Virus record (IMG/VR): IMGVR_UViG_2802429231_000003
Length of the DNA: 8,242 nucleotides
Strand: one strand, 5' to 3'
From: a virus
Taxonomy: Duplodnaviria > Heunggongvirae > Uroviricota > Caudoviricetes
Position numbers and translations under genes: made by a program
Shown: one piece after another, positions 1-8,242 of the stretch
How the letters are laid out: the number at the start of each line of letters is the position of its first letter
Numbering within the stretch: position 1 is the first letter of the stretch
Notes under the pieces: generated by a model
Databases searched by the model: none
What the model saw: the letters and a program-made list of their open reading frames with translations, nothing else
What the model was told of the DNA's origin: nothing

Positions 1-250
1 TGTTGGGTGGAGCGGACAATCCAAATGGTGAATTACTGTCTTATATCATTGGCGCTGACAGCGCAAAAACCTTAACAAAACTTAACATCCGGTGCGTACC
101 TTTTTGCGCAACCTGACTGCTGGTGGATGACTGGTTTTGACTATCTCCAGAAACAACCAGGGCCGGATAAACCAGCCCTGACTACTGTATAAAAACTGTA
201 TGCCCGTTGTTTGCATGGGGTAGTTTTCGCAAATACCCCCTTATGCCGTT

Positions 251-292
251 TTCAGCACGGGAGCGTCATACAGTCCAGGGTTCAGCACGGGA
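251..292. repeat. Two exact direct copies of TTCAGCACGGGA (251-262 and 281-292), 30 bp apart, in non-coding DNA left of the iteron array
   Basis: Read directly from the sequence; spacing of about three helical turns suggests a protein-binding site pair; function unknown. Confidence 0.5.
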
Positions 293-525
293 AGATGCGG
301 CGCTTCTTGATGCCGCCCGACGGTCTGGCAGCGGGCGCGAACGCTGTTTTGCACGAAATAGCTTTTCCGTGCGCTCCATTGAACATCCCTTCTTTTCGCT
401 GATTTTAGCTTCCTGTTGTTCTGGTTGTTTGCCGGATGCCTGATTTTACCAGATACCCGCCAGGCGAGCTTTCCGGCTTTCAAACCTGAAATTCAGGAAA
501 AATCATCTCTATATATACAAAAAGG

Positions 526-814
526 TGTTGTCCCTGTTGTCCCGGTTGTCCCAAAAAATGTAACCAACTGATTTTATTGAATCTTATTTTTAATTGTGGG
601 ACAACATGCCAGCATTGTGGGACAACATGCCCTGTTTCTGTGTTGTCCCGGATTGTTGGCTGATGAATGTTGTCCCAAAACTTCCTGACGTTGTCCCAAA
701 ATCGCCGCATGTTGTCCCAGAAACACGCTATGTTGTCCCATAATTATCTGATGATATGTATAAATAACAGTAAGTTAGTTAAAAAACGTCTTCATTGGGA
801 CAACCGGGACAACA
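526..814. repeat. Iteron array, putative replication origin: 12 copies of TGTTGTCCC/GGGACAACA flanking A+T-rich spacers
   Basis: Direct copies at 526-534, 535-543, 545-552, 641-649, 668-676, 690-697, 710-718, 731-739 (about 21 bp periodicity in the central block); inverted copies at 598-606, 619-627, 797-804, 806-814; A+T-rich stretches at 553-596 and 740-790; lies immediately 3' of the replication-protein gene, as in SaPI/PICI and P4 origins. Confidence 0.75.
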
Positions 815-834
815 TCTTTACGCGCACGTATGAA

Positions 835-2976
835 TTATTCGGCTTCTTCTTCCTCCTGTTCAGGTGCGAAAAGCAGGATATATGCACGCTGCCGGGCGTT
901 ATTCTGATGTTTCAGGCGCGGTGTTCTGCCCTGCCAGCCCCTGCCGCTGGTGGGTTTCTTAAGCATTCCCGCATCATGCAGTACCTGCGCCACTGCGTCC
1001 TTGTTAAAGCCTCTGGCAACGTGTTCTTTAAACGGTGCCGGAAGCACGTAAAACAACATCGGGTCATCATACCGTTCGCCCTTGTCCCGGTAGCCCATCA
1101 GTTCACCGATGTGGAGATCTCGCGGATCATAATCCACGGGTGCAAATTTGCTCATGCCCCAGGCGTTAAGAAATGCCACTGCCTGTTCTGCAATCTGCTG
1201 GTGTTCTTTGTTCCCGGTGCCGAACTCTTTCACCCAGGCATTAAAGCTGCGCTGTACCGCATCCCGGCACCCTTGCGCATCCCATCCGGTGATATGGCCT
1301 GACAGCACCAGCGCCGCTTCCATGATGGCGAATCGCTCCCCGACGCGGTGGACCTGCTCGCCGTAGTTGTCCGGGATAAGCCCGCGCCAGCGTTCCCTTG
1401 CGGCTTCTGTGGCCTCCCGCGCCGCCTGCTGGTGGTCTGCCAGCCAGCGCACCCATTCACGCCCTGCGGTGCCATGATGCGCCATACAGGCCGCTCTGAG
1501 CGCATCAGCATGAGCTTTACCGGACGGCAGCCCGTGAAATTCCGTGGCCTTCTCCAGGGGCACATTAAGCAGGCGCACCAGTTGCCCCGCTTTGGGCTTC
1601 ATGCCTGCGGCTGCAAGAAAGGTTTCTATGTCCATTTCTCCGGTACTGATGGCGACAGTTCGCCAGCGTTTAAGCTCCCGGTTACCGCCTTCCTTCGCGC
1701 CCTGTAGTTTCCCCACACCGTTAAACAGCGTATAGGCAGACGTTGCCACGGCGCGGGCGTCACTGCCCTGACCAACCTCATCCAGGGGCATCAGGCCGTC
1801 ATTGTGCGCCTGTGCCTCGTTAGCGATACCCAGCGCAGTACCGTACCAGGTGAGGCGCAGTAAATCCGGGTTACCGTACAGACTGCTGGCGATGTTTGCT
1901 GTGGTGGTTTTCCCGGCGCTGGACTGCTGGAAGAAATGGACGCCGAAGCCATCCGCACCCACCAGCCCGACCAGCGGCGCGGCAAGTGCTGCCGCCACGC
2001 CCAGCATCATGGAAGGATTACCCGCCACCAGCGTGGCGACGTTCTCCCGCCAGCTCTGCGCCGTACCTGCACAGGTGTAACCGGAAGCCGTCGCGCTGTG
2101 ACCGTAAAACAGGACCTTCCGGCCCGCCTCGCCGATGATTTCCCCGTCCGGCATGATGTACGCGCCGTGCTGCCATCCGGTCAGGCTGGTGATGTGCCAG
2201 AGTTCCCCCGCGCCACTGCGCAACAGGTGATCGGCAAGGATGGCGCGAAAGTTGTTTTTAGCCGTGACAGAAAGCCCACCAGCACGTAACCGCGACCAGC
2301 CTTCATGCTCGCCAGTATCACGCATGGGGATCGCTTCGGTGTGCGCTGTACGCGCGCCTGCGGGCTTCCAGCGCAGAACAATATACCGCTCGGACTCATC
2401 CGCACCGATGCCCACCACCTCAAGAGGATCACACAACCACTGACCGGGGCGGGTAACTTCCCCGGTCTGCTTATCCATCTTTGGCGTTACCCAGTACAGA
2501 CCGTCAGGGCGGGCATCCACACAGGGGGCCAGCTCATCCACCGGCGCAGGTTTGCCCTCTGCCCGTTGTACCTCTGCCACCAGACTTTCTTCCCCGCGTT
2601 CGTGCTGTTCGCGTATCCGGTTCAGGTAGTCGCGCCAGTCTTCCGGGTGCTGGTCAGGTATCCCCTGGTATAACTTCGCTTCCTGTACGCCCGCCAGCGC
2701 CAGCTTTTCAGCAATGGCGTTAATCTGAATGGGCTTAATATCTCCGGCATGATAGAGGCGGGCGCACTTACGCCCGTTATCAATAATGCGCAGGTTCGCC
2801 AGGTCTGCCAGTTGCTTTGGCCCCAGCCAGACAGGCGGCGTTTTATCTGCGGCAACTTTTAATCCCCAGTCCTCTTCCCATGTTTTAGCGTGAGCGAAGG
2901 CATCAGCCCCGGCAAAGATAACCACCTCAACATGTTTATCTTTCGGTTGATGCTTAAGGTTCGGTGCGTTCTTCAT
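835..2976 (-). CDS. Replication initiator, primase/helicase-like P-loop NTPase (713 aa); DUF927-type replication protein as found in P4-like/PICI elements
   Basis: Long intact ORF; Walker A-like motif QQSSAGKTT; RBS GGGAGG about 9 nt upstream of ATG; start overlaps upstream gene stop (ATGA); iterons directly downstream; acidic C-terminal tail. Family assignment is from recalled sequence character, not a search. Confidence 0.8.
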   Translation of the reverse strand: MKNAPNLKHQPKDKHVEVVIFAGADAFAHAKTWEEDWGLKVAADKTPPVWLGPKQLADLANLRIIDNGRKCARLYHAGDIKPIQINAIAEKLALAGVQEAKLYQGIPDQHPEDWRDYLNRIREQHERGEESLVAEVQRAEGKPAPVDELAPCVDARPDGLYWVTPKMDKQTGEVTRPGQWLCDPLEVVGIGADESERYIVLRWKPAGARTAHTEAIPMRDTGEHEGWSRLRAGGLSVTAKNNFRAILADHLLRSGAGELWHITSLTGWQHGAYIMPDGEIIGEAGRKVLFYGHSATASGYTCAGTAQSWRENVATLVAGNPSMMLGVAAALAAPLVGLVGADGFGVHFFQQSSAGKTTTANIASSLYGNPDLLRLTWYGTALGIANEAQAHNDGLMPLDEVGQGSDARAVATSAYTLFNGVGKLQGAKEGGNRELKRWRTVAISTGEMDIETFLAAAGMKPKAGQLVRLLNVPLEKATEFHGLPSGKAHADALRAACMAHHGTAGREWVRWLADHQQAAREATEAARERWRGLIPDNYGEQVHRVGERFAIMEAALVLSGHITGWDAQGCRDAVQRSFNAWVKEFGTGNKEHQQIAEQAVAFLNAWGMSKFAPVDYDPRDLHIGELMGYRDKGERYDDPMLFYVLPAPFKEHVARGFNKDAVAQVLHDAGMLKKPTSGRGWQGRTPRLKHQNNARQRAYILLFAPEQEEEEAE

Positions 2977-3215
2977 TCCACCGCCTCCCTGCGGGTGGCA
3001 GCCAGTGCCACGGCATCGCGGGTAAACTCCCGGTGAAAGCGATCCACCGGATATACGCAGGGGTGAGAGTAGCCATCACGGACATATGTCACGCGGTTGA
3101 ACTGATTCGCGGTAATCACTACCGCACACCCGGATTTATCGCGCCATTTATCACCGGGGCGAATTTCGGGTAAAGCCTGCCCGCTGGCAGGAACGCCAGT
3201 TATTTTCTTGGACAT
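2973..3215 (-). CDS. Hypothetical small protein (80 aa), translationally coupled to the replication gene
   Basis: ORF with AAGG RBS about 11 nt upstream; stop overlaps primase start (ATGA); no recognisable domain. Confidence 0.6.
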   Translation of the reverse strand: MSKKITGVPASGQALPEIRPGDKWRDKSGCAVVITANQFNRVTYVRDGYSHPCVYPVDRFHREFTRDAVALAATRREAVE

Positions 3216-3227
3216 TATTTTTTCGCC

Positions 3228-3425
3228 TTATGCTGCTGGTGGTGTAACGGTAAATCCGGCTATTTTTGCCGCTTCCAGAAAACCTTCCAGGTTACTGACA
3301 AACTCGTTTTTCTGTAGCGTATAGCCGCCTGTGGCTGTGCCTTTTTCCACGTTAACCAGGACAGGTCCGGTGAAGTCCGGTCGCGCCGGAATGGTAACTG
3401 TGAAGGTCAGGGAGTGATTATGCAT
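3228..3425 (-). CDS. Hypothetical small protein (65 aa)
   Basis: ATG at 3423-3425 preceded by GGAGG; ATG overlaps the upstream gene stop (ATGCATAA). The longer track ORF to 3491 would need a non-ATG start and overlap the upstream gene by about 70 nt. Confidence 0.6.
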   Translation of the reverse strand: MHNHSLTFTVTIPARPDFTGPVLVNVEKGTATGGYTLQKNEFVSNLEGFLEAAKIAGFTVTPPAA

Positions 3426-3960
3426 GGTCTGCCTCCACATACGCGACACCCGCCACATCAAGCGCCTGTTTAAAACGGCAAAGCATTTCACGGCGTTCGC
3501 GGTACAGGGCCAGCACGAAGGGATCGAGTGTGGCTTCGATATCGGCAGGATAGCGACGGACGAAAGGCAGAAGGACGACGCCCTGACAGCGGTGTGGCGT
3601 GGAGGATTTCACCTGGTCAGCCAGCATATTCACCAGGTCATGTAACAGCCCGGTAAGCGGCTGGATCATGTCACGGGGCAATGTATCGGCCACCAGCGCC
3701 TTTGCCAGCGTGAGGCAGTATTCCAGCGTCAGGCTTTCATCAGGCCAGTACTCTGACAGATCGGATGCGGTATTGTCCGGCAGGGGAAGCGCCGTATCCG
3801 CATGGTATGCCGCTGTCAGTGCCTCCAGTGAGGTGACAAGGGATTTGCACATCGCCCGGTGTTCAGTGCGGCTGTGGTATTCCATCAGCCTGCACACCAG
3901 CGCGGCGCACTCACCTGCCAGATGAAACAGGTCAGCGCCTGCGGGGATCGGCTTATTCAT
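3418..3960 (-). CDS. Hypothetical protein (180 aa), member of the replication operon
   Basis: C-terminal 180 codons of the 619-aa track ORF; ATG at 3958-3960 preceded by a G-rich RBS and overlapping the upstream gene stop (ATGAATAA); the remaining 5' part of the track ORF is low-complexity antisense of the plus-strand genes. Confidence 0.65.
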   Translation of the reverse strand: MNKPIPAGADLFHLAGECAALVCRLMEYHSRTEHRAMCKSLVTSLEALTAAYHADTALPLPDNTASDLSEYWPDESLTLEYCLTLAKALVADTLPRDMIQPLTGLLHDLVNMLADQVKSSTPHRCQGVVLLPFVRRYPADIEATLDPFVLALYRERREMLCRFKQALDVAGVAYVEADHA

Positions 3961-4150
3961 GATGCGCCCCCGTAGCGGGCAGACGTCCAGCGAAGAAGCA
4001 GACACTTTCCCGCGCAAGCTGGCGGCGGGCTTCATGCTCGCTATCTGCGGCGATATGGTGGATTTTTGCGGTGATAGTCGGGCAATCGCGGCGAACGGCA
4101 GCGATAAGCCAGATGAATCGCGGGTGTGACGGGGTAAGGGTAGCGACCAT
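3953..4150 (-). CDS. Hypothetical small protein (65 aa), first gene of the replication operon
   Basis: ATG at 4148-4150 with GAGG about 9 nt upstream; stop overlaps next gene start; position analogous to kil-like first genes of the P4 left operon (analogy only). Confidence 0.55.
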   Translation of the reverse strand: MVATLTPSHPRFIWLIAAVRRDCPTITAKIHHIAADSEHEARRQLARESVCFFAGRLPATGAHHE

Positions 4151-4314
4151 AGCGGTGGCCTCGTGAGTAGGTTTATTAACCTCACCAGACCGCTGCTAAA
4201 CGGGGTGGTGAGACGTAACAGGGTTAGCAGACCGGCACTCACGAAACCGGCAGGCGCGAACGCCTCCCCGTTACGCCCCACCATAATACGGACGCAACAT
4301 GGCATTTTACGGAC

Positions 4315-4346
4315 AAAAAAAGACCGCGTTACAGAATGGTCGCGGT
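4315..4346 (-). terminator. Putative intrinsic terminator in the leader of the replication operon (minus strand)
   Basis: Minus-strand RNA ACCGCG-(12 nt loop)-CGCGGU followed by C and seven U (top-strand A run 4315-4321); lies between the divergent promoter region and the first operon gene. Confidence 0.45.
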
Positions 4347-4404
4347 TGTCCGCGCGAGTATTCAGGCTGCTAAACCCGGCCAGTGGATTTACACCAGCGG
4401 GAAA

Positions 4405-4434
4405 AGCATAGCGCCGGGCGGCAGTGTCAGGCAA
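4405..4434 (-). promoter_or_regulatory. Candidate sigma70-type promoter for the leader/replication operon
   Basis: On minus strand TTGCCT (top 4434-4429), 18-nt spacer, TATGCT (top 4410-4405); each hexamer is only a 4/6 match. Confidence 0.2.
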
Positions 4435-4445
4435 GGGATTTTTTT

Positions 4446-4480
4446 GTGATGTAATCACTTTCATCAGTACGTTACTGATG
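4446..4480. promoter_or_regulatory. Two adjacent operator-like dyads upstream of the plus-strand two-gene module
   Basis: GTGAT-gta-ATCAC (4446-4458) and CATCAGTA-cgt-TACTGATG (4462-4480), the latter with perfect 8-bp arms; just upstream of TATGAT (4482-4487) and the RBS AAGGAGAGG. Confidence 0.35.
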
Positions 4481-4512
4481 TTATGATTTACATCAACAAG
4501 GAGAGGCAAATT

Positions 4513-4794
4513 ATGTCTGCTGTTGAGTTGATGAACCGACGGATTCAGATTGCGGATAATGCTTTCGCCATCATCCGCATCTTGCAGGTTGACCCGTCCA
4601 TTCTCGGTAGCCAGCATCTGTATAAATACAGTCTGGCCTATATTGTGGATGGCGTCTGCGTGATGCGCTACGACAACGAACGGGGAAATGGCGACCACAA
4701 ACACATTGGCGATCGTGAATTTCCGGTCACGTTCACCAGCATACAAGACCTGATAGCCAGCTTTCAGGAAGATATCAACCATCTGAGGAGATGA
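4513..4794 (+). CDS. Small protein (93 aa), possible toxin-like partner of a two-gene module (tentatively TumE/DUF6516-like)
   Basis: ATG at 4513 preceded by AAGGAGAGG; motif RYDNERGNGDHKH; followed 4 nt later by an HTH gene with its own RBS. Family assignment is from memory of the motif and unverified. Confidence 0.65.
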   Translation: MSAVELMNRRIQIADNAFAIIRILQVDPSILGSQHLYKYSLAYIVDGVCVMRYDNERGNGDHKHIGDREFPVTFTSIQDLIASFQEDINHLRR

Positions 4795-4798
4795 CATT

Positions 4799-5158
4799 AT
4801 GAGAGTGTTAACCGTCAGGATTATGTCTATCGCCGATGCTTTCCAGACAACGATGGAAGATGCCACTCGCGCTATGTCAGGCGTGGTTGTTGGATCTGAT
4901 TTGATATTCCCCAGCGTTGAGCAGCTTGCCAAAACGATGCTTGCGCCCAATCGCTGGCAAATTATCAGAGTGATGAAAGGTGCAAAACCCGTTTCTATTC
5001 GTGAGCTGGCCCGTCTGGTAAATCGCGATTTTCGCGGTGTATACAACGATGTACAGGCACTGTTGAACGGCGGCGTTCTGGATCGGGATGGCGATAAAAT
5101 CGTATTACCGTATGACCGCGTACACATTGAGTTTAATTCGGACGACGCCGCAGCGTAA
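4799..5158 (+). CDS. Winged helix-turn-helix DNA-binding protein (119 aa), putative regulator/antitoxin-like partner
   Basis: GGAG RBS 9 nt upstream; HTH-like segment PVSIRELARLVNRDFRGVYNDVQALL followed by a wing-like segment; strong terminator downstream. Confidence 0.7.
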   Translation: MRVLTVRIMSIADAFQTTMEDATRAMSGVVVGSDLIFPSVEQLAKTMLAPNRWQIIRVMKGAKPVSIRELARLVNRDFRGVYNDVQALLNGGVLDRDGDKIVLPYDRVHIEFNSDDAAA

Positions 5159-5177
5159 CGGTACGAGGCGTTTATCG

Positions 5178-5209
5178 GGGCGTGGATATCCTCTGCGCCC
5201 TTTTTCTTT
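5178..5209 (+). terminator. Intrinsic terminator after the plus-strand two-gene module
   Basis: 9-bp stem 5178-5186/5192-5200 (two G-U wobbles), 5-nt loop, then TTTTTCTTT. Confidence 0.65.
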
Positions 5210-5273
5210 GTCCGTATGTCAACTTTTGACAGGTTGAGGCCAGACACGGGCAAGCTCTTATTCTGAATGCTTA

Positions 5274-6098
5274 TCATTGAACTACCTCCAGGCGACGGGC
5301 TAACCAGCGCTGAGACAGGCGCAGTAATTCTGTCTTGCGCTGGTGGTAGTCCTGCCTCAGTTCTATTAGCGTGATATTGGTCTGCTCAAGATAAGAAAGG
5401 TGATCGAGTTGTTCCTCGCTCATATGGTCGCGGGCTTCGCCGGTGATGCCGTTCGCCTGCGCCCACTGTTTCGCTGTCATTCCACCCAGCACGATCCGCG
5501 CCAGCATGTTCGATTCAGTTGTGTAGTGATGTGGTTGTGTGGCCTTGCCCTGTTCCTGCCTCACCACTTCCAGCGCGGCGCACATCGGCTTAAAGTAACT
5601 GGCGGCGGTGATACGGGCCTTAAGTTCTTTGCGCAGCGCAGCGGCTTTTAACGGGGCTTCCTGCTGTAATGTTTCCTCGCAGTGAATGAAGTAACGACGA
5701 ACGGCGCGGCCCTGCTCGTTGCGTTCGACCATCGCCAGCTCTTTAGCCATATTCAGCGAAAGCAAATACTCCCGGCTTCGTCTGTCCCCACCGCGTCTTG
5801 TTTCCCACGCCTTTCCATCATGGTTATTATTTGAGCTTTGATTCCTGAAATTTGAGGAATCAAAAAGGGTGTAGTCACTGTCAGCAATGAAACCATATTC
5901 CTCAATGCGGCCCTTAATCCATGTGGAAAAGTCATTTCCCACACCCAGCGCGGCATGTAACTCCTTTGCACTTACCACGCTGGCAGGCTGGCTACCGATA
6001 ATGCCGGAAATAACCGGGATGAGTTCGGCAAAATTATTCTGGTTATGGTTTTCAGGGTGAGCGATGCCCTGACCGTGAAGGCCATTAATTAATTTCAT
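5274..6098 (-). CDS. Phage antirepressor, AntA/AntB N-terminal domain family (274 aa)
   Basis: Segment YLLSLNMAKELAMVERNEQGRAVRRYFIHCEETL matches the conserved core of AntA/AntB antirepressors as recalled; AGGA RBS; 14 nt downstream of the preceding gene on the same strand. Confidence 0.75.
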   Translation of the reverse strand: MKLINGLHGQGIAHPENHNQNNFAELIPVISGIIGSQPASVVSAKELHAALGVGNDFSTWIKGRIEEYGFIADSDYTLFDSSNFRNQSSNNNHDGKAWETRRGGDRRSREYLLSLNMAKELAMVERNEQGRAVRRYFIHCEETLQQEAPLKAAALRKELKARITAASYFKPMCAALEVVRQEQGKATQPHHYTTESNMLARIVLGGMTAKQWAQANGITGEARDHMSEEQLDHLSYLEQTNITLIELRQDYHQRKTELLRLSQRWLARRLEVVQ

Positions 6099-6112
6099 TA
6101 TTTCAGTTCCTG

Positions 6113-6544
6113 TCAGGCGGCGTTCTGGTTATCCGGGTACATCATGAGGATGCTTTCGATAGTCTCCGGGGTAAGGCTCCAGTAGCCACCAGTACTGGCA
6201 CACTGATTGACCAGCTTAATGACCTTCATCACGTCCTCACGGCAGGCAAAGCGGTAGCGAAGATGTGCCCCTATACCATCGGCATTGGCTTCTTCTGAAC
6301 GCGCCAGGCAGATATCAAGGCGGCGCTCCAGTTCACTGGCGTAATTGCGGCCTGATGAAAGATGGCAGTGGCGCAGAATATCGTTTTCAGTCCAGCCACC
6401 AGCACCAGTGCAAAGCATATAAACGCGGGCGCGGTGCTTCTTCGGTGTGCGTCTCGCTTGTGTGCGGCTGGTGGTGGGGATAACATCAGACGGGCGAATA
6501 TCTGTGTTAGCCGCCTGCTGTTCGGGGCGGTTTTCTTTTTTCAT
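6113..6544 (-). CDS. Hypothetical protein (143 aa), co-transcribed with the AlpA-family gene
   Basis: ATG overlaps the AlpA gene stop (ATGA); basic N-terminal region; no recognisable domain. Confidence 0.6.
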   Translation of the reverse strand: MKKENRPEQQAANTDIRPSDVIPTTSRTQARRTPKKHRARVYMLCTGAGGWTENDILRHCHLSSGRNYASELERRLDICLARSEEANADGIGAHLRYRFACREDVMKVIKLVNQCASTGGYWSLTPETIESILMMYPDNQNAA

Positions 6545-6753
6545 TGCGCCACCTCGCCGCGTGATTCAAATACACGATCATTTATCCATTTATTAACTTC
6601 GTCTTCAAACCAACCAACACGGCGTAGGCCAATGCGAAATCCTCGCGGAAATTCGCCAGCGTTAATCATCTCCTGAAATGCGCTATCTGATTTAATACGT
6701 AAAATCATTTTTACTTCTTTTTTGAGAAGGATCTTTCTTTCTTCTGATGTCAT
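6541..6753 (-). CDS. alpA: AlpA/Vis-family phage transcriptional regulator (excisionase-like HTH), 70 aa from ATG
   Basis: Pattern ILLKKEVKMILRIKSDSAFQEMINAGEFPRGFRIGLRRVGWFEDEVNKWI resembles the AlpA-family HTH; the track ORF extends to 6771 only with a TTG start, so the first ATG (6751-6753) is preferred. Confidence 0.7.
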   Translation of the reverse strand: MTSEERKILLKKEVKMILRIKSDSAFQEMINAGEFPRGFRIGLRRVGWFEDEVNKWINDRVFESRGEVAQ

Positions 6754-6816
6754 TTGGTTAATCTCATTCAATACCGATTAATTCCGGCGGTGTAGGAATA
6801 CTGGCATGATGAGATA

Positions 6817-6886
6817 GGGTGAGGGCAACACTATTTGGGGTGAGGGTAGGTTACCGTGAGGGGCCGGGGTGGTTACCCTCACGGTA
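6817..6886. promoter_or_regulatory. G+C-rich repeat cluster and perfect 11-bp inverted repeat between the orphan gene and alpA
   Basis: GGTGAGGG at 6818-6825 and 6839-6846, CCGTGAGGGG at 6854-6863; inverted repeat TACCGTGAGGG (6852-6862) / CCCTCACGGTA (6876-6886) with 13-nt loop; no U tract follows on either strand. Confidence 0.4.
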
Positions 6887-6890
6887 GATG

Positions 6891-7619
6891 TTAAGCCACT
6901 TTTGATGGGGTGCGATCGATTGGGCAAGCGATTTTTTCGATAGCTTTGGCTGTCGATTCAACAAATCCGTAACTGGTTTTAAGCTCTGTAATTATGGCCT
7001 GCTGGTTAACTCTGGTGCCATTATTGTTAGGGTCATACTCTGCCCATTCACAATTCCTTATCCTGATAGCCTGATACAGAGGGTCTCTTTCTACGCCTCC
7101 GATAAACTTACCCAAGTGAAGAGGATACGATTTTTTTAAAACCTCAATATCTCTTTCTAGTGCGGTAATTTTATTCTTAAGTTCGGATATCTCTTGTGAC
7201 TCTTGATTTGTACGCGATGGCGGCTGTAATCCCACCTCGTAGGGGTGGTTAATTATAATGGCATTATATTCTGTGAACTCATTTTCAACCCAAGTCCAGA
7301 TGTCCTTTGCCAGAAAGTTAGCATCTACTATATGTGTGTTGATATTAATATTATCATTTTCAACTAAGCTTAGGATATCAATTGGGAGATCCCATGAAGG
7401 GTCAGAATATGTGTAAGCTTTCAGTGGGATAACTTCTTTCAATTTAATAGCTTGACATATAATTTCTTTAAATGATGAAGCTTCTTCATCGCTAATGTAG
7501 CCACTGATAATATTTGGATCAAGAGTATCGTACTCACCGGATAAGCCTGCCATAACTAAAGCTGCTTGCTCTAAAGTCACAATTCTGAGTCGTTTAATAT
7601 GGAAAGGTAAATCAATCAT
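6891..7619 (-). CDS. Hypothetical protein (242 aa) in a markedly A+T-rich gene; candidate accessory/cargo gene
   Basis: Intact ORF with GAGG RBS about 8 nt upstream; composition visibly much more A+T-rich than flanking genes; predicted coiled-coil-like segment (ESQEISELKNKITALERDIEVLKK); no recognisable domain. Confidence 0.7.
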   Translation of the reverse strand: MIDLPFHIKRLRIVTLEQAALVMAGLSGEYDTLDPNIISGYISDEEASSFKEIICQAIKLKEVIPLKAYTYSDPSWDLPIDILSLVENDNININTHIVDANFLAKDIWTWVENEFTEYNAIIINHPYEVGLQPPSRTNQESQEISELKNKITALERDIEVLKKSYPLHLGKFIGGVERDPLYQAIRIRNCEWAEYDPNNNGTRVNQQAIITELKTSYGFVESTAKAIEKIACPIDRTPSKVA

Positions 7620-7919
7620 TACGCCACCTCACGCCCTCTATCATGGAGGCCGCGCCAACCCGCAGAGGTGTACGGGAATTCGGGAGCTACCCTAGACGCG
7701 GCTTATTCTGTTACCGTCGGTTATCTTCGGTTTTGCCCATGATAGATCGTTTTCTGAACGCTTGCATTGCAAGACTGTGTGAATAATCAGCTTGTGTTTT
7801 TATACAGCTCTAATTCCTCTCATTCCTGTTGCTAGGGTCACTCCCGTGGATGCGGTTTCCACAAATTCCCCCCACCAGCGCATCAACACAATACGCTTTT
7901 CAAGATAGTTACTCCGGTT

Positions 7920-8242
7920 ATCAATTTGCGCGTAAGACCTCGCCCAATCGGGCGGGGATATAAGCGCGGTAACTGCGTAACATTTTTTGACCTTCGTCAA
8001 TATGGCTTACATTTTTCAGTGTATTTTGTAAGCCTATGAAACGCGCCTATAAATACAGATTCTATCCAACACCCGATCAGGTTGAGCTTTTGGCTCAAAC
8101 GTTCGGGTGTGTGCGTTTTGTCTATAACTCGATCCTGCGTTGGCGCACCGATGCGTACTACGAACGGCAGGAGAAGATCGGCTATACACAAGCCAGCGCT
8201 CGCTTAACAGCACTGAAAAAAGAGCCAGATTTTGCCTGGCTC
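7920..8242 (+). mobile_element. Left end of an IS200/IS605-family insertion sequence (tnpB-only type or tnpA lost), truncated by the window edge
   Basis: TnpB N-terminus begins at 8036; subterminal hairpin CGCCC-AATC-GGGCG at 7941-7954 (extendable to 7938-7957) about 80 bp upstream, consistent with an IS605-family left-end structure; left boundary approximate. Confidence 0.5.
8036..8242 (+). CDS. tnpB: IS200/IS605-family transposase accessory protein TnpB (OrfB), N-terminal 69 codons, partial
   Basis: Translation MKRAYKYRFYPTPDQVELLAQTFGCVRFVYNSILRW matches the conserved TnpB/OrfB N-terminus; in-frame stop at 7988-7990 upstream; ORF runs to the last base, so it is absent from the complete-ORF track. 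Confidence 0.8.
   Translation, partial: MKRAYKYRFYPTPDQVELLAQTFGCVRFVYNSILRWRTDAYYERQEKIGYTQASARLTALKKEPDFAWL

What the first reader, a model, noticed from the sequence alone, without database searches (positions are those of the whole stretch)
1..8242. Window is the regulatory/replication arm of a P4-like or PICI-like satellite element
The gene order on the minus strand (AlpA/Vis-like regulator, AntA-type antirepressor, leader with terminator, small ORFs, large primase/helicase-like gene, iteron origin) parallels the left operon of satellite phage P4 (vis, epsilon, kil and small ORFs, alpha, cis replication region) and the alpA / pri-rep / ori layout of Gram-negative PICIs. Integrase and helper-capsid hijacking genes are not in the window.
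Basis: partly seen in the sequence, partly recalled or inferred. Interest (0 to 1): 0.5.

Follow-up and report, generated by a model that had tools for sequence, protein, structure and literature searches.

The report
IS-broken PICI-type phage satellite island
The window holds almost all of a small chromosomal island of the phage-satellite (PICI) kind, with a P4-style RNA immunity switch and its own replication origin, but this copy has been crippled by two insertion sequences and is a new member of a known family rather than something new.

Summary
On the minus strand lie an integrase 3' remnant, int-alpA RNA motif, a rare 242-aa gene, AlpA, a conserved 143-aa gene, AntA, a leader with terminator, a C4/CI antisense RNA, an Icd/Kil-like gene, three small ORFs, a 713-aa DUF927 helicase and 12 iterons. 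The proteins are 41-68% identical to those of EcCIMP1, an experimentally mobilised E. coli PICI. The leader, CI RNA and icd/eta block is homologous to the P4 immunity region, with element-specific complementary boxes. The element is not P4-like in the strict sense: P4 alpha, epsilon, sid, delta and psu have no match in the window, and sid, delta, psu and epsilon none in relatives. The large protein matches SaPI Rep and Cch helicases, and no primase domain was detected. Near-identical intact islands (94-99%) sit between tRNA-Pro (proL) and narP. They are only 8.5 kb and have no late or packaging genes, so the window is nearly the whole element, not one arm. More distant relatives of the Rep gene mostly sit in PICI/cfPICI-type elements with capsid, portal and TerS genes. 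This copy is damaged: a tnpB element splits the integrase catalytic Tyr codon, and an IS21-like element cuts the tail. Satellite behaviour is inferred, not shown.

The parts
1..60 (.). Terminal 60 nt of an IS21-like (ISEc62-family) element, ending in CTGACA. The IS body lies left of the window and interrupts the island tail.
   Evidence: Matches thousands of E. coli records at 95-99% in varied contexts. It lies next to istA/istB in strain AST85. Alignment A5 places the junction at 60|61.
61..525 (-). Island tail downstream of the origin, apparently non-coding. It is 97% identical to intact relatives apart from two 35-36 nt indels.
   Evidence: The only ORF called here in L029 (53 aa) is broken by the indel. 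No Pfam or Rfam hit.
526..814 (.). Replication origin with 12 copies of GTTGTCCC. There is a triplet at 9-nt spacing (527-552), direct and inverted repeats at 21-nt spacing (598-739) and an inverted doublet (797-813). These flank AT-rich tracts at 553-597 (82% AT) and 740-796 (79% AT).
   Evidence: The same architecture with different iteron sequences lies just 3' of the Rep gene in L001, L002, L024 and EcCIMP1. This matches the PICI ori layout in PMC6092414.
835..2976 (-). Rep: a 713-aa DUF927 initiator-helicase with Walker A (SSAGKTT) and Walker B (LDEVG) motifs. No primase/TOPRIM domain was detected.
   Evidence: PF06048 at 7.6e-48 and phrog_1139. PDB 8tch 'Pathogenicity island protein' at 3.6e-14 and 5dgk Cch helicase. 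60% identical to EcCIMP1 TOPRIM+DUF927 over residues 107-705 only. The N-terminal 160 aa have no Pfam hit.
2973..3215 (-). DUF4222 small protein (80 aa), with a 4-nt overlap onto Rep.
   Evidence: PF13973 at 1.3e-21. Found before Rep in most relatives.
3228..3491 (-). Small ORF of the phrog_340 family. The likely start is the ATG at 3425 (65 aa), as called in L029.
3418..3960 (-). 180-aa ORF of unknown function, overlapping its neighbours by 8 nt. It is the tail of a 619-codon ORF (656 codons stop-free).
   Evidence: Coding signature of 9 synonymous to 7 non-synonymous differences, against 2:14 and 3:12 in the off frames. No family hit. Absent from the more distant relatives.
3953..4150 (-). 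Icd-like protein (65 aa), homologous to the C-terminal part of P4 eta/kil.
   Evidence: NF033153 at 1.1e-20. 46% identical to the P4 cI/eta ORF, 6e-11. 68% identical to the EcCIMP1 Icd-like protein.
4161..4200 (-). Downstream target boxes of the C4 RNA: UUUAGCAG (4193-4200) and ACUCACGA (4161-4168). The second overlaps the Shine-Dalgarno sequence of icd (ATG at 4150).
4201..4288 (-). C4/CI-type antisense (immunity) RNA.
   Evidence: Rfam RF01695 at 79.3 bits (gathering score 45), E 9e-15. The same model hits the P4 CI RNA and EcCIMP1.
4315..4434 (-). PLE-like promoter (-35 TTGCCT 4429-4434, -10 TATGCT 4405-4410). The leader carries the upstream boxes UUUAGCAG (4367-4374) and ACUCGCG (4353-4359). 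An intrinsic terminator follows, with stem arms 4341-4346 and 4323-4328 and a U-run at 4315-4321.
   Evidence: isrK-like 41.6 bits and c4-a1b1 40.4 bits, both below their gathering scores. The promoter hexamers and the hairpin are conserved with P4, EcCIMP1, L016 and L023. Boxes.
4483..5158 (+). TumE toxin (4483/4513-4794) and HVO_A0114/TumA-type antitoxin (4799-5158), with a terminator at 5177-5201. The pair is inverted relative to the operon.
   Evidence: PF20126 and PF25212; terminator. The same cassette sits in the same place in Salmonella L030 and Apirhabdus L023. The TA family is validated in PMC10584680.
5274..6098 (-). AntA/Bro-network antirepressor-family protein (274 aa).
   Evidence: PF08346 at 9e-24 and phrog_5817. 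60% identical to EcCIMP1 AntA.
6113..6544 (-). Conserved 143-aa protein of unknown function, overlapping alpA by 4 nt.
6541..6771 (-). AlpA/Vis-family regulator-excisionase. The likely start is the ATG at 6753 (70 aa).
   Evidence: PF05930. P4 Vis 37.5% identical, 1.5e-7. Called as 70 aa in L029.
6891..7619 (-). 242-aa cargo gene of unknown function in a stretch of about 38-45% GC, lying between the int-alpA RNA and alpA.
7635..7702 (-). int-alpA RNA motif.
   Evidence: Rfam RF02996 at 43.1 bits (gathering score 35.8). Found at the same place in L001, L016, L029 and L030.
7800..7912 (-). 3' remnant (36 codons plus stop) of a P4-family tyrosine integrase. The gene is broken inside the catalytic Tyr codon (RAY|NRS).
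   Evidence: Identical to the end of the 413-aa int of L029 (alignment A4).
7913..8242 (+). Left end and start (ATG at 8036) of a tnpB-only IS200/IS605-family element, inserted 3' of TTAT (7909-7912).
   Evidence: 100% identical to an InsQ/TnpB element in E. coli 1916D6. Junction.

Best explanation
The window is most of a small tRNA-Pro(proL)-type integrative island of the Gram-negative PICI family, related to EcCIMP1. It holds the integration, regulatory/immunity and replication zones. Proposed working, with the basis for each step. (1) A P4-family integrase plus AlpA integrate and excise the element. This rests on homology and on EcCIMP1 and EcCICFT073 genetics. (2) In the resting state a PLE-like promoter makes a leader that ends at an intrinsic terminator, and also makes the C4/CI RNA. 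The hairpin-2 loop and the 3' single-stranded segment of that RNA pair with boxes in the leader. They also pair with boxes over the icd ribosome-binding site. This keeps the tightly coupled icd, 180-aa, 65-aa, DUF4222 and rep operon off. The sequence shows the boxes and their element-specific complementarity; repression is inferred from P4 and P1. (3) A helper phage induces alpA, and the alpA, 143-aa and AntA transcript then overrides the block. AntA may act on a helper repressor, as P4 epsilon and P1 Ant do. This step is inferred. (4) The DUF927 Rep binds the 12 GTTGTCCC iterons, melts the AT-rich tracts and loads itself as the helicase. Priming would be left to the host, because no primase domain is present. 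The first part rests on homology to SaPI Rep and Cch, and the priming part is inference. (5) Packaging is unexplained. The closest intact islands have no packaging genes, so a PICMI-like route or a pac/cos site in the tail is assumed. (6) This copy is probably immobile. A tnpB element splits the integrase catalytic Tyr codon and an IS21-like element cuts the tail, while the regulatory and replication genes remain intact.
For: Domains are. Synteny and 41-68% protein identity to the experimentally mobilised PICI EcCIMP1 are (PMC11773190). The four-zone PICI plan, with Rfam C4/isrK hits in Bro zones, is described in PMC10111431. The C4 RNA scores 79 bits, and the same arrangement occurs in P4 and EcCIMP1. 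The promoter and terminator are conserved, and the boxes co-vary across seven elements. Cognate complementarity is 7-9 nt for the downstream boxes and both 3'-segment boxes, against 6 nt or less for nearly all non-cognate pairs; the upstream loop box is weaker (4-5 nt in the window and EcCIMP1). Iterons number 9 against 0.07 expected, and the layout is conserved 3' of Rep in relatives, matching the PICI ori description. Rep matches PDB 8tch and 5dgk. Intact 8.5-kb islands lie between proL and narP, and an empty site is seen in E. coli O104:H4. In 55 of 95 loci that encode a relative of this Rep, capsid, portal, TerS or protease genes lie downstream, as in PICI and cfPICI. The relevant flanks are chromosomal, and no plasmid or phage record matches.
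Against: No helper phage, excision, replication or packaging was or could be shown. Under SatelliteFinder rules the element has only 3 of 5 PICI core components, the 'Type C' class that its authors do not annotate with confidence. The closest intact relatives lack any late gene, so they could be decayed or could use another lifestyle. The upstream loop box in the window is imperfect (ACUCGCG against ACUCACG). The isrK-like and c4-a1b1 hits fall below their gathering scores. The inverted TA cassette lies between AntA and the leader, which complicates read-through from alpA. The integrase is broken.
Confidence: 0.72

Rival explanations
1. It is a P4-like satellite in the strict sense. The window would be the P4 left operon equivalent, and sid, delta and psu would lie outside the window.
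For: Vis/AlpA (1.5e-7) and the eta/kil ORF (6e-11) match P4. The CI RNA and isrK-like leader are arranged as in P4. Relatives carry integrases 38-46% identical to P4 Int.
Against: P4 alpha, epsilon, sid, delta and psu have no match in the window. Sid, delta, psu and epsilon have none in 23 genome relatives. Intact near-identical islands end 1.6 kb after the origin with no further genes. The replicase is a DUF927 helicase, not the D5-type helicase of alpha.
Confidence: 0.04
2. It is a decayed remnant of a larger PICI, cfPICI or prophage that lost its late genes. It would now be only a domesticated or dead island held in place by its toxin-antitoxin pair.
For: The integrase is split and the tail is cut by IS elements. 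There are no late genes, whereas 55 of 95 loci with a related Rep have them. A Salmonella island at the same site keeps only the alpA, TA, C4 and icd part next to unrelated genes. The TumE/TumA cassette could stabilise a remnant.
Against: The IS-free 8.5-kb form recurs in at least 24 contigs with intact int. It has paired arm-type motifs at both ends, a tRNA-derived attR and a clean empty site. Rep, icd and the 180-aa ORF show an excess of synonymous change. The C4 boxes remain matched. PICMI shows that satellites this small can be functional.
Confidence: 0.17
3. It is an integrative, plasmid-like replicon or mobilisable island that does not depend on phages. It would be a Rep plus iteron replicon with an integrase and an addiction module.
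For: It has a Rep and iteron origin, a TA cassette and no packaging genes in the closest relatives. Small circular 'plasmid' records from Klebsiella and Raoultella share alpA, the 143-aa gene and AntA-like DNA.
Against: No relaxase, oriT or partition genes were found. AlpA and the C4-icd immunity block are phage and satellite hallmarks. The homologous EcCIMP1 is transduced specifically by phage Kapi1. Rep relatives are mostly linked to capsid, portal and TerS genes.
Confidence: 0.05
4. It is a piece of a P1/P7-type prophage immI region (c4, icd, ant).
For: The C4 RNA, the Icd-like gene and an Ant-family gene occur together.
Against: The order differs, because AntA lies upstream of the leader in the alpA unit rather than downstream of icd. 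There is no phage match by DNA. Relatives are islands of 8.5-20 kb bounded by att sites, without tail or lysis genes.
Confidence: 0.02

Closest known systems
EcCIMP1, an E. coli MP1 phage-inducible chromosomal island with helper phage Kapi1 (PMC11773190)
   Same: It has the same order: tRNA, int, AlpA, a 143-aa protein, AntA, the C4 RNA with Icd-like gene, small ORFs with DUF4222, a DUF927 Rep and an iteron origin. Protein identities are 41-68%. It also lacks recognisable capsid-morphogenesis and terS genes and is 'Type C' under SatelliteFinder.
   Different: The EcCIMP1 Rep carries an N-terminal P4-alpha-like TOPRIM primase (918 aa), which the window protein lacks. EcCIMP1 integrates at tRNA-Thr, and it has about 9 kb of late-zone genes (P22-like ejection proteins, PerC). 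Its iteron and C4 specificity boxes differ. It has no TA cassette and no 242-aa gene.
Satellite phage P4, left operon and immunity region
   Same: The Vis/AlpA regulator, the PLE-type promoter, the leader terminator, the CI (Rfam C4) RNA with seqA/seqC-type boxes and the eta/kil ORF are homologous. The integrase is of the P4 family. An iteron region lies downstream of the replicase.
   Different: There is no alpha, epsilon, sid, delta or psu. The replicase is a DUF927 (SaPI Rep/Cch-like) helicase. AntA takes the place where an anti-repressor function might be expected.
Gram-negative PICIs such as EcCICFT073, and cfPICIs (PMC6092414, PMC10085698, PMC10111431)
   Same: They share unidirectional int, alpA and rep genes, and an ori made of iteron sets flanking AT-rich DNA just 3' of rep. 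They have a Bro-network zone with immunity RNAs. Relatives of this Rep are followed by capsid, portal, TerS and protease genes in 55 of 95 loci.
   Different: The closest intact islands have no capsid-morphogenesis, terS or rpp genes at all. Homology to EcCICFT073 itself was not tested.
PICMI, the minimalist satellites of Vibrionaceae (PMC10803314)
   Same: They are small, with int, alpA and a replication protein as the core. They have large non-coding stretches and no capsid-remodelling genes.
   Different: PICMIs integrate next to fis in vibrios, and their replication protein is annotated as a primase. No C4/CI immunity is reported in the passages read. Sequence relatedness was not tested.
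SaPI Rep and SCCmec Cch replicative helicases (PDB 8tch, 5dgk)
   Same: The DUF927 core of the 713-aa protein aligns with them (3.6e-14 and 1.3e-3), including the P-loop region.
   Different: Identity is low. The hosts are Gram-positive, and the N- and C-terminal regions are unrelated.

Membership tests
P4-like satellite (seven SatelliteFinder core components, PMC10085698) | P4-family integrase | tested here: met
   A 36-codon 3' remnant is in the window, identical to the end of the 413-aa int of L029. Relatives carry integrases 38-46% identical to P4 Int. The gene is disrupted in this copy.
P4-like satellite (seven SatelliteFinder core components, PMC10085698) | AlpA/Vis regulator | tested here: met
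   PF05930. P4 Vis 37.5% identical, E 1.5e-7.
P4-like satellite (seven SatelliteFinder core components, PMC10085698) | alpha primase-helicase | tested here: not met
   tblastn of P4 alpha against the window gives nothing better than E 6.9. The large protein is a DUF927 helicase. P4-alpha-like primase N-termini occur in 12 relatives but not here.
P4-like satellite (seven SatelliteFinder core components, PMC10085698) | epsilon (helper derepression protein) | tested here: not met
   No significant match (best E 0.019, in the wrong place and strand). None in relatives.
P4-like satellite (seven SatelliteFinder core components, PMC10085698) | sid, delta and psu capsid-size and transactivation operon | tested here: not met
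   No match in the window or in 23 genome relatives. The intact 8.5-kb islands have no room for them.
Gram-negative PICI (PMC6092414; five SatelliteFinder core components) | int at one end, alpA downstream, genes transcribed in one direction | tested here: met
   The only plus-strand genes are the TA cassette.
Gram-negative PICI (PMC6092414; five SatelliteFinder core components) | primase-replicase gene followed by an ori of iteron sets flanking AT-rich DNA | tested here: met
   The Rep helicase and the ori are present, but no primase domain was detected.
Gram-negative PICI (PMC6092414; five SatelliteFinder core components) | capsid-morphogenesis gene and/or terS/rpp packaging gene | tested here: not met
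   Absent from the window and from near-identical intact islands. Present downstream of related Rep genes in 55 of 95 more distant loci. The closest genome relative, L002, has only a weak TerS-like HTH (3.9e-6).
Gram-negative PICI (PMC6092414; five SatelliteFinder core components) | homology to an experimentally mobilised PICI | tested here: met
   Six proteins are 41-68% identical to EcCIMP1, in the same order.
Gram-negative PICI (PMC6092414; five SatelliteFinder core components) | helper-phage-dependent induction, replication and high-frequency packaging | not testable with these tools
   This needs experiments. Many Rep relatives sit in IMG/VR predicted viral regions of 7-20 kb, which is only suggestive.
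Gram-negative PICI (PMC6092414; five SatelliteFinder core components) | dedicated att site not used by prophages | tested here: inconclusive
   Intact relatives sit at tRNA-Pro(GGG) between yejM and narP, and an empty site exists. One genome (L034) has prophage-like genes just upstream. Prophage use of the site was not surveyed.
cfPICI (capsid-forming PICI) | own capsid, portal, protease, terS/terL, HNH and head-tail connector genes | tested here: not met
   None in the window or in the closest intact islands. The HK97 capsid with portal set is found in 45 of 95 more distant loci that share the Rep family.
PICMI (PMC10803314) | minimal int, alpA and replication-protein core with no capsid-remodelling genes | tested here: met
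   Gene content of the 8.5-kb intact islands.
PICMI (PMC10803314) | integration next to fis in Vibrionaceae, with concatemer packaging by virulent phages | tested here: not met
   The site is tRNA-Pro in Escherichia and Salmonella. Packaging mode is not testable.
P4/P1-type antisense-RNA immunity (Rfam C4, c4-a1b1, isrK) | C4/CI RNA with complementary target boxes upstream and downstream, the latter over the icd/eta ribosome-binding site | tested here: met
   C4 scores 79.3 bits. The window boxes are 7 and 8 nt, and cognate-specific complementarity holds across 7 elements including P4. The upstream loop box is imperfect, and the leader models score below their gathering scores.
P1 immI operon | gene order c4, icd, ant in one transcription unit | tested here: not met
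   AntA (5274-6098) lies upstream of the leader and C4, separated from them by an inverted TA cassette.

The most novel reading that the evidence does not exclude
The proL island may be a working enterobacterial 'minimalist' satellite of 8.5-10 kb. It would have no packaging or capsid genes, a P4-type CI-RNA immunity switch whose specificity cassette is swapped between otherwise 94-99% identical islands, and a SaPI-Rep-like helicase that has lost the primase domain. It may also need an eta-like read-through ORF. In the window that frame (619 codons from the ATG that overlaps the AntA stop codon) stays open through the antisense strand of an inverted TumE/TumA cassette. Only 0.2% of synonymous recodings of the two toxin-antitoxin genes keep that frame open.
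Probability: 0.2. Interest if true: 0.55.

Novelty: new member of a known kind. Interest (0 to 1): 0.35.

Why it matters
The window adds a well-resolved example to the Gram-negative PICI family and links it by real homology to the P4 immunity switch. Near-identical islands carry different CI-RNA specificity boxes. The same int, alpA, rep and ori module occurs without any late genes, or is joined to PICI or cfPICI late modules. This supports a modular view of satellite evolution. It also points to a tractable 8.5-kb island in Escherichia for asking how little a satellite needs in order to be mobilised. For annotation, it shows that 'DNA primase' labels on DUF927 proteins, and 'Ash' or long ORF calls across the CI RNA, should be read with care.

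Tried and rejected
- An exact look-up of the Rep protein found no record.
- Megablast of the window gave no near-full match: against 5,426 complete E. coli genomes the best hits covered about 10% at about 77% identity, apart from the IS ends, and plasmids and phages gave nothing useful either. The source organism therefore stays unknown.
- P4 alpha, epsilon, sid, delta and psu were searched against the window and the relatives, and found nothing.
- A Pfam scan of the Rep N-terminal 160 aa at E up to 10 found no TOPRIM or primase domain.
- PADLOC gave no defence-system assignment for the 242-aa, 143-aa or 180-aa proteins.
- The RNAduplex energy matrix for C4 against its targets was too noisy to use. 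It was replaced by exact-complement box counts.
- The 1.6-kb tail of the intact island had no blastn match in phage genomes, so no cos or pac homology was found.
- The 619-codon ORF was first dismissed as an artefact. It was then re-examined in the light of P4 eta. It has no Pfam Phage_ASH hit in the window, and the open frame is not conserved in Apirhabdus L023. It is therefore reported only as an unexplained observation.


Full report
**1. What is in the window**

ORF listing and domain scans give a coherent minus-strand gene train. Reading from high to low coordinates it contains:
- an integrase 3' remnant (7800-7912)
- the Rfam int-alpA RNA motif (7635-7702, 43.1 bits against a gathering score of 35.8)
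- a 242-aa gene with no family hit, in a stretch of about 38-45% GC (6891-7619)
- AlpA (6541-6753/6771, PF05930)
- a 143-aa gene that overlaps alpA by 4 nt (6113-6544)
- AntA (5274-6098, PF08346)
- a promoter, leader and terminator (4315-4434)
- a C4 antisense RNA (4201-4288, 79.3 bits against a gathering score of 45, E 9e-15)
- an Icd-like gene (3953-4150, NF033153)
- a 180-aa ORF (3418-3960)
- a 65/87-aa ORF of phrog_340 (3228-3425/3491)
- DUF4222 (2973-3215)
- a 713-aa DUF927 protein (835-2976)
- an iteron array (526-814)

On the plus strand, between AntA and the leader, lies a TumE toxin and HVO_A0114 antitoxin pair (4483-5158) with its own terminator (5177-5201). TumE-TumA is an experimentally validated toxin-antitoxin family (PMC10584680).

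The genes from icd to rep overlap by 4-8 nt, or are separated by 12 nt, which fits one operon.

**2. Is it more than chance?**

TGTTGTCCC occurs 9 times, all within 526-814, against 0.07 expected. The 8-mer GTTGTCCC occurs 12 times in 527-813, around two tracts of 82% and 79% AT.

I compared the window with a 94%-identical relative (L029). The called frames carry an excess of synonymous differences:
- DUF927: 37 synonymous to 24 non-synonymous, against 8:51 and 9:52 in the other frames
- the 180-aa ORF: 9:7, against 2:14 and 3:12
- Icd: 15:11, against 5:19 and 1:23

One correction is needed: a piece of the integrase gene is present in the window.

**3. The window edges are insertion sequences**

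Bases 1-60 match thousands of E. coli records at 95-99% in unrelated contexts. They lie at the istA-proximal end of an IS21-like (ISEc62-family) element. Alignment puts the junction at 60|61, after the terminal CTGACA.

Bases 7918-8242 are 100% identical to a tnpB-only IS200/IS605-family element in E. coli 1916D6. Alignment with an intact integrase shows that the element starts at 7913, just 3' of TTAT. It splits the catalytic tyrosine codon of int (RAY|NRS). This copy is therefore very probably unable to excise on its own.

**4. Intact relatives, and what they say about 'arm' versus 'whole'**

The 242-aa protein is rare, with only 12 clusters among 5.8 billion proteins. Its 99%-identical homologue lies on a metagenome scaffold (L029). 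That scaffold carries an intact 413-aa integrase, the 242-aa gene, alpA, the 143-aa gene, the isrK-like leader and C4, icd, the small ORFs, DUF4222 and a 713-aa DUF927 protein.

Window 61-4151 is 94.2% identical to this scaffold, and 6053-7921 is 99.1% identical. The same island, 94-97% identical to the window, is found in at least 24 contigs whose source names include E. coli and Escherichia sp.. In four of the five loci shown it lies between yejM-tRNA-Pro(GGG) and narP; L034 has prophage-like genes upstream instead.
- attL is the 3' end of the tRNA.
- attR is a 13-nt copy of it with one mismatch.
- Paired TTTGGGACTA motifs lie inside both ends.
- E. coli O104:H4 genomes show the empty site, where the tRNA is followed directly by the sequence found to the right of attR.

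The island is thus a discrete insertion of 8.5 kb. After the origin it has only about 1.6 kb with no credible gene. That tail has no blastn match in phage genomes.

The window differs from these islands in one block, 4152-6052. There AntA, the TA cassette and a different leader/C4 allele replace 393 nt. Part of that block (3955-5246) is 92% identical to a Salmonella island at the same tRNA.

The window therefore holds nearly the whole element, not one arm of a larger one.

**5. Relationship to known satellites**

*EcCIMP1.* This E. coli island is excised, packaged and transduced by phage Kapi1 in an alpA- and int-dependent way. It lacks recognisable capsid-morphogenesis and terS genes (PMC11773190). 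It has the same gene order as the window. Identities to the window proteins are 60% for Rep residues 107-705, 68% for Icd, 60% for AntA, 62.5% for the 143-aa protein, 41% for AlpA and 43% for DUF4222.

[quoted passage not shown] Rfam C4 and isrK hits in PICI Bro zones are already described (PMC10111431). The ori layout of iteron sets around AT-rich DNA, just 3' of rep, matches that described for E. coli PICIs (PMC6092414).

*Iterons in relatives.* Relatives show the same layout of 9-nt triplets and 21-nt spaced repeats, but with other iteron sequences. L002 has TGGGAYAAGT, L024 has GGGATAAC, L001 has CGGGATAYG and EcCIMP1 has TTGAACCAAC.

*Late genes in the wider family.* A survey covered 95 loci that encode a relative of this Rep (23 from genomes, 80 from IMG/VR). 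The commonest downstream genes are:
- an HK97-type capsid (45 loci)
- a portal (45 loci)
- TerS (39 loci)
- a prohead protease (28 loci)
- SSB (26 loci)
- an HNH endonuclease (24 loci)
- ProQ/FinO (16 loci)
- a second capsid type (10 loci)

In all, 55 loci have head or packaging genes and 40 have none of these. The Rep family is thus typical of PICI and cfPICI elements, and the window's own lineage is a gene-poor variant.

**6. Relationship to P4**

A tblastn search of all P4 proteins against the window finds only two matches. Vis matches AlpA (37.5% identity, 1.5e-7). The cI/eta ORF matches Icd (46% identity, 6e-11). Alpha, epsilon, sid, delta and psu find nothing. Sid, delta, psu and epsilon also find nothing in the relatives.

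Rfam places C4 on the P4 CI RNA and isrK on its leader, and the same pair occurs in EcCIMP1, L016 and L029. In the window the isrK-like and c4-a1b1 hits are below their gathering scores (41.6 bits against 50, and 40.4 bits against 46.7).

An alignment of five elements shows a conserved CTTGCC -35 element, a TAT..T -10 element and the leader terminator.

The two single-stranded parts of the RNA are complementary to boxes in the same element:
- In the window the hairpin-2 loop UCGUGAGU pairs with ACUCACGA (4161-4168), which overlaps the icd Shine-Dalgarno sequence.
- The 3' segment CUGCUAA pairs with UUAGCAG at 4193-4200 and again at 4367-4374.
- Across seven elements, including P4, the downstream boxes and both 3'-segment boxes give 7-9 nt of cognate complementarity. 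Nearly all non-cognate pairs give 6 nt or less, apart from elements that share a box.
- The upstream loop box is weaker: 7-8 nt in five elements, but only 4-5 nt in the window and EcCIMP1.
- The window and its 92%-identical Salmonella relative differ exactly in these boxes, and the changes are compensatory.

This is the P4 and P1 immunity design. The window is a homologue of that module, but it is not a P4-like satellite by the seven-component definition (PMC10085698).

**7. The large protein**

It is a DUF927 protein. It aligns with PDB 8tch ('Pathogenicity island protein', 3.6e-14), with the SCCmec Cch helicase 5dgk, and weakly with NCBIfam Cch1.

The EcCIMP1 homologue is a 918-aa TOPRIM+DUF927 protein. 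Its N-terminus is homologous to the P4 alpha primase (2e-40), as in 12 relatives. The window protein shares only residues 107-705 with it.

The first 160 residues of the window protein hit no Pfam family, even at E of 10. 'Primase/helicase-like' should therefore be read as initiator-helicase. Priming by the host is an inference.

**8. How it most likely works**

The steps and their basis are set out under the best explanation. The sequence shows the parts and their complementarity. Homology supports the Int and AlpA functions, CI-type repression, and Rep-iteron initiation. Three things are inferred: helper induction through alpA, an anti-repressor role for AntA, and the packaging route.

The closest precedents for a satellite without packaging genes are EcCIMP1 and the PICMI family. 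PICMIs carry int, alpA and a replication protein as their core, have no capsid-remodelling genes, and are packaged as concatemers (PMC10803314).

**9. Rivals**

- A strict P4-like satellite is excluded by the missing core genes.
- A P1-type immI fragment is excluded by gene order and context.
- A phage-independent integrative replicon cannot be fully excluded, but no transfer genes were found and the family context argues against it.
- A dead remnant is the most serious rival for this copy, because int is broken and the tail is cut. For the lineage, however, the intact 8.5-kb form recurs with clean att sites and shows coding constraint.

**10. An unexplained observation**

A stop-free frame of 656 codons runs on the minus strand from 5385 to 3418. 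Its ATG at 5277 overlaps the AntA stop codon (ATGA). The frame passes through the antisense strand of both TA genes, then the leader and C4, and ends as the 180-aa ORF.

Synonymous resampling of the two TA genes leaves this antisense frame open in only 0.22% of trials, with a mean of 4.8 stops. The other two frames have 9 and 14 stops.

In P4, the eta ORF spans the CI region, and its translation from the late transcript is reported to prevent termination (PMC10111431). Comparable long ORFs span the leader and CI region in P4, EcCIMP1, L016, L029/L035 and Salmonella L030.

The evidence is weak. L030 is not independent of the window, because it is 92% identical. The frame is closed in Apirhabdus L023. 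The window ORF has no Phage_ASH hit.

**11. Verdict**

The element is PICI-like and shares a homologous immunity and regulatory module with P4. It is not a P4-like satellite. The 'primase' is a helicase-initiator. The window is almost the entire island, which is poor in genes and broken by IS elements. It is a new member of a known kind, of modest interest.

Noticed in passing
window 1-60: The window starts inside the terminal 60 nt of an IS21-like (ISEc62-family) element. That element is present in up to 15 copies per genome in thousands of E. coli records, mostly on plasmids. It cuts the island tail about 0.7 kb before the expected attR.
   Followed up: yes
window 7913-8242: A tnpB-only IS200/IS605-family element is inserted 3' of TTAT, exactly inside the catalytic Tyr codon of the integrase. 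It is 100% identical to a copy that sits between Q and the holin gene in a lambdoid prophage of E. coli 1916D6.
   Followed up: yes
window 3418-5385, minus strand: A 656-codon stop-free frame runs antisense through the whole TumE/TumA cassette and through the leader and C4 RNA. Its ATG at 5277 overlaps the AntA stop codon. Only 0.22% of synonymous recodings of the TA genes keep it open. It may be an eta-like read-through ORF, or it may be chance.
   Followed up: partly
window 4152-6052; L029 3249-3641; L030 12219-13510: Islands that are otherwise 94-99% identical carry different Bro/immunity cassettes with different C4 specificity boxes. The window has CUGCUAA and UCGUGAGU, while L029 has AUUUCCAC and CCAUUGAG. 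This suggests exchange of hetero-immune modules.
   Followed up: partly
[not shown]
   Followed up: partly
window 835-1160 and 2660-2976 (Rep termini); L028 18539-21295: Two forms of the Rep protein exist among relatives. One is about 918 aa with a P4-alpha-like TOPRIM primase N-terminus (12 loci). The other is about 713 aa with an unrelated 106-aa N-terminus and no detectable primase domain (the window and at least 8 genome loci).
   Followed up: partly
L035 7418-7473 and 15728-15749 (outside the window): Doubled TTTGGGACTA motifs lie about 120-170 nt inside attL and about 75-86 nt inside attR. They resemble the doubled arm-type motif reported around the attP of helper-embedded PICIs.
   Followed up: no
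L029 7950-8320 / L035 tail (outside the window): The non-coding tail of the intact island carries further repeat sets, including TCCGTCCAAA three times plus an inverted copy, and GTTTCCAC four times. Their role is unknown; they might be binding sites or a packaging signal.
   Followed up: no
plasmid records CP031371.2, CP031370.2, NZ_CP146545.1 (L118): Small circular 'non-mobilizable plasmid' records of 17-22 kb from Klebsiella and Raoultella share DNA resembling alpA, the 143-aa gene and AntA. They might be excised satellites that were assembled as plasmids.
   Followed up: no
L034 1-6900: In one genome, prophage-like genes (a CI-type peptidase S24 repressor and a second integrase) lie directly upstream of the island in place of yejM. 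This suggests tandem occupation of the proL site.
   Followed up: no
window about 210 and about 400: The window lacks two segments of 35-36 nt that are present in the intact relatives' tail. One of them breaks the only ORF called there in L029.
   Followed up: partly
L030 14351-18637: In Salmonella enterica the proL island keeps int-alpA RNA, the 242-aa homologue, alpA, Bro-N, TumE/TumA, C4 and icd. It then continues into an LRR-NEL effector gene and phage tail-fibre genes, with no Rep gene or origin.
   Followed up: no

Follow-up and report, generated by a model that had tools for sequence, protein, structure and literature searches.

In Gram-negative PICIs, an integrase gene (int) and alpA are followed by a Bro/Ant zone that includes a C4-type RNA, then by a primase/rep gene and an origin (ori) (PMC6092414, PMC10111431), and immunity RNAs of the C4/isrK type have been described in these islands (PMC10111431). 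Their iteron sets flank an AT-rich region located 3' of pri-rep, and four allelic Pri-Rep variants occur in E. coli PICIs (PMC6092414). Both rep and ori of EcCICFT073 are required for plasmid replication (PMC6092414, Fillol-Salom et al. 2018). The SaPI Reps are self-loading helicases that recognize iterons through a C-terminal winged-helix domain (PMC9371898, PMC7581432), and a SaPI ori contains 6-12 short iterons immediately downstream of rep, with an AT-rich centre and at least two opposed iterons on each side (PMC9371898); for SaPIbov1 Rep and the SaPI ori, the work of Ubeda et al. 2007 is cited here as related in PMC7581432. Both SaPIs and EcCICFT073 have functional origins of such an architecture on the 3' side of rep (PMC6092414, PMC9371898, PMC7581432).

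The window analyzed here, a stretch of 8,242 nucleotides, carries a repeat array at positions 526-814, close to the 3' end of a gene coding for a DUF927 protein (Rep; 835-2976, minus strand). Sequence comparison makes it highly probable that this array is the cognate origin of a Gram-negative PICI-type island and is recognized by this helicase-initiator. We take Rep to be one of the four allelic variants of PMC6092414. It differs from the Pri-Rep of EcCICFT073, whose helicase is of the D5 type (D5_N, DUF5906, Pox_D5) and which has only residues 1-160 in common with it (44% identity); the EcCICFT073 origin is of the same style, with the iteron CTGTCTACC. Compared with SaPIs, the window has an initiator homologous to SaPI Rep and 12 iterons downstream of rep, with opposed sets around AT-rich DNA, but SaPI iterons are penta- or hexanucleotides while the unit found here is longer (8 bp) and there are two AT-rich centres.

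E. coli 042 is among the strains with a PICI that have been studied (PMC6092414). It has an island at the same tRNA-Pro site as the one described below, which we define by that site and do not equate with EcCIO42. Its DUF4222 gene and DUF927 rep are followed by a 236-bp gap and then by SSB, ProQ/FinO-like and PerC genes, and its rep shows about 72% DNA identity to the window rep over part of the gene. The gap contains six copies of CTTGTCCC, one base away from the window iteron, with one AT-rich stretch against two in the window. The Shigella island to which the window corresponds is without SSB, PerC and late genes and is cut by insertion sequences (IS).

The initial annotation, made from the window alone, had likened the array to P4 ori/crr, and this likeness holds for position and logic only. 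P4 is an enterobacterial satellite whose fused primase-helicase-initiator, alpha, recognizes octamer iterons that occur in both orientations, some of them as 9-bp tandem pairs, and its crr lies directly 3' of alpha, as the array does relative to rep. However, alpha and Rep are unrelated (BLASTP E 1.1) and the domains of alpha (Zn_Ribbon_Prim, Toprim_3, D5_N, DUF5906, Pox_D5) differ from those of Rep; a tblastn search against the phage collection gave no P4 match. The P4 type I iteron is TGTTCACC, as given in the initial annotation, and the window iteron GTTGTCCC indeed differs from it. In addition, P4 has two cis regions (ori and crr) 4.5 kb apart that share the iteron, and a terminator between alpha and crr, whereas the window and its Shigella counterpart have a single cluster and the window has no such terminator.

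Iteron plasmids such as pPS10, RK2, R6K, F and P1 follow the same logic, an element-encoded initiator acting on repeats beside an AT-rich unwinding element. Their iterons are direct repeats of 17-22 bp, bound by WH1-WH2 Rep proteins that have no helicase activity and depend on DnaA boxes and on DnaB/DnaC. In contrast, the window has repeats of 8-10 bp in both orientations, an initiator that is a P-loop helicase, and no conserved DnaA box. Another DUF927 helicase, Cch of SCCmec (PDB 5DGK), belongs to a Gram-positive cassette chromosome and not to a phage satellite. In the literature examined we found no iteron origin described for Cch itself; it is the Cch2 type, not Cch, that binds repeats downstream of its gene (PMC7581432). 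The element would work like the Gram-negative PICI replicons and by its features belongs with them, and its initiator belongs with the SaPIbov1-Rep/Cch (DUF927) helicases.

Organization of the island

Positions 61-7921 of the window are 99.3% identical to a Shigella flexneri contig (L084), in which the island lies beside tRNA-Pro(GGG), between yejM and narP. L084 carries an intact copy, in which the order is integrase, a 242-aa gene, AlpA, a 143-aa gene and the antirepressor AntA; next come TumE and HVO_A0114 genes as a pair on the opposite strand, three small genes, DUF4222, the DUF927 gene of 713 aa, the array and finally about 1.3 kb free of genes. In this copy, the int start lies about 8.5 kb from the end of the array. 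In the window, an int remnant is followed by the int-alpA RNA, alpA, AntA, the C4 RNA, DUF4222, rep and the array (Table 1). The window is a Gram-negative PICI-type phage-satellite island: int, alpA, then pri/rep and then ori run in one direction, the array directly 3' of rep has iteron sets that flank AT-rich DNA, and the island is small, without phage lysis or tail genes. It also shares with Gram-negative PICIs the Bro/Ant zone and the DUF4222 gene.

Table 1. Features of the window (positions in the 8,242-nucleotide stretch).
Feature	Position	Strand	Description
Iteron set D, distal	526-552	+	Three tandem copies (526, 535, 544), 9-bp period
AT-rich spacer 2	553-597		45 bp, 18% G+C; second candidate unwinding element
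Iteron set C	598-627	-	Copies 598-606 and 619-627, 21 bp apart, each within an exact 18-nt repeat ATTGTGGGACAACATGCC
Iteron set B	641-739	+	Five copies (641, 668, 689, 710, 731), spacing 27/21/21/21 bp; opposite to set A
AT-rich spacer 1	740-796		57 bp, 21% G+C; candidate DNA-unwinding element
Iteron set A, nearest rep	797-814	-	Two tandem copies, 806-814 TGTTGTCCC and 797-805 GGTTGTCCC; 9-bp period; on the rep coding strand
rep	835-2976	-	713 aa, DUF927 helicase-initiator; variable C-terminus
Codons for Rep residues 655-707	856-1014	-	Segment tracking the iteron class, motif SGRGWQGRTPRLKHQNNARQRAY; putative iteron-recognition module
DUF4222 gene	2973-3215	-	Overlaps the rep start; constant upstream partner of rep here and in related islands
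C4-type antisense RNA	4201-4288	-	Rfam RF01695, 79 bits, E 9e-15; in the Ant/Bro zone
TumE toxin-family gene and HVO_A0114-family gene	4483-4794 and 4799-5158	+	On the strand opposite to all other island genes
AntA-domain gene	5274-6098	-	
AlpA gene	6541-6771	-	
242-aa gene	6891-7619		No assigned function
int-alpA RNA motif	7635-7702	-	Rfam RF02996, 43 bits; between the integrase remnant and the 242-aa gene

The TumE/HVO_A0114 block is 91% identical to its Salmonella relatives, against about 80% for the flanking island DNA, and the two genes are likely a toxin-antitoxin or cargo pair; PADLOC gave no match on this block. Residues 178-263 of the AntA protein match the PADLOC candidate defence family PDC-S22 (E 2.4e-9). 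A mechanically called open reading frame of 619 aa (3418-5277, minus strand) contains the C4 RNA and is probably not a real gene, since it matches no family and is not called in L084.

Both ends of the window are IS DNA. Positions 1-60 are the end of an IS21-family element and match DNA beside istA of the IS21 in phage fiAA91-ss, and positions 7922-8242 are a second IS end (a transposase end common on plasmids) that leaves roughly the last 40 codons of int. Judged by this cut in int, the island cannot be excised by its own integrase in the window strain. We found no structural, par, terminase, phage lysis or tail gene in the island, which looks truncated beyond the array, and no attR in the form of a direct repeat (at least 14 nt) of the tRNA-Pro region downstream. 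The island in the window strain has decayed, and because int is cut by an IS, no attR repeat is found and no genes lie past the origin, the origin may never fire there as part of a mobile element. Searches for near-identical copies of the array or the window in complete E. coli genomes, phages and plasmids matched only the IS ends.

Structure of the repeat array

Searching the window for TGTTGTCCC with at most one mismatch gave 13 matches, 12 of them inside 526-814, while 1.95 are expected by chance (sd 1.38, largest value 6); a count of 13 was not attained in any of 200 dinucleotide-preserving shuffles. Every one of the 12 copies in the array matches the 8-mer GTTGTCCC exactly. The base 5' of it is T in nine copies, G in two and C in one. 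The iteron unit is 8 bp when only invariant positions are counted and up to 10 bp by consensus (tGTTGTCCCa). In L084, all 12 exact copies of GTTGTCCC lie in the array and none elsewhere in the 22-kb locus.

Along the array, three copies, an AT-rich stretch, two copies, five copies, a second AT-rich stretch and two copies follow each other (Table 1), and 20 nt separate the first iteron from the rep stop codon (835-837). The number of copies and this layout 3' of the rep gene had been proposed in the initial annotation and are borne out by the counts and shuffles. It had also placed the five inner direct copies at about 21 bp from each other, which is right for three of the spacings; the fourth is 27 bp. 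The period is 9 bp in both outer tandem sets. The 21-bp phasing corresponds to two helical turns and would place the inner sites on one face of the helix.

The array as a whole has a rough dyad symmetry. Segments 535-554 and 795-814, belonging to the outer sets D and A, are perfect inverted repeats of each other over 20 nt, and the part of set B nearest rep is mirrored by set C over 40 nt with 80% complementarity. Both AT-rich stretches are bracketed by iteron sets of opposed orientation, and their G+C contents (21% and 18%) contrast with values of 52% in the window as a whole and 59.5% in the rep gene.

A coding reading of the open reading frames that cross the array was rejected: the region is non-coding, because the translations merely read the repeats and relatives carry spacer indels of 1 nt and 10 nt. 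A scan of 37 origins for host-factor motifs (the IHF consensus WATCARNNNNTTR, the DnaA box and GATC) revealed no conserved IHF site, DnaA box or GATC cluster. An IHF-consensus match, AATCAGTTGGTTA, is present at 561-573 (minus strand) within AT-rich spacer 2, with a similar site only in close Salmonella relatives. We found no terminator-like site on the rep strand between rep and the array.

Directly past the last iteron lies a block, TTTTTGTATATATAG (509-523, minus strand), which looks like an extended -10 element and faces away from rep. It is kept in the subfamily with TCCC iterons (Shigella, Salmonella, Erwinia, Serratia and viral contigs) but not in the other iteron classes. We rejected it as a general origin element, as it is confined to one subfamily.

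The Rep protein

Rep matches the Pfam family DUF927 (7.6e-48; residues 159-436) and a PHROG annotated as DNA primase (1.3e-135). Its Walker A (GKT355-357) and Walker B (DE399-400) motifs are invariant across the Rep family, and residues 1-130 may be TOPRIM-like. The closest solved structures are those of the SaPIbov1 replication initiator-helicase (8tch) and of the SCCmec Cch helicase (5dgk), with E-values of 3.6e-14 and 1.3e-3 by phmmer, and of 1.6e-9 and 1.9e-9 when an AF2 model of Rep was submitted to Foldseek. The model of the whole protein is of mediocre quality (pLDDT 62.6), and its use was limited to these strong Rep and Cch matches. Rep is a homologue of SaPIbov1 Rep in both sequence and fold.

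The C-terminus was also modelled separately (residues 586-713, from 22 sequences), with a pLDDT of 51. Foldseek with this model found no match in the PDB below E = 1, a profile search of the PDB from the alignment found none either, and hhalign against the C-terminus of P4 alpha gave a probability of 0.2. A winged-helix C-terminal domain in Rep would be conceivable only by analogy with the SaPI Reps.

Conservation of the array in relatives

We found more than 2000 homologues of Rep. A DNA match to at least part of rep is present in 939 of 5426 complete E. coli genomes, some of these matches covering only its shared 5' end. In a scan restricted to one genome per species, 80 loci with a rep homologue were obtained, 77 of them with at least 300 bp of downstream sequence. 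Some 7-mer is present in at least four exact copies within 420 bp past the rep stop in 72 of these 77 loci, and in at least nine in 35. In shuffled DNA, the maximum for a repeated 7-mer was 2-4, with 4 reached in 11 of 500 shuffles. The repeated word varies by locus: the commonest is TGTTGGTTCA, and others are TGTTGTCTCA, ACTTGTCCCA, ACTTATCCCA, CGTGGTTCA, GTGGGTTA, ACGGGTTA, TCGGTTCA, AGTGTGTCA and TTAGTCCAA.

Although the 8-10-mer differs, offsets and orientations recur across loci, often as a 12-site plan. On the rep side, two or three tandem copies located 22-31 nt past the stop are followed by an AT-rich gap and by four or five copies in inverted orientation, with a phasing of 11 or 21 bp. 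The far side has one to three copies oriented like the first set, then another AT-rich gap and a closing tandem of three inverted copies, which brings the total to 12 sites. Most relatives have the equivalent of set A as a two-copy tandem at this distance of 22-31 nt, and the gap at the position of spacer 1 is kept at about 55-65 bp. A short form with five or six sites, which ends after the first inner set, is also common; spacer 2 is present in the 12-site long form and missing from the six-site short form of E. coli 042. The layout is the same whether the next gene codes for SSB or DUF4224 or there is no next gene.

Across five members of the TCCC subfamily (the window, Salmonella, Erwinia, Serratia and Pantoea), 72% of iteron columns are invariant against 25% of spacer columns (Fisher p 6e-15), and the spacers carry indels that are not multiples of three. 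The Salmonella enterica relatives (L085, and also L086 and L087), with 85% identity in Rep, have a gene for an NEL/LRR E3-ligase effector (788 aa; 13920-16286 in L085) and phage tail remnants about 1.8 kb past the origin, so that an effector gene adjoins a satellite replicon.

Viral contigs were scanned with two tandem copies of GTTGTCCC, and 120 loci were returned. Most of these (82) have at most two copies, the chance level for 16 specified bases, and a few (L176, L196, L182, L098) consist of simple tandem repeats and have no rep gene. True arrays, i.e. clusters of GT(T/C)GTCCC in two orientations, were found at six loci, in all of which a rep homologue ends about 25 bp before the array. These six follow the same 12-site plan, while their rep homologues are only about 61% identical overall; the C-terminal motif of the latter, SGRGWQIRTPRLKH, is related to SGRGWQGRTPRLKH of the window. 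A further Rep homologue is encoded at 98639-100708 of the 106-kb record of Klebsiella phage P12620-1 (PQ569648.1), with 63.5% identity over 96% of the protein; this record may contain a satellite island or an element that was co-assembled.

Iteron class and the Rep C-terminus

The relation between iteron class and Rep was studied on 69 loci, by scoring 30-residue windows of Rep for their ability to separate pairs of the same iteron class from pairs of different classes (AUC). The AUC is 0.95-0.98 for residues 660-707, versus 0.72-0.80 across residues 154-600. In pairs whose helicase cores are 93-97% identical but whose iterons differ, the difference between the proteins is in the C-terminus.

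The most telling case is given by the GTTGGTTCA origins (L050, L011) and the GTTGTCTCA origins (L039, L026), which can be aligned end to end and in which one and the same trinucleotide is changed at 12 of 12 sites. Between the Reps of these two classes, the sharpest local difference is a segment of 6-7 residues, YQ-RKSPRI-GG versus YQ-GRV-RE-DG, although such pairs share only about 50-73% identity over the last 58 or so residues as a whole. Spacer identity is 0.52-0.69 between the two classes and 0.58-0.69 within the GGT class, and this similarity argues against a simple block inheritance of the whole origin. Linkage could nevertheless account for part of the joint change, as the C-terminal codons adjoin the origin; the spacer comparison lessens this concern without removing it. 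Taken together, the alignments indicate that an iteron-specificity determinant is likely located in a short C-terminal segment of Rep.

Discussion

The data on relatives bear on what the initial annotation had said of the array. Its assignment to the SaPI/PICI ori architecture is supported by the homology of Rep to SaPIbov1 Rep, by the PICI gene order and by the position of the array, which is kept in relatives. Its suggestion that the initiator might have a distinct specificity agrees with the joint change of iteron sequence and Rep C-terminus. The comparison of iterons across related elements that it had called for gave a constant plan with a varying word, in arrays of at least four copies at 72 of 77 loci. 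Finally, the same array in unrelated, non-replicative contexts, which would have spoken against the origin, was sought in viral contigs and not found, all six true arrays adjoining a rep homologue.

Could the array be an auxiliary cis element, with the true start of replication elsewhere? It would then be a Rep-binding enhancer or a copy-control element acting by 'handcuffing', like P4 crr or the inc iterons of plasmids. The iteron cluster that directly follows alpha in P4 is indeed crr and not ori, and the 12 sites of the window exceed the six of the E. coli 042 short form, so some of them could be regulatory. However, neither the window nor the 22 kb of L084 contains a second iteron cluster, and two stretches of 18-21% G+C within opposed iterons correspond to the layout of SaPI/PICI origins (PMC9371898, PMC6092414), which makes this explanation unlikely. 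We regard as more improbable still a role of the repeats as operators, by which Rep or another protein of the island would control transcription from rep into downstream genes. The lack of a terminator-like site between rep and the array on the rep strand would suit such a role, as would TTTTTGTATATATAG with its promoter-like appearance past the last iteron, but that block is limited to the TCCC subfamily, the layout is kept whatever gene comes after it, and operator arrays are normally without 12 sites, two AT-rich cores and a dyad symmetry that spans the whole array. A regulatory side-effect of Rep binding would in any case be compatible with origin function and is no alternative to it.

The repeats might also serve another function of the island, as arm-type sites for the integrase or excisionase near attR, as a packaging (pac/cos) site or as a partition centromere. 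The array is near the distal end of the island, and arm-type and centromere sites are likewise short repeats in both orientations. Against this, the iteron class tracks the Rep C-terminus down to a segment of 6-7 residues, the rep stop lies at a fixed distance of about 22-31 nt, the island has no par or terminase gene, and no att core repeat was found nearby; a function of this kind is extremely unlikely.

If the array is the origin, the following sequence of events can be proposed. The C-terminal 50 or so residues of Rep would read the 8-10-bp iteron, (T)GTTGTCCC(A), and Rep oligomers would build on the opposed iteron sets that flank 740-796 (A and B) and 553-597 (C and D). One or both of the AT-rich stretches would then melt, and the Rep helicase would load itself without DnaA or DnaC. 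The lack of conserved DnaA boxes, GATC clusters and IHF sites fits such a self-loading initiator. Given the near-dyad symmetry and the two AT-rich stretches, two rings could load in opposite directions.

Beyond this scheme, we put forward more tentatively, as rather doubtful ideas, that the array is a dyad-symmetric double origin and, separately, that a simple code links Rep and iteron. The 12-site long origin could comprise two unwinding elements, each of which loads one Rep ring facing the other. As for the code, alignments suggest that the central trinucleotide of the iteron may be matched by a Rep segment of 6-8 residues, with RKSPRI for GGT, GRV-RE for TCT, and G/I-RTPRLKH for TCC. A related possibility, held with the same reserve, is that the intact rep-ori pair of the immobile Shigella remnant still fires and amplifies the neighbouring chromosome in situ.

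The analysis very probably locates, as far as sequence can tell, the origin of one branch of satellite islands that are very widespread in enterobacteria, together with its likely initiator. This is a known kind of origin, and the current understanding of how such origins work is unchanged. The branch is that of the DUF927 (SaPIbov1-type) helicases, as opposed to the D5-type helicase of the sole Gram-negative PICI replicon tested so far, and what is added is a 12-site, two-stretch plan conserved across it, a candidate specificity segment, and arrays that were never found away from a rep gene. For annotation, an array of this type after a 'DUF927 domain-containing protein' identifies a satellite replicon. 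The comparative data supply a map of the part of Rep that would set origin specificity, of use in constructing orthogonal replicons and in predicting whether islands resident in the same cell are cross-replicated or incompatible. If the recognition code is true, the specificity and incompatibility groups of satellites would become predictable, and orthogonal replicons could be engineered.

Follow-up and report, generated by a model that had tools for sequence, protein, structure and literature searches.

The window analyzed here, an 8,242-nt stretch of DNA, carries a phage-satellite island (PICI/P4-like) of an enterobacterium. Between positions 4150 and 835, its minus strand carries five closely packed open reading frames of 65, 180, 65, 80, and 713 amino acids, hereafter g1 to g5 (Table 1). 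The open reading frames and their junctions bear out the initial annotation, which had described a tightly packed five-gene unit ending in the replicase gene, with overlaps of 8, 8, and 4 nt and a single 12-nt gap. Read from the sequence, g1 and g2 overlap by 8 nt (ATGAATAA), as do g2 and g3 (ATGCATAA); g3 and g4 are separated by the 12-nt gap (ggcgaaaaaata), and g4 and g5 share the 4-nt overlap ATGA. When ORFs of 40 aa or more on the minus strand of the window are considered, 8-nt junctions occur at g1/g2 and g2/g3 and at no others. GGAGG-like Shine-Dalgarno sequences lie 6-8 nt before the starts of g1, g2, g3, and g5; g4 has a weak AAGG only. In the corresponding module of related islands, each locus has two to five junctions of the type GGAGG, 5-6 nt, C-ATG-NN-TAA/TGA, and the P4 left operon has two. 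The coding strand from 4150 to 835 showed no credible internal promoter or terminator. Judged from these sequences, the arrangement of g1 to g5 is not a product of chance, and the gene anatomy suggests translational coupling along it.

Table 1. Features of the replication region and its upstream leader in the window.
Feature	Coordinates	Strand	Basis
g1, 65 aa, Icd/P4 Kil-like, first translated gene	3953..4150	-	NF033153, PHROGs, P4 identity
g2, 180 aa, without named family	3418..3960	-	homologues and structure model
g3, 65 aa, phrog_340, conserved penultimate small gene	3228..3425	-	phrog_340, E 6e-16
g4, 80 aa, DUF4222, stop overlaps replicase start	2973..3215	-	Pfam, E 1e-21
g5, 713 aa, replicase	835..2976	-	PF06048, phrog_1139, PDB 8tch
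Iterons, about 14 copies of TGTTGTCCC, both orientations	520..820	.	repeat count
Promoter-like site, position of P4 PLE	4405..4434	-	-35 TTGCCT 4434..4429, 18-nt spacer, -10 TATGCT 4410..4405
isrK/seqA-like leader element	4317..4411	-	sub-threshold Rfam matches and alignment
C4/P4-CI-type antisense RNA	4201..4288	-	Rfam RF01695
Upstream C4 targets	UUAGCAG 4373..4367; UACUCGCG 4360..4353	-	complementarity
Downstream C4 target region	4157..4199	-	complementarity to C4

By its family matches, g1 belongs with the Icd/Kil-like proteins, whose family takes its name from inhibition of host cell division, a function that g1 may have. It matched NCBIfam NF033153 (phage_ICD_like) with an E value of 1.1e-20 and 73.4 bits against a curated cut-off of 25, as well as phrog_1743 and phrog_6928, and is 47% identical to aa 74-131 of the P4 'cI ORF' (the kil/eta part). 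This identity, together with the same 8-nt overlaps in the P4 left operon, upholds the P4 analogy drawn at the outset. The listed 87-aa form of g3 begins at an upstream GTG; its homologues begin at MHNH, giving 65 aa from ATG, and lie directly before DUF4222 in loci L001, L006-L009, and L014-L017. For g4, modeling predicted a small SH3/Tudor-like beta-barrel. Based on co-occurrence, g3 and g4 are conserved companions of the replicase gene. The earlier statement that the four small ORFs have no recognizable domains thus fails for g1, g3, and g4, all of which have family matches, but stands for g2, which matched nothing in Pfam, NCBIfam, PHROG, or PADLOC.

The g2 product consists of an N-terminal four-helix bundle (~aa 1-120) and a C-terminal module (~aa 125-180). 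A word-index search returned eight homologues, and a profile search returned 95 clusters, most with one module alone; by these searches, g2 is a rare fusion whose two modules occur elsewhere as separate small ORFs. The N-terminal helices were modeled by AF2 with pLDDT values of 80-90, and fold matches in the PDB were generic helical bundles. We infer that g2 acts as a variable accessory cassette. P4 epsilon is ruled out as the identity of g2 to g4: Pfam yielded no match to epsilon (PF25738) in any of g1 to g4, and hhalign gave a probability of 0.1% for g2 against epsilon.

In the replicase g5, a domain common to satellite replicases (aa 1-130) is followed by a helicase core of the DUF927 SF3 type and then by a C-terminal region. 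It matched PF06048 (E 8e-48), phrog_1139 'DNA primase' (E 1e-135), and PDB 8tch 'Pathogenicity island protein' (E 4e-14); a BLASTP comparison with P4 alpha gave no match at E<1. The iteron region beyond it includes an array of four 21-bp repeats at 667-765, beside an AT-rich stretch, and is probably the replication origin. Its position is that of P4 crr, which sits directly 3′ of the replicase gene, and of the origin of Gram-negative PICIs (GN-PICIs), 3′ of pri-rep (PMC6092414).

Directly upstream of g1, and outside the interval 835-4150 covered by the initial annotation, lies a P4-type immunity leader (4434..4157). Both hexamers of its promoter-like site are conserved across the aligned leaders of the window, P4, and loci L009 and L014; the site was not listed by a consensus scanner because its score of 8/12 is under the cut-off. 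The following element matched isrK with 41.6 bits and c4-a1b1 with 40.4 bits, both below the Rfam gathering scores (50 and 46.7, respectively). This isrK/seqA-like region can be aligned with the leaders of P4, L009, and L014, as can the leader hairpins, and a terminator-like hairpin with a T7 run (4346..4315) marks the end of the element. The C4 RNA itself matched RF01695 over its full length (1-87), scoring 79.3 bits (gathering score, 45; E 9e-15), and folds into the expected two hairpins at -46.9 kcal/mol.

Sequences complementary to C4 flank it. UUAGCAG at 4199..4193 is complementary to the single-stranded CUGCUAA of C4, and this 7-nt match is present on either side of C4. Closer to g1, ACUCACGA (4168..4161) is complementary to the C4 loop UCGUGAGU over 8 nt of Watson-Crick pairs, or over 13 nt (4169..4157) with G-U pairs. 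A lone match of the latter kind would not be rare; the case rests on its position and on covariation across four elements only. This downstream loop target overlaps the Shine-Dalgarno sequence GAGG of g1 (4162..4159). The upstream loop target is weaker, spanning only 8 nt and requiring G-U pairs. The downstream duplex has an energy of -32.9 kcal/mol vs. -22.9 +/- 3.4 for shuffled sequences (z -2.9; reached by 2 of 1000); for the upstream pairing, z is -2.7, a value reached by 16 of 1000 shuffles. The C4 loop sequence differs among all four elements compared (the window, P4, L009, and L014), and b′ occurs in three variants because L009 and L014 share ACGCCAA. The loop and b′ of each element are complementary to that element's own targets in the same geometry, with a2 abutting AGGAGG/GAGG 8-9 nt from the ATG. 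For the downstream targets, the cognate RNA-target energy was the best in every row of the four-element comparison; for the upstream targets, P4's own pairing was its weakest. These alignments indicate that loop and target covary across elements, here four.

Thirteen related islands share the plan of Icd, variable ORFs, phrog_340 (in nine of the 13), DUF4222, and replicase, joined by SD-CATGNNTAA junctions; beyond the origin, relatives carry ProQ/FinO, PerC, and capsid genes. Loci L001, L006-L008, L010, and L011 retain the same gene chain with no C4 match, and L001, L006, and L008 have a divergent YlcI/YnfO-type gene upstream in place of the C4 leader. Since the gene chain is kept without C4 in these relatives, the RNA gate is an exchangeable front end and not intrinsic to the operon.

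Our preferred interpretation, which we consider likely, is that g1 to g5 form an early, immunity-controlled replication operon of a Gram-negative PICI with a P4-type immunity leader. Transcription would begin at the PLE-like promoter (~4434..4405), and the transcript would pass through the isrK/seqA-like leader and then the C4/CI-type RNA (4288..4201). If P4 and P1 are a guide, the small RNA would be excised from the leader and accumulate, and its loop and adjacent CUGCUAA would pair with later transcripts at four sites, two upstream and two downstream of the C4 sequence. Because the downstream target covers the g1 Shine-Dalgarno sequence, g1 would remain untranslated. The five genes would be chained via their overlapping stop/start junctions, each with a Shine-Dalgarno sequence within the preceding gene, and failure to translate g1 would therefore leave the whole message ribosome-free and exposed to premature (Rho-type) termination. 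Under this block the replicase would be off and the island quiescent. Once the block is overcome, ribosomes would enter at g1 and pass along the chain, one gene after another, as far as the replicase, which would then fire the iteron origin just downstream (520-820). The RNA leader would thus give gene coupling its purpose. This model draws on the P4 CI/seqA/seqC mechanism, with isrK as a seqA homologue (PMC4825925), and on the finding that Kil/Eta translation prevents termination (PMC10111431). The P4 'Eta' override, i.e. translation from the upstream late promoter, cannot work here because stops inside the leader close the g1 reading frame.

Several other readings of the locus were weighed against this one. 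It is very unlikely that the small ORFs are not genes but chance open frames in a long 5′ UTR of the replicase gene. Of the four, only g2 exceeds 80 aa, and long frames do arise by chance here, as illustrated by a spurious 619-aa ORF (3418..5277); against this, three of the four have family matches, and the start/stop junctions and Shine-Dalgarno sites are kept in 13 loci of several genera. Furthermore, dN/dS ratios, calculated against the orthologous locus L009 with synonymous sites close to saturation, were 0.50 for g1, 0.11 for g3, 0.33 for g4, 0.09 for g5, and 0.38 and 0.13 for the N and C modules of g2, so that the small ORFs span 0.11-0.50. These values point to purifying selection on all five ORFs. 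A different doubt concerns the island as a whole. An IS605-family tnpB element that starts at 7918 has left only a C-terminal stub of the integrase (7917..7800). The opening 70-80 nt of the window come from a mobile sequence present in multiple copies, which cuts the region beyond the origin, and an identical contig from a metagenome finishes in an IS66 transposase. Between AntA and the leader, a toxin-antitoxin pair has been inserted facing the other way, and no late or packaging zone lies within the window. Given mobile-element sequence at both ends and a truncated integrase, the island may be inactive now. That the locus is an inactive remnant decaying between insertion sequences, its operon conserved only because the decay is recent, nevertheless seems improbable, as the five ORFs, C4 RNA, targets, and iterons are all intact, g2 to g5 show purifying selection relative to L009, and three independent samples each yielded the same 8-kb arrangement.

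The remaining alternatives concern what the small genes do. If they, chiefly g2, were helper-phage manipulation factors (anti-repressor, derepression, or interference) doing the job of P4 epsilon, the operon would serve takeover as much as replication. The position of g2 fits, as it occupies the P4 epsilon slot, second in order and overlapping the Kil-like gene by 8 nt; the slot varies among islands, as expected of helper-specific factors; and the g2 N module occurs in the same slot of other islands as a stand-alone four-helix bundle. However, g2 lacks sequence or profile similarity to epsilon, neither PADLOC nor PHROG assigns it a function, and its fold matches are the generic bundles noted above, leaving this role doubtful. 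PADLOC likewise returned no hits that would directly support helper interference or host takeover, which g2 to g4 may still carry out. Such a role can coexist with RNA-gated replication. A somewhat better, still tentative case exists for g3 and g4 as replication-accessory proteins acting with the shared N-terminal domain of the replicase, e.g. in origin loading or initiation control. In the window, DUF4222 directly precedes the replicase start, and the same holds for 10 of 12 related islands with both genes, the exceptions being L009 (a 73-aa ORF between) and L013 (a gap of ~200 nt), and in nine of 13 islands it is preceded by a phrog_340 gene. The replicase core varies (DUF927, D5_N/DUF5906, or AAA_25/RepA) and the first 130 aa are constant: over the N-terminal 400 nt, g5 and the replicase genes of the D5 and AAA_25 types share 88% identity. 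An SH3/Tudor-like barrel also serves as a protein-docking module in helicases such as PcrA/UvrD. The 130-aa domain is common to three unrelated replicase cores. A broader proposal, which we regard as unlikely, is that a two-part cassette array lies from the Icd-like gene to the replicase, that its variable small genes such as g2 are swapped at the conserved junction (GGAGG, 5-6 nt, C-ATG-NN-TAA), that some of these are new helper-specific derepression or interference factors, and that an invariant pair of phrog_340 and DUF4222 proteins docks on the 130-aa replicase domain. Its basis is co-occurrence and predicted folds only. Were it correct, phrog_340 and DUF4222 would constitute an initiation-control adaptor, and satellites could exchange their helicase/primase engine.

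The RNA-gated replication operon that we favor has close parallels. The P4 left operon contains PLE, seqA, CI RNA, seqC, kil/eta, epsilon, orf151, orf106, alpha, and crr, in the order CI RNA, kil/eta, 8-nt overlap, epsilon, 8-nt overlap, orf151, small ORF, alpha, iterons. In both systems an isrK/seqA-like element precedes the C4/CI RNA, the same Rfam pair standing in the same order ahead of the P4 kil/eta ORF; a target lies at the Shine-Dalgarno sequence of a Kil-like first ORF; and a chain of 8-nt overlaps ends in the replicase gene, with iterons directly after. The window differs from P4 in the specificity sequences of RNA and targets, in the lack of epsilon (PF25738) and DUF5375/orf106, in its DUF927-type replicase without BLASTP similarity to alpha, and in having no open Eta-type frame through the RNA. 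In addition, its AlpA homologue is separated from the leader by a 143-aa gene, AntA, and the inverted toxin-antitoxin pair, and sid, delta, and psu are absent from the window. The missing PF25738 match and the DUF927 replicase in place of an alpha-type primase-helicase speak against a P4-like satellite sensu stricto.

In P1/P7, the immI operon consists of c4 RNA, icd, and ant1/2, and the leader of this operon gives rise to the C4 antisense RNA that controls it. The C4 targets in P1 flank the RNA, the downstream one lying at the icd ribosome-binding site, and icd translation is coupled to that of the later genes; Rfam RF01695 was built on P1/P7. The window shares the leader-encoded C4-type RNA, the flanking targets, and the target at the ribosome-binding site of an icd-like gene, but the genes behind g1 are accessory ORFs and the replicase, not an antirepressor. 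Membership in the immI group was rejected, with no ant gene coupled after g1; g2 to g5 follow it, and AntA (6098..5274; PF08346, E 9e-24) lies upstream of the leader as a separate unit. Gifsy-1 isrK-orf45-anrP of Salmonella has a leaky-terminator isrK leader and an RNA-controlled short upstream ORF, and expression of the next gene needs translational coupling via an overlapping stop/start (PMC4825925). An isrK-like leader, a short first ORF, and an overlapping stop/start recur in the window; however, IsrK is a trans activator in Gifsy-1, where the output is an antirepressor and AntQ instead of a replicase, and the isrK match in the window is sub-threshold and followed by a full C4 RNA.

Gram-negative PICIs (EcCICFT073, cfPICI type) are organized in four zones, Integration, Bro, Replication, and Late. 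The window resembles them in its int remnant, int-alpA RNA (RF02996, 43.1 bits vs. 35.8), AlpA (PF05930, E 2e-8), AntA, Icd/'Ash' with C4 and isrK, pri-rep, and iterons, all in one direction. Int and alpA form a co-oriented module, a Bro-network zone lies between alpA and the replicase, and pri-rep is followed by the iteron origin. AntA is a Bro-network protein. C4 and isrK matches in the 'Bro zone' of GN-PICIs have already been reported (PMC10111431). The replicase core also resembles SaPI Rep (PDB 8tch). Differences are the lack of a late/packaging zone in the window, the IS-truncated integrase, and the small ORFs from Icd to the replicase (g2, phrog_340, and DUF4222), which are not discussed in the cited GN-PICI literature.

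Satellite P4 is already known to use this design, and the window is a complete but ordinary example of it; the current picture of satellites is unchanged, and its annotation is refined, including g2 as a two-module fusion. The window illustrates, in a clean natural case, how a satellite replicase may be silenced by one small RNA complementary to one ribosome-binding site, a block that the gene overlaps would spread across ~3.3 kb. The comparison also singles out the uncharacterized companions of satellite replicases, i.e. phrog_340, DUF4222, and the shared replicase N-terminal domain. Finally, the mutually compensated RNA and target sequences in four elements fit distinct immunity specificities built on one design, and these specificities bear on which satellites may share a cell or cross-repress one another.

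The five chained minus-strand ORFs (g1 to g5, the last encoding the replicase) are best read as the early operon of a PICI-type satellite, built in the P4 style, with a proposed RNA gate and proposed translational chaining. When the junctions were re-read from the sequence, the packing described in the initial annotation proved accurate, with overlaps of 8, 8 and 4 nt and a single 12-nt gap; the interpretation built on it was partly right. A scan of ORFs of at least 40 aa found 8-nt stop/start overlaps on the window's minus strand only at g1/g2 and g2/g3. GGAGG-like Shine-Dalgarno sequences of g2, g3 and g5 lie within the final codons of the preceding gene and that of g1 in the leader, and g4 has only a weak AAGG. 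The same junction design (GGAGG, 5-6 nt, C-ATG-NN-TAA/TGA), which makes upstream proteins end in His-x-stop, recurs in related islands, where the equivalent module of each locus has it two to five times, and is found twice in the P4 left operon; junctions of the island small-ORF chain carry CATGNNTAA. The overlap arrangement is no chance pattern. Relative to the orthologous genes of L009, a metagenomic island at which synonymous change is near-saturated, dN/dS was 0.50 for g1, 0.38 and 0.13 for the g2 halves, 0.11 for g3, 0.33 for g4 and 0.09 for g5, so the small frames are protein-coding. A 619-aa open frame (3418-5277, minus strand) starts 4 nt inside the AntA stop, runs antisense through the TumE/TumA pair and the RNA leader and then joins the g2 frame; it is probably spurious though unusually long.

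Features of the window and its leader, with supporting scores
Feature	Coordinates	Strand	Details
Integrase stub	7917..7800	minus	
int-alpA RNA (RF02996)	7702..7635	minus	43.1 bits vs gathering score 35.8; between integrase stub and next gene
242-aa orphan	6891-7619	minus	GC 0.37-0.39, AT-rich
AlpA	6771..6541	minus	
143-aa orphan	6113-6544	minus	
AntA	6098..5274	minus	
TumE toxin gene	4483-5158 (unit)	plus	PF20126, E 4e-14; contig gene call starts 4513
HTH partner of TumE		plus	119 aa; PF25212, HVO_A0114 family; phrog_11214
-35 element	4434..4429		CTTGCC
-10 element	4410..4405		TATGCT
c4-a1b1 match	4411..4359	minus	Rfam, 40.4 bits vs gathering score 46.7, sub-threshold
isrK match	4398..4317	minus	Rfam, 41.6 bits vs gathering score 50, sub-threshold
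C4 antisense RNA	4288..4201	minus	Rfam, full-length, 79.3 bits vs gathering score 45
UUAGCAG targets	4373..4367; 4199..4193		upstream and downstream of C4
Loop target, upstream	4360..4353		weaker
Loop target, downstream	4168..4161		13 nt with G-U pairs, 4169..4157
g1 Shine-Dalgarno	4162..4159		GAGG; ATG at 4150
g1	4150..3953	minus	65 aa
g1/g2 junction			ATGAATAA, 8-nt overlap
g2	3960..3418	minus	180 aa
g2/g3 junction			ATGCATAA, 8-nt overlap
g3	3425..3228	minus	65 aa
g3/g4 junction			12-nt gap
g4	3215..2973	minus	80 aa
g4/g5 junction			ATGA, 4-nt overlap
g5	2976..835	minus	713 aa
Shared replicase N-terminal stretch	2576-2986		88% DNA identity to L010 7084-7494, L011 7084-7447
Iteron region	520-820		directly after replicase stop

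The initial annotation covered 835-4150 and so left the control region, which its reader could not see, out of view. Rfam searches placed a C4 antisense RNA upstream of g1, preceded by sub-threshold matches to isrK and c4-a1b1. P4 (L005) gives the same two Rfam matches in the same order before its kil/eta frame, and its C4 match is the CI immunity RNA. An alignment of the leaders of the window, P4, L009 and L014 (Pseudocitrobacter faecalis) showed conservation of the C4 RNA, of -35 and -10 elements at the P4 PLE position, of the leader hairpins, of a hairpin with a T-run behind it, and of a Shine-Dalgarno sequence 8-9 nt from the first ATG. The promoter assignment rests on the P4 alignment because a consensus promoter scanner, on which the site scores 8 of 12, did not report it. 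Relative to the other three leaders, that of the window has a 4-nt gap between the two downstream targets.

The C4 hairpin loop is complementary to a target that overlaps the g1 Shine-Dalgarno sequence and, with G-U pairs counted, is 13 nt long, and the single-stranded CUGCUAA after the loop hairpin is complementary to UUAGCAG on both sides of the RNA; a weaker loop target lies upstream of C4. The duplex energy of the C4 RNA with the downstream 60 nt was -32.9 kcal/mol, compared with -22.9 +/- 3.4 for dinucleotide shuffles (2 of 1000 reach it), and for the upstream leader z was -2.7, the observed value being reached by 16 of 1000 shuffles. Across the four elements, loop and target vary yet remain complementary, with the same geometry and the target adjoining the Shine-Dalgarno sequence. 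This covariation is a stronger argument for pairing than the duplex energies. Among the downstream leaders, every RNA's best partner is its own; among the upstream targets, P4's own pairing is P4's weakest. The covariation and own-leader preference are consistent with a working antisense system with element-specific immunity.

Pairing segments of the C4/CI RNA and their targets in four elements
Element	Loop a'	Loop target	b' segment	b' target
Window	UCGUGAGU	ACUCACGA	CUGCUAA	UUAGCAG
P4	UCCUGUGAA	UUCACAGGA	UUCUCAC	GUGAGAA
L009	CCUUUGAC	GUCAAAGG	ACGCCAA	UUGGCGU
L014	UCCGUAUGCG	CGCAUACGGA	ACGCCAA	UUGGCGU

The 61 nt between C4 and g1 (4140-4200, minus strand) form a hairpin of their own (-22.3 kcal/mol, GGUCU.GGUGAG with CUCAC.GAGGCC), whose pairing would also sequester the g1 Shine-Dalgarno sequence in cis; by eye, the aligned P4, L009 and L014 leaders have a hairpin at the same place with other stem sequences. 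Phage_ASH (PF10554) matches aa 22-85 of the P4 'cI ORF' (L005 8168-8584), which is the translated CI RNA region, and also the middle of a 291-aa L009 gene call (4267-5142) that reads through isrK and C4. Judging from these matches, what the 'Ash protein family' models seems, at least in part, to be a conserved RNA gene and not a protein.

Three of the four small ORFs, all described initially as lacking recognisable domains, belong to established families, leaving g2 alone without a named one. A score of 73 bits (cut-off 25) against NCBIfam NF033153 places g1 in the Icd-like family of host cell-division inhibitors, and it shares 47% identity with the P4 kil/eta frame, residues 74-131 of what used to be called the P4 'cI ORF'. 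Icd/Kil proteins are defined by filamentation or killing. g3 is a phrog_340 member (E 6e-16) and g4 is DUF4222 (Pfam E 1e-21). The replicase has a DUF927 core (PF06048, E 8e-48; phrog_1139 'DNA primase', E 1e-135) and is related to the solved structure 8tch, a staphylococcal pathogenicity-island replication protein. PDB sequence searches with g1, g3, g4 and the replicase N-terminal domain returned nothing meaningful, and a PADLOC scan of g1-g4 gave no match.

g2 also had no match in Pfam, NCBIfam or PHROGs, nor by tblastn in 50,697 phage records. It is rare: a word-index search gave 8 homologues, and 95 clusters came out of a full HMMER profile search covering 1.84 billion cluster representatives. 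Its N-terminal module (profile ~3-130) occurs as stand-alone proteins of 135-155 aa, and its C-terminal module (profile ~125-185) stands alone at 60-87 aa or is fused to other partners. In three related islands (L010-L012) the second gene consists of just the N module and shares the 8-nt overlap with Icd, and in L009 the two modules lie 345 nt apart with an isrK-C4 unit between them, the 'Ash-domain' gene call there being a read-through of the RNA gene. Because the modules occur separately elsewhere, g2 is two small-ORF modules fused in frame, as they also are in the relative P0004 (53% identical, BLASTP). Scanned against Pfam and PHROG, 35 g2 relatives gave nothing beyond Ash/Icd-type fusions in a few of them. 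AF2 models gave a four-helix bundle for the N module (helix pLDDT 80-90) and a strand-helix-helix-strand fold for the C module (pLDDT 65-76); Foldseek matched the g2 model to generic four-helix bundles only in the PDB (FAT domain, designed bundles; all E>0.07), and no function was drawn. g2 holds the slot of P4 epsilon, but a reading as an epsilon homologue was rejected because homology is undetectable.

As placed by HMMs made from a few members, the phrog_340 gene immediately precedes DUF4222 both in the window and in 9 of 13 related loci. DUF4222 in turn comes right before the replicase start, in the window and in 10 of the 12 loci that gave a replicase N-terminal domain. The sample for comparison is small, a profile search of genome contigs with the DUF4222 alignment yielding 5 loci only. 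This co-occurrence suggests that g3 and g4 are replicase companions. The g4 of the window lacks a C-terminal helix of ~20 residues that most DUF4222 members have, and resembles P4 orf151 only in a 19-residue hhalign match (56% probability). DUF4222 had no tblastn match in phages and retrieved only uncharacterised small barrels in a BFVD fold search; g3 matches in phiP27 and a Klebsiella prophage sit among unannotated early/accessory ORFs, which are uninformative on function. In E. coli relatives, a 121-aa small ORF (L001 7119-7484, minus strand) is a tandem duplication of the phrog_340 domain, making three phrog_340 copies in a row before DUF4222. Replicase cores vary between islands (DUF927, D5_N/DUF5906/Pox_D5, or AAA_25/RepA), with the first 130 residues in common. 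The first 400 nt of g5 are matched at 88% identity in L010 by its D5-type gene and in L011 by its AAA_25-type gene, with the likeness ending at the domain boundary; the shared 5' stretch with differing remainders indicates that one N-terminal domain has been recombined onto three replicase cores. This domain has no Pfam or PDB relative. The 'TOPRIM' label given to a relative by NCBI was checked with a Pfam scan of the first 140 aa of the replicase, which found no match.

In the iteron region, TGTTGTCCC is repeated ~14 times, in either orientation and partly as a 4 x 21-bp array, and the region adjoins the most AT-rich stretch of that half of the window. These repeats match the position of the crr repeats behind alpha in P4, and also that of the iteron origins of Gram-negative PICIs, which map directly 3' of pri-rep (PMC6092414). 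The window also follows the Integration, Bro, Replication order of Gram-negative PICIs; C4 and isrK matches have already been reported from the Bro zones of such islands (PMC10111431). Relatives were found in E. coli, Salmonella, Erwinia, Pseudocitrobacter, Mangrovibacter, Serratia and Kluyvera; they keep the plan int, variable gene, AlpA, (AntA), Icd, variable ORFs, phrog_340, DUF4222, replicase, and many run on into ProQ/FinO, PerC and capsid genes. Stricter P4 tests of the window found no epsilon, alpha-type primase or DUF5375, and sid, psu and delta are not present in it. L001, L006-L008, L010 and L011 have the same gene chain with no C4 match, L001, L006 and L008 carry a divergent YlcI/YnfO-type gene instead of the C4 front end, and L009 has its isrK-C4 unit inside the chain. 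Since relatives keep the chain without C4, the RNA front end is exchangeable. The element is best filed as a PICI-type island using a P4-type RNA immunity front end.

The RF02996 motif is also present in L001, L006 and L015. The AlpA-flanking 242-aa and 143-aa proteins had no match in Pfam, NCBIfam, PHROGs or PADLOC at default thresholds. The 242-aa gene occupies the int-alpA slot, in which relatives have a protein kinase, DUF6387 or other genes; the slot may be a hotspot for variable accessory or defence genes. Residues 178-263 of AntA, its C-terminal third, match PDC-S22, a candidate defence family in PADLOC (E 2.4e-9). The TumE/HTH pair, of a toxin-antitoxin type described previously (PMC10584680), lies in opposite orientation between AntA and the RNA leader, where several relatives have a divergent YlcI/YnfO-type regulator, and is followed by a terminator-like hairpin (5177-5201).

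Window positions 7918 to the end are 100% identical to an E. coli IS200/IS605-family InsQ/TnpB element that cuts the integrase; the 66-aa ORF at 8000..7800 is a chimera, and the integrase is truncated, since only ~7917..7800 resembles the C-terminus of a P4-type integrase. The first 70-80 nt are 92-96% identical to a sequence that occurs, chiefly on plasmids and at up to 15 copies, in 2,321 of 5,426 complete E. coli genomes; they are probably the end of a mobile element. L002, a metagenome contig identical to the window, ends in an IS66-family transposase ~500 nt further on. The island may be immobilised. Its operon, RNA and probable origin have stayed intact, and three samples yielded the same arrangement.

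In P4 and P1, a constitutive leader transcript yields a stable small RNA, which pairs with sites on both sides of its own gene in later transcripts; the first ORF is left untranslated, transcription stops early and the replication genes are silent. Translation of the Kil/Eta frame works against termination. This logic (summarised in PMC4825925 and PMC10111431) is the best-supported reading of the window operon. The sequence shows the anatomy, the RNA, its complementarity, the covariation and the conservation; processing, repression, polarity and Rho involvement are inferred. The overlapping junction chain would carry the on/off decision from the g1 ribosome-binding site down to g5, giving the 'obligatory co-translation' proposed initially a concrete purpose. 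P4 differs in having an Eta-type long form; in the window, stops in the leader close the g1 frame, which rules out an Eta-like long ORF running through the RNA in that frame.

The P4-style RNA-gated operon design is already known, and the window is a further example. Its new points are modest: a distinct immunity specificity, as seen in the covariation, the origin of g2 from separate modules, and a phrog_340/DUF4222/replicase N-terminal domain trio that is invariant across replicase cores.

Follow-up and report, generated by a model that had tools for sequence, protein, structure and literature searches.

Immunity systems built around a C4 or CI antisense RNA have been described since 1990 in phages P1 and P7, and since the 1990s in P4. 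In the immI region of the plasmid prophages P1 and P7 the P51b promoter is followed by a1, b1, c4, a2, b2, icd, and ant1/2, and in P4 immunity the order is PLE, seqA, the CI RNA, seqC, and a left operon that ends in the alpha primase gene. In P1, P7 and P4, the C4 RNA is excised by RNase P and acts through a translational block followed by Rho-dependent termination (summarised in PMC4825925 and PMC3632133). At the IsrK locus of Gifsy-1, one promoter gives rise both to a short terminated leader RNA and to a read-through transcript; termination at the end of IsrK is partial, as shown experimentally, the read-through transcript is processed to an RNA of ~80 nt (STnc1160), and translation of a small first ORF is coupled to that of the gene after it (PMC4825925). 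Gifsy-1 IsrK has been described as a homologue of P4 SeqA, and STnc1160 has been likened to CI (PMC4825925). Icd-like genes have been reported from most Enterobacter satellites (PMC13612085).

The window analysed here is the whole 8,242-nucleotide stretch of the IMG/VR virus record IMGVR_UViG_2802429231_000003. Its leader is a fresh copy of this long-known phage cassette (P1, P7, P4), located upstream of the replication operon of a satellite-like island, and the locus is a member of a known family with a b specificity of its own. The minus-strand region 4151-4440 is very probably an IsrK-C4 (P4 seqA-CI; P1/P7 immI c4) antisense-RNA immunity cassette that controls an operon containing an icd-like gene and a primase gene. 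What can be read directly is a full-length RNA of the C4 family with two single-stranded segments, a' and b', each of which has a complementary copy upstream (a1 and b1) and downstream (a2 and b2) on the same strand, with b2 adjoining the ribosome-binding site of an Icd-like ORF. Along the minus strand, the modules thus run in the order weak promoter, hairpin with a1, b1, hairpin plus U7, C4 gene, a2, b2, and Icd-like ORF.

The Rfam C4 model (RF01695) places the C4 gene at 4201..4288 of the minus strand, matching with 79.3 bits (gathering threshold 45, E = 9e-15) over model positions 1-87 of 87, and the same model gives lower scores for P1 (68.8 bits), P7 (69.6) and P4 CI (74.9); folding, covariation and homology to P1 point to the same assignment. 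Mapping of the mature ends from the P1 annotation, by alignment with P1, gives a predicted mature RNA of about 80 nt that extends from G4282 to about C4203. Its minimum-energy fold (−46.9 kcal/mol, z = −5.07) is the family consensus, with a long closing stem around two hairpins and a single-stranded joiner. Across 21 loci this stem is 98.3% paired, and in 10 of its 17 pairs both sides have changed. One 8-nt loop, UCGUGAGU at 4244-4237, is b' and is 100% complementary to b2, and the joiner, CUGCUAA at 4224..4230, is a'. At the DNA level, TTAGCAG at 4224-4230 is 100% complementary to 4193-4199, and GGGTTAGCAG at 4221-4230 is 90% complementary to 4367-4376.

The four target sites lie on the minus strand on either side of this gene. 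Sites a1 and a2 share the sequence GUUUAGCAGC, a1 at 4375-4366 with its core UUAGCAG at 4373-4367 complementary to a', and a2 at 4201-4192 with the same core at 4199-4193; both are recognized by repetition and covariation, together with folding for a1 and complementarity for a2. Site b1, ACUCGCG at 4359-4353, is complementary to the b' loop with one G.U pair. Site b2, ACUCACGA at 4168-4161, is complementary to b' over 8 nt without exception and overlaps the Shine-Dalgarno sequence GAGG (4162-4159), which is positioned 8 nt ahead of the AUG at 4150. The 10-mer GCTGCTAAAC, which gives rise to a1 and a2, is found exactly at 4192-4201 and 4366-4375 and has no other exact copy; when up to one mismatch is allowed there are 3 matches against 0.61 expected, and the homology of the repeats to the P1/P7/P4 system, with which they covary, puts them far beyond chance.

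A preliminary description of this DNA had reported both copies of the 10-mer, which are indeed present, and had proposed that the repeats may be pairing sites. That proposal was right for the 10-mers, which are the a1 and a2 targets, and missed b1, b2, b' and the C4 gene itself. The near-complementary GTTAGCAG that it listed is there as well, and is none other than the a' segment of C4. It had further pointed to an inverted repeat, CTCACCA/TGGTGAG at 4181-4212, which can likewise be confirmed: on the minus strand UGGUGAG (4181..4187) is complementary to CUCACCA (4212-4206), the 3' strand of the C4 closing stem, and pairing between them would give a hairpin that has a2 in the loop and is an alternative to the closing stem. 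A per-locus check shows a counterpart of this complementarity in all 21 loci, with differing sequences, such as GCUAUCGCC/GGCGAUAGC in P4. One other pairing, between the 8-nt GCGACCAU (4343-4336) and its perfect complement at the icd start, AUGGUCGC (4150-4143), was considered and rejected as probable chance: a stretch of 361 nt should contain about one such pair by expectation, and P1 and P7 lack this one.

Upstream of the C4 gene, the leader has the parts expected of an IsrK/SeqA RNA. The candidate sigma-70 promoter on the minus strand consists of a −35 element TTGCCT (4434-4429), an 18-nt spacer, and a −10 element TATGCT (4410-4405), placing a putative transcription start near 4398. It matches 8 of 12 consensus positions and is not called by a consensus scanner; however, its −10 element aligns with that of the annotated P1 promoter P1c4 (formerly P51b), and the −10 T and A and the final T are invariant among seven homologues. 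Two hairpins follow on the minus strand. Hairpin 1, CUGGUG-UAAAUC-CACUGG (4379..4398), corresponds in the predicted fold to the first hairpin of the Rfam isrK and c4-a1b1 models, and hairpin 2 (4363..4378) presents target a1, as indicated by folding, complementarity and covariation. Next comes an intrinsic-terminator-like hairpin at 4315..4346 in the fold of the minus strand, in which ACCGCG (4346-4341) pairs with CGCGGU (4328-4323) around a 12-nt loop, and C and U7 (4321-4315) come next; termination here would leave an IsrK/SeqA-like RNA of about 80-85 nt. The loop is unusually large, and the consensus scanner, which allows loops of up to 8, did not call this terminator. A GC-rich hairpin followed by T5-7 is nonetheless found at the equivalent place in all 21 homologous loci, at a distance to C4 of 28-32 nt in leaders of the P1 type and 27-110 nt in those of the IsrK/P4 type, and the innermost pair of the terminator stem shows compensatory change, being G-C in the window, A-U in P1, and U-A in locus L024. 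Homology and conservation are the reasons for which we retain both promoter and terminator despite the scanner.

Two further Rfam models were compared with the leader. The isrK model (RF01394) gives 41.6 bits at 4398-4317, below its gathering threshold of 50, and the c4-a1b1 model (RF03163) gives 40.4 bits at 4411-4359, below its threshold of 46.7. With the isrK model P1 (35.1) and P7 (43.7) are also below gathering and the P4 seqA leader (60.8) passes, and with c4-a1b1 the scores are 51.0 for P1 and 55.5 for P7. Positional homology to the a1 and b1 sites of P1 is clear in a base-by-base alignment, and the predicted fold has the IsrK/SeqA architecture of two 5' hairpins, the second presenting the a-type target, and then a hairpin with a U-run.

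The preliminary description had proposed the candidate promoter TTGCCT-N18-TATGCT, which is present, with its −10 aligned to that of P1c4, and fits only 8 of 12 consensus positions, and the hairpin plus U7 at 4346-4315, which sequence and folding both reproduce and which has its counterpart in 21 of 21 loci. Folding of the leader, which it had suggested as a check, returned the two hairpins and then the hairpin-U7. Its idea that the leader may encode a small regulatory RNA was correct in that such an RNA is encoded, but the main one is not the terminated leader of ~85 nt; it is the ~80-nt C4, downstream of the terminator (4288-4201). The P4-immunity-like arrangement that it recognized also holds: the C4 model matches the window with 79.3 bits and P4 CI with 74.9, and the first ORF is 47% identical to that of P4. 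Because the two share the Rfam C4 family and this first-ORF identity, and the P4 seqA leader matches isrK, the resemblance to P4 reflects homology and not analogy.

To ask how the segments vary, we assembled 21 C4 loci, comprising the window; P1, P7, P4, D6, SJ46 and another phage; three plasmids; seven E. coli chromosomal islands; and four islands with related primases. Among them, at least 17 b' loops and 7 a' segments can be told apart. The b' loop CGUGAGU of the window is absent from the other 20 loci and, together with a primase that is not of the P4 type, is what is specific to the present copy; its a' is that of P7 and SJ46. In every one of the 21 loci the best predicted target of C4 is the b2 of its own locus, with a mean predicted b'-b2 energy of −12.7 kcal/mol for cognate and −6.3 kcal/mol for non-cognate combinations. 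When the C4 helices are counted jointly with the a'-a2 and b'-b2 contacts, pairing extends to 90.8% of cells, a share that falls to 36-49% on sliding the partners by 1-3 columns; both sides have changed in 26 of the 43 pairs, and the observed values were reached in none of 500 shuffles. Compensatory changes are seen at all eight b'-b2 pairs, all seven b1-b' pairs covary, and so do a1 and a'. Covariation of both the downstream and the upstream contacts strongly indicates that selection acts on them.

The closest relatives of the leader at the DNA level are P1 and P7. Positions 4108-4392 share 72-83% blastn identity with the c4-icd region of P1, P7, D6, SJ46 and hundreds of P1-like plasmids, and alignment with the annotated P1 and P7 maps the promoter −10, a1, b1, c4 (4282 to ~4203), a2, b2, and the icd start. 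The order of the parts and the C4 fold are the same in P1/P7 immI as in the window, b2 is at the icd ribosome-binding site in both, and both have a hairpin and U-run ~30 nt ahead of C4. The a specificity of P7 is identical to that of the window, whereas the b specificities differ, being CGUGAGU in the window, CACUAAC in P1 and CACAAUC in P7. The settings differ too. The icd gene of P1 and P7 is followed by ant1/ant2, and the icd-like ORF of the window instead by orf180, orf87, a DUF4222 gene and a DUF927 primase/helicase gene. The window, moreover, belongs not to a plasmid prophage but to a chromosomal island, which has AlpA and an int-alpA RNA. The C1 operator ATTGCTCTAATAAATTT, as found upstream of the P1 c4 promoters, has no match in the window with up to 3 mismatches.

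P4 shares features of context with the window. Its CI RNA belongs to the same Rfam family, and in both P4 and the window the RNA lies ahead of an operon whose last gene is a replication gene, in an AlpA-type context. The leader DNA is closer to P1/P7 than to P4, and the distance from terminator to RNA gene is 110 nt in P4 and 30 nt in the window. An alpha-type primase as in P4 is not present in the window, where the primase is of the DUF927 type, and the window has no sid, psu or delta genes. The Gifsy-1 locus of Salmonella (IsrK, STnc1160, orf45, anrP) differs in having an antirepressor downstream where the window has replication genes, and its published model stresses activation by the short RNA. 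Two E. coli elements, that of IAI39 (a capsid-forming PICI) and that of TUM1880 (P4-like), have the same gene order and leader type as the window but different b specificities; the window primase resembles that of IAI39 over a short part only, with 49% identity, and TUM1880 yields no match to it.

The operon that C4 presumably controls lies on the minus strand and starts with the Icd-like ORF (3953..4150, AUG at 4150), whose 65-aa product matches NCBIfam NF033153 phage_ICD_like with 73.4 bits against a cutoff of 25, and is 47% identical to the product of the ORF after CI in P4 and 30% identical to P1 Icd. Its end overlaps the ATG of the next ORF (3960) by 8 nt. The genes that follow, as laid out from Pfam, NCBIfam and PHROGs, are orf180 (3960-3418), orf87 (3491-3228), a DUF4222 gene (3215-2973), and a gene for a 713-aa DUF927 primase/helicase (2976-835; phrog_1139), all on the minus strand. 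These downstream genes overlap or abut, and no convincing minus-strand terminator was found between them. The primase has no BLASTP similarity to P4 alpha (best E = 1.1); its nearest relatives are those of Serratia oryzae (73%), Pantoea sp. BAV 3049 (72%, C-terminal part only) and Citrobacter sp. NCU1 (71%), and an exact-protein look-up gave no match. Elsewhere on the minus strand is an int-alpA RNA at 7702-7635 (43.1 bits against 35.8), followed in order by orf242, AlpA (PF05930), orf143, and an AntA-like protein (6098-5274), and a TumE / HVO_A0114 pair on the plus strand is divergent from the C4 promoter. At the end of the island, where the window also ends, the minus strand has a weak match to a short C-terminal integrase-like remnant; with this remnant only, the island may be decaying.

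The cassette as such is widespread. A C4 RNA is present upstream of the primase and on the same strand in 4 of 22 related-primase loci scanned, those of E. albertii, Citrobacter youngae, Acerihabitans and Apirhabdus. Within E. coli, 803 of 5,426 complete genomes have blastn matches to the leader, with 349 chromosomal places, including a capsid-carrying island with int, alpA, C4/Icd-like, DUF4222 and primase genes, and a P4-like satellite. These matches and the recurrence in related islands show that the cassette is common and modular. A megablast of 3900-4700 against the E. coli genomes and a search of viral contigs for the exact pattern of the b' hairpin each returned no match.

We propose the following course of events. 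Judging from P1, P7, P4 and Gifsy-1, transcription would begin near 4398 from the weak promoter, and some of the transcripts would end at the hairpin-U7, yielding the IsrK/SeqA-like RNA (about 80-85 nt), on which a1 and b1 would lie. Those that read through would contain C4, and RNase P cleavage at G4282 would release a stable RNA of ~80 nt. Pairing of its a' and b' segments with a2 and b2 would then block translation of the icd-like ORF, and Rho would terminate the untranslated RNA, leaving orf180, orf87, the DUF4222 gene and the DUF927 primase/helicase gene silent and the island not replicating. Sites a1 and b1 would compete for C4 and so determine how much of it is free.

Folding of the leader suggests an additional role for b1. 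The small hairpin CGCGG-ACAA-CCGCG (minus strand, 4341..4354), predicted from folds with and without b1 blocked, is an alternative to the terminator, and we regard it as a predicted anti-terminator because its 3' arm doubles as the 5' arm of the terminator, and its 5' arm overlaps the end of b1. The predicted probability of the terminator helix in the nascent leader is 0.04 (0.34 with a longer 5' end), and rises to 0.97 when b1 is blocked. In these thermodynamic predictions, blocking of b1 raises the probability in all 14 of the other P1-type leaders as well, and not in leaders of the IsrK/P4 type, where the terminator is predicted to form regardless. In a P1-type leader, C4 bound at b1 is thus predicted to free the CCGCG arm for the terminator, a negative feedback on read-through; if true, the b1 switch would be a small-RNA-induced terminator that provides feedback.

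Several points bear on whether some other explanation is to be preferred over the antisense cassette. Counting against the cassette, neither promoter nor terminator is called by the consensus scanner, the isrK and c4-a1b1 models are below gathering, the island may be decaying, and cleavage by RNase P, polarity through Rho and the terminator switch at b1 are steps that we infer for the present locus. The main competing idea is that the short terminated leader RNA (~4398-4315) is the principal regulator and opens the icd-like ribosome-binding site in trans, with C4 secondary. The leader does have the IsrK architecture of two hairpins and then a hairpin-U7, Gifsy-1 IsrK supplied in trans raises translation of orf45 and anrP more than 100-fold, and the authors of that work prefer direct activation of the mRNA over titration of the C4 homologue (PMC4825925); in S. 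Typhi, moreover, P4-like prophages require IsrK-like sequences (PMC3632133). Yet the isrK model is below gathering here, and the strongest and most consistently covarying contact is that of b' with b2, which joins C4 to the ribosome-binding site, so that we consider primacy of the short RNA quite improbable. Activation is, furthermore, explained equally well by absorption of C4 through a1 and b1, and activation by the short RNA is for that reason probably a second layer of the same system and not an alternative to it.

Less probable still, and given very little weight by us, is that the cassette regulates nothing, being no more than an inactive relic within an island in decay. It would fit with the short C-terminal integrase-like remnant that is all there is at the island end, with the weak promoter, and with the G.U that replaces a Watson-Crick pair at b1, but the C4 RNA scores above the functional RNAs of P1, P7 and P4, the four target sites all remain complementary, and the icd-like ORF and the entire downstream operon are open, including the 713-aa primase. 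The alternative hairpins predicted around the terminator could also be read as a purely cis-acting attenuator in the 5' UTR, in which terminator and anti-terminator compete and no trans-acting RNA takes part. This has almost nothing to recommend it, as a cis-only device leaves unexplained both a full-length C4 downstream of the terminator and the covariation, over 21 loci, of its loops with sites to either side. Scarcely credible, too, is that the stretch is protein-coding, either as an 82-aa plus-strand ORF (4163-4411) or as an N-terminal extension of a longer minus-strand CDS. There are ORFs on both strands, and annotated CDSs overlie C4 in P4 (the old 'cI') and in E. coli genomes (some of them automated 'Icd-like' calls); variation among the homologues, however, takes the form of base-pair compensation and not of a codon pattern, c4 is an RNA in the annotation of both P1 and P7, and the Icd-like domain begins only at the AUG at 4150.

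With the antisense cassette as the preferred explanation, the locus offers little new biology, the cassette being known, common, and represented by Rfam models. Its use is in annotation: the proper label here is that of a C4 RNA with a1, b1, a2 and b2 targets and an Icd-like first gene, and not that of an ORF. It also adds to the picture of one RNA cassette swapped among plasmid prophages, P4-like satellites, PICIs and DUF927-primase islands, with many a/b 'codes'.

A more speculative extension, which we think unlikely, is that the C4 of the island is tuned to a P1-like phage-plasmid. Its a' is shared with SJ46 and P7 and its b' is a near-match to that of SJ46 and D6, and therefore the island could silence the icd-ant operon of such a phage. 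If this were true, the a/b-bearing transcripts of an induced phage could absorb the island C4 and switch island replication on, and the RNA code would be a helper-phage sensor. The b' loops, CGUGAGU in the window and CGUAAGU in SJ46 and D6, differ at one position, where a G.U pair with the SJ46/D6 b2 is possible, and the predicted energy of the window C4 is −11.2 kcal/mol with the SJ46/D6 b2 against −13.4 kcal/mol with its own.

The C4 antisense RNA of the window has a b' loop (4237-4244) that differs by one base from the b' segments of D6 (L030) and SJ46 (L031), two P1-like phages with a c4-icd region, and its a' segment is the same as that of SJ46. With a G.U pair at the differing position, the window C4 could still pair with the SJ46/D6 b2 site, the C4 target (predicted duplex energy -11.2 versus -13.4 kcal/mol for the b2 site of the island itself). 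Cross-talk with P1-like phage-plasmids is thus possible.

Eight related DUF927 islands (L005, L006, L007, L010, L011, L015, L020 and L023) contain the Icd-like ORF and lack C4, and all share a different conserved leader ~90 nt upstream of the icd-like AUG. This consists of a ~35-nt hairpin, GAAGCCCGG-AGUG-loop-CACU-AA-CCGGGCCUC, in which compensatory changes are present, followed by CUNACCACCA and then by a small hairpin ahead of the AUG. The alternative leader may be another RNA in place of C4; an Rfam scan of five of the C4-less loci gave no family at E < 0.1.

In public E. coli and P4 records the C4/CI RNA gene is overlain by annotated protein CDSs (L026, 8168-8584; L027, 6934-7398; L035, 334-798), named 'cI gene product' or 'Icd-like protein' (~150 aa), and none of the RefSeq E. 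coli entries inspected annotates the RNA itself. The window has a long minus-strand ORF (3418-5277; 619 aa, 1860 nt without a stop), which spans the C4 RNA, overlies the icd-like ORF in another frame, and covers TumE and HVO_A0114 in antisense orientation. Of this ORF, just the final 180 codons, beginning at an ATG at 3960 on the minus strand, look like a real gene, and this gene has no family match.

The TumE toxin-like gene (PF20126) and the HVO_A0114-like gene (PF25212) are paired on the plus strand at 4483-5158 and diverge from the C4 promoter. In the Apirhabdus locus (L024) this pair recurs, with 85% and 79% identity, immediately upstream of the leader of C4 and on the opposite strand. 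A minus-strand gene at 5274-6098 encodes a 274-aa AntA/AntB-type antirepressor-like protein; whereas ant is downstream of icd in P1, this gene is within the alpA-side operon.

At the integrase end of the island an int-alpA RNA (RF02996; 43.1 bits versus 35.8) is present at 7635-7702 on the minus strand. Ahead of it there is no more than a short integrase-like remnant, C-terminal in type (7750-8242, minus strand), that contains ...NYLEKRIVLMRWWGEFVE... and has stop codons upstream. Searches of this region with three integrases using tblastn gave only weak and short matches, and the island integrase seems to be decayed or replaced. Directly 3' of the primase/helicase gene are iteron-like tandem repeats of two units, TGTTGTCCC (three copies) and the 21-bp ATGTTGTCCCAAAATCCCGC (3.8 copies), at 526-552 and 667-744, which constitute a candidate replication origin for the island.

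Follow-up and report, generated by a model that had tools for sequence, protein, structure and literature searches.

Positions 4447-5211 of the DNA analysed here, an 8,242-nucleotide stretch of the Caudoviricetes record IMGVR_UViG_2802429231_000003 hereafter referred to as the window, probably hold a type II toxin-antitoxin cassette that is complete, represses itself and belongs to the TumE-TumA superfamily; the cassette is nested antisense in a long eta-like open reading frame (ORF) whose frame has been kept open across the cassette. The toxin-antitoxin system is of a known kind, while its nested arrangement is apparently new and selected. An initial annotation had described a stand-alone two-gene module lying between two operons, and had proposed it as a toxin-antitoxin or abortive-infection candidate. 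The two genes do run opposite to every other gene of the island, all of which are on the minus strand, and they form a TumE-TumA family pair; the defence part of the proposal finds no support in PADLOC. Nor is the module stand-alone, as it lies antisense inside an eta/Ash-like ORF that joins both operons.

The first gene of the cassette, tumE, comprises positions 4513..4794 of the plus strand and encodes a putative toxin of 93 amino acids of the TumE/DUF6516 family. A ribosome-binding site, AAGGAG, can be read from the sequence at 4498-4503 (plus strand). The TumE-type assignment, proposed from a motif in the initial annotation, is borne out by a profile-HMM search, in which the product matched PF20126 'Toxin TumE' (formerly DUF6516) with E = 3.2e-14 and 53.1 bits (cut-off 23.4), residues 11-88 being aligned to positions 1-80 of the 81-position model. 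The product also matches phrog_16135, and an identical UniRef entry is already named 'toxin-antitoxin system TumE family protein'. NCBIfam profiles gave no match for the tumE product or for its partner. There are 87 close homologues, nearly all of 93-95 amino acids. The RYDN...HKH motif is present as R52-Y53-D54-N55 and H62-K63-H64, and it is invariant across 18 homologues, down to 43% identity. That this RYDNE...GDHKH core is invariant is more in keeping with an active site than with a surface that serves binding only. Both tumE and its partner are under purifying selection, with dN/dS of 0.03-0.21. An alternative start at 4483, which would give a protein of 103 amino acids, was rejected: it lacks a ribosome-binding site, and its ATG, which belongs to the -10 element and operator, is absent in the Pantoea relatives. 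In the predicted model of TumE (pLDDT 94.9), a single helix at the C-terminus accompanies six strands, which makes it a shortened form of the family fold, a seven-stranded antiparallel sheet with two helices packed on it (PMC10584680). Structure comparison found no solved and no viral relative to rely on. Because experiments on the superfamily covered subcluster 1a only, the 93-amino-acid, toxin-first subfamily is presumed to be toxic by analogy.

The second gene, tumA-like and located at 4799..5158 of the plus strand, encodes the partner, a putative antitoxin and autorepressor of 119 amino acids. It starts 4 nt past the TGA of tumE and has its own ribosome-binding site, GAGGAG (4785-4790, plus strand), within the 3' end of tumE, so the two genes are likely to be translationally coupled. 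The partner had been called a winged-helix protein, in agreement with its profile-HMM match to the winged-helix family PF25212 HVO_A0114 (E = 3e-21); this match and that to PF20126 both exceed the curated cut-offs. The partner can be described as an N-terminal segment of about 45 residues followed by a C-terminal ArsR-like winged helix, with weak ArsR/MarR matches in sequence as in fold, and its predicted model has a pLDDT of 82.3. It diverges faster than the toxin, the identities to the Pantoea homologues being 73% and 85%, respectively. The gene order, which had been left unverified, is toxin first with the HVO_A0114 partner directly downstream in all 78 assessable species genomes (78/78), and the two genes are likewise adjacent in all viral contigs with enough sequence. 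The cassette ends in an intrinsic terminator (5177..5211, plus strand), consisting of a 10-bp stem with 6 G-C pairs (5177-5201) and then TTTTTCTTTGT. With a folding energy of -23.9 kcal/mol (z = -3.15), it is as strong as had been supposed. The terminator acts one way, as the minus-strand transcript lacks a U-run.

Two palindromic operators had been proposed within 4446-4480, parsed as the dyads GTGAT..ATCAC and CATCAGTA..TACTGATG. The presence of two operators is upheld by comparison of loci, since paired 20-bp palindromes are conserved upstream in most of about 100 distinct related cassette loci, but the parsing was wrong. The conserved units are instead 4447-4466 (O1) and 4476-4495 (O2); the second proposed dyad is only the junction of O1 and O2, and the operator region extends to 4495. 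O1, TGATGTAATCACTTTCATCA, is the palindrome TGATGT-N8-TCATCA with one mismatch. O2, TGATGTTATGATTTACATCA, is the perfect palindrome TGATGT-N8-ACATCA, and it is the only perfect match to that pattern in the window. Neither is assigned to a strand. Across the subfamily, the pattern is TG[A/T]TG[T/G]-N8, in two copies over the -35 and -10 elements; loci inspected by eye have the two copies 26-29 bp apart.

The predicted sigma-70 promoter of tumE-tumA (4458..4487, plus strand) was read from the sequence and placed via the family consensus. It is composed of a -35 element CTTTCA (4458-4463), an 18-bp spacer and an extended -10 element TGtTATGAT (4479-4487), with a predicted transcription start at about 4494-4496. 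O1 overlaps the -35 element, and O2 overlaps the extended -10 element and the predicted start. The -35 element is weak in the window, matching at 3 of 6 positions, while the family consensus has TTGACA within O1 (54 of 64 regions) and a hexamer resembling TATTaT within O2. A simple promoter scan missed this promoter; the one that it flagged at 4487-4514 was rejected, as its -10 element would overlap the start codon. A terminator-like call at 4462-4480 is merely the O1/O2 junction. Conserved palindromes over -35 and -10, as expected for type II autoregulation, are thus found in silico.

The third base of the operator half-site covaries with residue 78 in the recognition helix of the partner in 95 of 98 loci, the other 3 being mixed. 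Phe78 goes with A in all 20 of its loci, and Val/Ile78 goes with T in 75 loci, the 3 mixed loci being additional to these. The Phe/A type spans unrelated clades, such as Bosea and Edwardsiella. The partner would bind O1/O2 and also TumE.

The cassette lies back-to-back with isrK/C4 RNA genes in seven lineages, and O1 covers positions -49 to -68 relative to the isrK start predicted here. In view of this placement, the pair could be non-toxic, with a winged-helix repressor and a small co-factor or sensor that regulate the immunity switch, for example by acting on the divergent isrK/C4 promoter at a distance of about 25 bp; the subfamily is also shorter than the validated toxins. We consider this distinctly unlikely. 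The consensus operators hold the -35 and -10 elements of the cassette itself, and the same cassette with its operators is found in loci remote from any C4 RNA as well as in genomes that are not enteric, observations on which we also rejected the idea that the dyads serve chiefly the isrK/C4 promoter. Furthermore, the invariant core of TumE suggests an active site, and the PF20126 match spans the full model.

The eta/Ash-like ORF that surrounds the cassette has 619 codons (3418..5277, minus strand) and lies in a stop-free minus-strand frame that extends over 3421-5385. Its start coupling and its phase through C4 are those of P4 eta. Its ATG (5277-5275) overlaps the stop codon of antA as ATGA, with a GGAGG 7 nt upstream; antA (5274..6098, minus strand) encodes a protein of the AntA/AntB antirepressor family (PF08346, E = 9e-24). 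From there, the ORF runs antisense to tumA, tumE and the operators, continues in the conserved 'Ash' phase across isrK and C4, and ends in frame with a 180-aa gene (3418-3960). This C-terminal 180-aa part gave no family match. Comparison with Pfam Phage_ASH gave no match of the ORF at E <= 0.01, the agreement being limited to the phase and a motif.

Between the operators and the 3' part of the ORF lie the elements of an immunity region, all on the minus strand. A predicted internal promoter for the immunity RNAs, similar to P4 PLE, was read from the sequence at 4405..4434; it has a -35 element TTGCCT (4434-4429), an 18-bp spacer and a -10 element TATGCT (4410-4405), and its predicted start at about 4398 falls on the 5' end of the match to isrK. 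The isrK / c4-a1b1-like RNA (4317..4411), a seqA-like target region of the immunity RNA, scores 41.6 bits for isrK and 40.4 bits for c4-a1b1, both just below the gathering scores. The same pair of matches occurs at equal spacing in P4, and it is above threshold in three further loci (L012, L016 and L026). The C4 / P4 CI-like immunity antisense RNA (4201..4288) matches RF01695 with 79.3 bits against a threshold of 45 bits (E = 9e-15). In all nine loci of the same arrangement (9/9), the start of the ORF overlaps the stop of the upstream gene in an xTGA (ATGA, GTGA or TTGA), and several of them carry GGAGG-type ribosome-binding sites. The phase through C4 is conserved in all loci, which share the IMVGR motif of the Pfam Phage_ASH frame. 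The integrase of the island is truncated in the window copy, so regulation of the island may be decaying.

The antisense frame has no stop codon across the cassette in any of the seven lineages with the nested arrangement (7/7), whose pairwise nucleotide identity is at most 79%. Resampling of synonymous codons predicts 3-5 antisense stops, and the probability of an open frame is 0.0005-0.033 per lineage, with P = 0.0005 for the window. Conversely, the enterobacterial cassettes outside an eta ORF have 2-10 antisense stops and are all closed (9/9). At the sites where relatives have an antisense stop, the window mostly has a stop-avoiding synonymous codon, and at one site a Val/Ile replacement. 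In cassette-free relatives, the frame is open from the antA stop to icd, even across YlcI/YnfO, a cargo gene on the opposite strand. In the L116 lineage, the frame is closed just outside the cassette. The proposition that any cassette between minus-strand genes keeps the frame open was rejected on the Pantoea-type satellites, where the frame is not open because the cassette lies outside an eta ORF.

The long open frame could also be a functionless by-product of chance or composition, as antisense frames in register with codons usually contain few stops, the frame is also open in three GC-rich cassettes not near C4, and the isrK/C4 stretch may stay open simply through conservation of the RNAs. 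This explanation is very improbable given the resampling probabilities and the contrast between nested and non-nested cassettes, the coupled starts in all nine loci, the mostly synonymous avoidance of stops, and the frame that stays open across a different cargo gene in the cassette-free relatives. We therefore rejected a chance origin of the antisense ORF.

In the mechanism that we propose for the self-repressing nested cassette, transcription would start from the promoter buried in O1/O2 and end at the terminator at 5177-5211, with tumE translated first and the coupled partner second. The partner, presumably as a dimer, would bind O1 and O2, and as these cover the -35 element and the extended -10 element and start, the pair would shut off its own promoter. 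By comparison with the family, the first 45 or so residues of the partner would neutralise TumE, and free TumE would block protein synthesis, as was shown for the TumE of A. tepidum. The cassette is carried as cargo by a P4-like/PICI-type island, and lambdoid prophages have it too. A P4-like need for eta translation would keep the antisense frame across tumA-tumE stop-free; with the frame open, ribosomes from alpA-antA could traverse the cassette, so that transcription reaches the icd-primase operon. We propose by analogy with P4 that the antisense frame is translated and that this translation is linked to Rho-dependent termination.

The orientation of the cassette could itself be functional, wiring it to the immunity switch of the satellite so that TumE is released at induction through antisense silencing, although we regard this as unlikely. 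In the quiescent island, only the PLE-like and the divergent tumEA promoters would fire, and the pair would repress itself. Once alpA-antA is switched on, transcription and translation of the coupled eta-like ORF would run head-on into tumA-tumE and fully antisense to it, and the tumEA message would be silenced, either through collision or through double-stranded RNA. The partner, being labile, would then decay, and TumE would be freed exactly at induction and shut down translation of the host or helper. More broadly, the eta ORF would then offer, at its start, a slot for cargo that admits opposite-strand genes only where their antisense frame can be kept open.

The subfamily of tumE and its partner is very widespread, with about 590 species-level genome hits in many phyla and 1,564 cluster representatives. 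Carriers include a Salmonella island, a Pantoea satellite, a Rhizobium prophage, 38 IMG/VR contigs and E. coli lambdoid prophages; in the last of these, the cassette has Rha genes on both sides, within the early region. The identical cassette protein was found in draft or metagenome contigs only; a megablast search of 5,426 complete E. coli genomes with the cassette gave no match, and distant blastn against phages and plasmids returned only short fragments of the toxin core. The block shared with the Pantoea satellite is exactly 4447-5158, that is, the operators and both genes. Positions 3952-5246 are 94% identical to the Salmonella island, with flanks of 75-82%. In E. coli relatives, the slot holds other small cargo (YlcI/YnfO) or is empty.

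Carriage by satellites and prophages, in a variable slot, is what would be expected of anti-phage cargo, in which a helper or competing phage frees TumE, translation stops and the infection is aborted. Many type II toxin-antitoxin systems abort phage infection, and satellites carry defence hotspots. Even so, we hold a defence function to be rather doubtful. PADLOC-DB 2.0 has no match for TumE and gave only weak, generic CasR/CARF winged-helix matches for the partner (E >= 1e-3), and the roughly 590 species genomes with the pair, counted regardless of mobile-element context, span many phyla. A literature search found nothing on TumE besides the 2023 paper (PMC10584680) and no report that links TumE to defence. 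A defence role is a claim on biological role and is compatible with the self-repressing nested cassette.

A second possible role, which we likewise hold only tentatively, is addiction or stabilisation, in which loss of the island would leave stable TumE without its labile partner and the segregant would be killed or arrested. The classic type II architecture with predicted autoregulation, the location on excisable elements and the transfer of the cassette as a block with the immunity region, as seen in the comparison with the Salmonella island, are consistent with such a role. However, the window copy lacks a functional integrase, and the benefit is unclear because integrated islands are rarely lost.

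The self-repressing nested cassette defines a very widespread TumE subfamily in which the toxin comes first and the putative antitoxin is a winged-helix protein. It comes with an explicit operator and a specificity rule of one residue and one base (Phe78-A, Val/Ile78-T) that is directly testable. A cargo cassette can sit on the opposite strand inside an eta ORF of P4 type, and the choice of synonymous codons keeps stops out of an antisense frame of about 650 nt that spans two conserved genes. Selection for translatability, and not for a protein product, across overlapping genes on opposite strands is rarely seen so cleanly, and it points to a cargo slot whose entry rule is unusual. The arrangement is also a warning for annotation, as long 'ash family' or hypothetical ORFs of such islands can conceal RNA genes as well as genes on the other strand.

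The toxin-antitoxin systems of the TumE-TumA superfamily target translation and have been validated by experiment (Durairaj et al. 2023, Nature; PMC10584680). The members assayed in E. coli were toxic and were neutralised by their neighbour, and 35S-Met incorporation was seen to fall; all six validated pairs belong to subcluster 1a, with toxins of about 110-130 and antitoxins of about 75-110 amino acids (PMC10584680). Inhibition of translation was demonstrated by 35S-Met labelling for the A. tepidum TumE (subcluster 1a) only, and an RNase activity is possible but unproven (PMC10584680). In cluster 1, the toxin gene is generally downstream of its partner, one partner family being a remote homologue of RelB, and all TumE subclusters are predicted to be toxin-antitoxin systems with diverse, unrelated antitoxins (PMC10584680). 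The cassette described here shares with the superfamily the full-length PF20126 toxin domain and the bicistronic organisation with a DNA-binding neighbour. It differs in that the toxin is 93 amino acids long and comes first, and in that the partner is a 119-amino-acid HVO_A0114 winged helix, while the validated partners are small antitoxins of another family. The text and tables of PMC10584680 do not state which subcluster has an HVO_A0114-type partner, and the paper describes neither these operators nor a nesting within a satellite ORF.

The order of the genes and the palindromes that overlap the promoter are reminiscent of HigBA, MqsRA and HicAB, in which the toxin gene also precedes that of the antitoxin. 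In these toxin-first type II systems, the operon is repressed at promoter palindromes by the antitoxin, which has a DNA-binding domain that is folded.

The immunity region resembles immI (c4-icd-ant) of P1/P7 and the isrK locus of Salmonella Gifsy-1, with a C4 antisense RNA, its a1/b1-like targets upstream and then an Icd-like gene. In the window, unlike in those loci, the downstream genes are replication genes (DUF4222, DUF927 primase). We know of no toxin-antitoxin cassette described in P1/P7 immI or Gifsy-1 isrK loci. The closest arrangement of the surrounding ORF is that of eta and kil-CI-seqA in P4, which we checked directly on P4 and the window: both have a long ORF that starts by an ATGA overlap, an internal promoter, and seqA-like and CI-like RNAs in equal phase. 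The start of P4 eta overlaps the stop of ORF88 in a like manner, and P4 has the three Rfam matches of the window. In P4, according to the account in PMC10111431 of Forti et al. 1999, immunity-specific termination is prevented when eta is translated from late transcripts that come from upstream. The gene coupled upstream of the eta-like ORF is antA in the window and an alpA homologue in P4. The distance from the start of eta to seqA is about 65 nt in P4 and about 866 nt in the window, the extra stretch being the opposite-strand toxin-antitoxin cassette.

The two plus-strand genes of the cassette, tumE (ORF1, 4513-4794, 93 amino acids) and a tumA-like partner (ORF2, 4799-5158, 119 amino acids), are found in the sequence as initially annotated, with their ribosome-binding sites, a 4-nt gap, the RYDN...HKH motif and the terminator. 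From that motif, ORF1 had been linked to TumE-type (DUF6516) proteins. Profile searches with both proteins, proposed at the time as a check, bear this out. ORF1 matches the PF20126 "Toxin TumE" domain over its full length (E = 3.2e-14, 53 bits against a cut-off of 23.4 bits), and ORF2 is PF25212, HVO_A0114 (E = 3e-21). The expected winged HTH is supported by the PF25212 match and by the predicted structure (pLDDT 82.3), in which about 45 less confident N-terminal residues are followed by an ArsR/SmtB-like winged helix. In PHROGs, each protein falls in a family of unknown function, and the NCBIfam and PADLOC searches contribute nothing for either. An identical 93-residue protein, named TumE family protein in UniRef, is present in an E. 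coli draft genome, while the partner is named in databases only as "HVO_A0114 family putative DNA-binding protein" or "transcriptional regulator". Within TumE, the invariant positions are concentrated in C49-V-x-R-Y-D-N-E-x-G-x-G-D-H-K-H-I65, and both genes are under purifying selection (dN/dS 0.03-0.21). The true start of tumE is 4513. An alternative ATG at 4483 was rejected: it has no ribosome-binding site, lies within the operator/-10 region and is missing in Pantoea.

By its sequence, the cassette is a new member of the known TumE-TumA superfamily, defined by Durairaj et al. 2023 (PMC10584680). In that study, six gammaproteobacterial subcluster 1a DUF6516 proteins halted the growth of E. 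coli, an effect that their neighbours neutralised; one of the six lowered 35S-Met incorporation, and an RNase activity was proposed without demonstration. Our literature search found nothing later on the family. Judging from the family, the TumE of the cassette would be toxic, would target translation and would be neutralised by its partner, presumably, by analogy, through the N-terminal segment of the latter. At E <= 0.001, the profile search yields 1,564 cluster representatives, and among the best 150 of these the TumE relatives are mostly about 90-100 residues long. Close relatives are encoded on genome contigs of about 590 species. In 78 of the 80 best loci, an HVO_A0114 partner directly follows tumE on the same strand; in the other two the contig ends too soon to judge. 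The partner is therefore downstream in every assessable locus, which settles the gene order, previously left open, as toxin first. Sequence and comparison together establish the identity, order and coupling of the genes and the terminator. The pair also occupies the corresponding slot in a related Salmonella island and is found between Rha genes of E. coli lambdoid prophages, in a Pantoea satellite, in a Rhizobium prophage and on 38 IMG/VR contigs.

Two palindromic operators exist, as had been noted, but they had been parsed wrongly. Alignment of the upstream regions gives conserved units of 20 bp, O1 (4447-4466, TGATGT-N8-TCATCA) and O2 (4476-4495, TGATGT-N8-ACATCA). The consensus of 64 distinct non-enteric loci is GTTGgatTatTTGACAACA-N8-TGTTGTTATTaTCTCCAACATG; in these, the first palindrome holds a canonical -35 (TTGACA in 54 of the 64) and the second a TG-extended -10. 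The homologous positions in the window predict a plus-strand promoter with CTTTCA (4458-4463) as -35, an 18-bp spacer and TGtTATGAT (4479-4487). In most non-enteric relatives (loci L024-L099; for example, L058 5940-6003), the tumE start codon forms the end part of O2 (CCAACATG), about 7 nt past the -10, which implies that their tumE mRNA would be leaderless. Enteric cassettes, including that of the window, have gained an extra leader, about 17 nt long, in which a ribosome-binding site is present. The half-site varies by clade, TGATGT/ACATCA versus TGTTG[T/G]/[A/C]CAACA, and it follows residue 78 in the recognition helix of the partner. Phe accompanies the A half-site in all 20 distinct loci, while Val or Ile accompanies the T half-site in 75 loci, with 3 more having mixed sites. 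The Phe/A type spans unrelated clades, namely enterics, Edwardsiella, Bosea and two GC-rich viral contigs. This co-variation, a comparative result like the operator architecture itself, is the strongest available evidence for the putative binding of the partner to O1 and O2. The stretch in common with the Pantoea satellite coincides exactly with 4447-5158 and so sets the limits of the exchangeable cassette.

The window is a P4-like/PICI-type island. According to its ORFs and profile matches, all genes other than the cassette are on the minus strand, so the cassette is transcribed opposite to every one of them, as originally read. These are a 242-aa gene (6891-7619), alpA (6541-6771), a 143-aa gene (6113-6544), antA (5274-6098), an Icd-like gene (3953-4150), a 180-aa gene (3418-3960), an 87-aa gene listed between the latter and DUF4222 (2973-3215), and a DUF927 primase gene (835-2976). 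Several neighbours are coupled by ATGA stop/start overlaps (6541-6544, 5274-5277, 2973-2976). In PADLOC, the candidate-defence model PDC-S22 matches the C-terminal part of AntA (residues 178-263; E = 2.4e-9). The 242-, 143- and 180-aa proteins are conserved; Pfam, NCBIfam and PADLOC give no match for any of them, and PHROGs none that is meaningful. An int-alpA RNA (7635-7702, minus strand; RF02996, 43.1 bits against a threshold of 35.8) lies between an integrase remnant and the 242-aa gene, and the same element is found in the Salmonella island. Directly downstream of the primase gene, 12 exact copies of GTTGTCCC are found on both strands (527-813; 0.3 expected by chance). They are probably origin/crr-type iterons comparable to the P4 type 1 repeats that adjoin the alpha gene. 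Of the integrase, just the 39 final codons are left (7803-7919; 87% identity to Salmonella homologue residues 375-413), and an IS605-family tnpB (HTH_OrfB_IS605) begins at 8036; the island in this copy can probably no longer move.

Contrary to the first description, the cassette does not stand alone. It lies antisense within a long eta/Ash-like ORF (minus strand, 3418-5277, 619 codons) that runs from the antA stop into the 180-aa gene, in a frame free of stops over 3421-5385. The ORF starts at an ATG (5277) that overlaps the stop of antA (cAATGA), and GGAGG lies 7 nt upstream of that ATG. From there, the ORF crosses tumA, tumE and the operators, then a predicted internal minus-strand promoter (-35 4434-4429, -10 4410-4405, start about 4398), the seqA-like isrK/c4-a1b1-like element (4317-4411) and the immunity RNA C4 (4201-4288), and continues in frame, the 180-aa protein being its C-terminal part. 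Across C4 its phase is that of Pfam Phage_ASH, with the IMVGR motif. Phage_ASH ("ash family protein") also matches the isrK/C4 translation in one conserved phase in L012 (7614-7901), L026, L100 (3263-4330) and P4 (L139, 8168-8821); RNA genes therefore underlie part of this "protein family". Annotated long ash/Rha fusion ORFs include the eta-like leader.

Among all cassettes, C4 lies divergently 190-226 nt upstream of tumE in seven lineages, at most 79% and mostly 55-62% identical in nucleotide sequence. None of the seven has an antisense stop across the cassette, where resampling of synonymous codons in both genes predicts 3-5 (P of an open frame 0.0005-0.033 per lineage). Enterobacterial cassettes outside an eta ORF carry 2-10 such stops in nine of nine cases, as expected; the cassettes most closely related to that of the window (85% toxin identity) are among them. 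Where these relatives have stops, the window mostly has a stop-avoiding synonymous codon: CCG instead of CCC/CCT before Tyr, GTA instead of GTT before Tyr or Gln, and CTC/CTG/TTG instead of TTA/CTA; one Val/Ile replacement is the exception. In all nine loci with this arrangement, the start of the long ORF (ATG, GTG or TTG) overlaps the TGA of the upstream gene, which encodes AntA, Bro-N, Rha or others. From the nesting and stop-codon avoidance seen in these sequence comparisons, we conclude that the open antisense frame is kept by selection. In one lineage, L116 (3662-4351), no stop interrupts the frame over the cassette itself, but stops immediately beyond the cassette close it before isrK/C4; the copy may have decayed, or the nesting rule may have an exception here. 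A viral contig (L124) has two tandem C4 copies downstream of the cassette (4339-4425 and 4727-4811), both enclosed by the same open frame with an identical phase.

In E. coli relatives that lack the cassette, a frame of 356-441 codons stays open between the antA or DUF4222 stop and icd/Ash (on the minus strand, 391-441 codons from the antA stop to icd in L001 5671-6996, L003 5695-6873 and L002 5212-6387). In L001 and L003 it crosses a different plus-strand cargo gene, of the YlcI/YnfO family, in antisense. Where the eta-like ORF begins, there seems to be a general slot for cargo on the opposite strand. The window segment 3952-5246, containing icd, C4, isrK, tumE, tumA and the terminator, is 94% identical to 9440-10734 of the Salmonella island (L007), against 75-82% in the flanks; nothing in that island matches the antA segment, in whose place it has a Bro-N gene. 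The block therefore looks like a recent recombination unit, in which cassette and immunity region would have moved together.

Defence and addiction are possible but hypothetical roles of the cassette. More speculatively, antisense transcription and translation at induction could silence tumEA and release TumE. What sets the cassette apart within a known superfamily, and makes it worth an experiment, is its operator code together with its selected antisense nesting in an eta-like ORF.

The likely reason for the open frame, by analogy with P4, is that ribosomes need to accompany RNA polymerase out of the upstream operon and over this stretch, and eta translation would protect read-through transcripts. 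According to PMC10111431, the P4 constitutive promoter is located inside eta, CI and seqA bring about early termination of the constitutive transcript, and eta translation prevents termination; eta is coupled to the alpA homologue, and full-length Eta is described as translatable only from an upstream late promoter. When checked directly, the P4 eta frame (8168-8821) begins by an ATGA overlap on the stop of ORF88, as the window ORF does on that of antA, and the three Rfam elements are alike and in the same order. The window ORF therefore has the eta architecture. However, the coupled upstream gene is antA instead of the alpA homologue ORF88, and the window ORF has about 800 extra nt between its start and seqA, which are the opposite-strand toxin-antitoxin cassette.

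Follow-up and report, generated by a model that had tools for sequence, protein, structure and literature searches.

In the left operon of satellite P4 the genes eta and kil are nested in a vis-eta arrangement, and eta encloses the promoter P_LE, the seqA element, the cI RNA and the Rho-dependent terminator timm. As the experimental work has been summarised, eta harbours a constitutive promoter, early termination is caused by CI and seqA (recognised by the Rfam models C4 and isrK), Kil is a shortened form of Eta, and translation of eta lets transcripts from the late promoter escape Rho termination (PMC10111431). The DNA analysed here is a stretch of 8,242 nucleotides from a virus of the Caudoviricetes (IMG/VR record IMGVR_UViG_2802429231_000003), and the whole of it is referred to as the window. 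A long stop-free frame on its minus strand was compared with eta, and a short palindrome lying within that frame was analysed in this setting.

The junctions of P4 and the window are alike. The vis gene of P4 ends in ...GCATGATGATG and eta starts there, and the end of antA in the window, ...CAATGA, likewise overlaps the start of the ORF; the vis/eta junction reads ATGATGATG and that of the window GGAGG-7 nt-ATGA. The N-termini are also alike, being MMMPALQKLPFSGL for P4 Eta and MISIQNKSLPVSGL for the window ORF. The ORF of both elements holds the a1b1/isrK (seqA) and C4 (CI) RNAs, the P4 ORF ending at 8168, and in both a 65-aa kil/icd-like gene comes next, with a primase downstream and an alpA/vis homolog upstream. 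The differences lie in length (about 199 aa for P4 Eta against 619 codons in the window), in coupling (eta to vis, but the window ORF to antA, two genes after alpA), in the primase, which is of the DUF927 type and not P4 alpha, and in kil, which is the in-frame terminal part of eta in P4 whereas it lies in another frame in the window, where the ORF fuses to the next gene. A toxin-antitoxin (TA) cassette antisense inside the ORF is present in the window only. P4 is without the NLSKPDI box described below, and its eta start is only about 60 nt from seqA.

The immI region of P1 and P7 (c4, a1b1/a2b2, icd, ant) has the C4 and a1b1 RNA families in common with the window, together with an antirepressor-family gene in the same operon, and P1-type plasmids show about 79% identity to window positions 4146-4379, annotated there as Icd-like. 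The arrangement differs in that antA lies upstream of C4 in the window and not downstream, and the window belongs to an integrase-bearing satellite, not to a P1-like plasmid prophage. We know of no equivalent of the read-through ORF in P1 immI. Bidirectional terminators form a third point of comparison: the palindrome of the window, like them, lies between convergent annotated genes and adjoins a true terminator hairpin, but its stem is weak and AT-rich, it has no U-tract on either strand and it sits inside a frame that is predicted to be translated.

Satellite layout and the reading frame coupled to antA

The layout of Pfam, PHROGs and Rfam matches, together with near-identical copies, identifies the window as a P4-like satellite of about 10 kb in an Escherichia-like host (Table 1). 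In public assemblies, the near-identical copies extend to a P4-type integrase beside tRNA-Pro(GGG) and yejM, the latter sharing 96% identity with its E. coli counterpart. The C4 antisense RNA scored 79.3 bits against a gathering score of 45. The int-alpA RNA motif is found likewise in related satellites. The TTGCCT-18-TATGCT sequence just upstream of a1b1 resembles the TTGCCT-18-TATAGT of P4 by eye and received no call in the consensus scan; as read from the sequence, it is likely a constitutive P_LE-type promoter inside the ORF.

Table 1. Positions, strands and basis of assignment of the features of the window
Feature	Position	Strand	Basis or remark
TGTTGTCCC iterons, at least 9 copies, both orientations, 21-bp phasing	521-815		directly after the DUF927 primase stop
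DUF927 primase	835-2976	-	Pfam/PHROGs
180-aa gene, 65-aa gene and DUF4222, after the kil/icd-like gene		-	gene layout
eta-like read-through ORF, 619 codons	3418-5277	-	stop-free frame, coupled start
kil/icd-like gene, 65 aa	3953-4150	-	Icd-like annotation in P1-type plasmids; phrog_6928, profile positions 138-198 of 202
immunity RNA block	4201-4411	-	Rfam
C4 antisense RNA	4201-4288	-	Rfam
isrK-like RNA	4317-4398	-	Rfam
a1b1 targets	4359-4411	-	Rfam
P_LE-like promoter TTGCCT-18 nt-TATGCT	4405-4434	-	by eye against P4 and relatives
two TGATGT-N8-(A/T)CATCA dyads upstream of tumE, candidate TumA operators	4447-4495	+	kept in three cassette lineages
tumE toxin gene, 93 aa	4513-4794	+	PF20126, E 4e-14; gene calls
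tumA-type antitoxin gene, HVO_A0114 HTH family, 119 aa	4799-5158	+	PF25212, E 3e-21
TA-operon intrinsic terminator, 10-bp stem then TTTTTCTTT	5177-5201	+	sequence and terminator scan
conserved 20-nt box, AACCTGTCAAAAGTTGACAT	5216-5235	-	consensus in relatives and small-terminase genes is AACCTGTCAAAACCTGACAT
coupling junction GGAGG-TAGTTCA-ATGA: Shine-Dalgarno GGAGG (5289-5285), 7-nt spacer, ATG (5277-5275) overlapping antA TGA	5274-5289	-	read from sequence
antA, AntA/AntB antirepressor family, 274 aa	5274-6098	-	PF08346, E 9e-24
alpA, followed by a 143-aa gene and then antA	6541-6753	-	gene layout
242-aa gene	6891-7619	-	gene layout
int-alpA RNA motif, between the 242-aa gene and the window end	7635-7702	-	Rfam, 43 bits against a gathering score of 35.8

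The stop codons of the minus strand were counted from 5277 to 3961. The frame of the 5277 ATG contained 0 stops against 30 and 18 in the other two frames. Within the resulting 619-codon ORF lie the TA cassette in antisense, the P_LE-like promoter, a1b1/isrK, C4 and, in another frame, the kil/icd-like gene; the ORF then runs on into the 180-aa gene, to which it is fused. No minus-strand terminator was called by the terminator scan between antA and a1b1 (5274 to 4411). The frame is intact in 13 of 13 near-identical copies, where it measures 619 or 606 codons, the length difference of 39 nt keeping the frame. The shorter form of 606 codons occurs in L005, L006, L007 and L012. The kil/icd-like gene was called at 52 aa, against 65, in L005, L006 and L012, while a single 446-aa gene was called across this stretch in L007.

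The same arrangement was observed beyond this lineage. The GGAGGT...CAATGA junction is common to many related satellites, where it stands after antA or after an intervening DUF4222 gene, and the peptide that starts after it matches that of the window, MI..Q.KSL(S/P)(L/V)(A/S)GL; altogether, the start of the ORF resembles that of the equivalent ORF in 40-odd related satellites. The interval from the antA stop to the Icd-like start was analysed in 44 distinct relatives, and one frame carried 0-4 stops against 3-33 in the other two, the few stops in the open frame deriving from an interposed gene. This open frame passes through a1b1/isrK and C4 and ends as the kil/icd-like protein in several of the relatives (L020, L080, L023 and L015).

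The N-terminal 14 residues of the window ORF align with those of P4 Eta, with Q5 invariant and the K/LP/SGL motif in common (QxK.LP.SGL). The Pfam family Phage_ASH matches P4 Eta and the ORFs of relatives (E 1e-23 to 1e-33), and it gave no match to the long ORF of the window at E<=1. The window ORF is accordingly called eta-like, a term that refers to its architecture and N-terminus and not to proven membership of the family. By analogy with P4, transcripts from the alpA-antA promoter would read through the region of the palindrome, ribosomes on the eta-like frame would shield these transcripts from Rho-dependent termination in the immunity region, and such protection would allow the replication genes to be expressed. 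We infer read-through and anti-polarity from P4 and from the selection against stops presented below. The eta principle of P4, in which a long leader ORF is translated through an RNA-based immunity and termination region, would then extend to many satellites of the C4/isrK type with DUF927 primases.

A toxin-antitoxin cassette antisense to the open frame

The tumE and tumA genes are absent from this position in about 90 antA-bearing relatives. As none of these relatives carries them here, the cassette is an insertion. Its left edge lies at about 4445, just upstream of the P_LE-like promoter, and its right edge at about 5213, just beyond the T-tract of the terminator, where the palindrome abuts it; global DNA alignment of the window with its relatives across the cassette was too noisy for placing the junctions. 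The TGATGT-N8-(A/T)CATCA dyads upstream of tumE are probably antitoxin operators overlapping the TA promoter. These two dyads are bridged by a 19-bp perfect palindrome, CATCAGTACGTTACTGATG (4462-4480). The TA terminator is one-directional, the U-tract being present on the plus strand only and GATAAAC following the hairpin on the minus strand. A terminator with a similar T-tract follows tumA in L047.

The effect of the cassette on the open frame was analysed by counting stops in the antisense of tumE-tumA, in the frame of the 5277 ATG. The window has 0 stops, while the homologous cassettes of L039, L040, L041 and L043, which lie elsewhere and are convergent with alpA, have 5 stops in the same frame. 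The cassette of L047, scored at 6 stops, was left out of this count, its tumE segment being out of register with that of the window. Synonymous resampling of the TumE and TumA codons with the codon usage of the window gave an expectation of 4.8±1.8 stops, with P(0)=0.0019. Four of the 5 stops of the E. coli cassette were lost through substitutions that leave the TA proteins unchanged (CCT TAT to CCG TAT, GTT CAG to GTA CAG, GTT TAT to GTA TAC, and TTA to CTC), and the fifth was removed by an I-to-V change. Such a pattern is what the P4 mechanism predicts, and the comparison is good evidence that selection keeps the frame open. Removal of stops that is silent for toxin and antitoxin amounts to a natural experiment, which suggests that the selected property is the open frame, that is its translation, and not the protein that it encodes. 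Read-through of the leader and expression of the TA genes would run head-on, and this arrangement could couple induction of the satellite to control of the toxin.

The same TA cassette, at about 75% DNA identity, is found at 3700-3860 of L039 and L040 (E. coli ET791 and ECONIH5) in another element of the integrase/alpA/Icd type, where it is convergent with alpA and has a different hairpin pair downstream. The TA cassette evidently moves between satellite backbones.

The dyad at 5217-5231 and the conserved box around it

An earlier note had reported a perfect palindrome between convergent transcription units and had proposed a protein-binding site or part of a bidirectional termination structure, with the reservation that so short a dyad could be due to chance. 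Direct reading of 5217-5231 agrees with the description: TGTCAA (5217-5222), CTT (5223-5225) and TTGACA (5226-5231) form a perfect inverted repeat with 6-bp arms around a 3-nt spacer, and the neighbours that had been named are in place, the plus-strand terminator hairpin (5177-5201) on one side and the antA stop (5274-5276) on the other. The reservation about chance was justified: first-order Markov simulations gave 24.3±6.3 perfect dyads with 6-bp arms and spacers of 0-10, and the window contains 32; for a spacer of 3 alone the simulations gave 2.2±1.5, and the window contains 4. With counts at the level of chance, the dyad is statistically not unusual. The convergent arrangement did not hold up in the same way: the reading unit of antA continues into the ORF that is coupled at 5277 by its Shine-Dalgarno sequence and ATGA, and this ORF runs through the dyad. 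On the minus strand the dyad corresponds to codons 16-21 of the ORF, cTG TCA AAA GTT GAC Ata, which encode L-S-K-V-D-I.

The search for further copies in the element, which the note had recommended, returned this single copy, with no other found in the window when up to 2 mismatches were allowed. No copies of the dyad or of its half-sites were found in the related loci either. The hexamers TGTCAA and TTGACA occur once and twice in the window, respectively. The dyad is exact in the near-identical copies L001-L013, but these barely differ from the window and are hence uninformative on conservation; the 6+3+6 geometry is confined to this lineage.

Conservation was seen in the sequence around the dyad, which forms a 20-nt box. 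Variants of this box were found in the same ORF region of relatives, always in frame: AACCTGTCAAAACCTGACAT in L020 and L105, AACCAGTCAAAACCTGACAT in L015, AACCTCACAAAACCTGACAT in L017 and L023, and AACCTGTCAAAACCTGTCA(C/T) in group a, a large Klebsiella/Enterobacter-type group. The box is thus kept in frame in at least 6 divergent satellite lineages whose flanks cannot be aligned with one another, and the window matches its consensus at 18 of 20 nt. It follows a conserved ...GL within a few codons in the window, L017 and L020. Since L017 and L020 are without the cassette and have the box in the same place, the box predates the cassette and is no junction scar. The box is absent from several satellite lineages of the same backbone, such as L034, L051 and L075.

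The symmetry of the dyad behaves differently from its sequence. The consensus box already includes TGTCA-N5-TGACA, an inverted repeat with 5-bp arms, and a lineage-specific CC-to-GT change (Pro to Val) in the window adds one pair to each arm. In group a the inverted repeat has become a direct repeat, ACCTGTCA-AA-ACCTGTCA (TGTCA...TGTCA), and the left arm is broken in L015 (AGTCA) and in L017/L023 (TCACA), in each case without compensation. These uncompensated breaks in three lineages indicate that the sequence is conserved whereas the dyad symmetry is not consistently so. The conservation in relatives that the note had asked about is accordingly found for the box and not consistently for the palindrome, and its idea of a protein-binding site retains the conserved sequence but loses the symmetry in 3 of 6 lineages.

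On balance we favour the reading that the dyad belongs to the translated leader and is no signal between operons, that its palindromic look is incidental to the box, and that neither termination nor control of the TA module depends on it. The dyad itself would then be of little weight, a short palindrome that looks signal-like only because the overlapping unannotated ORF was missed. The box is too well kept for a neutral leader; it, and thus possibly the dyad, may act in a sequence-specific manner. Pairing of the box with the C4 or isrK RNAs gave duplex energies no better than background in five elements. No paper containing the box sequence was found, and a search of the literature on satellites and pac sites gave nothing applicable.

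The box in small-terminase genes and the alternative readings

More than 120 viral contigs contain the exact 19-mer of the box, in most cases as the codons for ENLSKPDI in Terminase_2 genes. In 76 distinct contexts it encodes N-L-S-K-P-D-I within ...AGYSAKTANRTASENLSKPDIQ..., which belongs to the HTH region at the N-terminus of Terminase_2 small terminases (Pfam E 7.5e-40). The Terminase_2 (PF03592) small terminases of enterobacterial phages carry AACCTGTCAAAACCTGACA(T) at the end of the HTH motif ...AGYSAKTANRTASENLSKPDI..., identical to the satellite box, and a small-terminase gene matches the window at 20 of 22 nt. The similarity between satellite and small-terminase gene (terS) ends after 20-30 nt; BLASTP gave no alignment of the eta-like N-terminus with the small terminase, and Pfam found no Terminase_2 domain in the ORF of the window or in those of its relatives. 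The satellite box sits in a leader-like ORF while the terS box sits in a packaging gene. Among 56 terS sequences the N, S, K, P and D codons showed almost no synonymous variation (0-0.09), and several other codons were equally invariant. The 20-nt identity between satellite leaders and phage small-terminase genes can be tested.

These matches bear on the foremost alternative to the translated leader, namely that the box with its dyad is a DNA site for a protein, either a dimer on TGTCA-N5-TGACA or a reader of phased boxes. Candidate binders would be a regulator of the satellite or helper, or the small terminase of the helper, for which the box would be a mimic of the packaging signal. We consider this reading possible but rather unlikely. 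The persistence of the box among unalignable flanks and in so many terS genes fits a DNA site, although other terS codons are as invariant as those of the box. The box is found in non-coding DNA as well, in L167, L178 and L193: in L167 no ORF covers it and two related boxes lie 68 and 23 nt upstream, the same being seen at 69 and 24 nt in L105, and in L178 an array of TGTCAG repeats beside a tRNA gene surrounds it. Against this, the element has a single copy of the box, and the looser box pattern was set after the sequences had been seen, so its enrichment is no independent test. The inverted repeat of the consensus would suit a dimer, but it is broken in group a, L015 and L017/L023 as described; the box is missing from lineages of the same backbone, and no candidate binding protein was identified.

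The three related boxes, GCAAATGTTAAC, GACAAATnnnGAC and CCTGTCAAAACCTGACA, were found at 3811-3898 of L105, 11204-11290 of L167 and 3975-4035 of L086. Their spacing is kept between L105, where they lie in the satellite ORF (69/24 nt), and L167, a 70-kb viral contig where they are non-coding (68/23 nt), while the spacers differ.

A more specific proposal, which we regard as doubtful, is that the box is a cis-acting recognition signal common to satellites and the small-terminase genes of their helper phages. If so, it may mimic a packaging site inside terS, letting a satellite without packaging genes be recognised by the helper terminase, or it may be a shared binding site for a regulator, with the phasing of boxes A, B and C that is seen in L105 and L167. 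The CC-to-GT change would in that case have tuned the copy of the window towards a stronger inverted repeat. A separate likeness to the small terminase was observed in the a1b1/seqA region of P4 (L117, 8653-8705) and relatives, where the eta frame gives GYS(A/F)..AKS(G/A)AG, which resembles the small-terminase AGYSAKTA in protein and in DNA (GGKTAYAGCGCA). This likeness may be a coincidence or may reflect shared ancestry of the eta region and the 5' end of terS.

It is unlikely that the dyad is purely a product of chance, possibly a scar of the junction between cassette and backbone, with the dyad and the surrounding 20 nt functionless. The dyad count at chance level, the position against the right edge of the cassette and the origin of the extra arm pair in a lineage-specific change all agree with such a product, but the window retains 18 of 20 nt of the consensus box and matches a small-terminase gene at 20 of 22 nt, and the box stands in the same place in the two cassette-free relatives. 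A cassette-free relative with exactly TGTCAAAAGTTGACA would date the dyad before the insertion.

The terminator, operator and promoter readings are jointly most improbable. The first of them, that the dyad is an RNA hairpin which ends or stabilises the antA message, or which forms a bidirectional terminator with the hairpin at 5177-5201, has a very slender chance of being correct. The hairpin is present in the minimum-free-energy folds of both strands and lies 43 nt past the antA stop, but it is missing from the centroid fold of the minus strand, and the folding z-scores of +0.45 (minus) and -1.14 (plus) are no better than those of shuffled sequences. Its 6-bp stem has 2 G-C pairs of 6 and is followed by GGTTGAGG on the plus strand and TACGGACAAAG on the minus strand, with no T-run on either, and it was not among the calls of the terminator scan. 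In the strong hairpin next to it the U-tract is confined to the plus strand, and the ribosome-coupled ORF traverses the site of the dyad. The bidirectional termination structure proposed in the note accordingly found no support.

It is harder still to credit that the dyad is a TumA operator or that its TTGACA hexamers are the -35 elements of outward promoters. TumA is an HTH protein, but its probable operators are the TGATGT-N8-(A/T)CATCA dyads upstream of tumE, which are kept in three cassette lineages and differ from the dyad at 5217-5231, and the homologous cassettes of E. coli and viral contigs have no such dyad downstream of tumA. Both strands carry TTGACA, which matches the -35 consensus, but no -10 hexamer lies 16-18 bp from either copy, the sequences there being GGCAAG (plus) and GGCGCA (minus), and the scan found no promoter. 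As a -35 element the box was rejected likewise, since none of the lineages conserves a -10 and the scans gave no call. The dyad was also rejected as a part of the TA cassette, because the 3' flanks differ in the E. coli and viral homologs and BLAST similarity to the E. coli cassette reaches exactly to the stop codon of tumA. The sequence CCTGACA at 4431-4425, across the cassette from the box, was considered as a homolog of the right half of the box and was found to be part of the conserved promoter-like stretch upstream of a1b1.

The dyad was finally rejected as an iteron, as the iterons of the element are the TGTTGTCCC repeats and are unlike it. This array is probably the replication origin of the satellite. 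The 211-aa plus-strand ORF listed at 667-1302 starts on the iterons, whence its MLSQ... start.

What the first reader, a model, noticed from the sequence alone, without database searches (positions are those of the whole stretch)
6891..7619. A+T-rich orphan gene (242 aa) between the satellite regulator and an IS element: candidate novel defence or accessory cargo
The gene is conspicuously more A+T-rich than every neighbouring gene, which marks separate and probably recent acquisition. It encodes a protein with no recognisable domain and a coiled-coil-like central segment. It occupies the variable slot next to alpA, next to an IS605-family element and bounded by a structured G+C-rich junction. 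Variable slots of P4-like satellites and PICIs are known to carry single-gene anti-phage systems.
Basis: partly seen in the sequence, partly recalled or inferred. Interest (0 to 1): 0.65.

Follow-up and report, generated by a model that had tools for sequence, protein, structure and literature searches.

The report
Modular regulator candidate between int and alpA
The "orphan" gene is one member of a shuffled-domain protein family that almost always sits between the integrase and the master activator alpA in this kind of phage satellite, and its tail domain predicts the DNA repeats in front of alpA, so it is more likely a DNA-binding regulator of the satellite than an anti-phage defence gene.

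Summary
The 242-aa ORF (6891-7619, minus strand) is real and under purifying selection (dN/dS 0.15-0.26). It is not an orphan. A profile search finds 130 cluster representatives, and its N-terminal and C-terminal modules occur independently.

Low GC is a property of this genomic slot in every related element, and alpA shares it, so it is not evidence of recent acquisition.

In an AlpA-anchored survey, 84 of 86 loci carry a co-oriented gene of this kind between int and alpA. The "G+C-rich junction" is Rfam RF02996 (int-alpA RNA), which ends 13-20 nt before the slot gene's start codon.

Each element has 4-6 short repeats between the slot gene and alpA. The repeat sequence tracks the slot protein's C-terminal module, not AlpA, integrase, primase or the N-module. 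For X-type modules the repeat is TACCCTnAGGGTA; the window has four GTGAGGG copies in 64 nt.

Best reading: a coiled-coil, sequence-specific DNA-binding regulator acting at the alpA control region. DNA binding and the sign of regulation are inferred, not shown.

No known defence gene occupies this slot in about 50 non-redundant cases. EcCICFT073 lacks the gene, so it is lineage-specific, not universal.

The parts
6891..7619 (-). Slot gene X, 242 aa: N-module (residues 1-118), disordered linker (119-136), coiled-coil helix (137-164), C-terminal helical module (about 170-236)
   Evidence: ORF. dN/dS 0.20 against the Salmonella homologue and 0.26 against the Dickeya homologue. AF2 full-length model, pLDDT 73.9.
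7266..7619 (-). N-terminal alpha/beta module (residues 1-118). Found with at least four different C-terminal types. Weak structural resemblance to MerR/excisionase-type winged helix.
6894..7211 (-). C-module: coiled coil plus three-helix domain with signature DPLxxAIxIRNxEWxxYD ... AxAIExVACPIxR. Invariant W192, E228, C232, P233, R236.
7624..7630 (-). Shine-Dalgarno-like GAGGTGG, 4 nt before the ATG at 7619
   Evidence: Read from the sequence. Conserved as GAGGTG in the leaders of other loci.
7635..7702 (-). Rfam RF02996 int-alpA RNA motif, acting here as the 5' leader of the slot gene. It ends 15 nt before the ATG.
   Evidence: 43.1 bits against a gathering score of 35.8. The same motif lies 13-20 nt upstream of the slot gene in 14 other loci, whatever the slot protein type. 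The closing stem covaries between loci.
6819..6886 (.). Cluster of four GTGAGGG sites between the stop codon of X and alpA. Includes TACCGTGAGGGTA (6874-6886), which is the family palindrome TACCCTnAGGGTA with one mismatch, and an 11-bp perfect inverted repeat (6852-6862 / 6876-6886). Proposed binding sites of X's C-module.
   Evidence: These are the only four exact GTGAGGG copies in the window (expected 0.84), all within 64 nt. The chance of such clustering is about 2e-6. Inverted repeat. The palindrome recurs in other loci with the X-type C-module.
6541..6771 (-). alpA (76 aa), master activator of Gram-negative PICI-type satellites and the proposed regulatory target
   Evidence: PF05930, E = 1.8e-8. 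Role of AlpA from PMC6092414.
7800..7925 (-). Remnant of a P4-type tyrosine integrase (last ~41 codons), truncated by the IS
   Evidence: NF007246 positions 372-412 of 413. Megablast to an E. coli integrase at window 7858-7919. Intact 413-aa integrases occupy this position in relatives.
7918..8242 (.). End of an IS200/IS605-family element (TnpB/InsQ) that has destroyed the integrase gene
   Evidence: 96.6-100% identical to annotated InsQ/TnpB genes in three E. coli records.

Best explanation
X is the local representative of a mosaic protein family. This family fills a fixed position between the integrase gene and alpA in AlpA-type, PICI-like phage satellites of Enterobacterales.

The protein is built from exchangeable modules: an N-terminal alpha/beta module, a coiled coil that probably dimerises it, and a small C-terminal helical module.

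The most likely mechanism is that the coiled-coil dimer binds, through the C-terminal module, to the 4-6 iterated or palindromic sites that lie between its own stop codon and alpA. For X-type modules the site is TACCCTnAGGGTA. By binding there it would set the expression of alpA, the satellite's master activator. The exchangeable N-module would provide the input, such as a partner protein from the helper phage or host, or a second DNA contact. The Rfam int-alpA RNA motif is the gene's 5' leader.

Shown: the gene is real and under purifying selection; its position and RNA leader are conserved; the modules are exchanged between proteins; the repeats exist and cluster; and the repeat type tracks the C-module type.

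Inferred: DNA binding itself, that alpA is the target, and whether the effect is repression (like Stl of SaPIs) or activation.
For: 1. Fixed context. All 19 loci found through X homologues have int, then the slot gene, then alpA on one strand. In a survey anchored on AlpA rather than the slot protein, 84 of 86 loci have an 843-2062 nt gap holding a co-oriented ORF.

2. Covariation.
- AlpA type 1 proteins (73-86% identical, with an identical recognition region in the window and L005) sit behind three different repeat types. AlpA type 2 proteins (69-85% identical) also sit behind three.
- The X-type N-module occurs with four repeat types.
- Integrases 80-99% identical, and primases 76-85% identical (83% in the C-terminal 200 aa), go with different repeats. 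L012 has an unrelated primase C-terminus but the same repeat core as the window.
- Only the slot C-module tracks the repeat. Palindromes with at most 2 mismatches number 24 in about 1.75 kb of spacer from nine X-type loci, 6 in about 83 kb elsewhere, and 0 in six control spacers.
- In the dereplicated AlpA-anchored set, 12 of 13 close X-type loci have at least two palindromes, against 2 of 30 non-X-type loci (Fisher p = 7e-8). Both exceptions proved to encode X-type modules.

3. The palindrome is kept between C-modules only 44-67% identical whose spacers are otherwise unalignable and whose N-modules differ. In L039, L040 and L064 the C-module is a separate gene and the palindromes are still there.

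4. Other slot classes have their own perfect palindromes: ACCGCAATTGCGGT, GCATGCA x4 and TCCGGAA x4. That pattern is typical of operators for dimeric regulators.

5. The architecture (small domains plus coiled coil, no catalytic motif) suits a regulator. No sigma-70-like promoter is detectable in the spacer, which fits the activator-dependent alpA promoter reported in PMC6092414.

6. That paper states that a global repressor of Gram-negative PICIs is unidentified and that the route by which the helper phage induces alpA is unknown.
Against: - No direct evidence of DNA binding.
- The DNA encoding the C-module is physically adjacent to the repeats, so part of the covariation could reflect co-inheritance of a recombination block.
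- The gene is co-oriented with alpA and has no terminator between them. That differs from the divergent repressor layout of SaPIs.
- EcCICFT073, which is helper-inducible, has no slot gene and no RF02996. Two of 86 surveyed loci also lack the gene. It therefore cannot be the general switch of Gram-negative PICIs.
- Seven divergent X-type members lack the consensus palindrome. That fits diverged specificity, but it is an assumption.
Confidence: 0.5

Rival explanations
1. X is a single-gene anti-phage defence, superinfection-exclusion or abortive-infection protein carried as cargo in a variable slot of the satellite.
For: Satellites do carry defence genes at hotspots next to int (PMC13586616). 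The slot content is swapped between near-identical elements (L001 against L005). The gene is A+T-rich and uncharacterised. Rapid module shuffling is also seen in conflict systems.
Against: No PADLOC hit for X or for 18 unclassified slot proteins, and no known defence gene in about 50 non-redundant fillings. The slot always holds one gene of common architecture, or the same modules split, behind the same RNA leader. There is no enzymatic, toxin or membrane domain. The C-module tracks adjacent DNA repeats, which a defence effector would not need. Low GC is slot-wide, not a mark of recent acquisition. The described hotspots lie elsewhere.
Confidence: 0.15
2. The repeats are a replication origin (iterons) or a centromere-like site. 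X would then be an origin-binding or partition adaptor for the replicating satellite, analogous to pSK1 Par or RacA (winged helix plus coiled coil) or to Rep-iteron pairs.
Confidence: 0.12
3. X is an accessory recombination-directionality or architectural factor of the integrase/AlpA module. It would shape excision or int expression rather than alpA transcription.
For: It is invariably adjacent to int. The N-module weakly resembles excisionase-type winged helices, such as Pukovnik Xis and the GIsul2 AlpA-family excisionase. AlpA-family proteins act as excisionases in some elements (PMC11773190).
Against: The repeats lie 1-2 kb from the att core, beyond int, which is not where arm-type sites lie. 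Repeat type does not follow the integrase. There is no sequence-level similarity to excisionases.
Confidence: 0.08

Closest known systems
Stl / Rpr master repressors of SaPIs and Gram-positive PICIs
   Same: Encoded next to int in a phage satellite. Modular, with a DNA-binding part and highly variable partner-sensing parts. Specificity differs between otherwise similar islands. Proposed here to act on the control region of the gene that starts the satellite cycle.
   Different: No sequence or fold similarity was detected. X is co-oriented with its presumed target instead of divergent. The presumed DNA-binding module is C-terminal and is not a recognisable helix-turn-helix. The target would be an activator gene (alpA). 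Repression and anti-repression by a phage protein are untested. The gene is absent from EcCICFT073.
Rfam RF02996 int-alpA RNA motif (Weinberg et al. 2017 candidate structured RNAs; typed as sRNA in Rfam)
   Same: The window's G+C-rich junction scores above the family's gathering threshold and lies between int and alpA, as the family name implies.
   Different: In all 15 loci examined here the motif is not next to alpA. It lies 13-20 nt upstream of the start codon of the slot gene, whatever protein type that gene encodes. This suggests a cis-acting leader of that gene rather than a free-standing sRNA. I found no text on the motif in the paper's main body.
Bro-N / KilA-N / ANT domain-shuffling network of phage and satellite DNA-binding regulators (the 'Bro zone' of Gram-negative PICIs, PMC10111431)
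   Same: Extensive shuffling of small modules among regulators of mobile elements. The window has a member of that network just downstream (AntA, 5274-6098).
   Different: X and its relatives contain none of the network's Pfam domains. They lie in the 'integration zone' upstream of alpA, which that paper lists as containing only Int and AlpA/HTH_17.
pSK1 Par and RacA (MerR-type winged helix plus coiled coil DNA-organising proteins)
   Different: In those proteins the N-terminal winged helix reads the repeats. Here the repeats track the C-terminal module. The scores are too low to claim homology.
PF19924 DUF6387
   Same: Occupies the same int-alpA slot in 6 of 18 otherwise unclassified loci, on the same strand and of similar size.
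   Different: No detectable similarity to X. Also of unknown function.

Membership tests
Known anti-phage defence systems (PADLOC-DB 2.0) | Sequence match to a protein of a described or candidate defence system | tested here: not met
   No hit for X at E <= 1. No hit for 18 other slot proteins.
Satellite defence hotspot cargo | Position whose content varies in gene number and kind and frequently includes recognisable defence systems | tested here: not met
   84 of 86 loci hold one gene, or the same modules split in two, of 100-383 aa with a shared leader. Among about 50 non-redundant fillings, none is a known defence gene. The hotspots described in the literature lie elsewhere.
Satellite defence hotspot cargo | Confers resistance to phage infection | not testable with these tools
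   Needs cloning and a phage challenge.
MerR / excisionase (Xis, AlpA, HTH_17) winged-helix superfamily (N-module) | Profile match to a family model | tested here: not met
   No Pfam or NCBIfam hit. hhalign of a 44-sequence N-module alignment against AlpA gives probability 1%.
MerR / excisionase (Xis, AlpA, HTH_17) winged-helix superfamily (N-module) | Fold match | tested here: inconclusive
Sequence-specific operator-binding regulator (functional class) | Cognate repeated or palindromic sites in a control region that change when the DNA-reading module changes | tested here: met
   Repeat type tracks the C-module type and not AlpA, Int, primase or the N-module.
Sequence-specific operator-binding regulator (functional class) | Recognisable DNA-binding fold and demonstrated binding | tested here: inconclusive
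   The C-module model is confident (pLDDT 92.3) but has no clear structural relative. Binding itself cannot be tested here.
Stl-like satellite master repressor | Divergently transcribed from the operon it represses | tested here: not met
   X is co-oriented with alpA in every locus.
Stl-like satellite master repressor | Repression relieved by binding a helper-phage protein | not testable with these tools
   Only indirect hints: at least 26 alternative N-modules and SSB-tail mimics in some relatives.
Rfam RF02996 int-alpA RNA | Covariance-model score at or above the gathering threshold, located between int and alpA | tested here: met
   43.1 bits against 35.8 at 7635-7702 (-).
Rep/primase-iteron origin | Iteron sequence matched to the element's initiator or primase | tested here: not met
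   Primases 76-85% identical go with different repeats. An unrelated primase C-terminus goes with the same repeat core.
Bro-N / KilA-N / ANT network | Contains at least one of the network's defining domains | tested here: not met
   None found in X, in 118 relatives or in 27 other slot proteins.

The most novel reading that the evidence does not exclude
The int-alpA slot proteins are the missing input layer of AlpA-type Gram-negative satellites. Each would be a dimeric regulator whose C-module holds the alpA control region through element-specific operators. Its exchangeable N-module, of which there are at least 26 kinds (some ending in a copy of the SSB C-terminal tail), would sense a particular helper-phage or host protein, so that a module swap re-targets the satellite to a new helper. 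On this reading the orphan Rfam motif RF02996 is the cis-acting leader that controls this regulator.
Probability: 0.25. Interest if true: 0.8.

Novelty: new variant of a known kind. Interest (0 to 1): 0.58.

Why it matters
How Gram-negative PICI-type satellites stay silent, and how a helper phage switches on alpA, was described as unknown in the founding paper (PMC6092414). I found no later answer in the searchable literature.

A near-universal, module-shuffling gene directly upstream of alpA has not been named in the published zone models of these elements. Its tail module predicts the operator-like repeats in the alpA control region. That makes it a concrete and easily testable candidate for part of the switch.

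The finding also gives a genomic role to an orphan Rfam motif (RF02996), as the leader of this gene. It defines two uncharacterised protein modules with clear signatures that could be added to family databases.

For annotation it is a caution: low GC and 'no domain' next to an integrase do not by themselves indicate defence cargo.

Tried and rejected
- **Domain libraries for X.** Pfam, PHROGs, NCBIfam and PADLOC gave nothing.
- **PDB sequence search with the C-module profile.** Only coiled-coil noise.
- **hhalign.** N-module against AlpA, X-type against C2-type C-modules, and N-module against C-module all gave no relationship.
- **tblastn of X against 50,697 phage records.** No match.
- **Second word-indexed protein search, using the C-module profile.** Only two new proteins.
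- **Pattern retrieval with the broad C-module alignment.** It worked after narrowing the alignment.
- **AlpA as the binder of the repeats.** Rejected: identical AlpA recognition regions go with different repeats.
- **Integrase arm sites.** Rejected on distance from att and lack of covariation.
- **Primase iterons.** Rejected.
- **EcCIMP1_002 as a characterised counterpart.** It is a tiny unrelated ORF.
- **c1499 and c1500 of EcCICFT073.** These are capsid-like genes elsewhere in the island.
- **The inverted repeat after the stop codon as an intrinsic terminator.** It has no T-run, and the same motif recurs as non-hairpin copies.
- **Promoter assignment in the X-alpA spacer.** The consensus scan found none. 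My manual candidates were unconvincing, so the sign of regulation is left open.

Full report
**1. What is at the coordinates**

The window carries, on its minus strand, the left part of a small integrative element. Its order is:
- an IS200/IS605-type element (TnpB, about 7918-8242);
- the last ~41 codons of a P4-type tyrosine integrase that the IS has truncated (7800-7925);
- a structured G+C-rich segment;
- the 242-aa ORF X (7619-6891);
- alpA (6771-6541, PF05930);
- a 143-aa ORF;
- an AntA-family gene;
- a C4/isrK antisense-RNA immunity region;
- DUF4222;
- a DUF927 primase.

This matches the four-zone layout (integration, Bro, replication, late) described for Gram-negative PICIs (PMC10111431). 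X has GC 0.38 and matches nothing in Pfam, PHROGs, NCBIfam or PADLOC. alpA is just as A+T-rich. The gene is not an orphan. Its upstream neighbour is the integrase remnant, not the IS.

**2. The gene is real and belongs to a modular family**

Close homologues (41-99% identical) occur in Salmonella, Dickeya, Pectobacterium, Klebsiella and Escherichia. dN/dS is 0.20 against the Salmonella copy and 0.26 against the Dickeya copy, and 0.13-0.20 in the C-terminal part.

An exhaustive profile search over 1.84 billion representatives found 130 proteins at E <= 1e-3. Of these, 29 have both halves of X, 37 have only the N-terminal module and 74 have only the C-terminal module. The C-terminal module always lies at the extreme C-terminus. 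It is combined with at least 26 unrelated N-terminal modules among 89 representatives. None of 118 relatives has a Pfam domain.

AlphaFold2 gives three parts:
- an alpha/beta N-module (residues 1-118);
- a disordered linker;
- a long helix (137-164) followed by a three-helix C-terminal domain. Modelled alone with 35 diverse sequences, this C-module reaches pLDDT 92.3.

The C-module has a sharp signature, DPLxxAIxIRNxEWxxYD ... AxAIExVACPIxR, with W192, E228, C232, P233 and R236 invariant.

**3. The position is fixed; the content is mosaic**

Every locus retrieved through X homologues and long enough to judge (19 of 19) reads tRNA, int, slot gene, alpA on one strand. Because that set is biased, I also retrieved loci through AlpA alone. 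Of 86 loci with an upstream integrase, 84 have an 843-2062 nt gap holding a co-oriented ORF, and 2 have a short empty gap.

E. coli elements found through other parts of the window also have a 251-307 aa gene there. The slot gene is A+T-rich in all 14 loci measured (GC 0.38-0.45, GC3 0.26-0.40, against 0.47-0.55 for int), whatever protein it encodes. Low GC is therefore a property of the slot, not a mark of recent arrival.

The experimentally studied EcCICFT073 has only 365 nt between int and alpA, with no slot gene. The gene is therefore lineage-specific and not required for helper induction in general.

**4. The G+C-rich junction is RF02996 and acts as the gene's leader**

The segment 7635-7702 (-) matches Rfam's int-alpA RNA (43.1 bits, gathering score 35.8). 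The same motif is present in 14 further loci. It always ends 13-20 nt before the slot gene's start codon, with a GAGGTG Shine-Dalgarno sequence between. This holds whether the slot protein is X-type, L012-type, L013-type, L011-type or split into two genes. Its closing stem covaries between loci.

Loci with only -4 to 68 nt between int and the slot gene lack the motif. Rfam types it as an sRNA. Its placement here argues for a cis-acting leader of the slot gene.

**5. The key finding: repeats before alpA track the slot protein's C-module**

Between the slot gene's stop codon and alpA, each element has 4-6 copies of a short repeat or palindrome. The sequence differs between elements.

In the window, the only four exact GTGAGGG copies in 8.2 kb (0.84 expected) lie within 6819-6882. 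The first site after the stop codon, TACCGTGAGGGTA, is the palindrome TACCCTnAGGGTA with one mismatch.

Pairwise identity matrices and a primase comparison show what the repeat type does not follow:
- **AlpA.** Type 1 proteins are 73-86% identical, with identical recognition regions in the window and L005, yet sit behind three repeat types. Type 2 proteins, 69-85% identical, also sit behind three.
- **The integrase.**
- **The primase.** The window's primase is 85% identical to L005's, and L012 has an unrelated primase C-terminus but the window's repeat core.
- **The N-module.**

The repeat type does follow the C-module:
- The X-type goes with TACCCTnAGGGTA or its GAGGGTA half-site.
- The C2-type goes with ACTTCCA or CTACCAA variants.
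- Other classes have their own palindromes: ACCGCAATTGCGGT, GCATGCA and TCCGGAA.

Independent X-type loci from metagenomes and IMG/VR have C-modules only 44-67% identical, at least four different N-modules and otherwise unalignable spacers. All carry the palindrome. Palindromes with at most 2 mismatches number 24 in about 1.75 kb of X-type spacers, 6 in about 83 kb elsewhere, and none in six control spacers.

In the dereplicated AlpA-anchored set, 12 of 13 close X-type loci have at least two palindromes, against 2 of 30 non-X-type loci (Fisher p = 7e-8). Both exceptions turned out to encode X-type modules that my largest-ORF shortcut had missed. In L039, L040 and L064 the coiled coil plus C-module is a separate gene, and the palindromes are still present.

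**6. Interpretation**

The simplest account is that the coiled-coil dimer reads these sites through its C-module and thereby acts on the alpA control region. The exchangeable N-module would supply the input.

This fits the literature. AlpA is the master activator. It is switched on by the helper phage through an unknown route, and no global repressor has been identified in Gram-negative PICIs (PMC6092414).

Several things are not shown. DNA binding itself is untested. The sign of regulation is unknown, and I could not place a promoter: the consensus scan finds none in the spacer. Part of the covariation could reflect physical linkage of the C-module coding DNA and the spacer. The retention of the palindrome across diverged proteins and unalignable spacers argues for function. 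I put this explanation at about 0.5.

**7. The defence reading**

Nothing supports it. There is no PADLOC match for X or for 18 unclassified slot proteins. Six of those are DUF6387, another family of unknown function. There is no enzymatic or toxin domain. The slot has a constant single-gene architecture with a conserved leader. The published hotspots lie elsewhere. The defence reading cannot be excluded without a phage challenge; I give it about 0.15. The origin/partition and recombination-accessory rivals are weaker, for the reasons listed under rival explanations.

**8. A lead on the N-side**

In the three split loci the N-module protein ends in ...PPMDFDDDIPF. Three representatives with the X-type N-module also end in ...DDIPF. 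This is the same kind of acidic D-F-x-D-D-x-P-F tail that ends the SSB genes carried by these elements. From memory, it is identical to the E. coli SSB C-terminal peptide that recruits replication and recombination proteins. X itself has no such tail. It hints that the non-DNA-linked half of these proteins talks to SSB-tail clients.

**9. Verdict**

The finding is not a recently acquired orphan defence gene. It is one member of an unnamed, near-universal, module-shuffling gene family of the int-alpA region of AlpA-type satellites. It has a known but unexplained RNA motif as its leader and operator-like sites that match its C-module. The function is inferred, but it is directly testable.

Noticed in passing
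window 4201-4411 (-): P4/P1-type antisense immunity region: C4 antisense RNA (4201-4288, 79.3 bits), isrK-like RNA (4317-4398, 41.6 bits, below the gathering score of 50) and c4-a1b1 target sites (4359-4411). The same trio recurs in most related elements.
   Followed up: partly
window 4483-5158 (+): A TumE toxin (PF20126) / HVO_A0114 (PF25212) gene pair lies on the opposite strand, between the AntA gene and the C4 region. It is present in the Salmonella relative L001 but absent from L004 and L005. This pair, not X, looks like true variable cargo in the window.
   Followed up: partly
window 7800-8242: The satellite's integrase is reduced to its last ~41 codons by an IS200/IS605-type (TnpB) insertion or an associated deletion. 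This copy of the element can probably no longer excise by itself.
   Followed up: partly
L039:~2440-2810, L040:~2440-2808, L064:~2425-2808; proteins P0049, P0073, P0114: Slot-encoded proteins that end in ...PPMDFDDDIPF or ...DDIPF, a copy of the acidic C-terminal tail of SSB. In the three loci the slot is split into an N-module gene with this tail and a separate gene for the coiled coil plus C-module.
   Followed up: partly
L066:8161-8525 (E. coli CFT073, NC_004431.1 1379160-1379524): EcCICFT073 has no slot gene and no RF02996 between int and alpA. It has six 10-bp-phased ACAAC-type direct repeats just after int, and similar ACAC/ACAAC repeats just before alpA. What binds them is unknown.
   Followed up: no
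L012:10041-10100 (-), L014:~5800-5845, L015/L017:~5710-5752, L040, L064 (5' UTR of type-2 alpA): A conserved inverted repeat ACCTCGT...ACGAGGT immediately upstream of type-2 alpA start codons would pair with and hide the Shine-Dalgarno sequence (GAGGT). A TGCCA-containing element 55-70 nt upstream of alpA is shared by both AlpA types. This suggests extra translational and transcriptional control of alpA.
   Followed up: no
window 5274-6098 (-): The C-terminal part (residues 178-263) of the AntA-family protein matches the PADLOC candidate defence model PDC-S22 (E = 2.4e-9).
   Followed up: no
L070-L156 (six of 18 unclassified slot proteins): PF19924 (DUF6387) proteins occupy the same int-alpA slot in other elements. 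This gives that domain of unknown function a defined genomic context.
   Followed up: no
L001:8579-9820: In the Salmonella relative that carries the closest named homologue of X, the integrase is split into 131-aa and 275-aa ORFs (frameshift). The element has also lost its primase and gained an LRR/NEL effector gene, so it is another decaying copy.
   Followed up: no
window 3418-5277 (-): A 619-aa ORF listed mechanically overlaps the TumE pair and the RNA genes on the other strand and has an implausible composition. It is almost certainly not a gene.
   Followed up: no
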